In this document: positions 1-64,000 of the stretch, in pieces
Position numbering within the stretch: the stretch's first letter is position 1
Layout: every line of letters begins with the position of its first letter
Assembly: GCA_965229165.1 (NCBI GenBank)
Contig: OZ245863.1
Span: 1,750,387-1,814,386 of the forward strand
DNA length: 64,000 bases
Direction: 5' to 3'
Source: Bacteroidia bacterium
Lineage (GTDB): Bacteria > Bacteroidota > Bacteroidia > B-17B0 > Aurantibacillaceae
Program-made: the position numbers and the translations under genes
Notes under the pieces: model-generated
What the model was told of the DNA's origin: nothing
Database searches by the model: none
What the model saw: the letters and a program-made list of their open reading frames with translations, nothing else

Positions 1-1443
1 TTGATAAACAACCATTAATACAACAGTTAAAATAAACAAAGCTGGTATAATAAATTTAGAATTTACATAAGGCGTTTTAAATTTAGATTTAGGGGCGTTA
101 GGATCCATTCGAAGTTTTAAAACACCACCGCACACCAAGCAAAATGCAAAGAGTGTGCCTGCAGAACAAATATCTGTTACCATATTCATATCTACAAAAA
201 ATATGGGCACAGCTACTAATAAGCCTGTAATAATTGTTGCAAATGAGGGCGTTTTGTATTTAGGATGAATTTTAGCAAAGGCAGGGGGCAGCAATCCATC
301 GCGGCTCATACTCATCCAAATACGTGGTTGGCCTAATTGAAATACCAACATCACACTTGCCATAGCTACTACTGCACTTACTGCTATAATACCGCTTAAC
401 CAACTTAGGCTTTTTATTTTTTCAAACACAAAGGCAAGGGGGTCGCCAACAGCTAATTCGCTATAGCTTACCATACCCGTAATTACAAGTGCTATAGCCA
501 CATACAAAACAGTGCAAATAATGATTGAATATAAAATGCCTCGTGGCAAATCGCGTTGTGGATTTTTACATTCTTCGGCAGTTGTAGAGATAGCATCAAA
601 ACCGATGTAGGCAAAAAATACAGCACTAATGCCTTTTAATAAACCGCCAATACCGTTAGGAGCAAAAGGACTCCAATTTTTTGTATCAATGTAAAAAGCA
701 CCAACAAAAATTACTAATAACACAACCACAATTTTTATTAATACCATAATATTACTAGCATTACGGCTTTCTTTAATACCACGATACACCAACATAGTAA
801 TTAAAATATTTATAACTAAAGCAGGTAAATCAAAAACAATCCGCCATCCAAATAATTGCGGTGCGTGACCATAGGCTACAAATCCTTCAACTAAGCCAGA
901 GGTTTGTGGATTTATTTTTATGTCTTCAAACGGAACACCGGCAATTAATAACCCAAAAACTTTTTCGTAATTTTCTTTTGCTGTAAAATAATCTAAACAC
1001 AGCCATTCCTGAACCTGATAGGACGTGGTATTACTAACAAGTGAGGTAAAGTAATCGCTCCAACTAATTGCTACGGTTACATTGCCAATGGCATATTCCA
1101 TAATTAATGCCCAGCCAATTATCCACGCAAACAATTCGCCAAAGGCAACGTAGCTATAGGTGTAAGCACTTCCACTAACCGGAATAAGTGAAGCAAATTC
1201 GGCGTAAGCAAAAGCGGCAAAACTACAAGCAAGCGCAGTAAATAAAAATAAAAAAATTACTGCAGGTCCACCATCAGCACTGGCTTTACCAATAGTTGAA
1301 AAAATACCGGCACCAATAATGGCAGCAATGCCAAAAGCGGTTAGGTCGCGCACGCCCAAGTGTTTGGCTAAGCCGCTGTGTTCGCTTTCAGCTTCGGCAT
1401 TTTTTAAAATGGTTTCAATAGATTTTTTTCGGAATAAACTCAT
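1..1443 (-). CDS. APC-family amino acid permease (3' end runs off the window)
   Basis: Hand translation from ATG at 1443: MSLFRKKSIETILKNAEAESEHSGLAKHLGVRDLTAFGIAAIIGAGIF...GGPAV...AYAEFASLIPVSGSAYTYSY. Classic APC TM1/TM3 motifs. Missing from the ORF track because no stop lies in the window. Confidence 0.92.
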   Translation of the reverse strand, partial: MSLFRKKSIETILKNAEAESEHSGLAKHLGVRDLTAFGIAAIIGAGIFSTIGKASADGGPAVIFLFLFTALACSFAAFAYAEFASLIPVSGSAYTYSYVAFGELFAWIIGWALIMEYAIGNVTVAISWSDYFTSLVSNTTSYQVQEWLCLDYFTAKENYEKVFGLLIAGVPFEDIKINPQTSGLVEGFVAYGHAPQLFGWRIVFDLPALVINILITMLVYRGIKESRNASNIMVLIKIVVVLLVIFVGAFYIDTKNWSPFAPNGIGGLLKGISAVFFAYIGFDAISTTAEECKNPQRDLPRGILYSIIICTVLYVAIALVITGMVSYSELAVGDPLAFVFEKIKSLSWLSGIIAVSAVVAMASVMLVFQLGQPRIWMSMSRDGLLPPAFAKIHPKYKTPSFATIITGLLVAVPIFFVDMNMVTDICSAGTLFAFCLVCGGVLKLRMDPNAPKSKFKTPYVNSKFIIPALFILTVVLMVVYQ

Positions 1444-1469
1444 ATGTAATTAAGTAATAAATATACACG

Positions 1470-2954
1470 TTAATTTTTACTTTTTTTAATTGGTAAATAA
1501 TACAAAGCGCTTAATAATATAAAAATTGCCACTAAGCTACGGTAACGCACAATGGCGCCACTATTTGGGGTAGTAATGCCAACTAAAAAACTAACACTTA
1601 AAGCCAATATGAGCAATACTATGGGTAAAAATTTTTGTTTTGGCGAATTAATTATTCCAATAAAAATTATTAGAATGGAAATAATAATTAATAAATTTTC
1701 TACTGAAGCAATTAACTGTAAACTGTTTTTTGCATTAAAAAATAAGGGGTAAAACAACGTGTAATAATAACTACTTACGCATAATTTAAAAAACGAATTT
1801 GGGAGAATAAAGTTAGAACCGCTTTTAGGCAATTTATATACGAGCGTATATTCGGTGAGTGTATCGGTATTTTGTTTGCAAAACAAAGTGTCTTGTTGAT
1901 GAGTATGCTCCCAATAAATGTAAGGAGCGTTTAAATTTATTTTATATAGATTTTGTTTAGTGTCTGTTTTTTTTACTAACGTAGAATCGTAATTTAAACG
2001 CACAAATTTTAAAGTATCTAATAAAAAAATTCCTCCTGTTGATGCATCCGCAAAAACGCGCTGCCTTGCCATGGCTAATGTGTAGAGCGATTTATTTTTT
2101 AAGATTAAGGTTGCTATATTGGCTAACGATACAGATACAATTAGAATACTTATATAAACACTTATTTTTTTTATAATTTTTTTTGAAAAATAAATTTTGA
2201 AAAACAATGCAAAGCACACAAACGAAAATACTAAGATGTAGGGCTTTAATAAAAACGATATAAAAACAATAACTGTTAAAAATAAAATAGTTACTAAGCT
2301 AAATTCTTTTAAAATTAGTTTACGAATTTGGTATGTTCCACAACCTAAAAAAAATAGGGTTAGTGCTTCTTTTGAAAGAGAACCAGTATAAAACCAAAGT
2401 GTAGGAAAAAAACAAAGTAATACTAATACCCAAATTTCTTTTCCAACAAAAAACTGTTTTATAGATTTATAAAGGTAAATGATACCTACAAAACTTAAAA
2501 AGCAACTAAATACCGCATGTACATAATACGAATTAAATGCAATAAAATGCAATAGTGAATGTATACGAATTACAATGCGGTTATCGTTGTATAAAAAATC
2601 TCTAATTCTACCATTATCCCAATTGCTTGTGTATACAAGGCAATTTTCATAACAAAACGAACCTTCGGAATCATCTTGAAATCCAAATAGCATTTTTAAA
2701 TACTCAAAAAAGTGTTGGTGTGCAAACGTATTTACAGCTTTTGAATCCTTATAAAAATTACCAGCATCAAAATTATCCAAACCCCCATAAAAGCGTTGGT
2801 AAATTAAAACATACACAGGTATAGCCAAGGCTTTAAGAAAAAACAAACCTGTAATTATTTTAGAAGAAATAATAGTATCTTTTAAAATTCCAAAAAAATT
2901 GGTTTTATAAATTATAATCAAAAAAATAATTAAATATATACTAGCGGCTATCAA
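1470..2954 (-). CDS. Polytopic membrane protein, possibly GT-C/Wzy-like
   Basis: 494 aa with about 10-11 hydrophobic segments and two large soluble loops; function inferred from architecture only. Confidence 0.5.
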   Translation of the reverse strand: MIAASIYLIIFLIIIYKTNFFGILKDTIISSKIITGLFFLKALAIPVYVLIYQRFYGGLDNFDAGNFYKDSKAVNTFAHQHFFEYLKMLFGFQDDSEGSFCYENCLVYTSNWDNGRIRDFLYNDNRIVIRIHSLLHFIAFNSYYVHAVFSCFLSFVGIIYLYKSIKQFFVGKEIWVLVLLCFFPTLWFYTGSLSKEALTLFFLGCGTYQIRKLILKEFSLVTILFLTVIVFISFLLKPYILVFSFVCFALFFKIYFSKKIIKKISVYISILIVSVSLANIATLILKNKSLYTLAMARQRVFADASTGGIFLLDTLKFVRLNYDSTLVKKTDTKQNLYKINLNAPYIYWEHTHQQDTLFCKQNTDTLTEYTLVYKLPKSGSNFILPNSFFKLCVSSYYYTLFYPLFFNAKNSLQLIASVENLLIIISILIIFIGIINSPKQKFLPIVLLILALSVSFLVGITTPNSGAIVRYRSLVAIFILLSALYYLPIKKSKN

Positions 2955-3392
2955 CTAATAGGATTCAAAAAATTTAATTTCCATAATGCGCTCAGGTGTT
3001 GCCAATTGATTAAAGCCAAATTGTTTGTATAAGCCCTGTGCATCTTTAGTAGCTAACATAAAGCGGCGAAGAGGTTTAAAGGCAGGATAAGCCATTATAA
3101 AACGCATTAAGTGTTTAGATAAGCCTTGCCCTCTGTATCCCTCTAAAATAAATACATCGGCTAAATAGCCAAAGGTAGCACTATCAGTAATTACACGTGC
3201 AAAACCTATTTGTTGCGTATTGTTATAAATACCAAAACATAAACTGCCTTCTATAGATTGCTGAACTATGCTTAAAGGAATGTTTTTAGCCCAATAGCTT
3301 TCGTTTGCTAAATAATTATAAATAACATTTATCTGTAGTTTTGTTTTATCAGTACTAAAAAAGTAATCGTTTATTTTTTTTTCGAATAGCAT
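2955..3392 (-). CDS. GNAT family N-acetyltransferase
   Basis: IGFARVITD...LADVFILEGYRGQGLSK motif A; AQGLYKQFGF. Confidence 0.92.
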   Translation of the reverse strand: MLFEKKINDYFFSTDKTKLQINVIYNYLANESYWAKNIPLSIVQQSIEGSLCFGIYNNTQQIGFARVITDSATFGYLADVFILEGYRGQGLSKHLMRFIMAYPAFKPLRRFMLATKDAQGLYKQFGFNQLATPERIMEIKFFESY

Positions 3393-3395
3393 TTT

Positions 3396-4265
3396 TTATA
3401 AATTATCTACAGCAATTAAATAGTTGTTTTTTGTATCAAAATTAAAACGTGTAATTTTTTTTAAACCATAAGCAGATAAATCGAATAGCAAGTCCCAATT
3501 ACTTGTAGCTTCTTTATAACGTAGTATTTTGTTCCCTTCGCTTTTTAACAAGCCCCATTGCGCATGCCAAATAATATCTTCGTTTAGGGAACTATACTCA
3601 GCATATTTTTCGCTTTTATGTAATACAAAATCGTATTTATAAAAGGTAACGTTTGTGCTGTCTTTTAGTCCGTAAATTAAAGTATGGCGGTTAATAGCTT
3701 TAAAACCTCTAACTGGATTGTTGCCCAGCCATTTGTCTTCGCCTGAGGAGATGCAATGATAACGTAGGCTATGGGGTTGCGTTAATTTGTAATAAATAAC
3801 TGTATCTGTATTTAAAAATGTAAAATAACCTACCGAGTCGACATTAAAAAGTGGGTTGGTTTTTACTAAGACAGCGTTTTTATCGAACGTTAACATTTGA
3901 ATTATTTGAGAGCTGTCTTTTAAAACTGTTACACACGTCATTAACTTATCATCACTAGCTGGGGTAGGGGAGTACTCGCTTTCGGCAGTTTTGGTTAGTT
4001 GGCTTGTTTTTTCTTTACCCGAATCATAACAATAAATATCTGCTTGTTTATCTTCTTTAATACTTATAAAATATATTTTTTTTCCGCTACTGTTAAATGC
4101 TGGTTGGTTATCGTAACCCTCTCGGTTAGTAATGTTTTTACCCGATTTAATAGTTATATTTTTTTTTTGTTTCTGTAGTTTAAACAACCAAATATCGGTA
4201 TTTGGCAATTGTGCTTTTGTTATAAAGCAAACTGATAAACTAATTACTATTAATTTTATGTTCAT
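3396..4265 (-). CDS. Exported TolB-like/PD40 beta-propeller protein
   Basis: Signal peptide; GYDNQPAF and ESEYSPT PD40-like repeats. Confidence 0.75.
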   Translation of the reverse strand: MNIKLIVISLSVCFITKAQLPNTDIWLFKLQKQKKNITIKSGKNITNREGYDNQPAFNSSGKKIYFISIKEDKQADIYCYDSGKEKTSQLTKTAESEYSPTPASDDKLMTCVTVLKDSSQIIQMLTFDKNAVLVKTNPLFNVDSVGYFTFLNTDTVIYYKLTQPHSLRYHCISSGEDKWLGNNPVRGFKAINRHTLIYGLKDSTNVTFYKYDFVLHKSEKYAEYSSLNEDIIWHAQWGLLKSEGNKILRYKEATSNWDLLFDLSAYGLKKITRFNFDTKNNYLIAVDNL

Positions 4266-4827
4266 TTAATTTAAAAAAGAAAGTATTAAAAATATAAAAA
4301 ATTAAAGTTCCAAATAACAAACCATCAATAAAGCCTACAAATATATCGCTTGGATAATGTGCTCCTAAATACATTCGGCTGTAAACAACAATTAATGGGT
4401 ATAAAAAAAATAAGATTTTCTTTTTTTTACTAATCCAAGTGGCACACAAAAAAATATAAACGGTTAAGCCAAATGTATTTGCCGAATGCCCCGAAAAAAA
4501 ACCATATTTACCCCCTTCGTAATTATTTACTTTATGAATAGTTTTTTTAAGTTCTAAATGATGCGTTGGGCGGTAGCGTTTAACGCCGTGCTTTATGGCA
4601 TTGCTCGATAAATCTGTACATGCAAAAACAATAGCACACCCTAAAATAAATTCGATTACTTTTTTTTGTCCAAATTTTTTAAAGAAAAAATATGCAAAAA
4701 CAAAAATTAAAGCTACTGTTGGGATAGTACTACTAAAACCCCACATAATCGTATCAAAAATGGGGCTATTATGGGAATTAATAAACAGTAGCAGCTCAGT
4801 ATCTATTGCCTTAAGTTGTTCAAACAT
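4240..4827 (-). CDS. PAP2 family phosphatase
   Basis: K...RYRP, FFSGH, SRMYLGAHYPSD motifs. Confidence 0.93.
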   Translation of the reverse strand: MFEQLKAIDTELLLFINSHNSPIFDTIMWGFSSTIPTVALIFVFAYFFFKKFGQKKVIEFILGCAIVFACTDLSSNAIKHGVKRYRPTHHLELKKTIHKVNNYEGGKYGFFSGHSANTFGLTVYIFLCATWISKKKKILFFLYPLIVVYSRMYLGAHYPSDIFVGFIDGLLFGTLIFYIFNTFFFKLNEHKINSN

Positions 4828-4913
4828 AGTTTAAAAATAGGTAAAATATAATAAAAATAGCTATTGCCAAGGCGTTAGAAAAAGCAAAGTTTTTTTAGCG
4901 TTATAAACACTTG

Positions 4914-5291
4914 CTATTTGGAGTTTGTTTTTTTATAGCCTACAAACAAATTTATCCAAATTAATCGCGATTTTCGGTAAATCCAAGGTACTAGCATTAA
5001 AAGGGATATACAAAATGTTGTTAAAAATACGACAATATCTAACTTAAATAATACTACCATTGCAACAAATAAGGCTAAGCCGTATGCTACTGTTAACCCA
5101 TAGCTGGCGTACATGGCTCCAACATAAAAACCGGTTTCGGGTCTAAAGCTTTCGTTACATACAGGACAATTAGTATGCATTTTATCAAACTTTTTTAAAT
5201 TGTAAGCATTATTAGTTATAAAAAAATTGCCCTTGTGGCATTTTGGGCATTTGTTAAATAAGATAGAGTATAAACGTGTGCTTTTAAACAT
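4914..5291 (-). CDS. DUF983-like Zn-ribbon membrane protein
   Basis: CPKC...CPVC, then GAMYASY and two TM helices. Confidence 0.8.
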   Translation of the reverse strand: MFKSTRLYSILFNKCPKCHKGNFFITNNAYNLKKFDKMHTNCPVCNESFRPETGFYVGAMYASYGLTVAYGLALFVAMVVLFKLDIVVFLTTFCISLLMLVPWIYRKSRLIWINLFVGYKKTNSK

Positions 5292-5395
5292 ATCATAAAG
5301 GTAATATTAAACTAGTCTAGTAACGATTAAAAATTACTTATTTGCATAACTATATCGCAGGTTACTTTTTTAATAATTTTATCTACCTTTAAATT

Positions 5396-6448
5396 ATGAA
5401 GAAAATAGGTATTCTAATCCTGATTTTAATTGAAAGTGCGGCTTACAGTCAAAAAGCTACAACCGATCCTTATTTTCTTGAAACACGAGATACTATTTCA
5501 GCGTTTGGACCGGTAAGTATTACTCGAAATATTTTGGAAGATAAAAAAGGCAATATTTGGTTTGCTAGCTGGCAGGGCATTGTGAAGTATGACGGTAAGG
5601 TGTTTACAAATTACACGTTAAAAGAAAACCTTATTCATTTTCACGTTTACTCTATTATGGAAGATAGAAGCGGTAACATTTGGTTCGGCACCATTCGTGG
5701 CGGAGCCTATAAATATAACGGCAAAAGCTTTACCCTTTTCACAACAAACGACGGCCTTATTGATGATTTAATTGGCTGCATGATGGAAGATAAGACCGGA
5801 AACATTTGGTTTGGTACAGATGGAGGAATAAGCCGTTGCGATACTTCAGTTGCATTCAAGACAAGCTCTATACCTGGGATCACAACATTATCAGGTTTAC
5901 CGTTAACGTCTAAAAAAGGTTTTACTAGTTATACTACTCAAAACGGCCTTTGTGGTGATAGGGTTAATTCAATTACACAGGATAAGAGCGGAACGATATG
6001 GATAGCCACTCGTTCAGGTGTTAGTTGTTACAAGGGTAAAACCTTTACCAATTTTACAATTAATGGCCTGCCTTTTACAAATGTTCGTTGCATAAAAGAA
6101 GATAAGAACGGCAAGATTTGGATTGGCGGCCAGGATGGGCTGTATTGTTATAATCCTTCTTTAATAGGCGAAGCAGCATTAACAAAATTAATGTCTAATT
6201 TTATATGTTATATTTATGAAGACAAAGCTGGAATTTTTTGGATAAGTACAGGCGAACGGGACGCGGTAGACGGAATGGCTTTATATAAATATGACCAAAA
6301 AAATTTCACCAAGTTATTAGTGAAAAATAAAGCTGGTGACTCTCAGGTGTTTGAAATTACAGAAGACAAAAGCGGCAGTATTTGGTTCGGCACTATGCAA
6401 GGCCCTTGTCGTTACGATGGAAAAACGTTTACCTATTTTAAGAAATAG
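5396..6448 (+). CDS. Two-component regulator propeller (Reg_prop) repeat protein, exported
   Basis: Repeated I.ED..G.IWFGT..G motifs; signal peptide; no kinase domain. Confidence 0.88.
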   Translation: MKKIGILILILIESAAYSQKATTDPYFLETRDTISAFGPVSITRNILEDKKGNIWFASWQGIVKYDGKVFTNYTLKENLIHFHVYSIMEDRSGNIWFGTIRGGAYKYNGKSFTLFTTNDGLIDDLIGCMMEDKTGNIWFGTDGGISRCDTSVAFKTSSIPGITTLSGLPLTSKKGFTSYTTQNGLCGDRVNSITQDKSGTIWIATRSGVSCYKGKTFTNFTINGLPFTNVRCIKEDKNGKIWIGGQDGLYCYNPSLIGEAALTKLMSNFICYIYEDKAGIFWISTGERDAVDGMALYKYDQKNFTKLLVKNKAGDSQVFEITEDKSGSIWFGTMQGPCRYDGKTFTYFKK

Positions 6449-6468
6449 CGCGTGAGGTTAAGTAAACA

Positions 6469-7185
6469 TTATCTAAACTGCTTATAGTCATCTTCACCAA
6501 TTGTTGCCCAACGTTTTTTAGCAAATTCAAAAAAGTCTGTTTTAGTTTTTAATTTATCGTCGGGTGTAAAATTGTTTTTGTTATTTATTTTAGGGTTACC
6601 GGCTCTAATAAGTGTTTCGCCTCTCATAGCATACTTGTCTGTTTTTTCGTAAAGAATTAGTTTTTGTGTTGCAGGAGAAACATCTCCACGACAGGATAAT
6701 TTATAAATGAAAGTTATTTCGGCAAACCCGTCCTTGTCAATATCCGTAATGGTTAAACCACGCTGATAAAAACCAGCATACATATCTACGCCAAAGCAAA
6801 CAACCAAGTCGTAAAGTTTCCAAAGTCTGCTGTATGTTTTTTCCGATTTCTTTTTAGTAAACAAATAAGCGTTAATTTCGGCTTTTGCATTAATTTCACC
6901 GGTTGTATCTTTAAAATTAAATCCGCCGGTTTGAGTAAGAAGTAGAATGTTTGTACCACTACTATCTGCCCATTTTAAGGCTTCCACAACAATTCCGCGG
7001 TATTCAATTTCTTTAGGAATTTCTCCAAAACCAATGCTATCAAGTTTAAGTGTTGAGTTTTTGAAGTCGGAGATGGACAGCCAAAGCGTACTTTTCATAG
7101 ATTCTTCTTTATCCCGCAATGTTGTTTGCTGTGCGTACGTTAGTGTTTGGATACAAATGATAATAATAACGAATAGTATTCTCAT
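6469..7185 (-). CDS. Exported hypothetical protein
   Basis: Signal peptide; TDIDKDGFAE loop and YKLSCRGDVSP motif; 238 aa. Confidence 0.6.
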   Translation of the reverse strand: MRILFVIIIICIQTLTYAQQTTLRDKEESMKSTLWLSISDFKNSTLKLDSIGFGEIPKEIEYRGIVVEALKWADSSGTNILLLTQTGGFNFKDTTGEINAKAEINAYLFTKKKSEKTYSRLWKLYDLVVCFGVDMYAGFYQRGLTITDIDKDGFAEITFIYKLSCRGDVSPATQKLILYEKTDKYAMRGETLIRAGNPKINNKNNFTPDDKLKTKTDFFEFAKKRWATIGEDDYKQFR

Positions 7186-7214
7186 AAAATTTTTTGTTAA
7201 CCGCTGTATAGGCG

Positions 7215-7955
7215 CTACTTCCCAGCTAACTTAGCAGCATTAAATTTTTCGGTACGTTTGTTTTTACCGTTATCATCGTAATAAATCCAGGTGCCGTCTT
7301 TTAAATAGCTTTTGGTGTTGACATTAAAAACTAAGGCTCCTTCTTCTTTTAATTGCCCGTTTTGGTAGTAGTTTTTTTGCAAATATTTTTTGTTTTTTTC
7401 GTCGGTAATTTCCAACATACTTTCTTGCTGCCCATTACTGTACCAACTTTTTTTAAGTGTTAGGTACTTCATTTCTTTTTCGTTTTCTTCGGCATATTTT
7501 GGTAAGCCACTAAAATAAAATTCGTATTTTTTTTGAGGCAAGCCGTCGTAGTAATTTATTTGAAAACGCGGCTTTCCGTTCTCGTAATACACATCTATAT
7601 TGCAATGCAAGGGGTCGGGATTTATTACAGAACGTTCGCATTGCCCATTTTCATAAAAGTTTTTAAAAATTATTACTTTCCCATCAATATAATAGCCCCT
7701 ATGTAAAAGCTTTCCACTCACATAATAGTCTTCATTCCAGCCTTGTAAGTTGTATCCTGCTTTATTGTAAGTAATCGAATCGCCACCTATAGCTTCTAAT
7801 AGCTTATTGTAAACATAAATGCCTTTTACGCTATCAACGATGTCTTTTTGTTTATAACGGCGTAATTGAGGAATTTGCTCAGAGAAACGCTGAGCATTTA
7901 TTTCGTTCGCACAAAACAAAACAATAATAAAACAATATTTATAAAAATGTTTCAA
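7215..7955 (-). CDS. MORN-variant repeat (YwqK-like) exported protein
   Basis: Repeated YY.NG..K motifs; signal peptide. Confidence 0.8.
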   Translation of the reverse strand: MKHFYKYCFIIVLFCANEINAQRFSEQIPQLRRYKQKDIVDSVKGIYVYNKLLEAIGGDSITYNKAGYNLQGWNEDYYVSGKLLHRGYYIDGKVIIFKNFYENGQCERSVINPDPLHCNIDVYYENGKPRFQINYYDGLPQKKYEFYFSGLPKYAEENEKEMKYLTLKKSWYSNGQQESMLEITDEKNKKYLQKNYYQNGQLKEEGALVFNVNTKSYLKDGTWIYYDDNGKNKRTEKFNAAKLAGK

Positions 7956-8068
7956 TGGGTATAATATACAAAGTTAAAAAAAAATAGCCTATTTTAAATA
8001 TAGTTATCAATACATACCTGTTAAATAGTTAAAAATTTATATTTTTATAATCTTTATCAAAAAATACT

Positions 8069-9697
8069 ATGAACTTAGAATTTAATAAAAACGACGATAA
8101 AATGCGTTTACTCATTAGCCAAATGGAGCAACGCCTACAAAAAATATACGAAGGTGGTGGTAAAAAACGTATAGAAAAATTGCACGAACAAGGAAAAATG
8201 AGTGCGCGCGAACGTATTGATTTTTTGTTGGATAAAAATACCGCTCGTTTTGAAATGGGCGCTTTTGCAGGATACGAGATGTACGCAGAACACGGCGGTT
8301 GCCCCGGAGGTGGCGTTGTAATTGTAATTGGTTATGTGAGTGGCAAACAATGTATAGTAGTTGCAAATGATGCTACGGTTAAGGCAGGGGCTTGGTTTCC
8401 TATTACTGGAAAAAAGAATTTACGTGCGCAAGAAATTGCGATGGAAAACCGTTTGCCCATAATTTATTTGGTAGATAGCGCAGGGGTTTATTTGCCTTTA
8501 CAGGATGAAATTTTTCCAGATAAAGAACACTTTGGGAGAATATTTAGAAACAACGCCATTATGAGCGGCATGGGCATTTTGCAGGTAAGTGCTGTTATGG
8601 GGAGTTGTGTGGCGGGTGGTGCTTATTTACCAATTATGAGCGATGAAGCAATGATTGTTGATAAAACGGGCTCTATTTTTTTGGCGGGAAGTTATTTAGT
8701 AAAAGCTGCTATTGGTGAAACCATTGATAATGAAACCTTGGGCGGAGCCACAACACATTGCGAAATTAGTGGTGTAACGGATTATAAATGTAAAGATGAT
8801 GCCGATTGTTTAACGCGTATTCGGAGCATTATGAGCAAAGTAGGCGATTACGATAAAGCAGGGTTTAATCGCGAAACACCCGCTCTACCTAAAAAAGACG
8901 TAAAGGACATTTATGGTATTATACCCGATACAAGGGACAAGCAATACGAAGTACGTGAAATTATTGAACGCCTAGTGGACAATGGCGAGCACGATGAATA
9001 CAAAGAATTGTATGGTCAGTCAATAGTTTGTACCTATGCGCGTATTGATGGTTGGGCGGTGGGTATAGTTGCCAATCAGCGCAAAGTTGTAAAAAGTAAA
9101 AAAGGGGAGATGCAATTTGGTGGCGTAATTTATAGCGACAGTGCCGATAAAGCTGCCCGTTTTATAATGAATTGTAATCAAAAGAAAATTCCTTTGGTGT
9201 TTTTACAAGATGCTACCGGTTTTATGGTTGGAAGCCGTAGCGAGCAAGGCGGAATTATTAAAGACGGTGCAAAATTAGTAGGGGCAATGGCAAATTCGGT
9301 TGTGCCAAAGTTTACAATAATTATGGGCAACAGTTATGGTGCTGCTAATTATGCAATGTGTGGTAAGGCTTACGACCCTCGATTAATAGTAGGATGGCCA
9401 ACAGCCCAGGTTGCCGTAATGGGCGGGGCACAGGCTGCAAAAGTATTGGTGCAAATAGAGGTAGCCAGTTTAAAAGCTAAAGGCGAAGAAATTACACCCG
9501 AAAAAGAAGCAGAGCTGTATAATAAAACAAAAGACCGTTATGATGCGCAAACAACGCCTTATTATGCCGCAGGCCGTTTGTGGTTAGATGCAATAATTGA
9601 TCCATGCGACACTCGCAAAGTTATTAGTATGGGTATTGAAATGGCAAATCATGCGCCAATAACGAAACAGTATAATATTGGCGTTTTACAAACCTAA
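8069..9697 (+). CDS. Acyl-CoA carboxylase beta subunit (methylcrotonyl-CoA carboxylase-like)
   Basis: GKMSARERIDFLLD, VANDATVKAGAW, GSCVAGGAY, GNSYGAANYAMCG. Confidence 0.95.
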   Translation: MNLEFNKNDDKMRLLISQMEQRLQKIYEGGGKKRIEKLHEQGKMSARERIDFLLDKNTARFEMGAFAGYEMYAEHGGCPGGGVVIVIGYVSGKQCIVVANDATVKAGAWFPITGKKNLRAQEIAMENRLPIIYLVDSAGVYLPLQDEIFPDKEHFGRIFRNNAIMSGMGILQVSAVMGSCVAGGAYLPIMSDEAMIVDKTGSIFLAGSYLVKAAIGETIDNETLGGATTHCEISGVTDYKCKDDADCLTRIRSIMSKVGDYDKAGFNRETPALPKKDVKDIYGIIPDTRDKQYEVREIIERLVDNGEHDEYKELYGQSIVCTYARIDGWAVGIVANQRKVVKSKKGEMQFGGVIYSDSADKAARFIMNCNQKKIPLVFLQDATGFMVGSRSEQGGIIKDGAKLVGAMANSVVPKFTIIMGNSYGAANYAMCGKAYDPRLIVGWPTAQVAVMGGAQAAKVLVQIEVASLKAKGEEITPEKEAELYNKTKDRYDAQTTPYYAAGRLWLDAIIDPCDTRKVISMGIEMANHAPITKQYNIGVLQT

Positions 9698-10109
9698 TCT
9701 CGTGAATTCACCCGAATTATTAGATACACTAAAAGAATTAGATTATTCTGATGTTAACCTAAAATTAAAGTCGAATAATATAGTTTATGTTTTATTTAAA
9801 GACCATTGTAATTTAGATGTTGATTTACAAATGCGTTTATTAGATTATTATAGAGATATTACAGGCGGAAAATTAATGCGTTTTATATTTTTAGCGGCAG
9901 AAAATGTAACTATTACTAAAGAAGCTAGAGATAATGCTATTTTAATAGAGGATCAGTCGATGGTTGGTGCAAGTGCACTTGTTGTGAGTAGTTTAGCATA
10001 TAAAATAATCGCAAATTTTTACATGAAAGTTCAAAAACCTAAAAGACCATTAAAAGCTTTTGGAAATGAAAATGATGCCGTTGAATGGATACAGAAAATA
10101 AAAATTTGA
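9678..10109 (+). CDS. Small SpoIIAA/STAS-SEC14-like protein (paralog 1); start uncertain
   Basis: ITKEAR...ASALVVSSLAYKIIANFY...KAFGNENDAVEWI, typical of Bacteroidota SpoIIAA-like proteins. Confidence 0.7.
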   Translation: MAFYKPNLVNSPELLDTLKELDYSDVNLKLKSNNIVYVLFKDHCNLDVDLQMRLLDYYRDITGGKLMRFIFLAAENVTITKEARDNAILIEDQSMVGASALVVSSLAYKIIANFYMKVQKPKRPLKAFGNENDAVEWIQKIKI

Positions 10110-10153
10110 ATAGTTTAAAATAACAAAAAATTTGTACTTTACAGACTTAAATT

Positions 10154-10564
10154 ATGATTTTAGAAAATGATGTTGAAATAGTAAAGCAAATTAAATTGCC
10201 CGAAGCTACGTTAAGTTTAAGGCAAGACGATATTGTTCAAGTATTTTATCATACGAATACAATTTTAGATGTACCTCTGCAGCTTAGAATGGCAGATGCA
10301 TTTAATAAAATTGCAAATGGCAAAAAATCACTTTTTATTTTTGAAGCAGGCGACAATGTTATTGTTACTAAAGAGGCAAGAAATAATGCATTAAAGTTAG
10401 AAGATTCAACCCCAATTTTAGCTTCGGCAGTTGTTGCAAATAATTTAGCTTATAGAATTATTGCAAATTTTTTTATTAAGGTTCAAAAACCAAAAGGGAA
10501 ATATAAAGTTGTTGCAAATAAAGAAGAAGCCGTTAAATGGCTAAAATCGCTCGAATTTCAATAA
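10154..10564 (+). CDS. Small SpoIIAA/STAS-SEC14-like protein (paralog 2)
   Basis: VTKEAR...ASAVVANNLAYRIIANFF...NKEEAVKWL; clearly homologous to the upstream ORF. Confidence 0.72.
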   Translation: MILENDVEIVKQIKLPEATLSLRQDDIVQVFYHTNTILDVPLQLRMADAFNKIANGKKSLFIFEAGDNVIVTKEARNNALKLEDSTPILASAVVANNLAYRIIANFFIKVQKPKGKYKVVANKEEAVKWLKSLEFQ

Positions 10565-10649
10565 CACTATATATTTTTATTTTTTTAGAGTTTTCGAATA
10601 CGTCAATAGCAAATAATTGAACGAAATTTCCGTATTTTAGCACTAAATT

Positions 10650-12083
10650 TTGTTATTAAAAAAACTACATACCCTTACTATAAAATCTTTTTTACCGCCA
10701 TTCATTATCACACTTTTTGTTAGTGTATTTTTGTTTTTTTTGGTAGAAGTTGTAATTACTTATTTAGACGATTTAATTGGCAAAGGCTTAAAAACAACCG
10801 ATTTAATTAAACTATTTGTGTATGCGTGGATAGCTATCGTGCCTCAATGTATCCCATTAGCAGTGCTATTGGCTGCCATTATGAGTTTTGGCAATATGGC
10901 CGAAAATTATGAGTTGGCTGCAATGAAATCAAGTGGATTATCGTTATTTAAAATTATTAAACCAGTTTTTGTTTTAATAGTTATTTTAGCTGGACTAACC
11001 TTTTTATTTAATAATTTTATATTGCCAACGGTGCATTTAAAGTCGCAATCGTTGTTGTTTGATATTCGTCAAAAAAAACCATCAGTAAGTATTAAAGAAG
11101 GTATTTTTTATAATAAAATCGAAAACTATTCTATTAGAGTTGGCAAAAAATCAGCCAATAAAGATACCTTAAAAGATATTTATATCTACGACCATAGTTC
11201 TCAAATGGGTAATACGGTACAAATGTATGCGAACACCGGAAAAATTACTACAACGTCCGATACAAGCGCGTTAGTGTTAATTTTGCGAGACGGAAATAGG
11301 TACGCCGAAGAAGTTAATAATGCAAGTTCGTCTACTAAAAAACAGCTCTCACAATTAAACTTTAAGCAATTACAGGTAAATATCGAACTGGTTGATTTTA
11401 AATTAAAGCGAACCGATGAAAATGCGTTTAAAGGACATGAAGAGATGTTAAACATTTGGCAAATAGATTCGGTAGCCGATAGCACAAAACGTAGGTTAAA
11501 TAAACGTATTGTTGAATTAACGCGCCAATCGAGCGATTATTTTTTTACACGAACAAGTACGTTTATAAATGCGAAACAAAATAATGAAGTTCAAAATATA
11601 AATCAGTTTATAGATAGTTTAAAGCCAACTGAATATTACAGAGTTATTGAAAATGCACAAACAAACGCTAGAAGTAATTTGAGTTATATTGACGCGTCAA
11701 TTTCTAATATTGAAAGAGATGAAATGGAAATAAATCAGTTTTTAGTTGAATGGCATAAAAAAATTGTGGTGTGTTTTGCCTGTATTATTTTATTTTTTGT
11801 TGGCGCTCCTTTGGGTGCTATTATTAAAAAAGGTGGCTTGGGTTTACCTGTAGTAGTAGCAGTACTTTTCTTTTTAGCCTATTTTATTTTAACCGAAGCA
11901 TTTACGTCTTTGGCTTACGAAGGCACAATGCCTGTTTGGCAGGCTATGTGGGCACCCCTCTTAATTTTTTTACCAATTAGCATATTTTTAACATACAAAG
12001 CTGCAAAAGATAGTGCTATTTTTGATGTTACAATTTATTACACGTGGTTTACAAAATTGTTTAAAAATAAAAAAATTGCTTAA
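10650..12083 (+). CDS. LptF/LptG family LPS export permease
   Basis: PLAVLLAAIMSFGNMAENYELAAMKSSGLS; FFVGAPLGAIIKKGGLG. Confidence 0.93.
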   Translation: MLLKKLHTLTIKSFLPPFIITLFVSVFLFFLVEVVITYLDDLIGKGLKTTDLIKLFVYAWIAIVPQCIPLAVLLAAIMSFGNMAENYELAAMKSSGLSLFKIIKPVFVLIVILAGLTFLFNNFILPTVHLKSQSLLFDIRQKKPSVSIKEGIFYNKIENYSIRVGKKSANKDTLKDIYIYDHSSQMGNTVQMYANTGKITTTSDTSALVLILRDGNRYAEEVNNASSSTKKQLSQLNFKQLQVNIELVDFKLKRTDENAFKGHEEMLNIWQIDSVADSTKRRLNKRIVELTRQSSDYFFTRTSTFINAKQNNEVQNINQFIDSLKPTEYYRVIENAQTNARSNLSYIDASISNIERDEMEINQFLVEWHKKIVVCFACIILFFVGAPLGAIIKKGGLGLPVVVAVLFFLAYFILTEAFTSLAYEGTMPVWQAMWAPLLIFLPISIFLTYKAAKDSAIFDVTIYYTWFTKLFKNKKIA

Positions 12084-13284
12084 ACTTTTACAATTATCTA
12101 ACAAAGCACCTTTCCCTGCCACTGATGGCAGTAGTATAGCTATTTATAATATGGCACGTGGTTTTATAGAAAATAATGTTGAATTGCATTTAATTACTAT
12201 TAACACTAAAAAACATTTTAAAGCCGATTCGGATGTCCCCGCGGATTTTAAAATTAAAAGCAATTACATGTCTGTTTACAAAGATACAGATACCACCGCG
12301 GTTGGAGCAGTTTTAAATTTGTTTTCAAAGCAATCGTATTTTGTAAGTCGCTTTTATTTTATCGATTTTGAAACTAAATTAATTAAACTATTGCAACAAA
12401 CTAATTTTGATATTATACAGTTAGAAGGTTTATTTATGGCAGTTTATATCGATACGATAAAAAAATATAGTAAAGCCAAACTAATTTTGCGAGCGCATAA
12501 TATTGAGCATTTAATTTGGGAGCGTCATTTAAAAAACGAAAACAACCCCCTAAAAAAATGGTACATAAAGTTGCAAACTAAGCGTTTAAAACAATTTGAA
12601 ATAAAAACGTTAAGTAGGGTAGACGCAATAATTTCAATTACAAATTACGATAAAACGGAATTCGAAAAATTAAATACTAAAACTCCTGTTTTTACTTGCA
12701 TTACAGGTGTTAATGTAAGTGAATACCAACAAAAAATAAGCGAGGTTATTAAACCATTTACAGTGTTTTATTTCGCTTCAATGGATTGGATGCCTAACCA
12801 AGAAGCAGTTAAATGGTTTTTGGATAACTGTTGGGATGAAATACACAAGGCCATACCGGAGGCTAAATTTATTATTGCCGGCCGCGGAATGCCGCACAAT
12901 TTAAAACAATTAAATAAACCTAATGTAGATGTTATTGAAAATGTAACCAATGGTAAATTATTTTATCAGCAACATCAGTTAATGGTTGTACCTTTGCTTA
13001 GTGGTAGTGGATTACGGATAAAAATAATTGAAGGGATGAGTTATGGTAAAGCAATTGTTAGCACATCAGTTGGTGCGGAAGGGATAAATTATACAAATAA
13101 TTTAAATATTGTTATTGCAAATGAGGCAAATGAATTTTCGCAAAAAGTAATAGAATTATTAAATGATAAAGCAAAGCAAATCAGTTTGCAAAAAAATGCA
13201 ACAGAATTAGCATATCAACAGTTTGATAATTCAAAAGTAGTAGCAGCATTAGTTAGTTTTTATAAAAAATTATTAAATGAATAA
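12076..13284 (+). CDS. Glycosyltransferase family 4
   Basis: Likely TTG start at 12076; PFPATDG, AHNIE, GSGLRIKIIEGMSYGKAIVSTSVGAEG. Confidence 0.9.
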   Translation: MLKLLQLSNKAPFPATDGSSIAIYNMARGFIENNVELHLITINTKKHFKADSDVPADFKIKSNYMSVYKDTDTTAVGAVLNLFSKQSYFVSRFYFIDFETKLIKLLQQTNFDIIQLEGLFMAVYIDTIKKYSKAKLILRAHNIEHLIWERHLKNENNPLKKWYIKLQTKRLKQFEIKTLSRVDAIISITNYDKTEFEKLNTKTPVFTCITGVNVSEYQQKISEVIKPFTVFYFASMDWMPNQEAVKWFLDNCWDEIHKAIPEAKFIIAGRGMPHNLKQLNKPNVDVIENVTNGKLFYQQHQLMVVPLLSGSGLRIKIIEGMSYGKAIVSTSVGAEGINYTNNLNIVIANEANEFSQKVIELLNDKAKQISLQKNATELAYQQFDNSKVVAALVSFYKKLLNE

Positions 13285-14443
13285 TTTGTTTTTAATACTC
13301 TTCTTTTTTTCTGTTCTGTTAATTTTACATACGTACCTATTTTATCCTTTGTTTGTAATTTTAGTTTTTAAAAAGCAAAAAAAACAAATTAATGTTTATG
13401 TAAAAAGCGACGAGTTACCTTCAGTTACCCTTTTAATTGCAGCTTATAACGAAGAAGTAATAATTGAACAGAAACTGCAGTCGGTTATCACCACAAATTA
13501 TCCTTTACATAAAATACATATTGTAGTGGGTTCCGATGCAAGCACAGATGCAACAAACCAACTGGTTTTAAATTTTAAAAACAACTTTAATAACATTGAG
13601 TTAGTACATTTTAAAGGACGCACCGGGAAAATAAATATCATAAATCATTTACAAACACTTGTAAAAACAGAAGTTTTTATTTTAAGCGATGCAAACGTAT
13701 TATTTACACCAAATACTTTATTTGAATTAATAAAACAATTTAAAGATACGAATGTTGGTTTAGTTGCAGCTAATATTATAAAACAGTCGCCTGTAACAAA
13801 AGGTATTATTGCACAAGAAATAAGCTATTTAAATATCGAAAATAAAATAAAATTAGCCGAAAGTAATGCTTGGCAAGCCATAATGGGTGCAGAAGGGGGA
13901 TGCTTTGCTATTTGCTCTAATGTTTTTAAACCAGTACCCGCTAATTTTATTGTAGATGATTTCTTTTTAACACTTAAAGTTATACAACAAAATAAATACG
14001 CGTTATTTAATCAAAATGCAATATGTTATGAAGATGTGTTAGACGATAAACAGGCCGAATTTAGACGTAAAGTGCGTATTAGTGCAGGTAATTTTCAAAA
14101 TCTGAATTATTTTAAAACTATGTTATTCCCTTTTTGGAAAGGTAGAGACTTTGCTTTTTTGTCGCATAAAGTTTTGCGTTGGCTAACACCCTTTTTTTTA
14201 ATTATTAGTTTAGTTTCTTCGTTTCTTCTTTCATTACATTCAATCTTATTTTTGTGTCTGTTTTTTTGTCAGTTACTTGGTGTGTGTTTGCCTTTTGCCG
14301 ATAAAGTTATTTCTATAAAATTTAAACCAATAAATTTTGTTAGTCATTTTTATTTAATGAATTTTGCATTGTTAAAAGGCTTTATTAATTATACCAAGGG
14401 TATAAAATCTAACGTTTGGCAACCCGTTAAGCGCAATGTTTAA
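13277..14443 (+). CDS. Glycosyltransferase family 2 (membrane)
   Basis: IAAYNEE, SDASTD, SDAN, QxxRW-like RRKVRI, HKVLRW. Confidence 0.9.
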   Translation: MNNLFLILFFFSVLLILHTYLFYPLFVILVFKKQKKQINVYVKSDELPSVTLLIAAYNEEVIIEQKLQSVITTNYPLHKIHIVVGSDASTDATNQLVLNFKNNFNNIELVHFKGRTGKINIINHLQTLVKTEVFILSDANVLFTPNTLFELIKQFKDTNVGLVAANIIKQSPVTKGIIAQEISYLNIENKIKLAESNAWQAIMGAEGGCFAICSNVFKPVPANFIVDDFFLTLKVIQQNKYALFNQNAICYEDVLDDKQAEFRRKVRISAGNFQNLNYFKTMLFPFWKGRDFAFLSHKVLRWLTPFFLIISLVSSFLLSLHSILFLCLFFCQLLGVCLPFADKVISIKFKPINFVSHFYLMNFALLKGFINYTKGIKSNVWQPVKRNV

Positions 14444-14462
14444 AATTATAACACATTAAAAT

Positions 14463-15746
14463 ATGAACATATCAAACTCTGAAAAATTATTTACTGACGC
14501 AAAAAATTATTTCCCAGGTGGTGTAAACTCTCCAGTTCGGGCTTTTAAAAGTGTGGGTGGTACACCTATTTTTATTAAAAAAGGTAAAGGCTCTCATATT
14601 TGGGATGCTGATGACAATGAGTACATTGATTACTGTTGCAGTTGGGGGCCATTAATTTTAGGGCATGCTAACGATGCTGTTTTAAACGCGGTTAACGAAA
14701 CCATGCAAAACGGCACTAGTTTTGGTGCACCTACTGAATTGGAAAATAATTTAGCAAACTTAATTTTAACGTTTAATAATTATATCGAAAAAATTAGATT
14801 TGTAAGTAGTGGCACCGAGGCCGTAATGAGTGCCATTCGATTGGCACGCGGATATACCAAGCGAAACAAGATTTTAAAATTCGAGGGCTGTTATCATGGC
14901 CATGTAGATTCGTTATTGGTAAAAGCGGGTAGTGGGCTTATTACATTTGGTAATAGTAGCAGTGCCGGTGTGCCAGATAGTTTTGTAAACGAAACGATTA
15001 CCGTTCCGTTAAATAATAAACAAGCGGTAACGGAGGCATTTAATACCTATAAAAATGAAATTGCGTGTGTAATTATTGAGCCAGTTCCTGCTAACAATGG
15101 TTTATTAATTCAAGGAAAAGAATTTTTACAATTTTTAAGAGAAATTTGTACTGAAAATAATACATTACTATTATTCGACGAAGTAATTAGTGGATTTAGA
15201 ATGGGTTTTTGCGGTGCCGCAGGCATGTATTCCGTAAAGCCAGATATTATAACTTATGGAAAAATAATTGGGGGAGGCTTTCCCGTTGGTGCTTATGGAG
15301 CAAGCAAGGAAATTATGAGTTGTGTTTCGCCTGAAGGAGCCGTTTATCAAGCAGGCACTTTAAGTGGTAATCCAGTGGCAATGAGTGCAGGCATTGCACA
15401 ATTAACCCAGTGTTTACAGCCAAATTTTTATAATGATTTAGAAGCAAAGACAATGTATTTAGTAAACGGGATTATGGAGAATAATCCTTTCCCACTATTT
15501 AAAATATTTAATTTAGGATCTATTTTTTGGATTGCGTTTACTCAAAAAGAATTGATAAATAATGCCGAAGAAATTGATAGCGATAGTATGAAGTACTTTA
15601 AAATTTTGTATCACCAATTATTAAAACAAGGTATTTATTTAGGGCCAAGTGGCTATGAGGTAGGTTTTGTGAGCCAAGCACATACCTATCAAGATTTAGA
15701 TACAACTATTTTGGCGTTTAAAAATGCTTTAGCTTTATTAAAATAA
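14463..15746 (+). CDS. hemL: Glutamate-1-semialdehyde 2,1-aminomutase
   Basis: PGGVNSPVRAF, FVSSGTEA, GCYHGH, FDEVISGFR, YQAGTLSGNP. Confidence 0.97.
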   Translation: MNISNSEKLFTDAKNYFPGGVNSPVRAFKSVGGTPIFIKKGKGSHIWDADDNEYIDYCCSWGPLILGHANDAVLNAVNETMQNGTSFGAPTELENNLANLILTFNNYIEKIRFVSSGTEAVMSAIRLARGYTKRNKILKFEGCYHGHVDSLLVKAGSGLITFGNSSSAGVPDSFVNETITVPLNNKQAVTEAFNTYKNEIACVIIEPVPANNGLLIQGKEFLQFLREICTENNTLLLFDEVISGFRMGFCGAAGMYSVKPDIITYGKIIGGGFPVGAYGASKEIMSCVSPEGAVYQAGTLSGNPVAMSAGIAQLTQCLQPNFYNDLEAKTMYLVNGIMENNPFPLFKIFNLGSIFWIAFTQKELINNAEEIDSDSMKYFKILYHQLLKQGIYLGPSGYEVGFVSQAHTYQDLDTTILAFKNALALLK

Positions 15747-15750
15747 AATT

Positions 15751-16326
15751 ATGCAAATAGGTTTATTTTTTGGTTCCTTCAATCCCATACACGTGGGACA
15801 TTTAGTGTTAGCTAATTATATGTTAAGTTATACACCATTACAAGAAGTATGGTTAGTGGTTAGCCCGCAAAATCCATTAAAAAATAAAGCAGGCTTATTA
15901 AATCAAAGCGATAGGTTGCATTTGGTTAACTTAGCTTTAGATCAGCATTCAAAAATTAAATCGAGTAATATTGAGTTTAAATTAACACAACCGTCTTATA
16001 CCATAAATACGTTAGCTCATTTAAAAGAAAAATATCCTAAGCACATATTTAGCTTAATTATGGGACAAGACAATCTGCAAAGTTTTGCTAAATGGAAAAA
16101 TTATGAAGAGATTTTAAAAAATTATAACATTTACGTTTATCCTCGTCCTAATTGTTCACAAAGCCCTTTCGACAGTCATAAAAATGTTCATATTACTGAG
16201 GCGCCTGTCATGGATATTTCTTCAACATTTATTAGAAATGCTATTAACGAGAAAAAAGACGTGCGTTTTTTTATGCATCCGAATGTTTGGAATTACATTG
16301 ATGAGATGAATTTTTATAGAAAGTAA
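15751..16326 (+). CDS. nadD: Nicotinate-nucleotide adenylyltransferase
   Basis: FGSFNPIHVGH, SYTINTL, IMGQDN, ISSTFIR. Confidence 0.96.
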   Translation: MQIGLFFGSFNPIHVGHLVLANYMLSYTPLQEVWLVVSPQNPLKNKAGLLNQSDRLHLVNLALDQHSKIKSSNIEFKLTQPSYTINTLAHLKEKYPKHIFSLIMGQDNLQSFAKWKNYEEILKNYNIYVYPRPNCSQSPFDSHKNVHITEAPVMDISSTFIRNAINEKKDVRFFMHPNVWNYIDEMNFYRK

Positions 16327-17321
16327 TGTTGGTTTATAATCCCATTATTCAAAAACTTAATACGCCATTTGATTATGAATTAGATGTGTTGCGCTTAGAT
16401 ATGCTTCACGAAAGTATTAGTGGTAACAAATGGTTTAAATTAAAATATAATTTACAAAAAGCACAGCAACAAAATATAAATACAATTGTAACTTTTGGCG
16501 GTGCATACAGCAATCATATTGCTGCAGCAGCTAATGCTTGCAAATTTTTTAAGCTAAAATCTGTTGGAATAATAAGAGGCGAAGAAATAACATTAAACCC
16601 AACACTTATTCAAGCAAAAGAAAACGGAATGATATTAGAATTTGTTTCGAGAGAAACGTATTCTAAAAAAAACGATAAAGAATTTAAAAATTATCTTCAA
16701 ACTAAATATGGCAACCATTATTTAATCCCCGAAGGAGGAAATAATTTAGAAGGTGTTTTGGGTTGTACTGAAATTATAAAATCCGAATGGGACTACGACT
16801 ATGTTCTCTGTGCATGCGGCACAGCAACTACATATGCTGGTATTGTGTCAACTATAAATAGCAACTCAAAAGTTTTAGGCATTAGTGTATTAAAAGGCGA
16901 AAATAAATTGCCGAATGACGTGGAATTAATTCTCAAAAAATTAACACACCATGTCGACGAAGGAAGCGATCTCTCGCCCTCAAACGATTGCTTTGTCACT
17001 GAAATAGCTCATCGTACTGATGTAAAGATTAACGGTAACGAAGAATTTGAGACTGAAATTATTTCTGAAAACTGCATTACGTCAAACTATAGTTTTAACG
17101 GCTATGCCAATTATTACCAACCTTTAATTGATTTTAAAAATAATTTTGAGACGCAATACAATATTCCCTTAGATTATGTTTATACCAATAAACTGTTTTT
17201 TGCTGCATTTAATTTAATGCTAAAACAAAAATTAAAAAAAAACGCAAACGTTTTAGTCATCCACAGTGGGGGTTTACAAGGTAATAGGGGCTTTGAAGAA
17301 AGATTTATTAAAAAACCCTAA
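16326..17321 (+). CDS. PLP-dependent ACC deaminase/D-cysteine desulfhydrase family protein with an in-frame palindromic insertion
   Basis: ISGNKWFKL, TFGGAYSNH, PEGG, CGTATT, LDYVYT, IHSGGLQG. Confidence 0.9.
   Translation: MLVYNPIIQKLNTPFDYELDVLRLDMLHESISGNKWFKLKYNLQKAQQQNINTIVTFGGAYSNHIAAAANACKFFKLKSVGIIRGEEITLNPTLIQAKENGMILEFVSRETYSKKNDKEFKNYLQTKYGNHYLIPEGGNNLEGVLGCTEIIKSEWDYDYVLCACGTATTYAGIVSTINSNSKVLGISVLKGENKLPNDVELILKKLTHHVDEGSDLSPSNDCFVTEIAHRTDVKINGNEEFETEIISENCITSNYSFNGYANYYQPLIDFKNNFETQYNIPLDYVYTNKLFFAAFNLMLKQKLKKNANVLVIHSGGLQGNRGFEERFIKKP
16950..17022. repeat. Degenerate REP/RPE-like palindromic element inside the coding sequence
   Basis: GC-rich CATGTCGACGAAGGAAGCGATC...GATTGCTTTGTC...CATCGTACTGATG in an AT-rich gene; same layout as the element at 26450. 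Confidence 0.65.
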
Positions 17322-17388
17322 TCCATTATTTAGCAGGCCTTGATAAGAACTATTAAAAAAATAAATGCAGATCAGCTTTCGATTTTTT

Positions 17389-18732
17389 TTATAAACTCTT
17401 TAGTATTTCAGTTTCAATTTCATCACTATCCCATGTATTTTCTATATTGGGTAAAGCCATAATTTTATCCATAATGGCTTGCTGTTTTTGGCCTTCGTTT
17501 AAGGCAGTGCTATAACGAATGTGTGGACTGTAGGTAACCATGCTGTATAAAGGAATCCATTTATCAGGATACTTAGAAGAGAATTTTGCTTCTATTTTTT
17601 TCTGTAGTAAAAATTTAGGGTCTGCGGTTTTATCCCGCATTTCAACAAAATTAGCAATGGCTAAATCGGCAATGGCATCTCCATCAGGTTTACGTAATGC
17701 TTGATATTCCTGCATAATTTCATCCCAATTTTCATTATGTTTATCAATTAATTCGTTAAGCACCACGCAGTCTTCAAAGCCGCAATTCATACCTTGTCCG
17801 TAAAATGGCACAATGGCGTGGGCAGCATCGCCAATCAATCCAATTTTGTTATCAAACGTCCAAGGAAAACATTTTACAGTTACTAATGAGGAAAGAGGAT
17901 TCGTTAAAAAATCATCCACCAAGGTAGGCATTAATGGCACTGCATCGGCAAATTCTTCATTAAAAAATGCAACTATCTGTTCTTTTGTTTTTAATTTTTC
18001 AAACGATTTTTCGCCGGTAAATGGCATAAATAACGTGCAGGTGAAATTACCATCTGGGTTCGGTAGTGCAATCATCATAAAACTGCCGCGAGGCCATATA
18101 TGTAGTGCATTTTTGTCCATTAAAAACTTAGCGTTTTCGCCCGGAGGAATAATTAATTCTTTATAACCACAATCAATATAATGCTGGTTGTATTCAAATC
18201 TGTCGCTGTTTAATTGCATATTTAAGCGACTAGAAGCAAAAGCGCCATCAGCGCCAAATATTAAATCTGATTTTACAGAAGTAGTTTGGTGTGTGTTATT
18301 GTCTTCGAAGGTTGATTCTAAACGGATACGATTTACATTGATACATTTTTTATCGAAATGAATAGTAACATCGGCTTGCTTTTCTGCCAAATCCATTAAT
18401 TTCATATTAATATCTGCACGGCTCACCGAGTAAATTGCTTGATTATCCTTTCCATATGGCTGAATGACAGTGGACCCATCTTTGTTATGAATGTAACGCC
18501 CATACATGGGGATAGCAATTTTTTTAATTTCATCAGCAATACCGACGCCTTCAAGGCCTCTCCAGCCACGGTCGCTAAGGGCAAGATTAATAGAACGACC
18601 AGCACTCATCGTTATCTTACGCATATCTGCTCGGCGTTCGAACACATTAATTTTATAGCCTTTTTTGGCTAGGTATATCGAAAGTAAAGAGCCTACTAAA
18701 CCAGCTCCTACTATGGTTACTTGTTTTGTCAT
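17389..18732 (-). CDS. kmo: Kynurenine 3-monooxygenase
   Basis: GAGLVG, GRSINLALS.RG, ALHIWPR, GDAAHAIVPFYGQGMNCGFED. Confidence 0.95.
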   Translation of the reverse strand: MTKQVTIVGAGLVGSLLSIYLAKKGYKINVFERRADMRKITMSAGRSINLALSDRGWRGLEGVGIADEIKKIAIPMYGRYIHNKDGSTVIQPYGKDNQAIYSVSRADINMKLMDLAEKQADVTIHFDKKCINVNRIRLESTFEDNNTHQTTSVKSDLIFGADGAFASSRLNMQLNSDRFEYNQHYIDCGYKELIIPPGENAKFLMDKNALHIWPRGSFMMIALPNPDGNFTCTLFMPFTGEKSFEKLKTKEQIVAFFNEEFADAVPLMPTLVDDFLTNPLSSLVTVKCFPWTFDNKIGLIGDAAHAIVPFYGQGMNCGFEDCVVLNELIDKHNENWDEIMQEYQALRKPDGDAIADLAIANFVEMRDKTADPKFLLQKKIEAKFSSKYPDKWIPLYSMVTYSPHIRYSTALNEGQKQQAIMDKIMALPNIENTWDSDEIETEILKSL

Positions 18733-18789
18733 AGCACAAATTTAACATGCAATAGCTTAGCAAGCAAAATTGTTTTTAACTTTGTTTAG

Positions 18790-20106
18790 GTGTTAGAACA
18801 GTTTTTAAAACATATTTCAAATAATTCGTTATTTAGCAAGGAACATAAACTAGTGTTGGCTATTAGTGGCGGAGTAGATTCTGTTGTGTTAGGACATTTA
18901 TTACAACAAGGCGGATTTAATTTTGAATTAGCGCATTGTAATTTTAATTTAAGAGGTAAAGACAGTAATGCTGATGAAAAATTTTGTGTTGAGTTAGCGA
19001 AAAGATTAAATGTAAAAATTTATGTTGAAAAATTTGATGTGAAAAATTACTGTGAGTTAAATAAAGTAAGTACACAAATGGCCGCACGTGAGTTGCGGTA
19101 TAATTGGTTTGAAAAATTACTTAAAGAAAAAAAAATTGACTATTTACTTACTGCTCATCACGCCAACGATACTGTTGAAACCGTTTTAATAAATATGTTA
19201 AGGGGTACCGGTATTAAAGGATTGACAGGTATTCCTGAAAAAAGTGGAAAAACAATACGGCCATTATTAATTTTTAGACGTGAAGAAATTGACACTTACA
19301 GTAAACACAATAAACTAAAATTTAGAGTAGATAAAAGTAATTTAGATGACAAATACGATCGTAATTTTTTACGTTTAAACATTATTCCAAAACTAAAAAA
19401 ACTACATCCAAACCTTGAAAACACGTTTACTGAAAATACAAAAATTTTTAAGCAAGAAGCAGAAATCATAAACGATTTTTTAACTCAAAAACAAAACGAA
19501 TTAGTTGTTAAAAAAAGTAATTTAGTTTATATTGATAAACAAAAACTAAAAAATGAGAAACATATTTCTACCATTTTGCATTTTATTCTAAACCCTCTTG
19601 GATACAAGGCTTCGCAGGTAGAAGACATAAAAATAAATTGTTTAGCGAATGGCTTAGTTGGTAAAAATTTTAAATCAAAAACGCATCAATTAACCATTGA
19701 TAGAAATTCACTAATCATTAAAGAAAATAACGAGACAAATAGTACAGAAATTAAGATAAATTCAATTACAGAGCTTAACAACTATTTTAAGCTTAGAGAA
19801 TTAAAAAAATTTAAAATTCCACAACAAAGTCAATTAATTATTGAGCCTAAGCAATTTATATTCCCCCTTACCATTCGCGCGAAAAAAACAGGCGATACCT
19901 TTAAACCATTTGGTATGAATGGCTTTAAATTGGTGAGCGATTTTTTAAAAGACCAAAAATTAAACACATTTGAAAAGGAGAGTGTTCGACTTTTAATTAA
20001 TGGTAATAATCAAATTATATGGGTAATAGGTTACAGAAGCGATGAGCGTTTTAAGGTAAAACCATTATCAGAAAAATTTTTAAAATTAACAGAGTTTGAT
20101 AGATAG
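18790..20106 (+). CDS. tilS: tRNA(Ile)-lysidine synthetase
   Basis: SGGVDS, AARELRY, TAHHAND, IRPLL, YDRNFLR. Confidence 0.96.
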   Translation: MLEQFLKHISNNSLFSKEHKLVLAISGGVDSVVLGHLLQQGGFNFELAHCNFNLRGKDSNADEKFCVELAKRLNVKIYVEKFDVKNYCELNKVSTQMAARELRYNWFEKLLKEKKIDYLLTAHHANDTVETVLINMLRGTGIKGLTGIPEKSGKTIRPLLIFRREEIDTYSKHNKLKFRVDKSNLDDKYDRNFLRLNIIPKLKKLHPNLENTFTENTKIFKQEAEIINDFLTQKQNELVVKKSNLVYIDKQKLKNEKHISTILHFILNPLGYKASQVEDIKINCLANGLVGKNFKSKTHQLTIDRNSLIIKENNETNSTEIKINSITELNNYFKLRELKKFKIPQQSQLIIEPKQFIFPLTIRAKKTGDTFKPFGMNGFKLVSDFLKDQKLNTFEKESVRLLINGNNQIIWVIGYRSDERFKVKPLSEKFLKLTEFDR

Positions 20107-20644
20107 TGAACCGATATTTGATGAAAAACAATACCTAGGGCACAATCGTTTAAGCATAGTTATTCGATCTGGGCTAACGTTATTTTGTTTTATTGGGTAT
20201 TATTGGAGCGAAAATCCACGACCTGTAGATTTAACGTTCTTTAAAATTGGATCCTATCCTATACAGAACTTTAGCGATTCGGGTTTAATATTTTTTATTT
20301 TAGGTATTAGCATTATTGTGTTTTCAACGGCATTGACGTATGTTTTACACATTCATACAAAGGTTTATAAAGGTCATATTATTTTAGATGGCTTTTGGAC
20401 AGCCCGAAAAGTGAAAATTGATTTAAAAAATATAACCTCCATTAGAAAAAGTAAGTATAAAAAAATAAATTTTAAACGTGGTGTTTATAATTTACACAAT
20501 AAAGGCATTATTAAGTTTTACACAAGTGGGAGTGATTTTATAGAATTAGCTGATAATAGTGGTTTTGTGTATAGAATCGGAACTAAAAAGGTTAGAGAAT
20601 TATACGCGTTGTTGAAGCAAGAATTAAAACTTATAAACAATTAA
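20096..20644 (+). CDS. Hypothetical membrane protein
   Basis: Two TM segments followed by a PH-like region; co-transcribed with tilS. Confidence 0.6.
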   Translation: MIDSEPIFDEKQYLGHNRLSIVIRSGLTLFCFIGYYWSENPRPVDLTFFKIGSYPIQNFSDSGLIFFILGISIIVFSTALTYVLHIHTKVYKGHIILDGFWTARKVKIDLKNITSIRKSKYKKINFKRGVYNLHNKGIIKFYTSGSDFIELADNSGFVYRIGTKKVRELYALLKQELKLINN

Positions 20645-20746
20645 TGTATTTGTTTAGAACTATTATGGTAAAAATGTAACCTTTTTTTTGAAGGATCGTT
20701 TACATTAATAGAAATAAATAAGTATTTTTAATCTAAAAAATTAGTC

Positions 20747-21034
20747 ATGGTATTAACAAATTTTGAACCGATAGAAAAGGAAAAAATTGAAAATTTAAAA
20801 TTTCCTTCAACAGATGTATTAAGCGATTCTGAAAAAATAAAAGAGCGAAAAGCTGAGTTAGACAGAGCCCTATCTTTAGGCAATTTAGAGCATACTAAAA
20901 TTAGAATATTTTTTGAAGACGATTCGTCGTGCAAAGTAGTTGATACAACGGTTTGGGGAGTAACTGATAAGCGTGTTATTTTAAAACAAGGCGTTGTAAT
21001 TCCTATACATAGAGTGCATTCGTTAAAACTATAA
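20747..21034 (+). CDS. Conserved hypothetical protein
   Basis: LDRALSLGNLEH.K..I.FED...VDTTVWGVT, recognisable as a conserved Bacteroidota small protein. Confidence 0.7.
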   Translation: MVLTNFEPIEKEKIENLKFPSTDVLSDSEKIKERKAELDRALSLGNLEHTKIRIFFEDDSSCKVVDTTVWGVTDKRVILKQGVVIPIHRVHSLKL

Positions 21035-21877
21035 TACTTTTAATAATACATATACAAAAGGGCTTACAAAAATAAGACTATCAAATCGGTCTAAAACGCC
21101 GCCGTGTCCAGGCATAATACTGCCACTATCCTTAATGCCTGCTTGGCGTTTTAACATACTTTCCACTAAGTCGCCTACAGTAGCTAATATAGGGACAATT
21201 ACACCCAATAAAGGCCATAAATTACCCTTAGTTTTTAGTAAATAAAATTTTATTAAAAAACTAATTCCAAAAGTTACCGCTATACCAAAAATAGTGCCTT
21301 CCCAAGTTTTACCTGGCGAAATACGCTCAATTAGTTTATGTTTTCCAAACAAACTACCACCTAAGTAGGCAAAGGTGTCGTTGCTCCATATTAAAAAGAT
21401 TATTCCCAAAATTATTTTAGGATAAAACTCATACATGTTTTTTTCTTGTTCATGTATTATTACCAGTTGATTTAATAAACTAAAAGGTAAAACTGCATAA
21501 AGAATACCAGCAAATGTGTACATGAAATTTTGAACGGGAAATTCTTTTTTTGAAAATAAAGCCACAGTTAAAATTGCAAATGGTATTAATACCAAAACAC
21601 ATATCAATATATTTTCTACATCAGAATCGTAAGTTAAAAAAAATGGATTAATAAATGATAGGTAGACAATTACCCCACACATAAAACCTATAATTTTGAA
21701 AGGTTTGGCTCCCAATTTTTCTGAAATCTTGTAAAATTCATTGAGACCAATTAGCGATATAATAAAAAAGAAAATTGTAAATGAATAATAATTCCATAAC
21801 ACACTGCCTAAAAGTACGATTACAAAAATAGCAGCGCTTAAACTTCGGATACCAAGTGTTTTTAAATTTAAAGCCAT
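21029..21877 (-). CDS. cdsA: Phosphatidate cytidylyltransferase
   Basis: ISPGKTWEG; GDLVESMLKRQAGIKDSGSIMPGHGGVLDRFDS. Confidence 0.96.
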   Translation of the reverse strand: MALNLKTLGIRSLSAAIFVIVLLGSVLWNYYSFTIFFFIISLIGLNEFYKISEKLGAKPFKIIGFMCGVIVYLSFINPFFLTYDSDVENILICVLVLIPFAILTVALFSKKEFPVQNFMYTFAGILYAVLPFSLLNQLVIIHEQEKNMYEFYPKIILGIIFLIWSNDTFAYLGGSLFGKHKLIERISPGKTWEGTIFGIAVTFGISFLIKFYLLKTKGNLWPLLGVIVPILATVGDLVESMLKRQAGIKDSGSIMPGHGGVLDRFDSLIFVSPFVYVLLKVL

Positions 21878-21894
21878 AATTGTTTACAAAAGTA

Positions 21895-22299
21895 TTAAAA
21901 TAAACTAACCTTATATTTTTCGGCCATTTTTTTAATTTGTTCGTCACTAATATTATGAATATTTGCCTTTTTATGCCTGTTTTCAACTGTTACAACAAAT
22001 ACTCTATAATTAAAAAAAGCCGCCAACATAAAGTAAGGTTCTAATTCCCACTCTATAGTAAATGTATTATGAATAAAAATTTTTTCTGTTTTTTCTAACA
22101 TGCTTTTTCTAGTATTTTCTTGGCATAATTGATACGCTAAATAATTTTGCGCAAAATTAAAAATGTAATTACCCGAACTTTTCTCGGTAAAATAATCATC
22201 TACGGAAAAAATAGGGTATTTACCATTTTCGCTTAACTCAATTGCTAATGTTGATTTACCTGCACCCGGTAACCCTCGTAATAAAAATAAACTTGGCAT
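21895..22299 (-). CDS. P-loop kinase (AAA_33/PNK-kinase-like)
   Basis: Walker A GLPGAGKST; DDYF; HNTF. Confidence 0.8.
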   Translation of the reverse strand: MPSLFLLRGLPGAGKSTLAIELSENGKYPIFSVDDYFTEKSSGNYIFNFAQNYLAYQLCQENTRKSMLEKTEKIFIHNTFTIEWELEPYFMLAAFFNYRVFVVTVENRHKKANIHNISDEQIKKMAEKYKVSLF

Positions 22300-22373
22300 T
22301 GTGTTAATTAATTAACAGTAAAAATAAGTGTTTAAAACTCATATCCTAAATTAATTATTTATAATTTTAGTGT

Positions 22374-22625
22374 ATGAAAACACATAACCTACTTTTTATA
22401 TCTATTTTATTTTTAGCAATTAGCTTTAGCAAACTAAAAGCACAAACAGTTTATGTAACCGAAAGTGGTAAAAAATATCATTCAAAAAATTGTAGTACTG
22501 CAAAAACAGGTAAAAAAGGAATGGAATTAACAGTTGCAAAAAAAAACGGTTACGAGCCTTGTAAAATTTGTAAAGCTGATGAAGTTGTTGCCGATAAACC
22601 AAAGGAGACTAAGGCGAAGAAGTAA
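22374..22625 (+). CDS. Small exported protein with a Cys/His metal-binding motif
   Basis: Signal peptide, then VYVTESGKKYHSKNC...GYEPCKIC. Confidence 0.7.
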   Translation: MKTHNLLFISILFLAISFSKLKAQTVYVTESGKKYHSKNCSTAKTGKKGMELTVAKKNGYEPCKICKADEVVADKPKETKAKK

Positions 22626-22705
22626 GTGAAGGCCTTAATATAGATGTAAGGTCTAGTTTGTTGCACGTGTCGGATGCAACTATTAATCAAGAGAATATTT
22701 AAAAA

Positions 22706-23671
22706 ATGAGAGCAATAGTATATTCAAAATATGGACCACCCGAAGTTGCTCAATTAATGGAAGTTCCTAAACCATTACCAAAAGACAACGAATTATTAGT
22801 TAAGGTTTACTCATCAACTGTAAATCGAACAGATTCGGGGTTTCGCAGTGCAGAATACTTTATATCGCGTTTTTGGTCAGGACTTTTAAAACCAAATCAC
22901 CAAATACTAGGTTGTGAGTTTGCAGGTGTTGTTGAAGATTTTGGCCAGCATGTAACTTCCTTTAAGAAAGGGGATAAGGTTTTTGGATTTAATGACAAAA
23001 CCTTTGGTGGACACGGAGAGTATCTAACAATCGCTGAAACAGATGCTGTTGTAGGTATGCCAATAAATTTTAGTTTTGATGAAGCTGCTGCAATTTCTGA
23101 AGGCGCACATTATGCCCTAGTTGATATTAGAGCTGCAAAAGTTAAGCATAGCCAAAATGTTCTAGTTTATGGAGCAACCGGTGCTATTGGTTCTGCCGCC
23201 CTGCAAATATTAAAACATTTTGGTGCAATAGTAACAGCAGTTTGCAATACAAAAAACGTCGGGCTTGTAAAATCTCTCGGTGCAGATATCGTAATTGACT
23301 ATCAGACACAGGATTTCACAAAAACAGAAATTAAGTTTGATTTCATATTTGATGCTGTTGGCAAAAGTTCATTTAAACAATGCAAACCATTGCTAAAGGA
23401 AAGTGGCATTTATATTTCTACAGAACTGGGCAAAAACGGTGTGAATATACTTTTAGCTCTTACAACGCCGTTATTTAGAGGCAAAAAACTTTTATTTCCA
23501 ATCCCAACAATTATTAAAGAAGATCTAATCTTTTTAAAAGAGCTAGCTGAAAAAGGCGAATATAAACCGGTAATTGATAGGCAGTATAAGTTAGACCAAA
23601 TTGTAGAGGCATATAAATACGTTGAATCGGGACAAAAAACAGGAAATGTTATAATTAAAATAGCAGAATGA
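22706..23671 (+). CDS. NAD(P)-dependent quinone oxidoreductase/zinc-binding dehydrogenase family
   Basis: VNRTD, ILGCEFAG, GATGAIG, VIDY, DAVG, GQKTGNVII. Confidence 0.9.
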   Translation: MRAIVYSKYGPPEVAQLMEVPKPLPKDNELLVKVYSSTVNRTDSGFRSAEYFISRFWSGLLKPNHQILGCEFAGVVEDFGQHVTSFKKGDKVFGFNDKTFGGHGEYLTIAETDAVVGMPINFSFDEAAAISEGAHYALVDIRAAKVKHSQNVLVYGATGAIGSAALQILKHFGAIVTAVCNTKNVGLVKSLGADIVIDYQTQDFTKTEIKFDFIFDAVGKSSFKQCKPLLKESGIYISTELGKNGVNILLALTTPLFRGKKLLFPIPTIIKEDLIFLKELAEKGEYKPVIDRQYKLDQIVEAYKYVESGQKTGNVIIKIAE

Positions 23672-23680
23672 TAATACCAA

Positions 23681-23838
23681 CCGCTAACAACATTTACTGT
23701 ACATTGAGCGGAGTCAATCTTCTTTAGCACACTGACCCAATGTCAATCTTTTTCGGTTTACTAAAAGCCTAAGTATCTTTAAATGAACGGTTTAAATTTA
23801 TATGGGGTTAATGCTCCGAAAACCCAACTAACAATAGC
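23681..23838 (+). repeat. Solo degenerate attC-like repeat (right end eroded)
   Basis: CCGCTAAC 9 nt after the stop codon; shares GTATCTTTAAAT and a CCAACTA segment with attC3 (51885-52072); no terminal GTT. Confidence 0.6.
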
Positions 23839-23859
23839 GATAGGACGGGATAGCCCCTA

Positions 23860-24540
23860 TCATATTATCTTCCGCAAATAATCTTCAACTAAAACATTAC
23901 TATTTTTAATACTGGTTTTAAGCCAGTTTAAATATACATCGGTTTTCTCTGCGTCGCTTAGTAAATAATTTGGCACCTCTTGTCTAATACGCGTTGTTAA
24001 TTCATACATACACAAAGCAGCACAAACACTAATGTTAAAGCTTTCGGTAAAGCCATACATGGGTATTTTTACAAACTCATCCGCCATTTCATAAACCGTT
24101 TCGCTAATACCATCAATCTCTGTTCCAAAAACTAAAGCCAACTTAGTATCAACTGCTAATTTATCAATAGTGCAAGCAGTGGTATGGGGCGTGGTTGCAA
24201 CAATTTTGTAACCTTGTTTTTTTAATTCTGTTAAGGCCTGTTTGGTATTATCCTCATTGTTTTTGTGCCTATGTAGCGTTAGCCAATTACTACTTCCCAT
24301 AGCTACATCTACACTTATTTTTAAACTGTTTTTGTTTTCAATAAAATGTACGTGTTGTATGCCAAAACTTTCGGCACTTCGGAGCACAGCACTAGCATTA
24401 TGCTCTTGGTATATATTTTCAAGTACAATTTGCAAGTGATTGGTGCGCTGTTGTATTACATCATCAAAACGCTGCTTACGATTTTCTGAAATAAATTGAG
24501 TAAGATAATTTATAAGTTCTAATTTTGTTTTGTGCTCCAT
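23860..24540 (-). CDS. trmH: SpoU/TrmH family RNA 2'-O-methyltransferase
   Basis: HNASAVLRSAE, FGTEIDG, IPMYGFTESFNISV. Confidence 0.85.
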   Translation of the reverse strand: MEHKTKLELINYLTQFISENRKQRFDDVIQQRTNHLQIVLENIYQEHNASAVLRSAESFGIQHVHFIENKNSLKISVDVAMGSSNWLTLHRHKNNEDNTKQALTELKKQGYKIVATTPHTTACTIDKLAVDTKLALVFGTEIDGISETVYEMADEFVKIPMYGFTESFNISVCAALCMYELTTRIRQEVPNYLLSDAEKTDVYLNWLKTSIKNSNVLVEDYLRKII

Positions 24541-24617
24541 TTGGCAGTAAAGTAAAAAAAATATTTATTAATATTCTATTAAAATAAACTTTTGTAATTT
24601 AAAACTGTTATTATAAT

Positions 24618-25337
24618 ATGTTTGCTAGCATTGATATTAAGAGTGAATTACATAAACAAAAAGTAAAATCGTTTAGTAACGACGATGTAATTATTAACGA
24701 GGTAAACAAACTCTTCTCAAAAAGTTTATACAGCGAAAAAAATGTTTTAACAAATTTAAAAACCTATAACGATACCTTTGCACTTTTAAACGAAAAGGGC
24801 TTAGATAAAAATTTGTTGTACGCTCCTAAAACATTAAAAGAATTGTGCGTTAAATTGCGTTTAAAATTTTTAGATAGCCCCAATTATAAATTTGATGTAC
24901 CTTACGAAGCCAGTTTAAAAATTGAACACCTAAACCAATTACAAGGTAAAGAACTGCAGGGTTTTAAAATTATGGGCGAAAAAAAATCGTTTTTCACAAA
25001 AAAAAATCAAAGTAATTTTGCCTTATTTGCACCCACAATTTACGGTAATTACTATTTAATACAAAGTTGGGGCGCTAAACTTAAATGGTATAAAAAATTA
25101 CTGGCATTTCCGTTTCGTAATTTTGAATGTTTAGCTTTATGTTTAATCCTTTGGACATTGGCCGTTACTTTATGCTTGCCTACCTTTTTAATTACATTAG
25201 ATAAATCGGCAACTTATTTTTGTGGATATAGAATAGCCGTTTTTTTTCATTTACTTATTTTTTTTAGTGGTTTTACTGCTTATTATTTTGTAGGGTTTAA
25301 TAAACCGTTTAGTGAAAACAGTTGGATAGAAAAATAG
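24618..25337 (+). CDS. Hypothetical protein with C-terminal TM helices
   Basis: 239-aa ORF with two hydrophobic C-terminal segments. Confidence 0.6.
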   Translation: MFASIDIKSELHKQKVKSFSNDDVIINEVNKLFSKSLYSEKNVLTNLKTYNDTFALLNEKGLDKNLLYAPKTLKELCVKLRLKFLDSPNYKFDVPYEASLKIEHLNQLQGKELQGFKIMGEKKSFFTKKNQSNFALFAPTIYGNYYLIQSWGAKLKWYKKLLAFPFRNFECLALCLILWTLAVTLCLPTFLITLDKSATYFCGYRIAVFFHLLIFFSGFTAYYFVGFNKPFSENSWIEK

Positions 25338-25460
25338 CAACATTTTTATTTATTTTAAATAGTAATTAGTTTCAAATAGACTAAAATAGTAGTATCTATG
25401 CTTTATTAAATTTGTATACAAAATAAATAAATCTTAATTTTAAAACATTAATTTTAGTAC

Positions 25461-26441
25461 GTGAAAATTTCTAAAGAATTTAAAATTGGATTGGTTGTAA
25501 TATGTGCTGTTGCGGCTTTTATTTGGGGGCTTAATTTTTTAAAAGGTAGCAACCTTTTTTCGCACAAATATGTATTGTATGCAGTTTACCCTAAAATAGA
25601 TAATATTATACCCGCAACGCCTTTATTAATAAGTGGCTACAAAATTGGGCAGGTAAGCCAAATTAGTTTAATAGGAAGCGGTAATAAAAAACGCGTTTTG
25701 ATTAAATTTTTATTAACCGAAAATGTTGAGATACCCAAAAATTCAATTGCCCGCGCTATAAGTTCAGATTTATTGGGCTCAAAAGCCATTGAAATTATTT
25801 TAGGAGATAATCCACAATATGTTAAAAGTGGCGATACACTTGTCGCAGAAACAGAGCAAGGTTTAAAAGAATCGTTTAATAAACAAATAGCACCCATACA
25901 AGCAAAAGCGGAGAAATTAATTGGTAGTATTGATAGTGTTATGAGCGTTGTAAATTCTGTTTTAAATGTTAAAACCCGTAAAAATATTGATGAGAGCTTT
26001 GAAGGGGTGCGTAAAGCTATTTTAAGCCTAGAACAAACAGCTTATAAAATGGATGATTTAATTGGTTCAGAAAAAGTAAAAATATCAAGTGTGCTTTCTA
26101 ATCTAAATCAAATTACATCAAACCTCAGTAAAAATGGGCAAAAAATTGATAATGTAATTAGCAACATTAGCAATATGACAGATAGTTTAGCAAAAGCACA
26201 AATTAAAGATGCCATTGCAAATGCCGATAAATCAATGAAAGAATTAAATATTTTATTATCGAAAATAAACGAAGGACAAGGTACTCTTGGTAAGTTGGCA
26301 AAAAACGATTCGTTGTATAACAACTTAAATAAATCTAGCGAGGATTTAGATAAACTGTTAAAAGATTTACGTATTAACCCCGAACGCTATATCCACTTTT
26401 CGGTATTTGGAAAGAAGGATAAGAATAAACCAAAAAATTAA
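25461..26441 (+). CDS. MlaD/MCE family protein
   Basis: N-terminal TM, GYKIGQV, SDLLGSK, GTLGKL...LY, DLRINPERYIHFSVF. Confidence 0.93.
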   Translation: MKISKEFKIGLVVICAVAAFIWGLNFLKGSNLFSHKYVLYAVYPKIDNIIPATPLLISGYKIGQVSQISLIGSGNKKRVLIKFLLTENVEIPKNSIARAISSDLLGSKAIEIILGDNPQYVKSGDTLVAETEQGLKESFNKQIAPIQAKAEKLIGSIDSVMSVVNSVLNVKTRKNIDESFEGVRKAILSLEQTAYKMDDLIGSEKVKISSVLSNLNQITSNLSKNGQKIDNVISNISNMTDSLAKAQIKDAIANADKSMKELNILLSKINEGQGTLGKLAKNDSLYNNLNKSSEDLDKLLKDLRINPERYIHFSVFGKKDKNKPKN

Positions 26442-26449
26442 AAAATACC

Positions 26450-26513
26450 TCATTGCGAAGAAGGAAACAAACTAACACTGAATGAGTTTGCTTAGGCCAC
26501 CGCCTCGCAATGA
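26450..26513. repeat. Intergenic REP-like palindrome
   Basis: Perfect 9-bp inverted repeat TCATTGCGA (26450-26458) / TCGCAATGA (26505-26513), with an inner CAAACT/AGTTTG stem. Confidence 0.75.
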
Positions 26514-26542
26514 CGAACACAAAACAAAATAAAAATTAAATT

Positions 26543-27865
26543 ATGATTAGCTCTATAATTTTCTGTCTGCTTTTTATTATTGGTTCTGGCCTTTTTTTTA
26601 TTAATGCAAAAAAAATCAGACGTAATATTTTATTAGGACGCGAAATTAAAATTAACGACAATAAAAATCAACGTTTAAAAACAATGTTGCTGGTAGCATT
26701 TGGGCAACAAAAAATGTTTAGTCGCCCAATCCCTGCTATTCTGCACTTTTTTTTATACAGCGCATTTATAATTACTCAAATCGAATTAATAGAAATTGTT
26801 TTTGATGGTATTACGGGGCATCACCGTGCCTTTAGAGAAGCGCTAGGCGTTTTTTATACATTTATGGTAAGTTTTATCGAAGTTCTTTCCGTACTTGCGT
26901 TTATTGGAACGCTCGCTTTTTTAGCAAGGCGTAATATTTTAAAAGTAACTCGTCTAACTATGAATGAACTAAACGGCTTTCCAAAGTTTGATGCTAATTT
27001 AATTTTAGTGATGGAAATTGTTTTAATCTGTTTTATTTTTATGATGAACGGAGCCGACGAAGTGCTCTATTCGCGTGGATTATCTCATGCTACTAATTTA
27101 AACGATGGTAGTTTTGGGTTCTCCATATCGCGTTATTTAGGTCCTATGTTATATAATAGTTTTCCCGAAGGTGGTTTGCATGTTATTGAACGAATTGGCT
27201 GGTGGGGGCATATTACAATGGTTTTTGCATTTTTAAATTACTTACCATTTTCAAAACATTTACACATTGTGTTAGGTTTCCCCAATACGTATTTTTCTAA
27301 CCTCAATAAAAAAGGGCAATTCACAACGTTAGATTCTGTAACAGATGTTGTAGCGCCTAATTTTGACCCTGCTTATGTTGCAAAAACAGATCCCAATCAT
27401 CCGGTAAAATTTGGTGTAAAAGATGTACAAGATTTAACCTGGAAAAATTTATTAGATGCATATAGTTGTACCGAGTGTGGCCGATGTACAAGTGCATGTC
27501 CGCAAAACATAACGGGCAAAAAATTATCGCCACGTAAAATAATGATGGATACGCGCGATAGGCTAGAAGAAGTTGGAAAAAACATTGATGCAAACAAAGG
27601 TGTTTTTGTAGACGACGGCAAATCTCTTTTAGGTGACTATATTTCTACCGAAGAAATTTGGGCATGTAATACGTGTAATGCCTGTGTGCAGGAATGTCCG
27701 ATAAATATTAATCCGTTAGAAATTATAGTTGAAATGCGTCGTTACTTAGTAATGGAGCAAAGCCAAAACCCAAGCGAATTAACTAACATGTTTAGTAATT
27801 TAGAAAACAATGGTGCCCCTTGGCAATTTAGTCCTGCCGACCGCGCCAACTGGATAAACGAATAA
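26543..27865 (+). CDS. Membrane Fe-S oxidoreductase (4Fe-4S dicluster)
   Basis: TM N-terminal region; CTECGRCTSACP and CNTCNACVQECP ferredoxin motifs. Confidence 0.92.
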   Translation: MISSIIFCLLFIIGSGLFFINAKKIRRNILLGREIKINDNKNQRLKTMLLVAFGQQKMFSRPIPAILHFFLYSAFIITQIELIEIVFDGITGHHRAFREALGVFYTFMVSFIEVLSVLAFIGTLAFLARRNILKVTRLTMNELNGFPKFDANLILVMEIVLICFIFMMNGADEVLYSRGLSHATNLNDGSFGFSISRYLGPMLYNSFPEGGLHVIERIGWWGHITMVFAFLNYLPFSKHLHIVLGFPNTYFSNLNKKGQFTTLDSVTDVVAPNFDPAYVAKTDPNHPVKFGVKDVQDLTWKNLLDAYSCTECGRCTSACPQNITGKKLSPRKIMMDTRDRLEEVGKNIDANKGVFVDDGKSLLGDYISTEEIWACNTCNACVQECPININPLEIIVEMRRYLVMEQSQNPSELTNMFSNLENNGAPWQFSPADRANWINE

Positions 27866-27884
27866 ATTTAGATATTATTAAAAG

Positions 27885-28679
27885 ATGAGCAATACACCAA
27901 TAGTTGTAAAAACAATGGCCGAAATGTTGGCTAATGGAGAAACTCCAGAGATCCTTTTCTGGGTAGGTTGTAGTGGAAGTTTTGACGATAGAGCTAAAAA
28001 AATTACCAAAGCAATTGTTAGAATTTTAAATCATGTAAATATTAAATTTGCAATATTAGGGTCAGAAGAAGGCTGCACTGGTGATCCCGCCAAACGTGCA
28101 GGTAATGAGTTTTTGTACCAAATGCAAGCCATGCAAAACATTACAGTTATGAATGGTTACAATATAAAAAAAATCGTTACTGGTTGTCCGCATTGTTTTA
28201 ATACCCTAAAAAATGAATATCCCCAGCTGGGTGGAAATTACGAAGTAGTACATCATACGCAGTTGGTTCAAGAACTAATTAATCAAGGTAAATTGAAAGT
28301 ACAAGGTGGAGAATTTAAAGGTAAAAAAATAGTATTTCACGACCCTTGTTATTTAGGGCGAGCGAATGATGTATACGAAGCGCCACGAGAAATAATTGAA
28401 AAATTGGATGTTGAGTTAGCGGAAATGAAACGCAGCAAAGCCAATGGTTTATGTTGTGGTGCAGGCGGCGCGCAAATGTTTAAAGAGGCTGAAAAAGGCA
28501 CTAAAGAAGTTAACGTTGAACGTGCAGAGGAGGCATTGGCGTTAAATCCTGATGTGATTGCTGTAGGTTGCCCTTTTTGTAATACAATGATGACAGATGG
28601 CGTAAAACACTTTAATAAAGAGGATAAAACGAAAGTATTGGATGTTGCTGAGTTAATTGCAACAGCTAACGATTTATAA
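27885..28679 (+). CDS. CCG-domain Fe-S protein (partner of the upstream gene)
   Basis: WVGC, GCTGD, GCPHC, HDPCYLGR, CCGAGG, GCPFC. Confidence 0.92.
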   Translation: MSNTPIVVKTMAEMLANGETPEILFWVGCSGSFDDRAKKITKAIVRILNHVNIKFAILGSEEGCTGDPAKRAGNEFLYQMQAMQNITVMNGYNIKKIVTGCPHCFNTLKNEYPQLGGNYEVVHHTQLVQELINQGKLKVQGGEFKGKKIVFHDPCYLGRANDVYEAPREIIEKLDVELAEMKRSKANGLCCGAGGAQMFKEAEKGTKEVNVERAEEALALNPDVIAVGCPFCNTMMTDGVKHFNKEDKTKVLDVAELIATANDL

Positions 28680-28696
28680 TATCACTACTAACAAAG

Positions 28697-28784
28697 CAAC
28701 ACAGAGTAATAGTGAAACAGAGAACGCTGAGATAAAGAAACTAAAAGCGTTCTGTGTCCTCAAGTGCTCATAGCCTCTGTGTTG
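28697..28784. repeat. Nested palindromic intergenic element (CACAGAG/CTCTGTG type)
   Basis: CAACACAGAG (28697-28706) / CTCTGTGTTG (28775-28784), perfect 10 bp; inner AGAACGCT/AGCGTTCT. Confidence 0.7.
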
Positions 28785-28796
28785 TAAATAAAGAAT

Positions 28797-29336
28797 ATGG
28801 ATTTTGATTTACAGCCTACCCATCTTAAAAATGATTGTATAGTATTAGAACCCTTAAAGCCGAATGATTTTGAAGCCCTGTATGCGGTAGCATCAGATCC
28901 TTTGATTTGGGAACAGCATCCCAATAAAAATCGTTATCAAAGAGAAGTATTTGAAAAATTTTTTGAGGGAGCAGTTTTATCAGTAGGAGCTTTTATGATT
29001 TATGATGCTAAATCAAAAGTACTTATTGGAAGCAGCAGATATTATGAATATGATGCAGAAAAAAATAGTGTTGCCATTGGTTATACATTTATTTCGAGAG
29101 AATGTTGGGGTAAATCCTATAATAAAGCGATAAAAACAATAATGCTAAATTATGCTTTTCAGCATGTTGATAATGTTTTGTTTTATATTGGCTGTAATAA
29201 TTTACGTTCGCAAAAAGCTATTGCAAAATTAGGAGCAGTAAAAATTGGTGAACAACAAATTGAATACTACAGCGAAGAACAAAAATTAAATTTTGTTTAT
29301 AAAATAAACAAAGAAGAGTGGTTAAAAAAAAATTAG
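28797..29336 (+). CDS. RimJ/RimL-type GNAT acetyltransferase
   Basis: IGYTFI.R..WG..YN; NLRSQKAIAKLGA. Confidence 0.9.
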   Translation: MDFDLQPTHLKNDCIVLEPLKPNDFEALYAVASDPLIWEQHPNKNRYQREVFEKFFEGAVLSVGAFMIYDAKSKVLIGSSRYYEYDAEKNSVAIGYTFISRECWGKSYNKAIKTIMLNYAFQHVDNVLFYIGCNNLRSQKAIAKLGAVKIGEQQIEYYSEEQKLNFVYKINKEEWLKKN

Positions 29337-29430
29337 TCACGCTCCTATAATTATTAGGGGCAGAAATACTACAAGTAAATATATTCTTTGTAAATTAGCT
29401 TAGTTTGTGAAACTAAAAATAGAAATAAAA

Positions 29431-30447
29431 ATGAAAAAAATAGCATCGCTTTTACTTATCTTAACTTTATTTTTTGCCTGTAAACCCACAGCAGAAAAGG
29501 AAATGGAGGCCACAGCTAAAACAGATTCCTTATTAAAAGTAATAAATTCGCCGGAATTAGAGGCTATAAATAAAAAAATTATAAAAACGCCCGATGATGC
29601 AACTTTATATAATGAAAGGGCAAATCTATACATACAGTTTAAGCAATTTGCCGAAGCAATAAACGATGCCAAACGTGCAGCAAGGCTTGACAGTAGTAAC
29701 GCTACTTATTATATGACAATAGTAGACGCGTTATTTGCTTCTAACAAAACCCGCGATGCAAAAGAAGTATTAGAACGTTTAGAAAAAAAATTTCCAGAAA
29801 ACACTGAGGCCCTTTTAAAATTATCAGAATTATATTTTTTAATTAAGCAATATCAAAAAGCGATTGATTATGTAAATAAAGCGTTGAAGGTAGATGAAAA
29901 TATAGCAAAAGGTTATTACTTAAAGGGAAGTATTTATCGTGAAAGTGGCGATACTGCTAAGGCTTTATCGAGTTTGGAGACAGCAACTGAGCAAGATAAT
30001 AAATATGAAGATGCGTTTTATGATATTGGTGTCATCTATTCGGCCCGAAAAAAAACAATTGCTTTTGATTATTTTAATACTGTTTTAAAATTAAATCCAA
30101 ATAACGAAAATGCAAAATACGCACGTGCAAAATTATTGCAAGATTTAGAAAAGTACGATGAGGCTATAAAAGAATATGAACTAATTTTGCAAGTAAATAA
30201 AAATCGCGAAGATTGCTTGTACAATATTGGCGCTATTTATCTCGAATTTAAAAAAGATAATGTTAAAGCATTAGATTATTTTACCAAGGCCATTTCTGTT
30301 AATAGCAATTACACTCAAGCCTATTTTGCAAGAGGATATACGTATGCAAAATTAAAAGATAAAACGAACGCCCGTGCCGATTATAATATGTGTTTAAAAA
30401 TAGAGAACAATTACGCCCCGGCATTGCAAGGGTTAAATGAACTTTGA
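29431..30447 (+). CDS. TPR-repeat lipoprotein
   Basis: Likely start 29431 (MKKIASLLLILTLFFAC lipobox); serial TPR helices. Confidence 0.88.
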   Translation: MKKIASLLLILTLFFACKPTAEKEMEATAKTDSLLKVINSPELEAINKKIIKTPDDATLYNERANLYIQFKQFAEAINDAKRAARLDSSNATYYMTIVDALFASNKTRDAKEVLERLEKKFPENTEALLKLSELYFLIKQYQKAIDYVNKALKVDENIAKGYYLKGSIYRESGDTAKALSSLETATEQDNKYEDAFYDIGVIYSARKKTIAFDYFNTVLKLNPNNENAKYARAKLLQDLEKYDEAIKEYELILQVNKNREDCLYNIGAIYLEFKKDNVKALDYFTKAISVNSNYTQAYFARGYTYAKLKDKTNARADYNMCLKIENNYAPALQGLNEL

Positions 30448-30455
30448 TTTATTCT

Positions 30456-31340
30456 TTATAACGGATCAATCTTAATTGACGTCATTGAAAACGAACCGCC
30501 TACTAAGGCATCATTAAAAAAAGTTACGTTTTCGTTTTTAGTGCGTAATGCTACAGTGTAAATTAAGGGTAAATAATGCTCGGCTGTAGGTGCCGAAAGT
30601 TGTAAGGCTTTACTGTAATTTTTGTAATCTATTAACGATTTGAAATCGTTTTGGCTAATTAATTTTTTAAAACTTTCGTTGGCTTCAATTGCCCAATCTA
30701 AGCCAAAATGAGTGTTAAAATCACCCTTCATCTGTGCATACCCAAAATTATGCACCATGTTACCGCTTCCAATTATTAATACGCCTTTTTTTCGTAACGA
30801 GGCCAATTCTTGCGCTAAGTCGTAATGGTACTGTGCTTCTTTAGTATAATCGATACTTAACTGTACTAAAGGTATATCTGCATTGGGGTATATATGTTTT
30901 AAAATACTCCAGCTACCGTGGTCAAAACCCCATGTCTCATCTAGGCCCACTTTAGTTTTTGTAAGTGCATTTTTCGTTTCTTCCGCAAGCCATTTACTAC
31001 CGGGTGCGGGATACTGTACATTAAATAACGTTTGAGGAAAACCACCAAAATCGTGTAGTGTTTTTGGCTTTTCCATAGCGGTAACAAAAGTGCCTTTCGT
31101 TTCCCAATGTGCCGAAATACATAGTATAGCGGTGGGTTTGGGCAAGGTTTTGGCTATTGTTCTCCATCCTTTGCTAAATTCGTTATCTTCAATAGCATTC
31201 ATTGGCGAACCATGCCCAATAAACAGAACAGGCATTAATGTATTTTGTGTTTTTAAAGTATCTGTAAAATTTTTAAACGAACTTAAACTTGTCATAGCCG
31301 ATAAACTTAAAAGCGATTTTATAAATGTTTTGCGCTGCAT
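30456..31340 (-). CDS. ygiD: 4,5-DOPA dioxygenase, extradiol (LigB family)
   Basis: FIGHGSPMNA, ISAHW, HDFGGFP, GFDHG, SGNMVHN, PTAEHYLPL. Confidence 0.92.
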   Translation of the reverse strand: MQRKTFIKSLLSLSAMTSLSSFKNFTDTLKTQNTLMPVLFIGHGSPMNAIEDNEFSKGWRTIAKTLPKPTAILCISAHWETKGTFVTAMEKPKTLHDFGGFPQTLFNVQYPAPGSKWLAEETKNALTKTKVGLDETWGFDHGSWSILKHIYPNADIPLVQLSIDYTKEAQYHYDLAQELASLRKKGVLIIGSGNMVHNFGYAQMKGDFNTHFGLDWAIEANESFKKLISQNDFKSLIDYKNYSKALQLSAPTAEHYLPLIYTVALRTKNENVTFFNDALVGGSFSMTSIKIDPL

Positions 31341-31431
31341 AGTATACCACTAATGTATTACTATTTTAGGATTACTAAAATTAAAAAATGTAAAAATAAT
31401 TTGGTGACACGTTACATACAACGCACGTTAC

Positions 31432-32004
31432 CTAACACAGTTGTTTATAAATATCTAAAACCTGCGTTATAATAAATTCGGTTTCGTTATTATAAATTAT
31501 AAAATGGCTTTGTTTTATTTTGTCTTCTTGTAAATGTTGGCTATTTATTTTTTTTATAACTTCTTCTTGGCTTAAGGTATCGCGCAGCATGGTACGTTTA
31601 ATGCGTATTGCATCATCAGCAACTACGAGTATAATTTTATCTACGTCAGCAAACAAACCGGTTTCAAACAAAAGGGCAGTTTCTTTAATAACAAGTTGGT
31701 TGGCGTTATTTTTTTTAAATTGCTCAAATTTATTTTTTACTGCCGGATGTATAATGGCATTTAGTTTGTCTAATAGATTTTTATTTGAAAAAATTTTAGA
31801 ACTTATATACTTTTTATTAAGTGTTGTTGCGTTTAAATAGGTTTCATTACCTAAAAGCGCTATTACTTGCGATTTTATATCTTCATCAAAATAACACTGT
31901 TTGGCAACAGCGTCGCTATTAAATACTTTACAACCTAAAAGCTCAAAAACTTTAGCTACAGTGCTTTTACCACTTCCAATGCCACCTGTTAAACCTACTA
32001 CCAT
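31432..32004 (-). CDS. coaE: Dephospho-CoA kinase
   Basis: GLTGGIGSGKST; LNAIIHPAV; ETALLFE. Confidence 0.96.
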   Translation of the reverse strand: MVVGLTGGIGSGKSTVAKVFELLGCKVFNSDAVAKQCYFDEDIKSQVIALLGNETYLNATTLNKKYISSKIFSNKNLLDKLNAIIHPAVKNKFEQFKKNNANQLVIKETALLFETGLFADVDKIILVVADDAIRIKRTMLRDTLSQEEVIKKINSQHLQEDKIKQSHFIIYNNETEFIITQVLDIYKQLC

Positions 32005-32006
32005 AC

Positions 32007-32894
32007 TTATTTTATTAATAATAGTTCTACTTCCTTTGGTTCAATAGTTAACACCGTAATGTTACTGGGTAAAGTGCTTAATACTATAGGCTGTTTATTT
32101 GTTGAAGTGTTTTTTGTTGCGTTTACAGTTGCCTTAAAATAAACAGTATCGGCTATGTTAAATGTATTTTGAATACTTGTAAATTTAATTTTAACTTTTT
32201 GTGGGTAAATATTTACGTGTTTAAAGTTATCTGAATTTAAAATGCTAATGGGTATGTAAATACTTTGTTCAATGAGTTTATCAACTTCAATGGTTACATT
32301 AACTTTTGATTGATTAAAATTAATACTACTTGTTGGTTTTATAAGTACTAATTCTTTAGCAAAGGTTGTGTTTACATTTGTAATCGTTACCGCTTCGGTA
32401 TAAATCGTATCTATGTTTTTAAGTAGTACCGTATCGCCCCAAATACTTATGTTAGAAGGGTTTATTTGTGGTTTTTTGTATCCAAAACCTTGTTGGCATT
32501 TTAATTGCAAAGGCACTTTTACGATTACATTTTTTTGAAAACCACTTCGTTCAGTAAAATACAAGGTATCGGGGCTAATTTGTTTTATTTGCGTTTCAAA
32601 TTTTAAAATGGGCTTAAAGTTGATTGTAGTTGCTGATAGAATATAGTTTAACTGTTTATTAGCTGTTTTTAAATCGTTAAAATCAACTTCAATAGTTTTT
32701 GATTGATTAAATAAAATAAAAAACAATTTAAGGCCACTTGCTTTAATATCAATACTTAATTTTGAAGGTAAATCGTTTAAAGCAACTTTGTTTTGAGGTA
32801 TGTTTTTAAAAACAACGGGTACATTTATAGTGTGTGAATACACTGTATTTAAAGCATGCACAAACCATAAAATAGTAGCAATAATAAAGCACAC
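32007..32894 (-). CDS. YbbR/CdaR-like protein; start probably further upstream
   Basis: N-terminal TM anchor plus YbbR-like repeats; lies between yajC and coaE; frame stays open upstream of 32894. Confidence 0.75.
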   Translation of the reverse strand: MCFIIATILWFVHALNTVYSHTINVPVVFKNIPQNKVALNDLPSKLSIDIKASGLKLFFILFNQSKTIEVDFNDLKTANKQLNYILSATTINFKPILKFETQIKQISPDTLYFTERSGFQKNVIVKVPLQLKCQQGFGYKKPQINPSNISIWGDTVLLKNIDTIYTEAVTITNVNTTFAKELVLIKPTSSINFNQSKVNVTIEVDKLIEQSIYIPISILNSDNFKHVNIYPQKVKIKFTSIQNTFNIADTVYFKATVNATKNTSTNKQPIVLSTLPSNITVLTIEPKEVELLLIK

Positions 32895-32971
32895 AAAAAA
32901 AGCCGTAGTTTTACTCGGCTTTTTTTGTGTGTTTGCATATTTTGTTAATTCCTTATTCAGAATTTTAGTGA

Positions 32972-33292
32972 TTAGCTTTGAGGTATAGTAGCGGTTGCAT
33001 CTTGCGATACAGCATTTTTAGAAATTTTCATCTTACTTCCATCTTCTACTTCCATTATAATAGTAGCGTCTTCCTTTACCTCAACAATTTTACCATAAAT
33101 ACCACCAATGGTTAATATTTTATCGCCTTTTTTTAACTCAGAAATATATTTTTTTTGATCTTTTGCTTTTTTCATTTGAGGGCGTATCATAAAAAAATAA
33201 AATACCACTACTATGGCTACTAAAGGTAAAAACGACATAATGCCGCCTTGTTGCTGCCCACCAGCCATTAAAATTACTAATTGATTTATCAT
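32972..33292 (-). CDS. yajC: Preprotein translocase subunit YajC
   Basis: FYFFMIRPQ.KK; LKKGDKILTIGGIYGKI. Confidence 0.96.
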   Translation of the reverse strand: MINQLVILMAGGQQQGGIMSFLPLVAIVVVFYFFMIRPQMKKAKDQKKYISELKKGDKILTIGGIYGKIVEVKEDATIIMEVEDGSKMKISKNAVSQDATATIPQS

Positions 33293-33349
33293 GTTTGTTT
33301 TTTGTTTATTTGTTGTTTCTAATTATATCTAATAACTATTGCCTATTAA

Positions 33350-33805
33350 CTACTTAGCAGTTTCGGGTACAATAACTTCTGCTTTTATTTTTATAATACG
33401 TGTAGCCGGCTCGCAGTTGGTAACAAGCGTTACGGTTTTTTCTTGCATCCCGCTTTTGCCTTCGCTATTAAATACTACATCAATTTTACTTTGTGCCCCT
33501 TCCTTTATAGGCTCTTTTGGCCACTCGGGTATTGTGCAACCACAACTGCCGTTAGCGCCACTAATTATTAAATTTTTATTACCCGTGTTTTTAAATATAA
33601 ACGAATGGCTTACCCTTTCTCCCTGAGTAATTTTTCCAAAATCAAACACTTCTTCTTCAAACTTAATTTCGGGTAAGTTAGCACCATTACTGCCATTTGC
33701 TGTTTGCGAATTGTTTACGACATCGGATGTAATTGCTTTTTCGCTCGTGTTATTATTGCACGAAAAAAATAATAAAAAAGAAGCTAAAATTAATAAACGG
33801 TTCAT
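33350..33805 (-). CDS. DUF1573 lipoprotein
   Basis: Lipobox FFSC; FDFGKI, F.FKNTG..NL.I, SCGCTIP. Confidence 0.9.
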   Translation of the reverse strand: MNRLLILASFLLFFSCNNNTSEKAITSDVVNNSQTANGSNGANLPEIKFEEEVFDFGKITQGERVSHSFIFKNTGNKNLIISGANGSCGCTIPEWPKEPIKEGAQSKIDVVFNSEGKSGMQEKTVTLVTNCEPATRIIKIKAEVIVPETAK

Positions 33806-33893
33806 AATAAAAATTGTGCAAATATAAGCAGATTGTGGTGGTATTAAAACAAAAAAATCTCAAAATTAATGAGATTTTTTGTTTTTTTAGGAT

Positions 33894-34814
33894 TTAGAAT
33901 TTGGCGCGTATTTTACGCATTTTACGTTTTTTTCCTCTACCAAAAAAGCTGCCTTTTTGGCGAGAACGGTAAAAACTACTTTTTCCTCTAATCACATAAC
34001 TGTAACTGAGACTTAAGGTCATATAAGCATCTTTATGTGTTTTATCGCCACGTTTACTACCCCAAGTATGGGACAAATAAGCGCCTTTATTATCATTAAT
34101 TTCAGATGCAGGCAATTCATTTGTTCTAATAATTAAACCTTGTGTATAAGCATCTGCCGGAATAGTTGTTGGATAGTTACCGCTTATATCATCAATATAA
34201 TCAGTAAATGTTTTGCGATAATTGGCTTCAAAACCTAAACGGTGCTTTTTATCAAATGTAAAATAAAAACCTACACCCATTGGAATGTTTAATACAATTT
34301 TTTTATAGGCATAGCCCTCTGTTTGATAATCTCTTAATTTTACCCATTCGCCTTTGTATAATGTTTTTGGGTTGGTATAAAAACCACCTACACCACCAAA
34401 AACGTAGGCTCGGAAACCGTTTTTATAACGGTAGGTATTTCCTAAGTCGTTATTTTCGTAAAAGAAAAACTCGCCGGTTAAACCTAAATCTATTATATCG
34501 TTTTTAAAGTTAAAGTTTCTAAAATGTCTTCCTGGGTTTGAAGATAATTTATCGTCACCTTGTATTCTAACGTAATCTAGGGCTAATTTTGTAGATAGTT
34601 TTGGACCTAGTTTATATCTTACGAACGCTCCGCCATTCCAACGCGTTTGTGATATTTTTAAATCTGCAACAAAGTCTCTACGTGTTTTTTCTTTACCACC
34701 AATATCACCTAAATAATTAGTTGCTCCAACGGATACACCATAATCCCAAAGCCACTGTGCTTTATAAGAATAGGATAATAGTAAAACAAAAAATAATAGT
34801 ATAAATTTTTTCAT
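33894..34814 (-). CDS. Outer-membrane beta-barrel protein (PorT/DUF6089-like)
   Basis: NYLGDIGG, alternating beta strands, RKTFTDYIDD, RG...KDAY. Confidence 0.78.
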   Translation of the reverse strand: MKKFILLFFVLLLSYSYKAQWLWDYGVSVGATNYLGDIGGKEKTRRDFVADLKISQTRWNGGAFVRYKLGPKLSTKLALDYVRIQGDDKLSSNPGRHFRNFNFKNDIIDLGLTGEFFFYENNDLGNTYRYKNGFRAYVFGGVGGFYTNPKTLYKGEWVKLRDYQTEGYAYKKIVLNIPMGVGFYFTFDKKHRLGFEANYRKTFTDYIDDISGNYPTTIPADAYTQGLIIRTNELPASEINDNKGAYLSHTWGSKRGDKTHKDAYMTLSLSYSYVIRGKSSFYRSRQKGSFFGRGKKRKMRKIRAKF

Positions 34815-34899
34815 TAAATGTAATTGTTACAATATCTTTCAAATATACGTAAAAAATGTTTTAAAAAGTAAATTTTATTTAAAAACAGCAGTTTTTTTG

Positions 34900-35910
34900 T
34901 TAAAACGTATTTACACCTTGCACAGTTGTATACTTCATGGTGTATTTTACACCAGGGTTCATGTATTTATAAGCACTGTGGCTCATCAAAGCGGCTTCGT
35001 GAAAGCCACATAAAATTAACTTTAATTTGTTTTTATAACTGTTTATGTCTCCAATAGCATAAATACCAGCAATGTTTGTGCTGTAATCCTCGGTATTTAC
35101 TTCTATTGCATTTTTATCTAAATTTAATCCCCAGTTTTCAATTGGGCCTAATTTTGGACTTAAACCAAATAAAGGAATTAAATTAGATGTGGTTATTTGT
35201 GTTTTTTGTTGTGTTATAAGGTTAATAATCTCAACGCCTTCTAACACGTTATCGCCTGAAAGAGAAGCAATTGCAGAATTTAGAAGCAATTTTATTTTAC
35301 CGGCTTCGGCTAATTGCATTACTTTATTTACACTATCGGGCGCTCCCCTAAAACTTTCACTTCGGTGTACTAACGTTAACTCGCTGCATACATCACTTAA
35401 AAAAATTGCCCAATCTAATGCACTATCGCCACCACCTGCAATTAACATCGTTTGATTACGGTATTTTTCTGGGTCTAAAATCATGTAATTAATGCCCTTA
35501 CCATTTTCATAGGCCTCTAAATTTAACACGTCGGGTTTTCGAGGTTCAAAACAGCCCAAGCCACCTGCAATTACAACTACTTTAGCATTAATAACTGTAC
35601 CCATATTGGTAGTTAAAACAAAATCACATTCATTTCGCTTTTCTAACGTTTCAATACGTTCGCCTAAAGTAAAGGTGGGATGAAAAGGCTCTGCTTGTTT
35701 TTTTAAATTAGCAATTAATTCTTCAGCCAAAATAGATGGAAAGCCTGGTATGTCGTAAATTGGCTTTTTAGGGTAAATTTCTGATAACTGCCCTCCAATT
35801 TGAGGTAAATAATCAACCAAATGGCAACGCATTTTAAGTAAACCAGCTTCAAAAATGGCAAATAATCCAACAGGACCTGCCCCAACAATTACAATATCGG
35901 TATTAATCAT
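34900..35910 (-). CDS. Ferredoxin-NADP+ reductase (thioredoxin-reductase type)
   Basis: GAGPVG, GGQLSEIYPKKPIYDIPG, GGGDSALDW, KLKLILCGFHEA. Confidence 0.92.
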   Translation of the reverse strand: MINTDIVIVGAGPVGLFAIFEAGLLKMRCHLVDYLPQIGGQLSEIYPKKPIYDIPGFPSILAEELIANLKKQAEPFHPTFTLGERIETLEKRNECDFVLTTNMGTVINAKVVVIAGGLGCFEPRKPDVLNLEAYENGKGINYMILDPEKYRNQTMLIAGGGDSALDWAIFLSDVCSELTLVHRSESFRGAPDSVNKVMQLAEAGKIKLLLNSAIASLSGDNVLEGVEIINLITQQKTQITTSNLIPLFGLSPKLGPIENWGLNLDKNAIEVNTEDYSTNIAGIYAIGDINSYKNKLKLILCGFHEAALMSHSAYKYMNPGVKYTMKYTTVQGVNTF

Positions 35911-36021
35911 TTAATTTTTTTACAAAAGTAGGTTAAAATAATTATTGTTAAAACTTAAAATTTTGTAAATTGTTTAATGATTTTTTATTTATCTTTAAAC
36001 AATTATTTAAAAAAAAAGATT

Positions 36022-38226
36022 ATGAAAAAACAGTTATTTACAATTTTAAGCATTGCAACAGTTTCTGTGGCAACTGCGCAAACTCCAAGCCCAAGTTTTC
36101 CAACCTTACAAAATACAAGTTATTCAATGGCACCAAGTGCAAATTGTAAATTTTTAGACGTTGTAAGTTCAACTGTTGTTTGGGGAGTAGGACGAAGCGG
36201 TGTTGCCGTTTCTCAAAACCACAATGATTTTACACGTACAATAAATGGTGGAACTTCGTTTAATACAGGTAAAATTTATTCAGATACAACTACATATGTA
36301 ATTGCTAATTTAGAGGGTATTGATGCGAATACTGCATGGGTTTCAGCCTATTTAAAAGGCCCTCAAGCACAAGGTGCAATTCATAGAACTACAAATGGTG
36401 GAGCTAATTGGATTAATATGACTGCTTCGAATATGTACACTAACGCAGCTTCATTTGCGAACATCATAACGTTTGTAACCCCTTCAATAGGGATTACCAT
36501 GGGCGACCCTCATTCGGGTAATGCAAATGAATTTGAAATTTGGAGAACAGTGGATGCTGGTGTTAACTGGACATTAATTTCAGGTGCAAATATTCCAAAC
36601 CCAACCGCTGGCGAGTACGGCTTAGTAGATGTGTATTGCAAACAAGGCACCTCAAACATTTGGTACGGTACTAACAAAGGGCGTATTTTCCGCACAACGG
36701 ATGCTGGTTTAACATGGAATGCAGCAGTATTACCAGGTTCGCCAACAGCAAGTTTAAATGTACAAGGCATTGCATTTACAACGCCTTTAAATGGTATGGC
36801 TACTGTTTTTAATACAGCTACAACATTACTAGAAGAATATACTACAAATAATGGTGGTGTTTCTTGGACACAATTAGGATCGATTGACCCTAATTTTGGT
36901 AGAAATGATTTTTGTGCAATACCAGGTACGAATGTTTTTGCAAGTTGCGCTAATACGCCAACAGTAACTAATTCTGGTTTATCTTATTCAACTGATGGTG
37001 GTGTTACTTGGACTTTATGGGGCTCGAACGCAATTGGTTACTTAACTATTGATTTTGCTGATCCTACAAGTGGTTGGGTGAGTACTTTTCAAACAGCTAC
37101 CGTTGGATTAACTGGCGGTATTTATAAATACACTGGTCCATCGTTAGCAGGTTCTGTTGCTCCAACTGCCGCTTTTTTTGCACCTCCAACACTTTGTTTA
37201 TCTGGCCCGTCAGCTACGGCAGCCTTAACAAACGTTTCTACAGGTAGTGCAACACCTAATTATACTTGGACTTGCTCTCCGGCAGCTGTTTTTTCAAGTT
37301 CAACTGCTACAAGCCCAACTATTACATTTAATGGTGCAAATACATATACTGTTACATTATTAGCTGCTAATATCACGGGTACAAATTCTACCACGCAGGT
37401 TGTTAATGTAATAAATTGTTCTTCTCCAAGTGCAGCATTTTCAATTCCTACAACTACTTTATGTAACAAAGTAGCTGTTAGCTTTACCAATACTACAACT
37501 GGTAATCCTACTCCAACTTATTCTTGGAGCACTTCGCCTGCAACAAATGTTACAATTTCTCCAAATTCAACGGCTACAAGCCCATCTATTACTTTCTCTA
37601 CTGCGGGTGTTTATTCAGTTACCCTTTTAGCAAGTAATTTAGGTGGTACCAATCAAGTAACTCAAGTAGTAACTATTGCAAATTGCGCAGCAATATCTAA
37701 CTTTAATATTCCTGCTTTAGGCCAAGCTTGTGGTACATTAACGCCTCTTACACCTACAAATACATCAACTGGTAATGGTACTTTAACGTATACATGGTCT
37801 GTAGTACCAAATACCGGCATTACTTTTTCGCCAAATAGTGCAGCTGCTAACCCAAACATTAATTTTACAACAGCAGGTATTTATACGGTTAATTTAATTG
37901 CTAATAATATTTCGGGTAACACGGTATCTTCTCAAACTGTTAATATTGGTATTTGTAGTGGCATAGCTAATAACAGCCTATTAGCAAATAATGTTAGTTT
38001 ATACCCTAACCCTACTAAAGATGTAGTAACACTTATTTTACCAAATAATGGTGTAGCTTACAATGTAAGTATTACTGATATTTTAGGTTCGGTTATTTAC
38101 ACCGAAAAATTTGAAAAAAATAGTAACGCTTTACAAATTAATTTAGCTAATAAAGCAAAAGGTGTTTATTTTATTACTATTGAAGGGAATAAAGAAAAAA
38201 CTACTAAAAAAATTATCGTAGAATAA
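36022..38226 (+). CDS. T9SS-secreted protein with BNR/YCF48-like propeller and three PKD-like domains
   Basis: Start likely 36022; BNR motifs RT.DGG..W; Thr/Ser-rich PKD-like repeats; C-terminal YPNP...KGVYF sorting domain. Confidence 0.88.
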   Translation: MKKQLFTILSIATVSVATAQTPSPSFPTLQNTSYSMAPSANCKFLDVVSSTVVWGVGRSGVAVSQNHNDFTRTINGGTSFNTGKIYSDTTTYVIANLEGIDANTAWVSAYLKGPQAQGAIHRTTNGGANWINMTASNMYTNAASFANIITFVTPSIGITMGDPHSGNANEFEIWRTVDAGVNWTLISGANIPNPTAGEYGLVDVYCKQGTSNIWYGTNKGRIFRTTDAGLTWNAAVLPGSPTASLNVQGIAFTTPLNGMATVFNTATTLLEEYTTNNGGVSWTQLGSIDPNFGRNDFCAIPGTNVFASCANTPTVTNSGLSYSTDGGVTWTLWGSNAIGYLTIDFADPTSGWVSTFQTATVGLTGGIYKYTGPSLAGSVAPTAAFFAPPTLCLSGPSATAALTNVSTGSATPNYTWTCSPAAVFSSSTATSPTITFNGANTYTVTLLAANITGTNSTTQVVNVINCSSPSAAFSIPTTTLCNKVAVSFTNTTTGNPTPTYSWSTSPATNVTISPNSTATSPSITFSTAGVYSVTLLASNLGGTNQVTQVVTIANCAAISNFNIPALGQACGTLTPLTPTNTSTGNGTLTYTWSVVPNTGITFSPNSAAANPNINFTTAGIYTVNLIANNISGNTVSSQTVNIGICSGIANNSLLANNVSLYPNPTKDVVTLILPNNGVAYNVSITDILGSVIYTEKFEKNSNALQINLANKAKGVYFITIEGNKEKTTKKIIVE

Positions 38227-38249
38227 TTTTTTAATTCTTTTATTAATTT

Positions 38250-38283
38250 AAAGGCTGTCTATAAACTATAGACAGCCTTTTTT
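38250..38283 (+). terminator. Intrinsic terminator
   Basis: AAAGGCTGTCTATA-AAC-TATAGACAGCCTTT followed by a T run. Confidence 0.85.
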
Positions 38284-38364
38284 GTTAAACTACCAAAGTT
38301 AAAATTAGTTATAATTGTAAGTATTACAATTGCTCATCGTATATTGTAATATAAAACTAAATGT

Positions 38365-39033
38365 ATGAGCCATTCTAAATTAACTATTAAAACTATAATT
38401 AGCCTTTTATCAATTACTTTTTTTACAAGTGCTTGCGGACAAACTAAAACAAAAACTATGAACACAGAAGACAAAACAATCACTAAAACCACAACTTCAA
38501 ATATTGATACTGCAACTTTGGGCGCCGGTTGTTTTTGGTGTGTTGAAGCCGTTTTTCAAAGACTAGATGGAGTATTAACTGTAAAAAGTGGCTACAGCGG
38601 AGGTAGTGTAAAAAACCCGTCGTATCGCGAGGTATGCGAAGGAACAACAGGACACGCAGAGGTTTGCCAAATTACTTACGATAAAACAAAAGTAACTTTT
38701 GACGAAATTTTAGAAGTGTTTTGGAAAACCCACGACCCCACTACTTTAAATCGCCAAGGGAATGATTTTGGTACCCAATACCGCTCGGCTATTTTTTATC
38801 ATAACGCTGAACAAAAACAAATTGCCGAAAAGTATAAAGCTGAAATTAATGCAAGTGGTGCCTACCCAAAACCAATAATTACCGAAATAACGGCACTTAC
38901 AAATTATTATCCTGCAGAAGATTACCACCAAAATTATTTTAATCAAAACGGTAACGAGGGGTATTGTAAGTATGTGATACAACCCAAAGTAGAAAAATTT
39001 GAAAAAATTTTTAAATCAAAAATGAAACATTAA
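38365..39033 (+). CDS. msrA: Peptide methionine sulfoxide reductase A with N-terminal export signal
   Basis: GCFWC, GHAE, HDPT, GTQYRS, AEDYHQNY. Confidence 0.96.
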   Translation: MSHSKLTIKTIISLLSITFFTSACGQTKTKTMNTEDKTITKTTTSNIDTATLGAGCFWCVEAVFQRLDGVLTVKSGYSGGSVKNPSYREVCEGTTGHAEVCQITYDKTKVTFDEILEVFWKTHDPTTLNRQGNDFGTQYRSAIFYHNAEQKQIAEKYKAEINASGAYPKPIITEITALTNYYPAEDYHQNYFNQNGNEGYCKYVIQPKVEKFEKIFKSKMKH

Positions 39034-40397
39034 TTTGAAGATGAAACCGCTTTTTGTTTTCCAACAAACAACAAGCCCATAAAACCAATTACAAAAAATA
39101 AAATTAACGATAATACTGCGGGGCGCATACCACCAACTATTTCGCTAATAATACCAAAGGAAACGGTGCCAATTATCATTCCTAACTTTTCCATTACATC
39201 GTAAAAGCTAAAAAAACTGGTGTGATCGTTGGTTTGGGGTAAAAATTTACTGTATGTACTGCGCGAAAGTGCTTGAATACCGCCCATTACAAATCCTACT
39301 AAAAAAGCTACTATGTAAAAATGAATCGGTAATCGAACTACTGCAAAGGTAAATGTGCAAATAAAAATCCAAATAAAAATAGCCACCATTAATGATTTTA
39401 TATTACCAATTTTGGCCGACATGCCCGAAAATAGATAGGAACCAGCAATACCCACAAATTGTATAATTAAAATGCTAATAATTAACGAGGTTGTTTCCGC
39501 TTTTTCGGCGGCTTCGCCAGTCCCCCAATCAATCTCATTTCGAGCAAATAATACAGCAACCACCATTACGGTTTGCACCCCCATATTGTAAAAAAAGTAA
39601 CTAAACAAAAAACGTTTTAATTGTTGTAAGTGTTTAATTTGTTTTGATACGCTTATTAATTCCCTAAAGCCTTTTGATATTAATCCTTTTTTATCAGTGG
39701 TATCGTTTTTGTGTAATAGATTTGGCAAGTGTTTAAAGGTATATTGTGCAAAACCTATCCACCAAATACCTACTAGTAAAAACGAATACTTTACCTTAAA
39801 AAATCCTTTGGTTACCAACACACCATTAACCTCCGTTTCTTCATATTTAAAAACCATAATTCCTACAAGGCATACAATTAGTAATAAGGAACTGCCTAAA
39901 TAACCCAATGCAAAGCCTTTAGCACTTACTTTATCTTGATTTTGCTCGCTCGCAATTTCGGGCAAGTAGGAGTTATAATATACCAAACTGCCCCAAAAAC
40001 CAATGGTAGCAGTTATAAATGGAATAAAACTTAACTCTAAATTTTCTCTGTTAAAAAAGAACAAACACATGCACGAACCGGCGCCCAAGTAACAAAAAAA
40101 TTGAAGGAACCGTTTTTTGTTGCCTAAGTAATCGGCAATTCCACTAAGCACAGGAGTTATCAGCACAACAATAGCTAACGCAAAGGCATATACAAATGAA
40201 TAAATATTTTGATTTTCGAACGATATTCCAAAAAACTGAACCGTTTTTCCAATAAACTCTTTACCGTTATGAGACGTTACATAATCGTAAAAGTTAGGAA
40301 AGATGGCAGAAGTAATAACTAAGGGAAACACCGAGTTTGCCCAATCGTAAAAGGCCCAGGCTTTTATCGTTTTTTTGTCGTCTTTTAATAATTCCAT
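39030..40397 (-). CDS. MFS transporter (UMF1/Atg22-like)
   Basis: WAFYDWANS, YNSYLPEIA, QALSRSTYSK; about 12 TM segments. Confidence 0.9.
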   Translation of the reverse strand: MELLKDDKKTIKAWAFYDWANSVFPLVITSAIFPNFYDYVTSHNGKEFIGKTVQFFGISFENQNIYSFVYAFALAIVVLITPVLSGIADYLGNKKRFLQFFCYLGAGSCMCLFFFNRENLELSFIPFITATIGFWGSLVYYNSYLPEIASEQNQDKVSAKGFALGYLGSSLLLIVCLVGIMVFKYEETEVNGVLVTKGFFKVKYSFLLVGIWWIGFAQYTFKHLPNLLHKNDTTDKKGLISKGFRELISVSKQIKHLQQLKRFLFSYFFYNMGVQTVMVVAVLFARNEIDWGTGEAAEKAETTSLIISILIIQFVGIAGSYLFSGMSAKIGNIKSLMVAIFIWIFICTFTFAVVRLPIHFYIVAFLVGFVMGGIQALSRSTYSKFLPQTNDHTSFFSFYDVMEKLGMIIGTVSFGIISEIVGGMRPAVLSLILFFVIGFMGLLFVGKQKAVSSSN

Positions 40398-40400
40398 TAT

Positions 40401-41498
40401 TTATCGTTTAATAATTTCCAATTCAACTCGTCTATTTAAAGCTTTACCTTCATCCGTATCGTTACTGGCAATTGGTTGACTACTACCAAAACCTTTAAAG
40501 TACAATTTATTTTGCACACCTTTTTTAATCAAGTACTCAAATACTTCGCGTGCCCGCAATTCGCTAACTTTTTGATTTTTAATTTTAAGTCCACTATTAT
40601 CGCTATGCCCGTTAATTTGAATTTGAATGTTTGGATTTTTCATTAAATATTGCGCTAATTTATTAAGCTCAATAAACGATTCGGGTAATAAATAATGGCG
40701 TCCGTTTTCAAAAAAAATATTTTTTAAAGCTAACTTTTCGCCTACTTTAATATCTTTATTTACTTGTAAGACACTGTCCTCTTGGTTATTACGTAGGTTA
40801 GGCCCTACAATTTCTACATCTACTTTTTCTTCGCCAATAGTGGTTTTTACTAATTTAATATCGTCAACAAAGTAATAGGCTTCTTTAAACTTAGCCGATA
40901 GTCCGTACAAGCGAACCATATCTTTTTTAACCACAGGCATAAAATTACCTATGGTAATGTATTTTTCGCCGCCATCGGCTTTGTAAAAACCTTTTATAGT
41001 AAACCATTCAAAGCCTTTAAGCAATCCGCTACTTTTTTTGCACACCGTATCAAACATATTACTTTTTACTACATCGGCTTGTTTGGAATACCCCACTTTA
41101 CTAAATAAAACCCCCATTGATTTTAATACCGCATTGCTCCAAAAAGCTAAACGTACTTGCATGCTAAATTCGTAAACAGTACCACGGTGCAGGGGCTCTA
41201 CCAATTTTACCTGTAAAAACTCTTTGTACTTTTTTTGAAAACGAAAACCTGCATAACAATAGCCATCGTAAGCGCCTTTTTGTAATGTTGTATCGTTAGT
41301 TAATGGGTTTTGGTAAAAATCAACAGAGGCAATACCTTGCCAAGGGATAGCATTTTTAATAGTTTCTGATTTTTTTCGGTAATTTTCGAAACTACCGTTG
41401 GGTACTAAATTTTTTTGGGGTTTAACTTCTGTATTTATCTGTGCTTTTACCACAACAAATAGACTTAAATAGAAGAAAAGTATATAAAAACACCTCAT
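40401..41498 (-). CDS. OmpA-family protein
   Basis: C-terminal NIFF, GHSDN, SELRA, GFG.SQP, NRRVE. Confidence 0.92.
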   Translation of the reverse strand: MRCFYILFFYLSLFVVVKAQINTEVKPQKNLVPNGSFENYRKKSETIKNAIPWQGIASVDFYQNPLTNDTTLQKGAYDGYCYAGFRFQKKYKEFLQVKLVEPLHRGTVYEFSMQVRLAFWSNAVLKSMGVLFSKVGYSKQADVVKSNMFDTVCKKSSGLLKGFEWFTIKGFYKADGGEKYITIGNFMPVVKKDMVRLYGLSAKFKEAYYFVDDIKLVKTTIGEEKVDVEIVGPNLRNNQEDSVLQVNKDIKVGEKLALKNIFFENGRHYLLPESFIELNKLAQYLMKNPNIQIQINGHSDNSGLKIKNQKVSELRAREVFEYLIKKGVQNKLYFKGFGSSQPIASNDTDEGKALNRRVELEIIKR

Positions 41499-41550
41499 TT
41501 TTACAAAAATAGCGTTAAATTTATTTTATAAATAAAATTGTTTTAAACAC

Positions 41551-41579
41551 TTGTATATTTAAAATTTTATGTATATTTG
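41551..41579 (+). promoter_or_regulatory. Bacteroidota primary-sigma promoter of rpsT
   Basis: TTG (41551-41553) ... TATATTTG (41572-41579). Confidence 0.7.
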
Positions 41580-41618
41580 CCTTCCCAAAAATAGGGATAA
41601 TTAAACGAATTTAATAAA

Positions 41619-41873
41619 ATGGCAAATCATAAATCATCTATCAAACGCATTCGTAGTAACGATGCAAAACGTGTAGAAAACCGTTATTACGCAAAAACTA
41701 CCCGTAACGCAGTAAAAGCTTTACGTACCTTAACTTCTAAAAAAGAAGCGCAAGACTTATTACCTAAAGTATCGAGTATGTTAGATAAATTAGCTAAAAA
41801 GAGTGTTATTCATAAAAATAAAGCAGGCAATTTAAAAAGTAAGTTAGCTAAAAAAGTAGCTACTTTAAAATAG
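41619..41873 (+). CDS. rpsT: 30S ribosomal protein S20
   Basis: [12 protein letters not shown]...[13 protein letters not shown]. Confidence 0.97.
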
Positions 41874-41892
41874 TTTTAACCTTATAATTTTA

Positions 41893-41930
41893 AAAAAAAA
41901 AGCTGAACAATTTTGTTCAGCTTTTTTTTT
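41893..41930. terminator. Bidirectional intrinsic terminator
   Basis: A-run-GCTGAACAA / TTGTTCAGC-T-run hairpin after rpsT. Confidence 0.85.
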
Positions 41931-41990
41931 AATTAAATCTCAAAATTAAAACAAAACAATTCTCCATTTCGTTGAATAATGGTATTTCTT

Positions 41991-42188
41991 CCTACTTTTT
42001 TTTGTCAAAAAGTAGGCAAAAGACAAGGCTCGGCAAATTGCCACGCACTCTTAATTTTTGTTGAAATTGGGGCGAAGTAAAAAATTCTGCCTTTAAACAT
42101 ATAGTTAGCAGAATTTTGAAGGACAAGCCCCTTCGCCGAATTTCACACCAAAAATTAATTCACGCCCTCGCATGCCAAACGCCGAGCC
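41991..42188. repeat. Multi-helix structured intergenic element (MITE/REPIN-like or ncRNA)
   Basis: Helices: 41991-42000/42007-42016 (10 bp); 42027-42034/42181-42188 (8 bp); 42053-42077/42131-42156 (long, imperfect); 42081-42090/42108-42117 (10 bp). Confidence 0.65.
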
Positions 42189-42256
42189 ATTGCCAACGCA
42201 CAGATTATCTTATAGTTGTAATTAATGGAACTTAACCGTTTTTGATAATATTTTAA

Positions 42257-43291
42257 CTAAATTTTATTTAAAATAGCTAAATTAATATCCTTAATTAATT
42301 TTGGTCCATGGTAAACAAAACCTGTGTAAAGTTGAATTAAATCGGCACCTGCATTTAATTTTTCGAGTGCATCTTGCGGAGAATGAATGCCACCCACTCC
42401 AATAACAGGAAAACTATTCTTTGATTTTTGTTTTAAATACCTTATTACTTCAGTACTTCTTTTAGTTAAGGGTTTACCGCTTAACCCGCCCATCCCTATT
42501 TTTTCGATATATTGGTTATCGTAGCTTAATCCGTCGCGGCTAATGGTTGTATTGGTGGCAATAATGCCAGCAATTTTTGTAGTTGTAATTATTTCAATAA
42601 TATCGTCTAATTGTGTATTCGTTAAATCGGGCGCTATTTTTAATAAAATAGGTTTGGGATTATTTTTTTTACTATTTAAGTTTTGAAGTGTGTTTAGTAA
42701 GTGTGTTAAAGGTTCTTTTTCTTGCAGTTCTCTTAAATTTGGTGTGTTTGGCGACGAAACATTTACAACAAAATAATCCACTACATCAAACAATTGATTA
42801 AAACAAAAAACATAGTCGTTTACAGCTTCGCTATTTGGTGTTAGTTTATTTTTGCCGATGTTACCGCCAATAATTAGGTTTTTGTCTTTTCTATTTTTTA
42901 ATTTTAAAGCAGCTTCGGTAGCGCCCAAATTGTTAAAGCCCATTCTATTAATTAGAGCTTCGTTTTTAGGGAGTCTGAATAAACGTGGTTGCTCGTTACC
43001 AGGTTGAGGTTTAGGTGTAACCGTACCAATTTCGATAAAACCAAAGCCTAAATTGCCAAGTTGATTAAAAGTAGTTGCATCTTTATCCAAACCTGCGGCT
43101 AAACCGATAGGATTTTTAAATGTTAAACCTAAAACAGTTTTTTTAAGTTTTGGATTTGTTACGTTAAATGCTTTTTTTATAAAAAAGGTAAAAAATGGCA
43201 AATAATTAACCCATTTTAGCATAAAAAAGGTAAAATAATGTGCTTTTTCGGGTTTTAATTTAAAAAGAAAAAATTTTAAGAGCTTATACAT
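42257..43291 (-). CDS. pyrD: Quinone-dependent dihydroorotate dehydrogenase
   Basis: [45 protein letters not shown]; likely start 43291. Confidence 0.96.
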
Positions 43292-43436
43292 AAAGTTCAA
43301 AATTACCAATATTTAAGCTAAAAAATAATTAAGGCTTAAAATGTTAAAAAAAAATATGCTTTTTTGTTTTTTTTTGGCTTTTGTATAAAAATAATAGTAT
43401 TTTTGCGCTAAATTTATAAAAACCAAAACAATCAAA

Positions 43437-43706
43437 ATGAAAAAAGTATTATCAATCGTTGCTATTGCAGCATTATCTGCTACTTTTGTAGCTTGTGGCC
43501 CATCTAAAGAAGAAATTGAAGCAAAAGAAAAATTAAAACAAGATTCAATTGCTGCTGTAGAAAAAATGAAACAAGATTCAATTGCTGCTGTAGAAGCTGA
43601 AGCTGCTAAAGCTGCTGAAATGGCTGCTGCTGCTGAAAAAGCAAAAGCTGATTCAATTCACATGGCTGATTCATTAGCTCATGTAAAAGGTGGTAAGAAA
43701 CACTAA
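43437..43706 (+). CDS. Small Ala-rich lipoprotein with DSI repeats
   Basis: Lipobox FVAC; KQDSIAAVE twice (27-bp exact DNA repeat at 43536 and 43569); followed by a terminator. Confidence 0.8.
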   Translation: MKKVLSIVAIAALSATFVACGPSKEEIEAKEKLKQDSIAAVEKMKQDSIAAVEAEAAKAAEMAAAAEKAKADSIHMADSLAHVKGGKKH

Positions 43707-43727
43707 AAATTAGTTTCAACTAATTAC

Positions 43728-43763
43728 AAAAAACCTTTAACGTTTGGTTAAAGGTTTTTTTTT
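43728..43763 (+). terminator. Intrinsic terminator
   Basis: AAAAACCTTTAAC...GTTAAAGGTTTTT hairpin plus T run. Confidence 0.8.
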
Positions 43764-43778
43764 ATTTTAATAAATTAT

Positions 43779-43809
43779 TTTGCCTAATAAAATTAATTTA
43801 TTACATTTG
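43779..43809 (+). promoter_or_regulatory. Primary-sigma promoter of tRNA-Asp
   Basis: TTTG (43779-43782)-N19-TACATTTG (43802-43809). Confidence 0.8.
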
Positions 43810-43836
43810 CACTCCCTAAATTAAAATTAGGAGAAC

Positions 43837-43910
43837 GGATTGGTAGTTCAGCTGGTTAGAATGCCGCCCTGTCACGGCGGAGGTCGCGGGTTCGAGTCCC
43901 GTCCAGTCCG
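43837..43910 (+). tRNA. tRNA-Asp(GTC)
   Basis: Acceptor stem GGATTGG/CCAGTCC; anticodon arm CCGCC-CTGTCAC-GGCGG; T loop GGTTCGAGTCC; CCA not encoded. Confidence 0.97.
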
Positions 43911-43918
43911 CAAGTATT

Positions 43919-43951
43919 AGACCTGTAAACAATTAGTTTACAGGTCTTTTT
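43919..43951 (+). terminator. Hairpin after tRNA-Asp
   Basis: AGACCTGTAAAC-AATTA-GTTTACAGGTCT followed by Ts. Confidence 0.8.
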
Positions 43952-44128
43952 AATTTTGGCTTGCCGTTGATTAATTAAACCCTTGTTTTTCGTTTTTGCA
44001 GTATGATTTATAAACTGTACGCGCACTCTTGGTATATTCAATGGTAACGGAGACAATTATTTTGATAATTCAAAATACAACAAGGACTTTATTGTTAATC
44101 TAAATGATTGAAATGAAGTATACTGAAC

Positions 44129-45559
44129 TTAATAAGCATTGGAAATCGTATTGAAATCGATAAAGTAAAAGCACCTGTAATTAGTTGCCTCAAATTTTTT
44201 AATTTGAGTCTTAAATTTAAGTTGGCTCTTGGCATCAAATTCATAATGTAAATTAATAAACTTTGTTACAAAAGTTTCAAGCTCATAACCAGCACCACGT
44301 TTTTTTAAATAATTCTGAATTGATCTTGCCTCAGGTTCAATATAAATAAATTCTTTGTTTTTTACATGAATAAATAATTTTAATATTTTAGCATATAAAA
44401 ACTCTTCTACTCTTTTATCAATTTCATTTACTATCTTATTTAAAAAAAATAAGCTCTCTTTATAATTATTTGTGTTAAAGTAATGTTTGGCAGTAAAATA
44501 GTATATCGAAGCGGTATATTTGGTAGAGAAGTACTCGCTGTTTTTAATGAGTGATGGTTTTTGCTCCTCAATAAAAACAATAGCCTCGCTACTTTTATTT
44601 TGTGTGTGAAACCATTTTAATTTAATTAAATACCAACGTTCGTAACAAAATGCAAAGCGATAATTTTGAGAAATTTGGCTCATTAAATTTTCTAAAACTG
44701 CTAGGTCATTCTCAAAATCAAGTAAGTAGTTGCATTTTAAACTTAACAAAAGGTAATTTCCCATTTCGAGTAAAGTTTGTAACTCAACTTTGTTGCCTTT
44801 ACTACCTCTTTTTATAAGCAAATAATTTTTAGCATAACTTAGGGCTTTGTTGTAGTTTAAAACTGCGCTATAATATTCAGTCATTGCCATGTTATATAAA
44901 CTCTGAGAGGTTTTAGAATACAAATCTTTTGAAGTAAAATCAATGATAGGTTTAATAATCGCTTGTAATTGTTGTTTCTCTTTTTCTGATTGGCAGAAAT
45001 ATTTACTTTTTAAATACAGTTTAATTTTAAAATATACGTCAGAAACAAAGGCGTAGTTAGAAATAATTTTTATTACCCTATTTCTTTCTGCTATAACCCG
45101 CGTTAATTGAGAAGATTCAAGATTATAATCGGATTTAAAAACTTCAACATATTCTTGATTTAAAATGTACAAATGTTTAATAAAAGCTTCATCTTCGAGC
45201 GTGATTTTTTTTATCTTTTTTAATTGAATTTGAGCTGCATGATTAAGTCCTTTAAATAGAAGTATTTTATATTTTTCAATTTCCCAACTGTGTTGCGAAT
45301 CTATATCTTTATATAAACCGCTTAACTGAACCGAGTTAATAATGTTTTCAAATAAATAGTTCTTAGCAACTGATAAATTTTTTGGAAAAAGTTTGTTTAA
45401 TTCAACGTCATTATATTTTTTTTGTTTTTCAAGAGTTTCAAATAAGGTTAAATAAAGTTTATCTCCTTTTAGCACATGAGATTGTAGTTTAAACAACCGT
45501 TTTTCACCCTTTGTTAAACTATCAATTAATAGTTTTAAATCATCACTTCCTTTTTTCAT
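44129..45559 (-). CDS. Uncharacterised all-helical (TPR-like) protein, putative regulator
   Basis: N-terminal L..LI.SL...EKR.FK motif, then a helical Tyr/Lys-rich body; no signal peptide; divergent from secreted enzymes. Confidence 0.6.
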   Translation of the reverse strand: MKKGSDDLKLLIDSLTKGEKRLFKLQSHVLKGDKLYLTLFETLEKQKKYNDVELNKLFPKNLSVAKNYLFENIINSVQLSGLYKDIDSQHSWEIEKYKILLFKGLNHAAQIQLKKIKKITLEDEAFIKHLYILNQEYVEVFKSDYNLESSQLTRVIAERNRVIKIISNYAFVSDVYFKIKLYLKSKYFCQSEKEKQQLQAIIKPIIDFTSKDLYSKTSQSLYNMAMTEYYSAVLNYNKALSYAKNYLLIKRGSKGNKVELQTLLEMGNYLLLSLKCNYLLDFENDLAVLENLMSQISQNYRFAFCYERWYLIKLKWFHTQNKSSEAIVFIEEQKPSLIKNSEYFSTKYTASIYYFTAKHYFNTNNYKESLFFLNKIVNEIDKRVEEFLYAKILKLFIHVKNKEFIYIEPEARSIQNYLKKRGAGYELETFVTKFINLHYEFDAKSQLKFKTQIKKFEATNYRCFYFIDFNTISNAY

Positions 45560-45709
45560 TTTTAATTTTAAAAAACTAATTTATAAGTTATTATATTATT
45601 GATAGTCAAATATATAAAATATTATTTATATTTTAAAGAACTAATTTATAACTGTATTTTGTTTTAGCGAAACGATTAATTGATATAATTTTGAATAAAA
45701 ATCAAAACT

Positions 45710-47089
45710 ATGAAAACGCTATTATTTATTTTATCGTTAAGCATCACTGGTATTGCTGCTGCTCAAACAGCAATTGGTGATACCTGCGCAAACAATCGTT
45801 TTAATCCAAACTTAACAACGTTTGCGTTTGCAAATACCAATACCACTCAAGTAATTTATGGTACATCAAGCACCACAAATGTAGCAAGGGTTTATAGCCC
45901 TCAAGGAGATTTAAACACCTGCCGACCTGTGGTTTTATGGGCACATGGCGGAGGTTTTACCGGAGGATCGTATTTAGAACAAAAAACTACAGATATGATG
46001 CAGCAATTGGCGCGGAAGGGTTATGTGGCTGTAGCCATGCGTTATCGCTTGTCGTCGCCTACTACATCTACAACTTTACAATTTCAAGAGGCAATGATAA
46101 AAGGAGTGCAAGATATGATTGCAGCAATTAGATTTATTAGAGCAAACGCAAACGCACTTGGCATAGATACTAGCCAAATATTTATTGGTGGTTCATCGGC
46201 CGGAGCTATTATAGCGAATCATGCGGCGTTTATGGATTTAGGAGAGGCTTTTACCCCTGCTATTACAAACCAAGGGGGCAGTTATAATGTTACAACATTA
46301 CCTACCTACACCAACGTACCCTACAATGTAGCAGGTTGTGTAACACAGGCAGGGGCTATTTGGGATTTAACTTTTTTAAATAACGAAACAACGCCCTGGG
46401 GAGCTGTTCACAACACAACCGACCCAACGGTGGCATACAATACCGGTGGCGGTAGCCAACAAATATTTACGCAACTTCAAACACAAAATGTAAAATCATT
46501 TTTAAAAACTACTTATAGTCCAAATTTGCATACACCGTTTCCTGCTACGCCAACAGCGCCTTATGTAGATACGTTTAATTTGGCCAGTTACAAACAATTA
46601 TATGCCATGCTTAAACACCAAGGTTCGGCAAGTGTAACAGTAAACAGTAACACACTAACGGCAATTCCTAGCGGACAAAACTATCAATGGTATTTAAACA
46701 ACACAGCCATTCAAAGCGCAACAAATGCGGTTTATACAGCTACTGTTAGTGGAAACTATTTTGTACAAGTTAAAAACTGTGCTACTTGTTTTTCTTCATC
46801 GCAAAGTGTTTCGGTAACAATTGTAACTACTGGCATAAAAAAAATGGACTTACAAAATCAAATTTTAGTTTATCCTTCGCCTTGTAAAGATAAAATTGAG
46901 TTTAAAAACCTAAAACATATCAAGTCTATTGAAATAGTTTCTGTAGGCGGAAAAAAGATACACAGTAATAGTAACATTTATGATAATTTTACTGTTAACA
47001 CGTCGCTTTGGGAAGACGGGCTTTATTTTGCTGAACTAGTGAATGACGATGACAGCAAAGTAATTGTAAAGTTTTTAAAGATGAATTAA
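45710..47089 (+). CDS. T9SS-secreted alpha/beta-hydrolase (esterase)
   Basis: HGGGF, GSSAG nucleophile, TTDPTV, LHTP; Ig-like linker; C-terminal sorting domain. Confidence 0.88.
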   Translation: MKTLLFILSLSITGIAAAQTAIGDTCANNRFNPNLTTFAFANTNTTQVIYGTSSTTNVARVYSPQGDLNTCRPVVLWAHGGGFTGGSYLEQKTTDMMQQLARKGYVAVAMRYRLSSPTTSTTLQFQEAMIKGVQDMIAAIRFIRANANALGIDTSQIFIGGSSAGAIIANHAAFMDLGEAFTPAITNQGGSYNVTTLPTYTNVPYNVAGCVTQAGAIWDLTFLNNETTPWGAVHNTTDPTVAYNTGGGSQQIFTQLQTQNVKSFLKTTYSPNLHTPFPATPTAPYVDTFNLASYKQLYAMLKHQGSASVTVNSNTLTAIPSGQNYQWYLNNTAIQSATNAVYTATVSGNYFVQVKNCATCFSSSQSVSVTIVTTGIKKMDLQNQILVYPSPCKDKIEFKNLKHIKSIEIVSVGGKKIHSNSNIYDNFTVNTSLWEDGLYFAELVNDDDSKVIVKFLKMN

Positions 47090-47139
47090 TGCGTGTGTTT
47101 TTATAAACTAAAATTTTCTAACCAAAAAAAATTAAAAAT

Positions 47140-48258
47140 ATGAAAAAGACTATTTTAATGATCTTCTTTTTAACGGTATTAAAAGGAACATCTCAAACAA
47201 ACAAAACATTTTTTTTAGGACACAGTCTAGTTAATCTTGATTTGCCTAACATGGTAAGAAAATTATCAATTGCCGGTTCTAAAGTATTTACATACAGTGT
47301 TAACATAGCAAACGGCGCCAATTTACAATATCACTGGAATAACTCAACTACTACTCAAGGTAATTCCTGGAAAACCACTTTGCCTTTAGGCGGTTTCGAA
47401 AATTTTATACTTACGGAAGCCGTGCCGCTTCAAGGCCACTTAACTTGGAGTAAAACTTACAGGTTTGCCGATAGTTTGTACCGTTATGCAAAATTACAAA
47501 ATCCAAACATACAAATTTATATATATGAAACGTGGCATTGCACCAGTAGTGGTAATGGCAGCACGTCTGGAACCGGAGGCTATCCATGCAGTTGGGATCC
47601 AGAAAGCACTACATTATGGAGAACACGTTTAAATAATGATTTACCTAAATGGCAAAGCATTGCTGATTCAATAAATTTAATTCATACAAACCCAATGTTA
47701 ATTATACCGGCAGGCCAGGCATTGGCTCAGTTGTATGATAGCATTGTTGCCAATAAAGTGCCCGGTATTACTTCTATTAATCAATTATATACAGATAATA
47801 TCCATTTAACCAACACTGGCAATTATTTTATTGCTTGTGTTATGTATGGCGCAATTCATAAAACGCCGCCTACAGGGTTACCAAACCAGTTAACCAATCC
47901 ATGGAATTCTCTTTACACTGATTTTCCGACCGCCACGCAGGCAGGTATTTTTCAGCGCATTGCTTGGAAAACGCTTTGCGCTTATCTAAGAGACGGTGTA
48001 AATTGTATTACTACTAATATTAACGAATCAGCTAGTGCTGAAAAAATTACGGTTAGTCCAAACCCTGCTAACAGTAAAATTAACATTCAAACAAACGAAA
48101 CAGAATTTACAATAGAAATTGTTAATATGCTTGGACAAATAATGTTACAAGAAAAAAATAAAACATTAGTAGATGTTAGTCAACTGCCAGAAGGTACTTA
48201 CTTTTTGCGTTACTCAGGCAAAACTAATTTTTGTAAGAAAATATGCATTACAGATTAA
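47140..48258 (+). CDS. T9SS-secreted SGNH-like hydrolase
   Basis: LGHSL block I and DNIH (DxxH) block V; C-terminal SPNP...LPEGTYF. Confidence 0.78.
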   Translation: MKKTILMIFFLTVLKGTSQTNKTFFLGHSLVNLDLPNMVRKLSIAGSKVFTYSVNIANGANLQYHWNNSTTTQGNSWKTTLPLGGFENFILTEAVPLQGHLTWSKTYRFADSLYRYAKLQNPNIQIYIYETWHCTSSGNGSTSGTGGYPCSWDPESTTLWRTRLNNDLPKWQSIADSINLIHTNPMLIIPAGQALAQLYDSIVANKVPGITSINQLYTDNIHLTNTGNYFIACVMYGAIHKTPPTGLPNQLTNPWNSLYTDFPTATQAGIFQRIAWKTLCAYLRDGVNCITTNINESASAEKITVSPNPANSKINIQTNETEFTIEIVNMLGQIMLQEKNKTLVDVSQLPEGTYFLRYSGKTNFCKKICITD

Positions 48259-48437
48259 TAGTAATGAATGAACTATTTAACCATTTTTGCAGGATTAGTT
48301 TTAATAGTCATTCATTTTAGTTGCCAGAAATTTATTAGAAAGATATTTTATTTGTATTTATTGGTTTGCCTGTAGTTTTACCACAAAAAAACTATTAAAA
48401 TAGTAAATAATAGCACTATTTTTATTTTCTTTATAAA

Positions 48438-49367
48438 ATGATATTTGCTTTTATAGCTTGTATATGTTGGAGTTTGGCTATTTTTCCGGTTAATGAAGCC
48501 GTTAAAAGAATAGGACATGAGCCGGTAAATTTTCTAAGACATTTAGTTGGATTTATTTTATTTACACTCTTAATTATTACATTCAAATCAAGTTATTATT
48601 TTGGAGTTATCTATGGAAATAAATTACCAATTGTATTATTGCTAATTTCGGGCGTATTTGGTCTTGTCTTAAGCGATTTGTTGAGGTTAAAATCATTAAA
48701 TACATTAGGAATTAAAACCGTAAGTGTATTTTCATCTTTTCAACCGGTTTTAAGTCTCATTTTAGGATATTTTTTCTTAAGCGAAAATCATAACTTAATC
48801 GGAATTATTGGATTGGTATTTGTTTGCTGTGGGTTATTGTTGTATTTTTTTTCAAAAAAAGAACAGGCCGAAGTTTTAAAAGCGGGTTACAGTTTAAATA
48901 TAAAAGCGATACTTGTATTATTGGTGTGTATGTTATTTCAGGGGTTAGCAATTGTATTTTCAAAAAAAGCTATAATACAATTAAACAATAGGTTTGAAGC
49001 CTATGAAATAGCCTATACTAGAATTATTGGAGCCGTAATAGTAATGTTTATATATGCCCTTATTAACCGTAAATTAATTACCTGGCTAACAGATTTTAAG
49101 CAAAATAAAAATAATGCCAACAAGTACTTTATTACAAGCACAACTCTGGGAAATGTTATTGCGGTTTCTTGCTCAATTTACGCTTTGTCAAAGTTAGACA
49201 GTGTAGTAGCTCAATCTATTTATAGTTTGACTCCATTTTTTATAATCCCATTAAATTATTTTATCAATAAGGAAAAGATTACAATTGTTACGTTCGTTAG
49301 TTTTTTAATATCCATTATAGGCGCTTACCTTATTTTATGGGAAAATAAAATAATGGTGCGTTTTTAA
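48438..49367 (+). CDS. DMT/EamA family transporter
   Basis: About 10 TM segments in two EamA repeats. Confidence 0.88.
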   Translation: MIFAFIACICWSLAIFPVNEAVKRIGHEPVNFLRHLVGFILFTLLIITFKSSYYFGVIYGNKLPIVLLLISGVFGLVLSDLLRLKSLNTLGIKTVSVFSSFQPVLSLILGYFFLSENHNLIGIIGLVFVCCGLLLYFFSKKEQAEVLKAGYSLNIKAILVLLVCMLFQGLAIVFSKKAIIQLNNRFEAYEIAYTRIIGAVIVMFIYALINRKLITWLTDFKQNKNNANKYFITSTTLGNVIAVSCSIYALSKLDSVVAQSIYSLTPFFIIPLNYFINKEKITIVTFVSFLISIIGAYLILWENKIMVRF

Positions 49368-49426
49368 ATTTGTGCGAAATTTATGCCCATTGAAGCAACA
49401 TTAGTATTTAAAAAGTAGTTCCAACT

Positions 49427-49457
49427 TTTGATAATTTATAAAAAATGGCTAAATTTG
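49427..49457 (+). promoter_or_regulatory. Candidate array promoter (Pc-like)
   Basis: TTTG (49427-49430)-N19-TAAATTTG (49450-49457), about 80 bp upstream of the first cassette core site. Confidence 0.65.
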
Positions 49458-49539
49458 GTAATACTCTAAAAAATAGAAAACCTAATCCTATCCTGCAAAA
49501 TTTTCAAAGAATGATTAGAAAAGTTAAGGGTATAAGTAA

Positions 49540-49547
49540 GTTAGCTG
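49540..49547 (+). other. Lone core site GTTAGCTG (candidate attI / left end of cassette 1)
   Basis: GTTAGCTGCAAGC matches the reverse complement of the cassette 1 right end (GCCAGCCGCTAAC) at 10/13; no attC arm upstream of it. Confidence 0.55.
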
Positions 49548-49620
49548 CAAGCATTTGGGACGACCCGAAAACTGAAAATGAATAAACAGAAATATTAACT
49601 TTGACAAAAACAAAAAAAAC

Positions 49621-50031
49621 ATGAAACAGCTTCTACTATTAACTATTATTTGTTTGACCTATGGTTGTGCAACGACAAAAAACAACTCAAAAATTTCATT
49701 TATTTTAAATGGGACTTGGACACCTATTAAACAAGAAATTGGTGGCAAAGAATTACCGCCAGTTGTCTTTCAAACACAAAAATTAATTATTACTGATAGC
49801 ATCTATACTTTAACAGCCGAGAGTGTTGACAAAGGAACATTGAAATACAAAAATGGGAAAATGGATATATACGGTAAAGAAGGTGTAAACTCAGGAAAAC
49901 ATTTTACTGCAATTTACAAAATTGAAAATGAACAATTAACCATTTGTTACAATCTTAAAGGAGACGATTACCCTTCAAATTTTGAAACAAAATCTGCACC
50001 GACTCTTTTCCTTTCTATTTTCAAAAAATAA
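49621..50031 (+). CDS. Cassette 1 gene A: lipoprotein, TIGR03067/lipocalin-like
   Basis: Lipobox TYGC; L.GTW, G...IY.....LTICY...G...P..F. Confidence 0.75.
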   Translation: MKQLLLLTIICLTYGCATTKNNSKISFILNGTWTPIKQEIGGKELPPVVFQTQKLIITDSIYTLTAESVDKGTLKYKNGKMDIYGKEGVNSGKHFTAIYKIENEQLTICYNLKGDDYPSNFETKSAPTLFLSIFKK

Positions 50032-50046
50032 TAATCTTAATAAGCC

Positions 50047-50469
50047 ATGGCGAAAAATAAAACGACAGAAACTACTATAAGCGTTAACGACTTTATTAAC
50101 GCTGTAAAGGACGAAACTAAACGTGAAGACAGTTTTAACCTGGTTGCACTAATAAAAAAGCAAACAGGACTTGAACCTAAAATGTGGGGACCAAGTATTA
50201 TTGGTTTTGGCAGTTATCATTACAAATATGAAAGTGGACACGAAGGCGACAGCCCTCTTGTTGGATTTTCTCCAAGAGCATCTGCAATCACTTTGTATTT
50301 ATCTGGACACTTTGAAAAACGAGAAGAGTTACTTGAAAAACTTGGCAAACACAAGACAGATAAAGGTTGCATTTATGTAAAAAAAATTGAAGACATAAAC
50401 ATAGAGACACTTCAAAAAATGATAACCAACCACATTAAACATATTCAAAAACTTTACCCAGAAAAATGA
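50047..50469 (+). CDS. Cassette 1 gene B: DUF1801 family protein
   Basis: PKMWGPSIIGFGSYHYKYESGHEGD; LGKHK..KGC.Y.KK. Confidence 0.9.
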   Translation: MAKNKTTETTISVNDFINAVKDETKREDSFNLVALIKKQTGLEPKMWGPSIIGFGSYHYKYESGHEGDSPLVGFSPRASAITLYLSGHFEKREELLEKLGKHKTDKGCIYVKKIEDINIETLQKMITNHIKHIQKLYPEK

Positions 50470-50497
50470 CAAATAATTGGACAACAAAATATGCCAG

Positions 50498-50630
50498 CCG
50501 CTAACATCGGTTTGGCAAAAGCAGGGCTGACGTGGTAAATTGAACATTTGTACTTCTAATAAACATTTGTGGTTTATTAAAAATTTGTGCTTCTATTCCC
50601 TGCCTTCGCCAAGCCGAAAACCGTTAGCGG
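50498..50630 (+). repeat. attC-like site 1 (133 bp)
   Basis: CCGCTAAC-A-TCGGTTTGGCAAAAGCAGGG ... CCCTGCCTTCGCCAAGCCGA-AAACC-GTTAGCGG. Confidence 0.85.
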
Positions 50631-50644
50631 TAATTTGTAAACCC

Positions 50645-51037
50645 ATGACAGAAGAAAATCTAAAAATATTAGGCTATAATAAAATTTGGCTGGACAATGA
50701 AATCTTGACTACAGCTCTTTTACAGACGCAGGTAATTGAATTTAGGACGGGCCAAGACACTAATAAAGAACATTATCGTTATAGTACTTTTAAAAATTAT
50801 TTACTGACACAACCTGAATTAACAAATAGAAAAGTTCTGCAACTTTTCGACATTATTAAAATTGACTCGGACATTTCCTTAGCGACTACTATGGGTCTCG
50901 ACATGTTAAAAATAAGACATCTTAATACTGAGCAATTTCAATTTGTGGCGGACAATTTAATACAAATTTTCGGACTCGACATTCAAAAGCATATAGACAG
51001 GGAAACTATGTGGAGACAGGAGAGACTGAAAAAATAA
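50645..51037 (+). CDS. Cassette 2: hypothetical helical protein
   Basis: True start is ATG 50645 (MTEENLKILGY); the ORF-track start at 50540 lies inside attC1. Confidence 0.7.
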   Translation: MTEENLKILGYNKIWLDNEILTTALLQTQVIEFRTGQDTNKEHYRYSTFKNYLLTQPELTNRKVLQLFDIIKIDSDISLATTMGLDMLKIRHLNTEQFQFVADNLIQIFGLDIQKHIDRETMWRQERLKK

Positions 51038-51044
51038 CAAACTA

Positions 51045-51141
51045 CCGCTAACAGCACCTACTGGTAATTTTTTGCGTGTTAACGCTCAAATGTGTAACTT
51101 GACATAGCAAAAAACTGTAAGTAGCCGCAAAACGTTAGCGG
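51045..51141 (+). repeat. attC-like site 2 (97 bp)
   Basis: CCGCTAAC...CTAC...TTTTTTGC...GCAAAAAA...GTAG...GTTAGCGG. Confidence 0.85.
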
Positions 51142-51187
51142 TCATTGTTAGGACAAGACCCGAAAATATCGTACCTTTATAGAATAG

Positions 51188-51583
51188 ATGTTGACATCCG
51201 GTAAAATATTATTTAAGACCAAATTAAATAAATGGTTGCTGACTGCAATAGTTTTTCTTAGTGTTTTTTCTTTTTCTGGTTACTCAGGACAGTCCCAAAC
51301 GCGACAGGCAGCATTAAAGCAGACAGAATTGTTTGTTACCGTTACTTCCAAGACAAATAAGCCAACGATTTCTTATAAAAAAGCTTTAGCCTCATTTTTC
51401 AGCTTATCTAATTCAATATCGTTTGACCCAAATAGCATTTTGCTATTCAACGGGTTGACCAAAATTAAATTTGACAATTTGTCAAAACAAGACTTTATAG
51501 TTTTCTGTTCAGGCCGACACTTTCAAAGCAAAATTATCCCTCAAAGCCAAGACGAGGAATGTCTAATTTCTCACATAGGGTAA
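51188..51583 (+). CDS. Cassette 3 gene A: hypothetical protein with N-terminal hydrophobic segment
   Basis: 131-aa ORF preceded by a TACCTTTA -7-like box. Confidence 0.6.
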   Translation: MLTSGKILFKTKLNKWLLTAIVFLSVFSFSGYSGQSQTRQAALKQTELFVTVTSKTNKPTISYKKALASFFSLSNSISFDPNSILLFNGLTKIKFDNLSKQDFIVFCSGRHFQSKIIPQSQDEECLISHIG

Positions 51584-51661
51584 TTCTATCCTAATCTGAA
51601 TTTCTTACTTATTAATTCATTTTACAGTTGTATTAAACAATTGTAAGCATTCAAAAATATT

Positions 51662-51862
51662 ATGCAAAGCTTCAAAAAAACAATGAGGCTCTTTGGCTTG
51701 GGACTACTTATAGTATTGGCTACTTTAGGAGTTGGAATTGGTGGTGGCGCACCAATATCGCCTAATAAAAAAAGAGAAGACTCTAATGAAATTAAAACTG
51801 AACTTGTTGAAATAAAAGACGACAAAACAAAGTTGACGGAAATTAAGGACGTAAAGCAGTAA
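51662..51862 (+). CDS. Cassette 3 gene B: small membrane/Gly-rich peptide
   Basis: Hydrophobic helix plus GVGIGGGAP and a charged tail; stop 22 nt before attC3. Confidence 0.6.
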   Translation: MQSFKKTMRLFGLGLLIVLATLGVGIGGGAPISPNKKREDSNEIKTELVEIKDDKTKLTEIKDVKQ

Positions 51863-51884
51863 CCTTCTGCTAAAAAACAACGAA

Positions 51885-52072
51885 CCGCTAACAGCACCTA
51901 CCAGTAATTGGCACGGACTCGGTCATCGCAAAGCCAATTATTGCCTGCTTCGCAGACCTTTAATTTGTTTTGGCTTTGCTAACAAACATTTGTATCTTTA
52001 AATAAACATTTGTAGGTATAGACAGTTGAGTGTTCCAAACGCCAACTACTGGTAGCTGCAAAACGTTAGCGG
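51885..52072 (+). repeat. attC-like site 3 (188 bp)
   Basis: CCGCTAAC-AGCAC-CTACCAGTA ... TACTGGTAG-CTGCAAAAC-GTTAGCGG. Confidence 0.85.
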
Positions 52073-52105
52073 TAAGTTCAAAAAGAATCTGAACAATAGA
52101 GCAAT

Positions 52106-53047
52106 ATGATAAACAGACTAATTATTATCTTTTCAATTTTAACACTTACAAAAGAAAAAGGATATGTAATGGGCGGATACGATGTATCTAAAGACGATAA
52201 ATACATTATATTTTCCGCATATTCAAAATCCAAAAATTCTAGCTCTATTTATAGAACTAATATTGACGGCACTAATACTATTTTAATTGTAGAAGCTACT
52301 AATGGTGAATCGTTTTGGAGTCCTAAATATTCCAACGACGGAAAGAAAATTGTATTTACTGGACAGAAAGGAGAAAGAAAAAATCCTTATTCTTTATATA
52401 TTGCGGACTCTAATGGAAACAACAAAGAAAAATTAACAGAAGGTTATGGGATAAATAGCATGTTTTTTTCCAAATATGGAAATAGAATTTTATATCTTAA
52501 GGATTCTAATTTTATAAAACACTTTCCGAATCGTGACGCCATAAGAAATACTACAGACATTTATTCATTCGAAATTGAGAAAAAAATTGAGAAAAAATTG
52601 TCTAATTTAAACGAATCCACAATTTTTCATTTATCTGAAATGGATAGTATTAGACTAATGTTTTTTAGTCCTGTCTTAGACGATTTTAAGCTTGCAGGCT
52701 CTGTAATTTATTCAATAGATAGTTCCAAAGTTATATCTTTAATTATTCCTTCGAATAACCCCAGGGGTACAGCAGATATGTATAGCGCACCTTATTTTTC
52801 AGCTAAGTATAATCAAATGTTGTTATTAGCCCCATACGAATTATATATAATGGATATGGACACAAAAATTGCAAGAATGTTATATCGTGACTCTAAAACA
52901 AATTCTGAGGGCTTAGGGATGATTGACGACTATTGCATGTTTAATAAAAAAAATAAAATTTTATTCCGTAAAAACCGCGAATTCAGTTTTTGCTTAATAA
53001 ATTCAAATGGTAAGGAATTCAATGAAATTCAAGTTATAATGCCTTAA
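52106..53047 (+). CDS. Cassette 4: TolB-like/PD40 propeller protein
   Basis: SPKYSNDGKKIVF and LYIADSNG repeats; N-terminal hydrophobic stretch. Confidence 0.75.
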   Translation: MINRLIIIFSILTLTKEKGYVMGGYDVSKDDKYIIFSAYSKSKNSSSIYRTNIDGTNTILIVEATNGESFWSPKYSNDGKKIVFTGQKGERKNPYSLYIADSNGNNKEKLTEGYGINSMFFSKYGNRILYLKDSNFIKHFPNRDAIRNTTDIYSFEIEKKIEKKLSNLNESTIFHLSEMDSIRLMFFSPVLDDFKLAGSVIYSIDSSKVISLIIPSNNPRGTADMYSAPYFSAKYNQMLLLAPYELYIMDMDTKIARMLYRDSKTNSEGLGMIDDYCMFNKKNKILFRKNREFSFCLINSNGKEFNEIQVIMP

Positions 53048-53094
53048 AGTTTAAAATAATTATTGACAACTAATTCGAAAGACACGAAAACCTA

Positions 53095-53284
53095 CCGCTA
53101 ACACGGGGCAATTGCGTCAGCGGGGTTGACAGGTAGTTTTTTTGCTTTGCTTTTGCCCCTTCGGGACTTTTATTTTCATAAAGCAAAAAAGAAAAAGTTT
53201 TGTATCTTTAATTTTAGTTTTCGGTTGGTAGAAAGTTTAACGGTTCTTTAACCCGCCGAAAGCAAGCCCCGAAACCGTTATAAC
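53095..53284 (+). repeat. attC-like site 4 (190 bp)
   Basis: CCGCTAAC-A-CGGGGC...GCGGGGTT ... AACCCGC...GCCCCG-AAACC-GTTATAAC. Confidence 0.8.
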
Positions 53285-53332
53285 CAATAAGGACGGACAA
53301 TTCCGTTAGGCAAAAAACTTTTCGTTAGACAA

Positions 53333-53938
53333 ATGACTTTCATATTAAAAATAATATTCTCGCTGACAATAGTTTTTCATTTAAACACAGCCTTTGGACA
53401 GACGCTAGATAAAGACAAGAATGTTTTTTATCACATTAGTTATATTGGCGGACCTCCAAACTCAGAGAACCATACCCTTTGTTGGTACACATGGACAGAA
53501 GTTCCGAATACACATTTTATTATTGAACACTTTTGCTGGAACAGGTGGGTAAAGCGCGGTAAAGTAACTGGCAAAGGGCGACCTGGAACAGGAGACTATA
53601 AGGGCAAAGAAGCAGGTAAATTTCAGTACCAATTTGGCATTACTCGACACAGCGGTGAAAACAAGTTTAGAGTATTGCTGATGAATGATTCCAATGTTTG
53701 CCTTGCAGTTTCCAAAGAACTAAACGGAATGCAACCGAGGACACCAAAAGCGACCTATAGCATCGAAAAAAAAGGAAAGGAAATTCTGTTCAGCTATAAG
53801 ACCTATTATGAAATGTACAACGCAAAAGACAGCCTAGTAAAATATGGCTGTGATAAAACTCTAAATTACTTTGACCTTCCCAAGGGTATTTACACATTGT
53901 ATTACGACAGTTCAACAACAACCTTTAAAATTAAGTAA
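53333..53938 (+). CDS. Cassette 5: exported hypothetical protein (beta-rich)
   Basis: Signal peptide; C-terminus loosely resembles a T9SS sorting domain (YEMYN...LPKGIYTLYY). Confidence 0.65.
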   Translation: MTFILKIIFSLTIVFHLNTAFGQTLDKDKNVFYHISYIGGPPNSENHTLCWYTWTEVPNTHFIIEHFCWNRWVKRGKVTGKGRPGTGDYKGKEAGKFQYQFGITRHSGENKFRVLLMNDSNVCLAVSKELNGMQPRTPKATYSIEKKGKEILFSYKTYYEMYNAKDSLVKYGCDKTLNYFDLPKGIYTLYYDSSTTTFKIK

Positions 53939-53991
53939 ATAAAAATATGCGGACACCCAAACAAGACTTAATCTGTGTGCGCCCCTACTAA

Positions 53992-54088
53992 GTGCTAACA
54001 GCACCTACTGGTAATTTTTTGCGTGTTAACGCTCAAATGCATAACTTGGACAAGCAAAAAACTAGGCCTGCTTGCAGGCCGTTATAAG
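53992..54088 (+). repeat. attC-like site 5 (97 bp)
   Basis: 43-nt block identical to attC2; ends GTTATAAG. Confidence 0.8.
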
Positions 54089-54156
54089 TAATAGGGCGGG
54101 ACAGACTTGACAGTTTGAAAAATAAATTGTACATTTAATAATCATTTGCAGACAAC

Positions 54157-54693
54157 ATGAAGATTCTTTTTCAAATACTATTGACAATTACAGTCTTATT
54201 TGTAAGCTGTAAAAAGGACGTCGGTATTGACTCCAAAAATATTGTTCAGGGACAAGTTCAATTCACCATCAATAACGGTGTCACTTTAAAACAATGCCTC
54301 GACGCTTTTAAAGACTTGGGAGTAACGGAATACGACTTGGCAAATTTCTATTACTCAAAGGTAATTCCCAATGACAGTATGAAATATTATTGGAGTCTTT
54401 TAAAGGCTAGACCTTACATTACGGTTTTTAATGTATTCAAAAAAACAGGTGACACACAAACTCGGTTTAATGCCCTTAAGTTTAAAAATCTAACTGACGC
54501 CAACTTTTATGAATGGGACAGCATAGTAAAAAAAGAATCGCTAATTGAAATGCCTGACATCGGTGACGGTAACCGTAGAAATGGTCTTATTTACATAGCG
54601 CCAGGACAGGAAAAAATTTGGATTGAAAGATTGAAAAAGTTATCTATAATTTACAGCGCAGATTACATGCGCGTTTATGAACCGTTTTGTTAA
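54157..54693 (+). CDS. Cassette 6: lipoprotein of unknown function
   Basis: Lipobox FVSC. Confidence 0.7.
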   Translation: MKILFQILLTITVLFVSCKKDVGIDSKNIVQGQVQFTINNGVTLKQCLDAFKDLGVTEYDLANFYYSKVIPNDSMKYYWSLLKARPYITVFNVFKKTGDTQTRFNALKFKNLTDANFYEWDSIVKKESLIEMPDIGDGNRRNGLIYIAPGQEKIWIERLKKLSIIYSADYMRVYEPFC

Positions 54694-54753
54694 TCGCTGA
54701 CAGTATCAATTTATTTGATGCGGACACCGACAAATACTGTGTGCGGCACATAA

Positions 54754-54851
54754 CCTATAACAGCACCTACTTGTAATTTTTTGCGTGTTAACGCTCAAAT
54801 GTGTAACTTGACAAAGCAAAAAGCGGAAGGCTAAGCGCCAAACGTTAAAGC
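54754..54851 (+). repeat. attC-like site 6 (98 bp)
   Basis: 42/43 identical to the attC2/attC5 block; ends GTTAAAGC. Confidence 0.8.
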
Positions 54852-54879
54852 AAGATACTTTTAAAAAAATAATTTAAAA

Positions 54880-55476
54880 ATGAAATACTACTTTATTCTA
54901 TTACTGTTTTTAATATTTCATTTTATGTTTTTTAAATCAAACGCACAAAAAATAAATCCTTCGTGCAATTTTAAAAAATTAAGCAAACTTATTTCTAAGG
55001 TTAGTCCAACGCAGTCAAAAAAAGATTTAGATAAATTATTTGGCGTTGAAGGTATTATGATTGGCGACAGTTCAAAATCAGACACAATTTCAATGCTTTA
55101 TAAATACCAGTTTTGCGACGATAATATGATTCACAGCTATACCGCTGCTTTTATAAAAAACCGGCTTTTATACATTTCAAAAGCCTTTAAAAATGGGCAA
55201 TGCTTTGGTGATGCCGAAAGTTTTCAAAAAAATATAAAAATTAGTTCCACCTATAACGAAGTGAAAGAAATTTTTAAAATAGACGGCGATTTAAAAAGGA
55301 TTTATTGGGATACAATTACCTCAACAGTGACGCAAATGGAATATGAATGGATGTGTTGCGATAACGTAAATTATTATTCTATTATTTTTAAAGACGGGAA
55401 GCTAGCAATATGCAATCGCTTTCCAATGAAGCAAGATTATAGCAGACCATCTAACGGTAAAAAAGGAAACCGGTAA
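54880..55476 (+). CDS. Cassette 7: exported tandem BLIP/DUF3862/SmpA-like domain protein
   Basis: Two repeats of the type IK..STY.EVKEIF..DG...YEW...IIFKDGK. Confidence 0.55.
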   Translation: MKYYFILLLFLIFHFMFFKSNAQKINPSCNFKKLSKLISKVSPTQSKKDLDKLFGVEGIMIGDSSKSDTISMLYKYQFCDDNMIHSYTAAFIKNRLLYISKAFKNGQCFGDAESFQKNIKISSTYNEVKEIFKIDGDLKRIYWDTITSTVTQMEYEWMCCDNVNYYSIIFKDGKLAICNRFPMKQDYSRPSNGKKGNR

Positions 55477-55487
55477 ATAAAAATTCT

Positions 55488-55589
55488 GTTGTGAGCTCCC
55501 ATTTATAGTACAAAAACGACGTGTACTTTTTTTAAATTATTTCTGTTTCTGCTTTCAGTCAAAAGGCATATACTGTATGGGGGCACAAC
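55488..55589. repeat. 102-bp element bounded by GTTGTG...CACAAC
   Basis: GTTGTGAGCTCCCAT ... ATGGGGGCACAAC imperfect terminal inverted repeat; inner AGTACA/TGTACT. Confidence 0.55.
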
Positions 55590-55625
55590 AATAATTTAAT
55601 AAAATTGAAACAACTTTTAAAAAAA

Positions 55626-56627
55626 TTAAAACAACTCTCCAACCAAACTTTCAAAACTCTTAACGGTTTCTTCTAAGCTCAGCATACTTTTTCCGCCGGC
55701 AGCATTTATGTGTCCGCCACCATTAAAGTAGTTGCGGGCAAAGGTGTTTACATCTATTTTGCCTTTACTTCTAAAACTAATTTTTATGTAACCTTCGGGG
55801 GCTTCGTTAAAAAAAGCACATACTTTTATGCCTTTTATGCCAAACGGATAATTTACTAAACCTTCGGTATCGCCTTTTTGATAATTAAATTTAGATAATT
55901 CTTTGTGTGTAATGGCAAAATAAGCCACCGGTAAATTTGGTACTACCTTCATTTTTTCGCTTAATGCATAGCCTACTAATCTTAAACGACTTTCGCTATA
56001 CGTATCGTAAATAGCACTGTGTATTTCGTTTGGAATAATGCCTGTTTTTAATAATTCGGCAATTACCAAATGTGTTTTTGCAGTTACACTTGGGTATCTA
56101 AAAGATCCGGTATCGGTCATTAAACCTGTATACAAACATGCTGCAATTTTTTTATTAATTAATTTTTTATCGCCTAAGCCAACAATTAAATCAAACACCA
56201 ATTCACAGGTACTGCAAGCTGCCACATCATGAAAATACAATTTAGCATATTGATCAGGTTGCTGATGGTGGTCAATTAATACTTTTGGTGCAGTACTTGT
56301 TTGTAAAAGGTCTCCTAATTTTTCTAAACGTTTAAACGTATTAAAATCTAAAGTAAAAATACAATCGGCACTGTGTATGGCTTTGCTAACTTTTGCTTCG
56401 TTAGTTTCAAATACCAAAACTTTGTTGTTTGCCGGTAACCAATGCAAAAAATCGGGGTAGGGGTTAGGCACTACTACTTTTACGGTTTTACCTAGTTGTG
56501 TTAAGTAGTGGTATAAGCCCAAACTGCTGCCCATGGCGTCGCCATCGGGGCTATAATGTGTTACAATTACTATATTTTTAACGGATTTTAAAAGGGTTTT
56601 AAATTTGGCGAAACTATCTTTTTGCAT
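55626..56627 (-). CDS. nrnA: DHH-family bifunctional oligoribonuclease/pAp phosphatase
   Basis: H.SPDGDA.GS, LDFN, IDHH, TDTGSF, GGGH.NAAG. Confidence 0.93.
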   Translation of the reverse strand: MQKDSFAKFKTLLKSVKNIVIVTHYSPDGDAMGSSLGLYHYLTQLGKTVKVVVPNPYPDFLHWLPANNKVLVFETNEAKVSKAIHSADCIFTLDFNTFKRLEKLGDLLQTSTAPKVLIDHHQQPDQYAKLYFHDVAACSTCELVFDLIVGLGDKKLINKKIAACLYTGLMTDTGSFRYPSVTAKTHLVIAELLKTGIIPNEIHSAIYDTYSESRLRLVGYALSEKMKVVPNLPVAYFAITHKELSKFNYQKGDTEGLVNYPFGIKGIKVCAFFNEAPEGYIKISFRSKGKIDVNTFARNYFNGGGHINAAGGKSMLSLEETVKSFESLVGELF

Positions 56628-56709
56628 GATTTTTTGGTTGAAAAGAGTAAATTTAAGCTGTTTGTAAATAAAAACAGCAAAATATTTTTTAATAAATAAA
56701 TTAAATATG

Positions 56710-56717
56710 TATATTTG
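56710..56717 (+). promoter_or_regulatory. -7 box upstream of rpsU
   Basis: TATATTTG. Confidence 0.6.
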
Positions 56718-56749
56718 CCCCTCTAAAATTAATTTAAAACAAAAAATAA

Positions 56750-56947
56750 ATGTTAATAGTTCAAATTAAAGAAGGCGATAATATTGAAAAAGCCTTAAAA
56801 AAGTACAAAAAGAAGTTTGAAAAAACAGGCGTGGTAAAACAATTACGTGAGCGTAGTAAATTTACAAAACCATCTATTGTACGTCGTACTCAAGTTATTA
56901 AAGCTGCTTACAAGCAAAAATTAATTATTGGTGCTATCGAAAAATAG
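56750..56947 (+). CDS. rpsU: 30S ribosomal protein S21
   Basis: IEKALKKYKKK..KTG...LRER..F.KPS..RR. Confidence 0.95.
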   Translation: MLIVQIKEGDNIEKALKKYKKKFEKTGVVKQLRERSKFTKPSIVRRTQVIKAAYKQKLIIGAIEK

Positions 56948-57021
56948 CCTTTAGTTTTTTTAATAAATATATTTATTGCAATCCTAATTTAAATGTTTTA
57001 CATTTATGTTAGGATTTTTTT

Positions 57022-57915
57022 ATGATTGAAAAGTGCCTTTCAGAATTTACATCTTACCTCACGCTTCAAAAAAGAGTAAGCCCTTTAACGGTGCAAAGCT
57101 ATCAATCAGACCTTAACCAGTTTTTTAAGTTTTTACAATCCGAATTAAACGCAGTTGATTTAACAACCATTACGCATCAGCACGCACGTGGTTTTATTGC
57201 ACATTTAATGGATAATAAAATTAGTCCGCGAAGCGTAAACCGTAAGTTAAGCAGTTTAAAATCGTTTTTTAAATTTCTTTTAAAACAGGGTGAAATACTA
57301 AGTAATCCTATTTCAAAAGTACAAGGACCCAAAGTCGCAAAAAAATTACCTGTTTTTGTTGACGAAAAACAAACGGAATATTTGTTTGATAACTATGTGT
57401 TTACAACCGATTTTGTTGGCATTCGTAATAAATTGATTATTGACATTTTTTACCAAACTGGCATAAGGAGAGCGGAGTTATTAAGCCTAAAAGAAACAAA
57501 TATTGATATTTACAATACTCAATTAAAAGTTTTAGGCAAACGTAATAAAGAACGTATAATTCCATTTGATATTTCGCTAAAACGCAACCTTGAGAACTAT
57601 ATTTCCGTAAAAAGGACTAACAACCTTGTAAACCCTATTTTGTTGGTTAGTGAAAAAGATACTCCTTTAAACACAAATACAATTACTAAAATTGTAAATG
57701 ATGTGTTGAGTGCTGTTACTACAAGTAAAAAGAAAAGTCCCCACATTTTGCGACACACCTTTGCTACCCATTTATTAAATAATGGGGCAGATATTAATGC
57801 CGTAAAAGAACTATTAGGGCACGCCAGTTTACAAGCCACTCAAATTTATACCCACAATACTATCGAAAAATTAAAAAAATCATACAACCAGGCGCATCCG
57901 CGCTCGGGTAATTAA
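57022..57915 (+). CDS. xerC: Tyrosine recombinase XerC
   Basis: R-K-HxxR-H-Y residues (GIRRAEL, GKRNKER, PHILRH, LGH, TQIYTH); no IntI-type insertion; conserved rpsU-xerC-hpf context. Confidence 0.88.
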   Translation: MIEKCLSEFTSYLTLQKRVSPLTVQSYQSDLNQFFKFLQSELNAVDLTTITHQHARGFIAHLMDNKISPRSVNRKLSSLKSFFKFLLKQGEILSNPISKVQGPKVAKKLPVFVDEKQTEYLFDNYVFTTDFVGIRNKLIIDIFYQTGIRRAELLSLKETNIDIYNTQLKVLGKRNKERIIPFDISLKRNLENYISVKRTNNLVNPILLVSEKDTPLNTNTITKIVNDVLSAVTTSKKKSPHILRHTFATHLLNNGADINAVKELLGHASLQATQIYTHNTIEKLKKSYNQAHPRSGN

Positions 57916-57953
57916 ACTATTAAGTAATCCCTATTAACTAACAACTAAATAAA

Positions 57954-57960
57954 AAGGAGG
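57954..57960 (+). promoter_or_regulatory. Strong Shine-Dalgarno AAGGAGG before hpf
   Basis: AAGGAGG followed by a 9-nt spacer to ATG 57970. Confidence 0.75.
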
Positions 57961-57969
57961 AAACAAGCC

Positions 57970-58269
57970 ATGACAATCAACGTTCAAAGCGTGCATTTTG
58001 ATGCCGATAAAAAATTAATAGTGTTTATAAATGAAAAAATAGAAAAATTAACTACTTATTACGATGGCATAATAACCAGCGACGTAATTTTAAAAATAGA
58101 TAAAGGCGATAATGCCGAAAATAAAATTGTTGAAATTAAAATGCTAGGCAAGGGGCACGAATTTTTTGCTAAAAAACAATGTGCTAGTTTTGAAGAAGCC
58201 ACCGACCTTGCTTGCGAAGCCTTAAAAACACAAGTAAAAAAACATAAGGATAAAATGTTAGAACATTAA
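57970..58269 (+). CDS. hpf: Ribosome hibernation promoting factor (RaiA/HPF, short form)
   Basis: I.VQSVHFDAD..L..FI..K..KL; SFEEA.D...EAL..Q..K.K.K. Confidence 0.92.
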   Translation: MTINVQSVHFDADKKLIVFINEKIEKLTTYYDGIITSDVILKIDKGDNAENKIVEIKMLGKGHEFFAKKQCASFEEATDLACEALKTQVKKHKDKMLEH

Positions 58270-58340
58270 TAATATCGTGCAAAGCGAAGTGGAAGCATTT
58301 TAAAAATTAGTTAAATGAAGTATTTTAAAAATAGTCAATA

Positions 58341-58892
58341 ATGGGAAAATTTGTGTTTATTCACGTAGTATTGGTATTACTAGTATATAACGTCTCATTT
58401 TCTCAAACCGCCAACAAAAAATACATCAATACCAATGGCAATTTTTCGGTTGAATTGCCTACTACTTGGAGCGTATTAAACGATACCAAAGTTGAAAACC
58501 GTATTGCAATTTGCGTGCCCACTATTGATAAAGAAACAAAAGAATACGCTAACTGCTTTGAGGGAGTTATTTTTTATATTGAAAAATATAAAAGTGATTT
58601 AGTAACAACTTTACAAACTAAAGGTTATTTTGTAAGTAACGATTCTATTTATGAACTGGATAAAAAGAATAAAAAAACAGAGGTAACAAAAATTCAAAAA
58701 AATAATTACAAAGGCATTTACAATCAGGCTATGTGTAATTATATATGTAAGGATAGCGACAAAAATAGCACTGGCAAATGCGATTATTTATTTTTCTCAT
58801 TAAATGGAAAAACCATTTGTATTTATACCAATGGCAAGGCGATACCCGATTACATCCGAAAAAACATAATTGCCACGTTTAAATTTATTTAA
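58341..58892 (+). CDS. Exported hypothetical protein (PsbP-like N-terminus)
   Basis: Signal peptide; Y.N...FS.ELP..W. Confidence 0.6.
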   Translation: MGKFVFIHVVLVLLVYNVSFSQTANKKYINTNGNFSVELPTTWSVLNDTKVENRIAICVPTIDKETKEYANCFEGVIFYIEKYKSDLVTTLQTKGYFVSNDSIYELDKKNKKTEVTKIQKNNYKGIYNQAMCNYICKDSDKNSTGKCDYLFFSLNGKTICIYTNGKAIPDYIRKNIIATFKFI

Positions 58893-59030
58893 ATAAAAAA
58901 CACATCCGTTTTTTTAACAGAAGTCTATATTCTTGCTACAAATGTTAATAGTTGGTAATGTTAACAACTTGTTAATAATCTTAAGGTAACAAATATTTAA
59001 CTTTGCGGTAACAATTAAAATCTTATAAAA

Positions 59031-62000
59031 ATGAAAAAAATTATACAGTTAATCTGTGGATTAGTTCTTACAACATCCATATCTAGCCAAGCGCAAGTAA
59101 CGCTAAATGCCACGGGAGGTATATTAACAGCAACCTATACTAACGTAAATAGTGCTTTTGGAGCCATTAACGCTGGTGTTCATACCGGGTCTATTAATAT
59201 CTTAATTACAGGTAATACTGTTGAGGGTGCGCTTAACTACATACCAACAGCTTTAGTAGCAAGCGGACAAGCTACTGCTAACTACTCAGGCATTACAATT
59301 AAGCCTACTTTAACCGCTACAATTTCTGGTGCGCCAGCCACAGGTTATGGTGTGTTAGAGTTAGATGGGGCAGATAACGTAACGTTTGATGGTTCGATAA
59401 CTACCAACACTAAAGATTTAACTATTGAAAATGCGAACGCAAACACCGTATTAAATACGGCCGCCGTGCGTTTTATAGGCAGAGCAGTTGGTGGATTGGG
59501 CGCCACATTTAATACCGTGAAAAACTGTATTATTAAAGGTAGTACCGAAGGAGGAGATGGAATTAGTGGATCAACGGTAACAAGTGCTTACGGATTGTAT
59601 ATGGGTTCAAATACTACTATATCTACTAGTGGTACTGGCGATAACTATGATAACAATACTGTTACTAACAATAATTTTATTAAATGTTTTATTGGCTTAT
59701 ATATTTTTGGTAACACAAATACGGCTGATAACAATTTAATTAACAATAATAACTTCGGTTCAAATACACCAGGTCAAACATTAACATTTGGGGGTATTAA
59801 CCTTAGTGCAGTTACAACCAGTACGATACAACAAAATCAAATTTTTAATTTAAAAATGTATGGTACCACATCAAGCAATAATTATGGTATACAAGTTGCC
59901 GGAGCAACATCAAGTTCGTTATCAATTGTTAGAAATAACATTACTGGTATTTGGCAAACATCTACAGGCGGTTGGGGTGCTTATGGGATTAACATTACAG
60001 CAGGAAATACATTTACAGTTGTAAACAATACCATTTCTGATATACAAACAACTAATTATTCAAATACTTCAACCACTTGGAATGCTTTTGGTATTCGTTT
60101 TACAGGTGGCACAAATATGAGAGTGCATTATAACAGTGTTAACATTGTTGGTACATATACTTATGCATTAAACACAACTGCAGCTAGCGCACCTTTATGT
60201 ATTACGTCAACTGCTTTCACAGGTAGCATTACCAATAATATTTTTTCTAATACAATGTCATCAAATGCAGCTACTAGTACTTTTGTTGCTGCTTGGATGC
60301 CATCATTTGCTTCTTACGCGGCTGTAGTTATGAATAACAATGCTTATATGGTTTCAAGTGGTACATCTTACTATGTTGGTAGGGCTGGTACCGGAACAAA
60401 CGTTTACTCTACGGTTGCAGCTTTTCAACCAACTACACAGGTAGGTAATGCAACAAATAATAATGCATCTGTTCCTATTTCAAATATTGGTGGTGCCCCG
60501 TTTATTTCAACTACTAACTTAAATATTCCGGCAAATACAGTTACTCAAATAGAGTCAGGCGCTGTTTTAATTCCCGCATTAGGTACAAATATTGATTTCA
60601 CTTCCGCAGTTCGTCCTTTAGCAGGTATTAACCCTAATTTAAACCCCGATATTGGCGCTTACGAATTTGATGGTATAACACCTCCAAGTTGTTCTGGTAT
60701 GCCTTCGGCCGGCAGCATTTCTGGTTCCCAAACTACATGTAATGGTGCTTCTGTAATTCTAACATTAACTACAACCTCTTCAAGTTCATTAGGAATTTCT
60801 TACCAATGGTCAAGTTCCACGTCTGCTGTTGGGCCTTTTACCAACAATATTGGAACAAGTTTAACTCAAGCAACGGGCATCCAAACAACTACTCTATTTT
60901 ATGTGGCTACGGTAAGTTGTGCAGTAAGTGGTTCAGTAGCATCTACGTCCGTATATACTGTTAACTTTGCTCCAAATCCAACCGTAAGCATTGCTTCAAC
61001 AAATAGTATCGTTTGTTTAGGCTCTAGTGCTAACTTTACAGCTAGCGGTGCATTAAATTATACCTGGAGTCCTGCAAGTAGTTTAAGTCCATCTGTTGGT
61101 GCAGTTGTAGTTGCCACTCCTTCAATAAATACAATTTATAACGTATTAGGCACTTCAAGTGTGGGGTGTTCAGGTACCTCTACTGTTCAATTGTCTGTAA
61201 ATCAAGCTTCCGTTACCATCTCTTCCATTAGTGCATCTCCTTCAACTATTTGTTCAGTAGGTAACTCTACATTAGTTGTTACTGCAATTAGCCCTACTAT
61301 AGGTGCATACTGCCAACCGATATTTAGTACAGGTTCTGGTTCGGGTGATTATATTGGTGGTGTTACATTAGGAAGTATTACTAACACAACTGGTCCTTTA
61401 TCTACACCTTTTTACACAGTTTATCCGCAAAATGGTAATACTACTACAACTTTAACAGCCGGCCAAGCTTATACAATTACTTTACAAGAGGGTACTTATG
61501 GTTCTAGCGAATATTTGAGCGCATGGATTGATTATAACCAAAATGGTGATTTGAATAATGCCGGAGAAAAATTAGGGGAGTCGCTATCTCCAGGTGCTTT
61601 TCCATTATTTACAACAATTGCTTTTACAGTTCCTTCAACTGCTTTTAATGGAACAGCCAGATTAAGAGTAAAGTGTGTTTTCGTTACACAAAATTTAGAT
61701 GCTTGTACTGGTGCTACTTTTGGAGAAACTGAAGATTATTTGTTAACAATCGTAGGAGGTGTAACACCTACTACAACTATTAGTTGGACACCTGCTACAT
61801 TCTTAAATTCTACTACCAACTCTGTGGTTATAGCAAATACCGCAACTTCAAGTACCACTTATACAACATTAGTAACTAATGCTTGGGGTTGTTCTGCCAC
61901 TGGTTCTGTAGCTTTAACGGTAACATCTAACCCAACACTTACACTTACCGGTCCTTCAACTATTTGTGCAGGCCAACCAGCTAATTTAACAGCAAATGGT

Positions 62001-62627
62001 GCTACAACTTATACTTGGAATACTGGTGCTACAACTTCTACAATTGCACCTACACCAACAACTAATGCAACATATAGTGTTACGGGTGCAAATGGTACTT
62101 GTACTAGTACTGCAGTAAAATCGGTAACAGTAAACAGTTTACCATCGGTATCGTTAACAGCAGCTCAAACTACGGCTTGTGTTAATGGCTCAACAATTGC
62201 TTTAACGGGTAGTCCTGTAGGTGGTGTATTTACTGGTAGTAATGTGGCAAGTAGTGTATTTACGCCAGGAGCTTCTGCTGGAACTTATGTGCAAACTTAT
62301 GCTTACACAAATACATTAACGGGTTGTTCTAATACAGCATCAAACTCTATTGTGGTAACAGTATGTACAGGTTTAAACACTAAAAATGCTGATGGTATAG
62401 CTATACAAATTTATCCTAATCCAAACTCAGGTATGTTTACAGTTGAGCTTAACAATAGCTTAACTAAAACCATACAAGTTACTGATTTAACAGGTAGAAT
62501 TGTTTTAGAAAATACCACTACTGCCAATAACTTTAATGTAAATATTAGCACATTGGCTAATGGCGTTTACTATGTTAAAGTAATTAGCAATAATTCGGTA
62601 AATGTTTTAAAAGTTGTAAAACAATAA
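59031..62627 (+). CDS. Large T9SS-secreted protein: beta-helix + Ig-like repeats + GEVED + sorting domain
   Basis: Asn/Thr-rich parallel beta-helix pattern; WIDYNQNGD...LRV...GETEDY (GEVED); YPNP...LANGVYYV. Confidence 0.88.
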   Translation: MKKIIQLICGLVLTTSISSQAQVTLNATGGILTATYTNVNSAFGAINAGVHTGSINILITGNTVEGALNYIPTALVASGQATANYSGITIKPTLTATISGAPATGYGVLELDGADNVTFDGSITTNTKDLTIENANANTVLNTAAVRFIGRAVGGLGATFNTVKNCIIKGSTEGGDGISGSTVTSAYGLYMGSNTTISTSGTGDNYDNNTVTNNNFIKCFIGLYIFGNTNTADNNLINNNNFGSNTPGQTLTFGGINLSAVTTSTIQQNQIFNLKMYGTTSSNNYGIQVAGATSSSLSIVRNNITGIWQTSTGGWGAYGINITAGNTFTVVNNTISDIQTTNYSNTSTTWNAFGIRFTGGTNMRVHYNSVNIVGTYTYALNTTAASAPLCITSTAFTGSITNNIFSNTMSSNAATSTFVAAWMPSFASYAAVVMNNNAYMVSSGTSYYVGRAGTGTNVYSTVAAFQPTTQVGNATNNNASVPISNIGGAPFISTTNLNIPANTVTQIESGAVLIPALGTNIDFTSAVRPLAGINPNLNPDIGAYEFDGITPPSCSGMPSAGSISGSQTTCNGASVILTLTTTSSSSLGISYQWSSSTSAVGPFTNNIGTSLTQATGIQTTTLFYVATVSCAVSGSVASTSVYTVNFAPNPTVSIASTNSIVCLGSSANFTASGALNYTWSPASSLSPSVGAVVVATPSINTIYNVLGTSSVGCSGTSTVQLSVNQASVTISSISASPSTICSVGNSTLVVTAISPTIGAYCQPIFSTGSGSGDYIGGVTLGSITNTTGPLSTPFYTVYPQNGNTTTTLTAGQAYTITLQEGTYGSSEYLSAWIDYNQNGDLNNAGEKLGESLSPGAFPLFTTIAFTVPSTAFNGTARLRVKCVFVTQNLDACTGATFGETEDYLLTIVGGVTPTTTISWTPATFLNSTTNSVVIANTATSSTTYTTLVTNAWGCSATGSVALTVTSNPTLTLTGPSTICAGQPANLTANGATTYTWNTGATTSTIAPTPTTNATYSVTGANGTCTSTAVKSVTVNSLPSVSLTAAQTTACVNGSTIALTGSPVGGVFTGSNVASSVFTPGASAGTYVQTYAYTNTLTGCSNTASNSIVVTVCTGLNTKNADGIAIQIYPNPNSGMFTVELNNSLTKTIQVTDLTGRIVLENTTTANNFNVNISTLANGVYYVKVISNNSVNVLKVVKQ

Positions 62628-62644
62628 GTTAATTTTAATTTTTT

Positions 62645-62678
62645 AAAAGCCCTTCTCAAAAAAGAGAAGGGCTTTTTT
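62645..62678 (+). terminator. Intrinsic terminator
   Basis: AAAAGCCCTTCTC...GAGAAGGGCTTTT plus Ts. Confidence 0.85.
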
Positions 62679-62737
62679 GTTTATATATTGTTGGGTTCAG
62701 TAAAAATAAAAATCTTATTTTTAAGTTTTCTTAAGAT

Positions 62738-64000
62738 ATGAAAATTTCGTTTAACTGGCTTAAAACCCTTATAAATATTGATTATTCTGCACAAGAAGTT
62801 GCAGATTTATTAACCGCATCGGGCTTAGAAGTGGAAGGCATGGAAACTTTTGAATCGCTTAAAGGTGGCTTACAGGGTTTGGTGATAGGGCAAGTATTAG
62901 AGTGCGCCAAACATCCCGATGCCGATAAATTAAGTATAACTAAAGTAGATATTGGTTTAGGCGAACCGCTAAACATTGTGTGTGGAGCGCCAAATGTGGC
63001 TGTTGATCAAAAAGTAGTTGTAGCTACAATAGGTACAAAATTATACCCAACTACTGGAGAACCATTTGAAATAAAAAAATCTAAAATACGTGGCGCTGTT
63101 AGCGAAGGAATGTTATGTGCCGAAGATGAAATTGGTTTGGGCGAAAGTCATGCAGGTATTATGGTATTGCCCGATACTACCATTGTTGGTACACCCGCTG
63201 CCGATTATTTTAAAATCGAAAATGATACAATTTTAGAAATTGGTTTAACGCCTAATAGAAGTGATGCAGCTTCGCACTTGGGCGTTGCGCGCGATTTAAG
63301 TGCAATACTTAATTCAAAAAATTTAAATAACGAGGTTAACGTTACTATAAGTGGTTTACAACCATTACCCGAAGCCACAGGCTTAAATAAAGTAGCTGTT
63401 AAAATAGTAAATCCAGAAGCGTGTAAACGGTATTCAGGTTTAGTGATAAGTGGCGTTACAGTAAAAGATAGCCCAGATTGGTTAAAAAATCGTTTAAAAG
63501 CAATTGGTTTACGCCCTATAAATAATATCGTTGATATTACAAATTTTGTATTACACGAAATGGGACAACCCCTACACGCCTTTGATTTAGAGGCAGTAAA
63601 GGGAAATGAAGTGGTAGTAAGAACCGCTACTGCCGGTGAAAAAATGGTAACATTAGACACAATAACCCGTACACTTAACACTAACGATTTACTAATATGT
63701 AATACGTTAGAGCCTATGTGTTTGGCTGGTGTATTTGGAGGGTTAGAAAGTGGCGTTTCTGAAAAAACAACCTCATTATTTTTAGAAAGTGCTTATTTTG
63801 ACTCTGGTTATATTAGAAAAACAGCAAAACAACATAATTTAAAAACAGATGCTTCCTTTCGTTTTGAAAGAGGGACAGACCCTAATATTACTATAGATGC
63901 TTTAACCAGAGCAGCTAATTTGATATTTGAACTTGCGGGAGGGGTGTTAAGTATGGATGTGGTAGATATTTATCCTGAAAAATTAGAATCATACAAAATT
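62738..64000 (+). CDS. pheT: Phenylalanine-tRNA ligase beta subunit (5' part)
   Basis: MKISFNWLK...GLEVE, HPDADKL, IVCGAPNV, IRGAVSEGMLC, TPNRSDAASH.GVAR, FERG.D; runs off the window. Confidence 0.97.
   Translation, partial: MKISFNWLKTLINIDYSAQEVADLLTASGLEVEGMETFESLKGGLQGLVIGQVLECAKHPDADKLSITKVDIGLGEPLNIVCGAPNVAVDQKVVVATIGTKLYPTTGEPFEIKKSKIRGAVSEGMLCAEDEIGLGESHAGIMVLPDTTIVGTPAADYFKIENDTILEIGLTPNRSDAASHLGVARDLSAILNSKNLNNEVNVTISGLQPLPEATGLNKVAVKIVNPEACKRYSGLVISGVTVKDSPDWLKNRLKAIGLRPINNIVDITNFVLHEMGQPLHAFDLEAVKGNEVVVRTATAGEKMVTLDTITRTLNTNDLLICNTLEPMCLAGVFGGLESGVSEKTTSLFLESAYFDSGYIRKTAKQHNLKTDASFRFERGTDPNITIDALTRAANLIFELAGGVLSMDVVDIYPEKLESYKI

Follow-up and report, generated by a model that had tools for sequence, protein, structure and literature searches.

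Can a palindromic repeat enter the coding sequence of a Bacteroidota enzyme without breaking its reading frame, and what then becomes of the repeat and of the enzyme? The question is raised by a GC-rich block inside the gene of a PLP enzyme, found in the window (the whole stretch of DNA analysed here, 64,000 nucleotides). The original prediction for this block was that of a palindromic repeat inserted in frame, in the manner of the Rickettsia palindromic elements (RPEs). In-frame insertions of this kind have been described for the CGTC-tagged REP superfamily, which includes Neisseria dRS3 (Di Nocera, De Gregorio, Rocco 2013, BMC Genomics 14:522; PMC3733652), and the R. conorii families CGTC-1 and CGTC-4 were equated with RPE-6 and RPE-4, respectively (PMC3733652). 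These repeats follow simple rules, having an unpaired terminal CGTC tag (variants TGTC and CCTC), an 8-9-bp stem whose first bases are AT, and a loop of 4-5 nt (PMC3733652). They are mostly head-to-head dimers and sometimes form clusters, and intragenic dimers add 20-30 residues in frame (PMC3733652). CGTC REPs were reported from five phyla including Bacteroidetes; among the matches listed in the supplementary strain list, the entries labelled Bacteroidetes are two Chlorobi genomes (PMC3733652).

The host enzyme and its in-frame block

The gene and the parts of the block are as follows, in window coordinates.

16326..17321, + strand: PLP-enzyme host gene, 331 aa (ORF)
16947..17022, + strand: probable copy of the palindromic repeat, in frame, 76 nt (nhmmer envelope, orthologue gap, GC island)
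16947..16973, + strand: left arm of the coding copy, counterpart of the subfamily consensus CGTCATTGCGACGAAGGAAGCAATCTC (22/27 bases identical)
16974..16985, + strand: apical loop of the coding copy, 12 nt, encoding SPSN and variable among family members (ungapped alignment of three coding copies)
16986..17022, + strand: right arm of the coding copy, from GATTGCTT... to ...ACTGATG, a decayed GATTGCTTCG...TCGCAATGACG (28/37 bases identical to L055)

The protein of this gene (P0001) belongs to the ACC deaminase / D-cysteine desulfhydrase family of fold-type II PLP enzymes. PF00291 (Pfam PALP) and TIGR01275 (E 2.7e-28) match it, the latter with 99 bits where the curated cutoff is 289, so that the protein is no equivalog but a relative. 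At the positions invariant across 120 homologues (39 columns), P0001 has kept the residue, K35 of the GNK motif included. An AlphaFold2 model with these 120 homologues as input has a mean pLDDT of 90.3 and a pTM of 0.89. Its best Foldseek match is 1j0a_A, an ACC deaminase homologue (TM 0.78), and it also superposes on the chains of 4d8t, the Salmonella D-cysteine desulfhydrase (TM range 0.72-0.78).

The block covers codons H208-D232 plus the first base of V233 and is translated as HHVDEGSDLSPSNDCFVTEIAHRTD, flanked by GISVLKG and YSFNGYA. GC content is 0.47-0.48 across 16940-17019 (60-nt windows), compared with about 0.30 in the remaining gene and 0.33 in the 3.75-Mb genome. Sequence and ORF thus agree with the prediction of a GC-rich island that leaves the frame of a PLP enzyme unbroken. 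The island had been placed at 16950-17022 (about 73 nt); its end stands, while its best start lies 3 nt upstream, giving 16947-17022 and 76 nt. The imperfect inner stem that had been described is indeed present in the block (GAAGCGATC/GATTGCTT(T)). As a whole, the block folds as DNA with -8.6 kcal/mol (z -0.89), no better than shuffled sequence.

Orthologues without the insert

Orthologues were sought among 5.8 billion proteins, and genus-wide genome matches were then added. The insert is borne by P0001 (the query), by P0002 (86% identity, on two metagenome contigs), by P0003 (72% identity) and by a copy in genome G074, and is absent from the next relatives, which have 65-70% identity and 308-311 residues. 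That a complete genome, G074 and two metagenome assemblies all have it shows that it is not an artefact. The loop between the conserved helix L and the I-x-G-N strand has 31 residues in the bearers and exactly 10 in all insert-less orthologues (23/23), a net gain of 21 aa, or 63 nt. A gap in the orthologues had been foreseen and is found, at this net size rather than the expected 25 or so residues; the rival possibility of an equally long, unrelated loop in the orthologues was seen in none of the 23 compared. In addition, a separate 5-residue insertion, IHPEQ, lies near residue 50 (about 47-52) of P0002 and is not present in the window protein.

The element measures 76 nt but the net gain is only 63 nt, so we assume that about 13 nt of the native loop were lost at or after insertion. 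The native loop of insert-less proteins carries a conserved I/M-x-P motif. Two candidate remnants of that loop were considered, LSPSN in mid-insert for the I-x-P motif and FYAKK in P0003 for IYPKK. Both were dismissed, since their positions differ in the ungapped alignment of the copies and since the loop and right arm of the repeat explain both regions.

A compound palindromic repeat family

Intact copies of the family run from CGTC to GACG. Their outer stem (ATTGCGAG/CTCGCAAT) surrounds an inner one (GAAGCAATCTC/GAGATTGCTTC), the apical loop is variable, and the right arm has a small side hairpin. The outer stem has 8 bp, begins with AT and encloses 45-70 nt. Most of 45 aligned intergenic copies start with CGTC and end with GACG, a few having variant ends, and in these copies the variable stretch between the conserved arm cores is 3-33 nt long, mostly 13-16. 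If a single arm is treated as the unit, its stem is 5 bp long (ATTGC/GCAAT) and its loop 10-13 nt. In full copies two arms are paired in inverted orientation; given that arms also occur alone and in tandem arrays, the complete element amounts to a head-to-head dimer made from a smaller REP-like unit. Rfam has no family for these repeats. Members in this genome other than the coding copy are the following.

26448..26515 of the window, + strand: intergenic member, still a good palindrome (nhmmer E 1.2e-9 in the window, 1.6e-7 genome-wide)
2129155-2129230, 1378868-1378946, 2057182-2057258, 279826-279896, 2813765-2813798 and 2030654-2030678 of the genome (G000:C1): other copies and fragments

The intergenic member of the window, the 26450 element, is placed between a stop codon and the next start, has no long frame through it and folds with -12.2 kcal/mol (z -4.05); its genome-wide E value improved from 1.9e-4 with a 26-copy family profile to 1.6e-7 with a 45-copy profile. 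The copy at genome position 2129155-2129230 is an intact palindrome (-19.4 kcal/mol, z -6.5), and when used as a query it retrieved at least 25 copies in G027, 16 in G015, 9 in G020, 8 in G029, 30 in G074 and 19 in G067. The distribution of the repeats is patchy, covering 12 of 41 genomes of the class. A profile from other genomes recovered, in this genome, 2129155 (E 2e-18), 1378868 (E 8e-10), 26450-26515, the half copy at 2813765, and 2057182. When the intergenic copies of this genome were checked for credible host genes, none was found in one. This genome has a single coding copy, the one in the PLP enzyme. Two stop-to-stop frames of 99-110 codons overlap the copy at 2129155.

A second palindromic family, TGTCATGCTGACGAAGGAAGCATCTCT...AGATTCTTCGTTCCTCAGAATGACA, was observed at L075-L079 and L084 (genomes G054, G065 and G048). 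It has the same tag-stem-tail layout with different stems, and has the GACGAAGGAAGC core in common with the subfamily of the coding copy.

The block as a probable decayed copy of the repeat

Direct searches gave little sign of a relationship between the block and these repeats. BLAST of a 91-nt block against its own genome returned only the self-match, and BLAST of the 26450 element returned one weak relative (2129155-2129230). The short arm motifs occur in the genome at chance frequency, with only one CATTGCGA...TCGCAATG pair. The 26-copy family profile gave the insert an E value of 24 genome-wide and 0.02 in the gene set, and with the broad 45-copy profile the coding copy went undetected in genes. 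These results agree with an explanation in which an ordinary expansion of the loop, specific to the lineage (by slippage, duplication or drift), added the 21 residues and the likeness to the repeat arose by chance: the block folds no better than shuffled sequence, the broad profile misses it, copies in the genome are few, and the simple arm motifs are not over-represented.

A different picture emerges from the homologous block of metagenome contig L010, which is less decayed. BLAST with this block led to a same-genus subfamily with the left arm CGTCATTGCGACGAAGGAAGCAATCTC, and identical arms were found in intergenic copies of G074, G065, G067 and G015. To avoid circularity, the subfamily profile was limited to independently retrieved intergenic copies, namely eight from G074 and G067 only, obtained with an independent intergenic query. 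In nhmmer searches, model positions 5-72 of 74 align with the coding block (envelope 16947-17022), both arms being in order. The block scores E 4.3e-5 when the window is searched, 0.0025 for the 3.75-Mb genome and 2e-6 for a set of three genes; the significance of these values hinges on the choice of the subfamily with the GACGAAGGAAGC arm, which was picked after the insert had been seen; as roughly 3-4 subfamilies were available, the correction for this post hoc choice is small. The homologous coding blocks match the same profile with E 1.6e-8 (L012) and 3.1e-8 (L010).

The individual bases tell the same story. The left arm agrees with the 27-nt consensus at 22 positions in the window copy and at 23 in each of the two other coding copies, and because the mismatches of the lineages do not overlap, each of the 27 consensus positions survives in one coding copy or more. 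In the right arm, comparison with the intergenic right arm of G074 (L055) shows 35 of 37 positions surviving in this way.

A chance expansion of the loop is hard to reconcile with a subfamily profile that matches end to end, with collinear arms, in each of the three coding copies (gene set, E 2e-6 to 1.6e-8; whole genome, 0.0025), or with an arm consensus that can be recovered in full from the coding copies. The block is, moreover, a GC island, and the loop has the same length in all 23 insert-less orthologues. We consider chance expansion highly improbable, and conclude that the coding block is very probably an old, decayed copy of the compound palindromic repeat, lying in frame in a predicted surface loop. 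The central claim of the original prediction, that of a palindromic repeat in frame in a PLP enzyme, is thus borne out by the end-to-end profile match together with the orthologue gap. The similarity to intergenic repeats on which it depended exists (subfamily profile, E 4.3e-5 in the window), and the likeness to the 26450 element was rightly noted, both sequences matching one family profile.

Age and number of insertions

The three coding copies align without gaps, having the same length (76 nt) and the same ends. These ends have decayed to CACC...GATG in the window copy and are still CGTC...GACG in the L012 copy. Measured against shuffles, the fold z scores of the coding copies are -0.9, -0.9 and -0.2, compared with -6.5 for the intact copy; folding no better than shuffled sequence, they have lost the palindrome to decay. 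For the comparison of the window lineage with the L012/G074 lineage, dS amounts to 0.89 within the insert and to 1.08 across the remaining gene, and the closeness of these values fits an insertion that took place before the lineages split.

A tree built without the insert columns complicates this history, as the four bearers do not form one clade and the insert-less P0004 is sister to P0003/G074 with support of 83/85. The bearers could accordingly owe their inserts to two independent insertions of the same subfamily into one loop (P0001/P0002 versus P0003/G074), or to transfer of the segment by homologous recombination. At least 30 family copies in G074 would have provided a source, and the apical loops of the two lineages are identical at only 6 of 12 bases. 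However, the node concerned is a weakly resolved polytomy and a single clade of bearers is not rejected by the AU test (p 0.10). Two separate events would also have to account for start, end and 76-nt length being equal in both lineages with no gaps, and for a dS that is nearly as high in the insert as elsewhere in the gene, which is what an insertion older than the split would give. Repeated insertion or recombinational transfer thus seems unlikely, and we favour a single ancient insertion.

We propose that one repeat dimer entered the loop after helix 195-207 of the PLP enzyme, most likely in a single event that preceded the split between the lineages of this genome, metagenome contig L010 and G074. 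With 76 bases gained and about 13 target bases lost, the frame would have been preserved (net +63 nt, +21 aa), and the enzyme would have tolerated the insert because the site is a surface loop. Thereafter, the insert would have lost its DNA hairpin and drifted under relaxed constraint as a passenger peptide in a gene under purifying selection.

Consequences for the protein

In the AlphaFold2 model, residues 212-223 have a pLDDT below 50, and helix 195-211 is followed by a coil that comprises residues 212-234. Mapping the insert on the predicted structure, as had been suggested, places it in this low-confidence coil, and the insert is accordingly predicted to lie in a surface loop and to be disordered. 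Outside the insert, dN/dS is 0.14-0.24 and the host gene remains under purifying selection. Within the insert dN/dS is 0.47-0.81, 2-6 times higher, an estimate that is imprecise as it comes from only 25 codons.

Has the inserted peptide been co-opted as a functional surface feature, for example in regulation or in oligomer contacts, instead of persisting as a neutral passenger? Such a role could explain why the insert has been retained over a divergence of dS about 1, why its dN/dS is below 1 (0.47-0.81), and why the peptide of the left arm is partly conserved across lineages, as (R/H)(H/Y)(V/C)DEG, then two variable residues, then L. Against it, the ratio derives from 25 codons, is imprecise and is still 2-6 times that of the remaining gene, the peptide of the right arm differs almost wholly between lineages, and AlphaFold2 predicts disorder in the insert; the 23 insert-less orthologues compared give no indication that the segment is needed. 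Co-option is, in our view, quite unlikely, and a tolerated passenger in a surface loop is the most economical reading. On the co-option reading, Ssn-linked hairpin repeats (discussed below) may, more broadly, recurrently supply new loops to Bacteroidota proteins.

Repeats in other coding sequences

The PLP-enzyme family has been struck at least twice, at different loops. In the orthologue P0092 (gene at 808-1863 of L154), a 58-nt head-to-head dimer of canonical CGTC REPs is present in frame at L154:1324-1381, in a loop different from that of the window protein. This dimer has the CGTC tag, 8-bp stems and 5-nt loops, is read as RHAEFISASQQILKQVQNN, and still folds (z -4.5). Shorter inserts are found in P0029 and P0055 at the site of the P0092 insert.

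Among 24 further repeat copies examined in G074, one lies in frame in a Type_ISP_C gene (L159:699-771, G074:C32). This gene encodes a C-terminal specificity domain of a Type ISP restriction enzyme (PF18135, E 1e-68), the insert reads VIANEVKQSQTKNETASYLAVT, and the copy is of the same family as the window coding copy and less decayed.

A putative GIY-YIG nuclease within repeat arrays

A small ORF whose start follows two half copies of the repeat led to P0121, a 103-aa single-domain GIY-YIG protein (PF01541, E 3e-13). Its sole PDB relative by sequence is 1zg2, a UPF0213 protein (E 9e-5). GIY-YIG genes of 99-103 aa were located inside dense arrays of full and half repeats at the following positions.

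L136:2050-3160 and 6160-6860 (G074:C45)
L138:1147-2303 (G067:C12)
L057:1090-1652 (G015:C4)

Ten close homologues with 55% identity or more were compared, from nine further genomes in three families of the class; nine of them have repeats within about 150 nt, usually on both sides, and the one with no family copies nearby is G027b. Counted by locus, family copies accompany the gene at two loci of G074, one of G067 and two of G015, and beside 8 further close homologues in 8 other genomes. None of five distant homologues, the best match in this genome among them, is flanked by repeats. Across 41 genomes, the presence or absence of close GIY-YIG genes and that of BLAST-detectable repeats show only a loose correlation; the strong link between the two is physical adjacency.

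The intergenic space between a gene for a 338-aa lipoprotein-like protein and a 396-aa gene is a repeat-rich hot spot that accumulates insertions. It holds about 0.9 kb of repeats in G067 (L137:1478-2394), and the equivalent space in G074 (L136:2043-6861) contains about 4.8 kb with repeats, two GIY-YIG genes and a 795-aa ORF.

Such an arrangement has recently been described for the Ssn nucleases, small GIY-YIG enzymes which cut single-stranded DNA beside hairpin repeats starting with CGTCAT (NTS/SRM) that flank their genes (Chenal et al. 2025, Nat Commun 16:2388, PMC11893778). That study concerns cleavage of single-stranded DNA and an effect on transformation, not transposition, and does not discuss in-frame coding copies (PMC11893778). 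The present system is similar in its hairpins beginning with CGTCAT, in the repeat-gene-repeat arrangement around a single-domain GIY-YIG gene of about 100 aa, and in the occurrence of arrays. It differs in that this genome has no close homologue of the nuclease. The best GIY-YIG homologue in the genome (2788491-2788712) has 39% identity and no repeats beside it. The published SRM pattern, searched as a regular expression on both strands, matched none of the 45 family copies and gave 2 matches in the whole genome, while in a control both NTS test strings were matched. As the GIY-YIG-linked family of Bacteroidota falls outside the SRM pattern, surveys that use this pattern will undercount such repeats.

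We infer that the spread of the repeats may depend on small, Ssn-like, GIY-YIG single-strand nucleases, whose genes lie within repeat arrays in related genomes, and regard the chances that the nuclease has a role in repeat mobility as roughly even. With no close nuclease gene and only about 6-8 repeat copies, the family appears to be inactive in this genome. The suggestion that insertion is a process under way here consequently appears not to hold, the coding copy being ancient as well.

Relation to known repeats and significance

By its CGTC...GACG ends, its patchy dispersal and its arrays around small GIY-YIG genes, the repeat family probably belongs with the CGTC-tagged REPs and the Ssn-related motifs. 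Like the CGTC REPs, it has a terminal CGTC tag, a stem starting with AT, and head-to-head dimers that are sometimes clustered, and the 25 residues encoded by the present coding copy fall within the published range of 20-30. The P0092 insert agrees exactly with the rule of an 8-bp stem and a 5-nt loop. In contrast to CGTC-1 to CGTC-4, whose stems are 8-9 bp and whose loops are 4-5 nt, the 8-bp outer stem of the present family surrounds another stem as well as a long, variable loop, and the tail is CTC where the published families have CCA.

The Rickettsia RPEs (Ogata, Claverie and colleagues; refs 13, 14 in PMC3733652) offer the closest parallel for the coding copy, as in both cases an in-frame palindrome occupies a site compatible with the fold of a housekeeping-type protein, in a gene that stays functional, and in both cases the repeat is found between genes as well as within them, at loop positions. 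They differ in the phylum of the host, in number (one coding copy here, many in Rickettsia) and in age, the present copy being old and no longer palindromic. The likeness to RPEs that was originally proposed turns out to be closer than supposed, since the CGTC tag is common to the superfamily that includes RPE-4 and RPE-6, a link that rests on the assignment of these two elements to CGTC families by Di Nocera and colleagues (PMC3733652). A further resemblance is to the REP/REPIN-RAYT systems of Proteobacteria, whose hairpin repeats are likewise short, pair into inverted dimers and border the gene of an enzyme thought to act on them; unlike the GIY-YIG nuclease and the CGTC tag seen here, theirs are a Y1/HUH transposase and a GTAG tag.

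This is not a new kind of element, and in-frame insertion of REPs outside Rickettsia has already been published. What statistics, orthologue gaps and a structural model add is that in-frame repeat insertion of the Rickettsia type shapes the proteins of free-living Bacteroidota as well. They also show how such an insert ages, with the DNA hairpin decaying and the peptide drifting under relaxed constraint while purifying selection continues to act on the gene. Annotators who meet peptides such as HCDEG... or VIANEVKQS... within otherwise conserved proteins should take them to be repeat-derived.

Follow-up and report, generated by a model that had tools for sequence, protein, structure and literature searches.

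The region at positions 49375-54850 of the window (the whole 64,000-nucleotide stretch of Bacteroidia DNA analyzed here) is very probably an integron-type gene-cassette array that lacks a recombinase gene of its own. In the mechanism we propose, a cassette would begin with the TT of a GTTA box, end at the G of the following box, and carry its own attC-like folded site at its 3' end, with the crossover taking place in the right-hand box, within its invariant GTTA. Because the crossover would fall there, the bases 3' of GTT would come from the downstream cassette, making every integrated site chimeric, and the 5' end of each cassette would pair with the bases immediately preceding its own AAC box. 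This end pairing would be restored only in the circular form of the cassette; such circles are inferred from the sequence alone. Matching cassette ends had been reported in a first-pass annotation of the letters alone, and that observation is confirmed here. The pairing principle itself is textbook integron biology, and the system is a non-canonical variant. Only the ~65-bp remnant of a recombinase gene is left upstream of the six sites (50499-54850), which satisfies the definition of a CALIN, a cluster of 2 or more attC sites without an integrase gene in the surrounding few kb. The features of the array and its head are as follows:

49375 to 49445, plus strand: remnant of a tyrosine recombinase gene (last ~22 codons, ~65 bp), the remainder of the gene being deleted
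49427 to 49457, plus strand: predicted Pc-like promoter, TTTG-N19-TAAATTTG, facing into the array; an exact match to the Bacteroidota consensus pattern
49446 to 49540, plus strand: attI-like region, ending in ...GGGTATAAGTAA|G, the junction with the first cassette; the G of the head GTT is at 49540
49541 to 50623, plus strand: cassette C1, with open reading frames (ORFs) at 49621-50031 (TIGR03067 domain) and 50047-50469 (DUF1801); attC1 at 50499-50629, C of AAC at 50505, G of GTT at 50623
50624 to 51134, plus strand: cassette C2, ORF at 50645-51037; attC2 at 51046-51140, C of AAC at 51052, G of GTT at 51134
51135 to 52065, plus strand: cassette C3, ORFs at 51188-51583 and 51662-51862; attC3 at 51886-52071, C of AAC at 51892, G of GTT at 52065
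52066 to 53277, plus strand: cassette C4, ORF at 52106-53047 (beta-propeller-like); attC4 at 53096-53283, C of AAC at 53102, G of GTT at 53277
53278 to 54081, plus strand: cassette C5, ORF at 53333-53938, exception to the pairing rule; attC5 at 53993-54087, C of AAC at 53999, G of GTT at 54081
54082 to 54844, plus strand: cassette C6, ORF at 54157-54693 (lipoprotein-like); attC6, which folds poorly, at 54755-54850, C of AAC at 54761, G of GTT at 54844

All of the end matches quoted in the first-pass annotation are present in the sequence (14/15 for C2, 13/14 for C4, one indel for C3, 8/10 for C6, and 10/13 for C1). Its claim that the ends of each cassette match holds for most cassettes, but C5, which it had omitted, fails, and C6 is weak. 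End matching was scored by anchored alignment; with seven 5' ends set against six AAC ends, the window allows 5,040 assignments, of which the cognate one is the single best (sum of 64, versus 45 for the integrated arrangement). Across 2 arrays with 24 cassettes, the cognate 5' end came first among 25 candidates in 21, with mean scores of 12.4 for cognate, 5.9 for integrated, and 5.4 for other ends, and none of 20,000 permutations reached the observed cognate sum. The rule was also kept in 7/7 cassettes from 3 other genomes and in 4/5 of the third array. This cognate-end rule is the classical argument for circular integron cassettes cut at G|TT, and here it is intact, with overwhelming statistical support.

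The complementarity extends over 14-25 nt, longer than first noted, and is interrupted at positions 10-11 by a 2-nt mismatch that recurs among the cassettes. Because GTTA is invariant and GTTAGCGGT is common to 3 sites, it is mostly positions 10 and beyond that carry the pairing signal in the window. C2 scores 14 with its cognate end versus 11 with the integrated one (rank 1/25) and folds best with its own 5' end, C4 scores 12 versus 4, and for both C3 and C4 the cognate end ranks first in alignment as well as in folding. The cognate end of C6 scores 10 (rank 3). That of C5 scores 7, no better than non-cognate ends: its 5' end starts GTTATAAC, and the reverse complement of its AAC end starts GTTAGCAC.

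Circularizing the cassettes in silico and folding the resulting sites, a check proposed in the first-pass annotation, bore out the expectation that folding improves on reconstitution, relative to integrated or mismatched junctions. In 20 of 23 sites, the cognate end gave the most favorable energy among 25 candidates, and the mean fold energy was −36.8 kcal/mol for circularized versus −29.6 kcal/mol for integrated sites, or ~7 better (Wilcoxon p = 3e-5). At attC5 and attC6, the cognate end ranked only 18/25 and 19/25. The bottom strand folded better than the top strand in 25/36 sites (p = 7e-4); by analogy with integrons, the folded bottom strand may be the substrate of recombination.

The sites themselves are imperfect palindromes of 82-215 nt, one at the 3' end of each cassette, with invariant TAAC and GTTA boxes. 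Compensatory changes were found in 17 of 18 stem pairs (18 sites from 6 genomes), so that, as expected of attC sites, AAC/GTT palindromes are conserved in structure rather than in sequence. Canonical attC sites have a 7-bp R box, a roughly symmetric unpaired central spacer, and extrahelical bases on the AAC-side arm, and the array sites do not meet this geometry. Their spacer has 1 nt on one side and about 5 nt on the other, with the surplus on the GTT-side arm, where the extra unpaired bases form a bulge of ~4-5 nt (AAAC or AAAAC). The L stem has 1x1 mismatches in place of bulges, and pairing runs on outside the R box. In Rfam, no family was found for the sites, only 2 chance-level matches.

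The enzyme inferred to act on these sites in trans is encoded elsewhere in the same genome:

Genome positions 1529910 to 1531076: 388-aa Xer/IntI-like tyrosine recombinase, beside a large array that lies downstream of it

This intact member of the family lies 270 kb from the window array. The 388-aa protein is the best match in the genome to the integron integrase model TIGR02249, at 197.5 bits against a cut-off of 265. Model positions 180-237 are unmatched, facing only ~17 residues of the protein. What is missing is the ~35-residue IntI insertion near patch III, which is regarded as essential for attC recombination; the protein thus does not qualify as an IntI-type integrase. Its predicted structure has a short hairpin and no helix at residues 295-311, and in a comparison with the PDB, XerA came top by sequence and was level with IntI4 by fold. 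The array-associated family carries an extra N-terminal domain of ~76 residues, for which no Pfam match (E up to 10) and no significant PDB fold match was found; there were only hints of HARP (E = 0.3) and of the XPB damage-recognition domain (E about 0.9).

Alternatively, a canonical IntI, present in the past of the lineage or in a donor, could have built the cassettes, leaving the Xer-like recombinase as a bystander. The AAC...GTT boxes and chimeric junctions do resemble those of classical integrons, and the 388-aa protein falls short of the IntI cut-off. We consider this unlikely, however. No protein of the complete genome reaches the TIGR02249 cut-off. Among the 9 loci from diverse Bacteroidota that are informative (1.5 kb or more of DNA available downstream), 8 have the Xer-like family directly 5' of co-oriented sites, and no sites lie on the upstream side or on the opposite strand. 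Within the genus, the family occurs in 60 of 76 genomes and the sites in 69, and the geometry of the sites departs from that of canonical attC. Finally, a cassette copy that is 100% identical implies recent activity in this genome.

The recombinase family was also found in about 20 other Bacteroidota assemblies, and the arrays behind homologs in other Bacteroidota follow the same cognate-end rule. We lean towards, without being sure of, a broader reading: a working integron analogue present in many Bacteroidota, with attC-like hairpins that have an extended outer stem and an Xer-like recombinase that lacks the IntI insertion, serves several arrays in trans, and perhaps reads branched or folded DNA through its conserved N-terminal beta-beta-alpha domain. 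In the literature searched, arrays of this kind whose recombinase lacks the IntI insertion are not described. Structure-specific cassette recombination may do without this supposedly essential element, which bears on the evolution of integron integrases from Xer recombinases. Integron surveys that require the IntI domain would overlook a system that most genomes of the genus possess. The host phylum has been reported as nearly free of integrons. The host of the array was termed Flavobacteriales in the analysis.

Among known systems, the array most resembles the sedentary chromosomal integrons, such as the Vibrio cholerae superintegron with its VCR-type attC sites. Shared features are short, co-oriented, mostly single-ORF cassettes of unknown function, an AAC...GTT imperfect palindrome after each cassette, near-identical site subfamilies per host, an inferred attI-like site with a predicted promoter at the head, and the occurrence of CALIN arrays. 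Integrated sites are likewise chimeric, a stated principle for attC (PMC4889954). Unlike in chromosomal integrons, the array recombinase has the N-terminal domain in place of the IntI-specific one, its gene and the cassettes share one orientation, the stem continues 5-15 bp beyond the R box and contains a conserved 2-nt mismatch, and the extra bases are on the GTT-side arm. Transcription of recombinase gene and cassettes in one direction is shared with integrons of the Treponema denticola type. Treponema denticola-type integrases are co-oriented with their arrays and carry the IntI-specific domain. Against our explanation stand the C5 exception, the poor folds of attC5 and attC6, the absence of the IntI insertion, and the non-canonical geometry.

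To map the sites across the genome, a duplex-energy scan and a covariance model (R1) were used, as a scan for AAC/GTT pairs with complementary arms was too noisy. The genome carries 2 further arrays like that of the window. All 12 matches of the covariance model in the whole genome fall within these 3 arrays and on the plus strand. Model scores in the window array were 110 bits for attC1, 35 bits for attC2, and 48.6 bits for attC3. BLAST likewise placed most copies in the 3 arrays, along with 3 isolated, decayed copies.

These results bear on whether the sites are merely REP/MITE-like palindromes or terminators, spread or duplicated together with genes, with the end matches a by-product of the repeats. 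As in REP/BIME or MITE elements, the sites are intergenic imperfect palindromes with common cores: they sit after ORFs, and 3 of them have a near-identical 60-nt core in common. The covariation is equally compatible with an RNA structure. Even so, this reading is very hard to sustain. REP/MITE elements would be expected as many dispersed copies in either orientation, and the sites are not dispersed in this way, because the model matches sit in 3 co-oriented arrays on one strand. The bases that match are cassette-specific and fall beyond the repeat, and what they match is the far end of their own cassette rather than the other end of the hairpin (12.4 versus 5.9). The better-folding strand is the one that is not transcribed. 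Neither the cognate-end rule nor an exact cassette duplication would be expected of such elements. The inference in the first-pass annotation that site-specific insertion is favored over REP/MITE dispersal is upheld by the folding gain, by sites that are confined to arrays and to one strand, and by a duplicated copy of C1.

This copy was found when the same cassette was sought beside other neighbors, as the first-pass annotation had also suggested. Window positions 49540-50628 are 100% identical to genome positions 1554475-1555563 (1,089 bp), inside the large array and 245 kb away, with the identity running from the G of GTTAGC to the C of the next GTTAGC. C1 is inferred to have been copied from the middle of the large array into the attI-like site that heads the window array. 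An identical copy at the attI-like head of an array without its own integrase gene is evidence of recent activity, and gives a concrete instance in which trans-acting insertion at an orphan attI-like site can be tested. The copy fits site-specific movement, and fits neither REP/MITE dispersal, being delimited by GTTAGC, nor units bounded by inverted repeats.

The latter would be small transposons with terminal inverted repeats (GTTA... and ...TAAC), moved by a transposase, with the hairpin cores as spacers between them. The ends of each unit do literally form an inverted repeat of 14-25 nt. The C1 duplicate, however, passes the AAC end at 50505 and takes in the whole hairpin, up to the GTTAGC at 50628, and because it extends to this next GTTAGC, the mobile unit includes the hairpin site. 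Neither a target-site duplication nor a transposase gene was seen in the array, and the attI-like junction is kept between genomes, leaving very little room for this explanation. For the cassette reading that we prefer, the 21/24 pairing rule, the bounds of C1, and the attI junctions place the crossover in the GTT box, with chimeric sites and cassettes that begin at TT. The data confine it to the invariant GTTA without resolving a position within it, and a cut exactly at G|TT is not proven.

The head of the array provides a second view of this junction. At the DNA level, the recombinase gene remnant is 74-81% identical to the 3' ends that intact recombinase genes have in 2 genomes of the same genus (G018 and G014), where the intact gene is followed by the same attI-like region as in the window. 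A region of ~100 bp is conserved 3' of the recombinase gene in these genomes and of its remnant in the window, with TTTG-N19-TAAATTTG at the equivalent place in each; its attI and promoter functions are inferred, and the promoter motif is not found above chance across the window. The attI-like region is kept up to exactly the junction point in both relatives, with different cassettes beyond, and the junctions of the 3 genomes diverge after GTTA. The head of the large array ends in a similar 13-mer, GGGTATAAGCTA|G.

The idea that housekeeping XerC/XerD moves modules like those of the Acinetobacter pdif system, in which discrete gene modules are bounded by recombination sites of an Xer-family enzyme, draws on the Xer-like nature of the array recombinase and on an XerC-like gene 2 kb downstream of the array (57022-57915), but is scarcely credible: pdif sites are 28-bp, double-stranded, dif-like, and of alternating orientation, no such dif-like arrangement was seen on reading the junctions, the array sites are long, folded hairpins of conserved structure, all in one orientation and chimeric after crossover, and the array family is set apart by its N-terminal domain and its linkage to arrays across genomes. 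The XerC-like gene was also rejected as the array enzyme, as it scores as an ordinary XerC (TIGR02224, 307 bits).

No empty site for the window array was found in relatives; in 5 close relatives, nothing matches the DNA of the EamA gene or of the 5 kb on its left, and of the flanks, only the right-flank gene is conserved. Homologs of the C6 ORF with 77-84% identity occur in 5 genomes of the genus beside different neighbors, and gave no clean breakpoints, being too diverged or beside decayed sites. Site attC4 is 87-96% identical to 4 other full-length copies in the genome and 79-82% identical to 2 more. In the exceptional attC5, the left arm is of the common type, and the right arm matches a different variant that is present in G014.

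Six co-oriented units occupy window 49540-54850, each with one or two short ORFs and, 3' of these, an imperfect palindrome starting with ...TAAC and finishing with GTTA.... The units are referred to as cassettes C1-C6, and the hairpin sites at their 3' ends as attC1-attC6.

Features of the window array and of the local hairpins 5' of the AAC box
49427-49457: promoter-like box
49540: head of the array, a lone GTTAGC
50505 (C of AAC) and 50623 (G of GTT): attC1
51052 (C of AAC) and 51134 (G of GTT): attC2
51892 (C of AAC) and 52065 (G of GTT): attC3
53102 (C of AAC) and 53277 (G of GTT): attC4
53999 (C of AAC) and 54081 (G of GTT): attC5
54761 (C of AAC) and 54844 (G of GTT): attC6
53941-53999 and 54718-54761: local hairpin GCGGACAC-N17-20-GTGTGCCGC
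Genome 1533090-1533139 and 1548188-1548239: the same local hairpin, in the large array

The proteins encoded by the window cassettes are mostly unknown, with a DUF1801, a TIGR03067 domain, and a beta-propeller fragment among them, and several carry signal or lipoprotein leaders. The attC sequences are common to 57 of 75 genomes of the genus, while most of the window ORFs are not. When the sites were searched with BLAST across all 3.75 Mb of the genome, two further arrays came up, a far larger one at 1.532-1.561 Mb and another (the third array) at 446-453 kb, besides three isolated decayed copies.

The first-pass annotation had proposed that the two ends of each cassette match each other, as if the units had once been circular, and all end matches it quoted were found in the sequence. 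Pairing was scored by aligning the 28 nt from each GTT, anchored at the GTT, to the reverse complement of the 28 nt ending at AAC. AAC ends were paired either with the 5' end of their own cassette (cognate) or with the other end of the same attC as found (integrated). Within the window alone, the scores summed to 64 for the cognate and 45 for the integrated assignment, and the cognate assignment was the single best among all 5040. The rule does not extend to every cassette, however: C5, which the annotation had left out, breaks it (5' end GTTATAAC, reverse complement of the AAC end GTTAGCAC), and the ends of C6 pair only weakly. In the large array and the window array together (24 cassettes), the cognate 5' end ranked top of 25 candidates in 21, with mean scores of 12.4 for cognate, 5.9 for integrated, and 5.4 for other pairs, and none of 20000 permutations reached the observed cognate sum. 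The complementarity is 14-25 nt long, far past the 7-bp box, with a 2-nt mismatch recurring at positions 10-11. The third array keeps the rule in 4 of its 5 cassettes, and three other Bacteroidota assemblies do so in 7 of 7.

At 12-22 nt past GTT, almost every cassette has GGCGGACA or GGACGAC, and many cassettes have the small local hairpin directly 5' of the AAC box. The GTGTGCCGC arm of this hairpin could pair locally or, once the cassette is circular, with the cassette's 5' end.

The expectation that sites pair better in circularised than in integrated form was borne out by folding. Every site was combined in turn with 25 candidate right-hand flanks and folded as bottom strand with DNA parameters. 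Of 23 sites, 20 were most stable with the cognate flank; the mean energy was -36.8 kcal/mol for cognate versus -29.6 kcal/mol for integrated sites (Wilcoxon p = 3e-5). In the window, the cognate flank ranked first of 25 for attC1-attC4, 18th for attC5, and 19th for attC6. Of 36 sites, 25 have a bottom strand that folds more stably than the top one (mean 1.6 kcal/mol, p = 7e-4), which mildly favors a role in single-stranded DNA over one in RNA.

The two low-ranking sites depart from the pattern in their arms as well. In attC5, the left arm is of the common type and the right arm is that of another variant, one seen in the same-genus genome G014; the arms of attC6 are likewise unmatched. Such sites would arise, we infer, if homologous recombination took place inside the near-identical 60-nt core shared by this site subfamily. 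This leaves the mismatch between the 5' and AAC ends of C5 unaccounted for.

When 18 sites of ~120 nt, drawn from six genomes, were aligned, TAAC and GTTA proved invariant, and an 18-pair stem with compensatory changes in 17 pairs emerged. The covariance model built on this alignment matched 12 times in the genome, always on the + strand and within the three arrays, which upholds the earlier preference for site-specific insertion over REP/MITE dispersal; the sites are best regarded as candidates for structured recombination sites rather than dispersed repeats. The R stem measures 9-10 bp and, past the 2-nt mismatch, resumes outward; beside GTT, ~4-5 nt (AAAC or AAAAC) are unpaired and face just one A in the opposite arm, and the L stem contains mismatches, not bulges. 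All three arrays lie on the + strand. By cumulative GC skew, the two at 1.53-1.80 Mb belong to the replichore whose leading strand this is, and the one at 0.45 Mb lies near the skew minimum, where the assignment is ambiguous. In the long sites attC1, attC3, and attC4, the loops (window 50540-50600, 51975-52020, and 53195-53225) contain repeated AACATTTGT / GTATCTTTAA boxes, which resemble Bacteroidota -7 elements, but whose TTTG spacing of ~16-20 nt fits the consensus poorly.

C1 (window 49540-50628; 1089 bp, two ORFs and the hairpin) recurs with 100% identity, and with different neighbors, in the middle of the large array (genome 1554475-1555563). The identical stretch starts with the G of one GTTAGC and finishes with the C of the following one, and its flanks are unrelated on either side. 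The copy is treated as real without a check against reads, because the assembly is a single contig and the flanks are unique on both sides. A transposon bounded by the inverted repeats is excluded, as the copied unit takes in the whole hairpin. Homologous recombination has only six shared bases to act on, too few to be the source of the copy. C1 is first in the window array, adjoining its head; integrons insert new cassettes at the head of the array. No empty site could be defined for the window array among the relatives' genomes compared.

Upstream of C1, window 49375-49539 is homologous to multi-copy sequences of genomes of the genus, and the homology stops exactly at 49539 in G018 and G014, which have an intact recombinase gene. 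Their counterpart comprises the last ~65 bp of that gene and a ~100-bp region, which carries TTTG-N19-TAAATTTG and ends in ...GTATAAGTAA (G018) or ...GTTATAAGGAA (G014) directly before GTTA, with different cassettes next. From this counterpart, we infer that the window array is an integrase-deleted platform, retaining the promoter-like box and an attI-like site of putative function. As the attI-like junctions of the three genomes diverge only past GTTA, they and the C1 boundaries confine the crossover to GTTA. This fits the cut between G and TT put forward in the first-pass annotation, but that exact position is unproven. A 46-codon ORF (window 49446-49586, +) begins in the attI-like region, crosses the junction at 49540, and enters C1.

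No protein of the genome reached the integron-integrase cut-off. The best match was a 388-aa tyrosine recombinase (genome 1529910-1531076; TIGR02249, 197.5 bits, cut-off 265), encoded directly upstream of and co-oriented with the large array, with a BRO-N gene in between. Opposite TIGR02249 positions 180-237, where the IntI-specific insertion is located, it has only ~17 residues, and no helix is present at residues 295-311 of its structure model (pLDDT 81). By sequence, archaeal XerA is closest and IntI4 next; by fold, the two are level. Its conserved N-terminal domain of ~76 residues (F23, W41, and S42 invariant) matched nothing in Pfam and no PDB fold significantly, with only weak hints of HARP and the XPB damage-recognition domain. 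Homologs with 50-85% identity occur in ~20 Bacteroidota assemblies. Among the nine loci with enough downstream DNA, eight have co-oriented sites 3' of the recombinase gene, and none has sites upstream or on the other strand. Within the genus, the recombinase was found in 60 of 76 genomes and sites in 69, with up to at least 44 sites per genome. The proposed link between recombinase and arrays rests on this conserved adjacency only, without experimental data. A 297-aa XerC-like recombinase is encoded 2 kb downstream of the window array (57022-57915, +; TIGR02224, 307 bits, just below the cut-off), and was rejected as the array enzyme, as it looks like a housekeeping Xer.

That attC sites are chimeric and that the two ends of a cassette are cognate is already established for integrons (PMC4889954). 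Unlike integrons, the Bacteroidota arrays have a recombinase that lacks the defining insertion and has an added N-terminal domain, a recombinase gene co-oriented with the cassettes, sites whose geometry differs from canonical attC, and a different host phylum. For Bacteroidetes, the IntegronFinder 2.0 survey reported a single complete integron (Salinibacter) and otherwise In0 elements only, and a survey of tyrosine recombinases described the insertion as "not fully conserved" in an integron-like subgroup, with nothing further (PMC8138268). Our literature search found no description of such arrays with a recombinase lacking the IntI insertion. The whole case is computational and has no experimental support.

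Two further regions were observed at the arrays. A 198-aa ORF with a signal-peptide-like start (window 54880-55476, +) lies 3' of attC6 without a hairpin of its own; it shows no DNA-level conservation among 30 relatives, and the next gene (55626-56627, -) is present in all 18 same-genus genomes among them. The ORF may be a final cassette minus its site. In the large array, a 10.5-kb part (L009; genome 1534463-1544988) has cassette ends matching at 14 of 15 positions. It holds genes for 1046 aa and 229 aa on the opposite strand, plus several + strand genes without hairpins, and represents either a single giant cassette or one that has taken up insertions.
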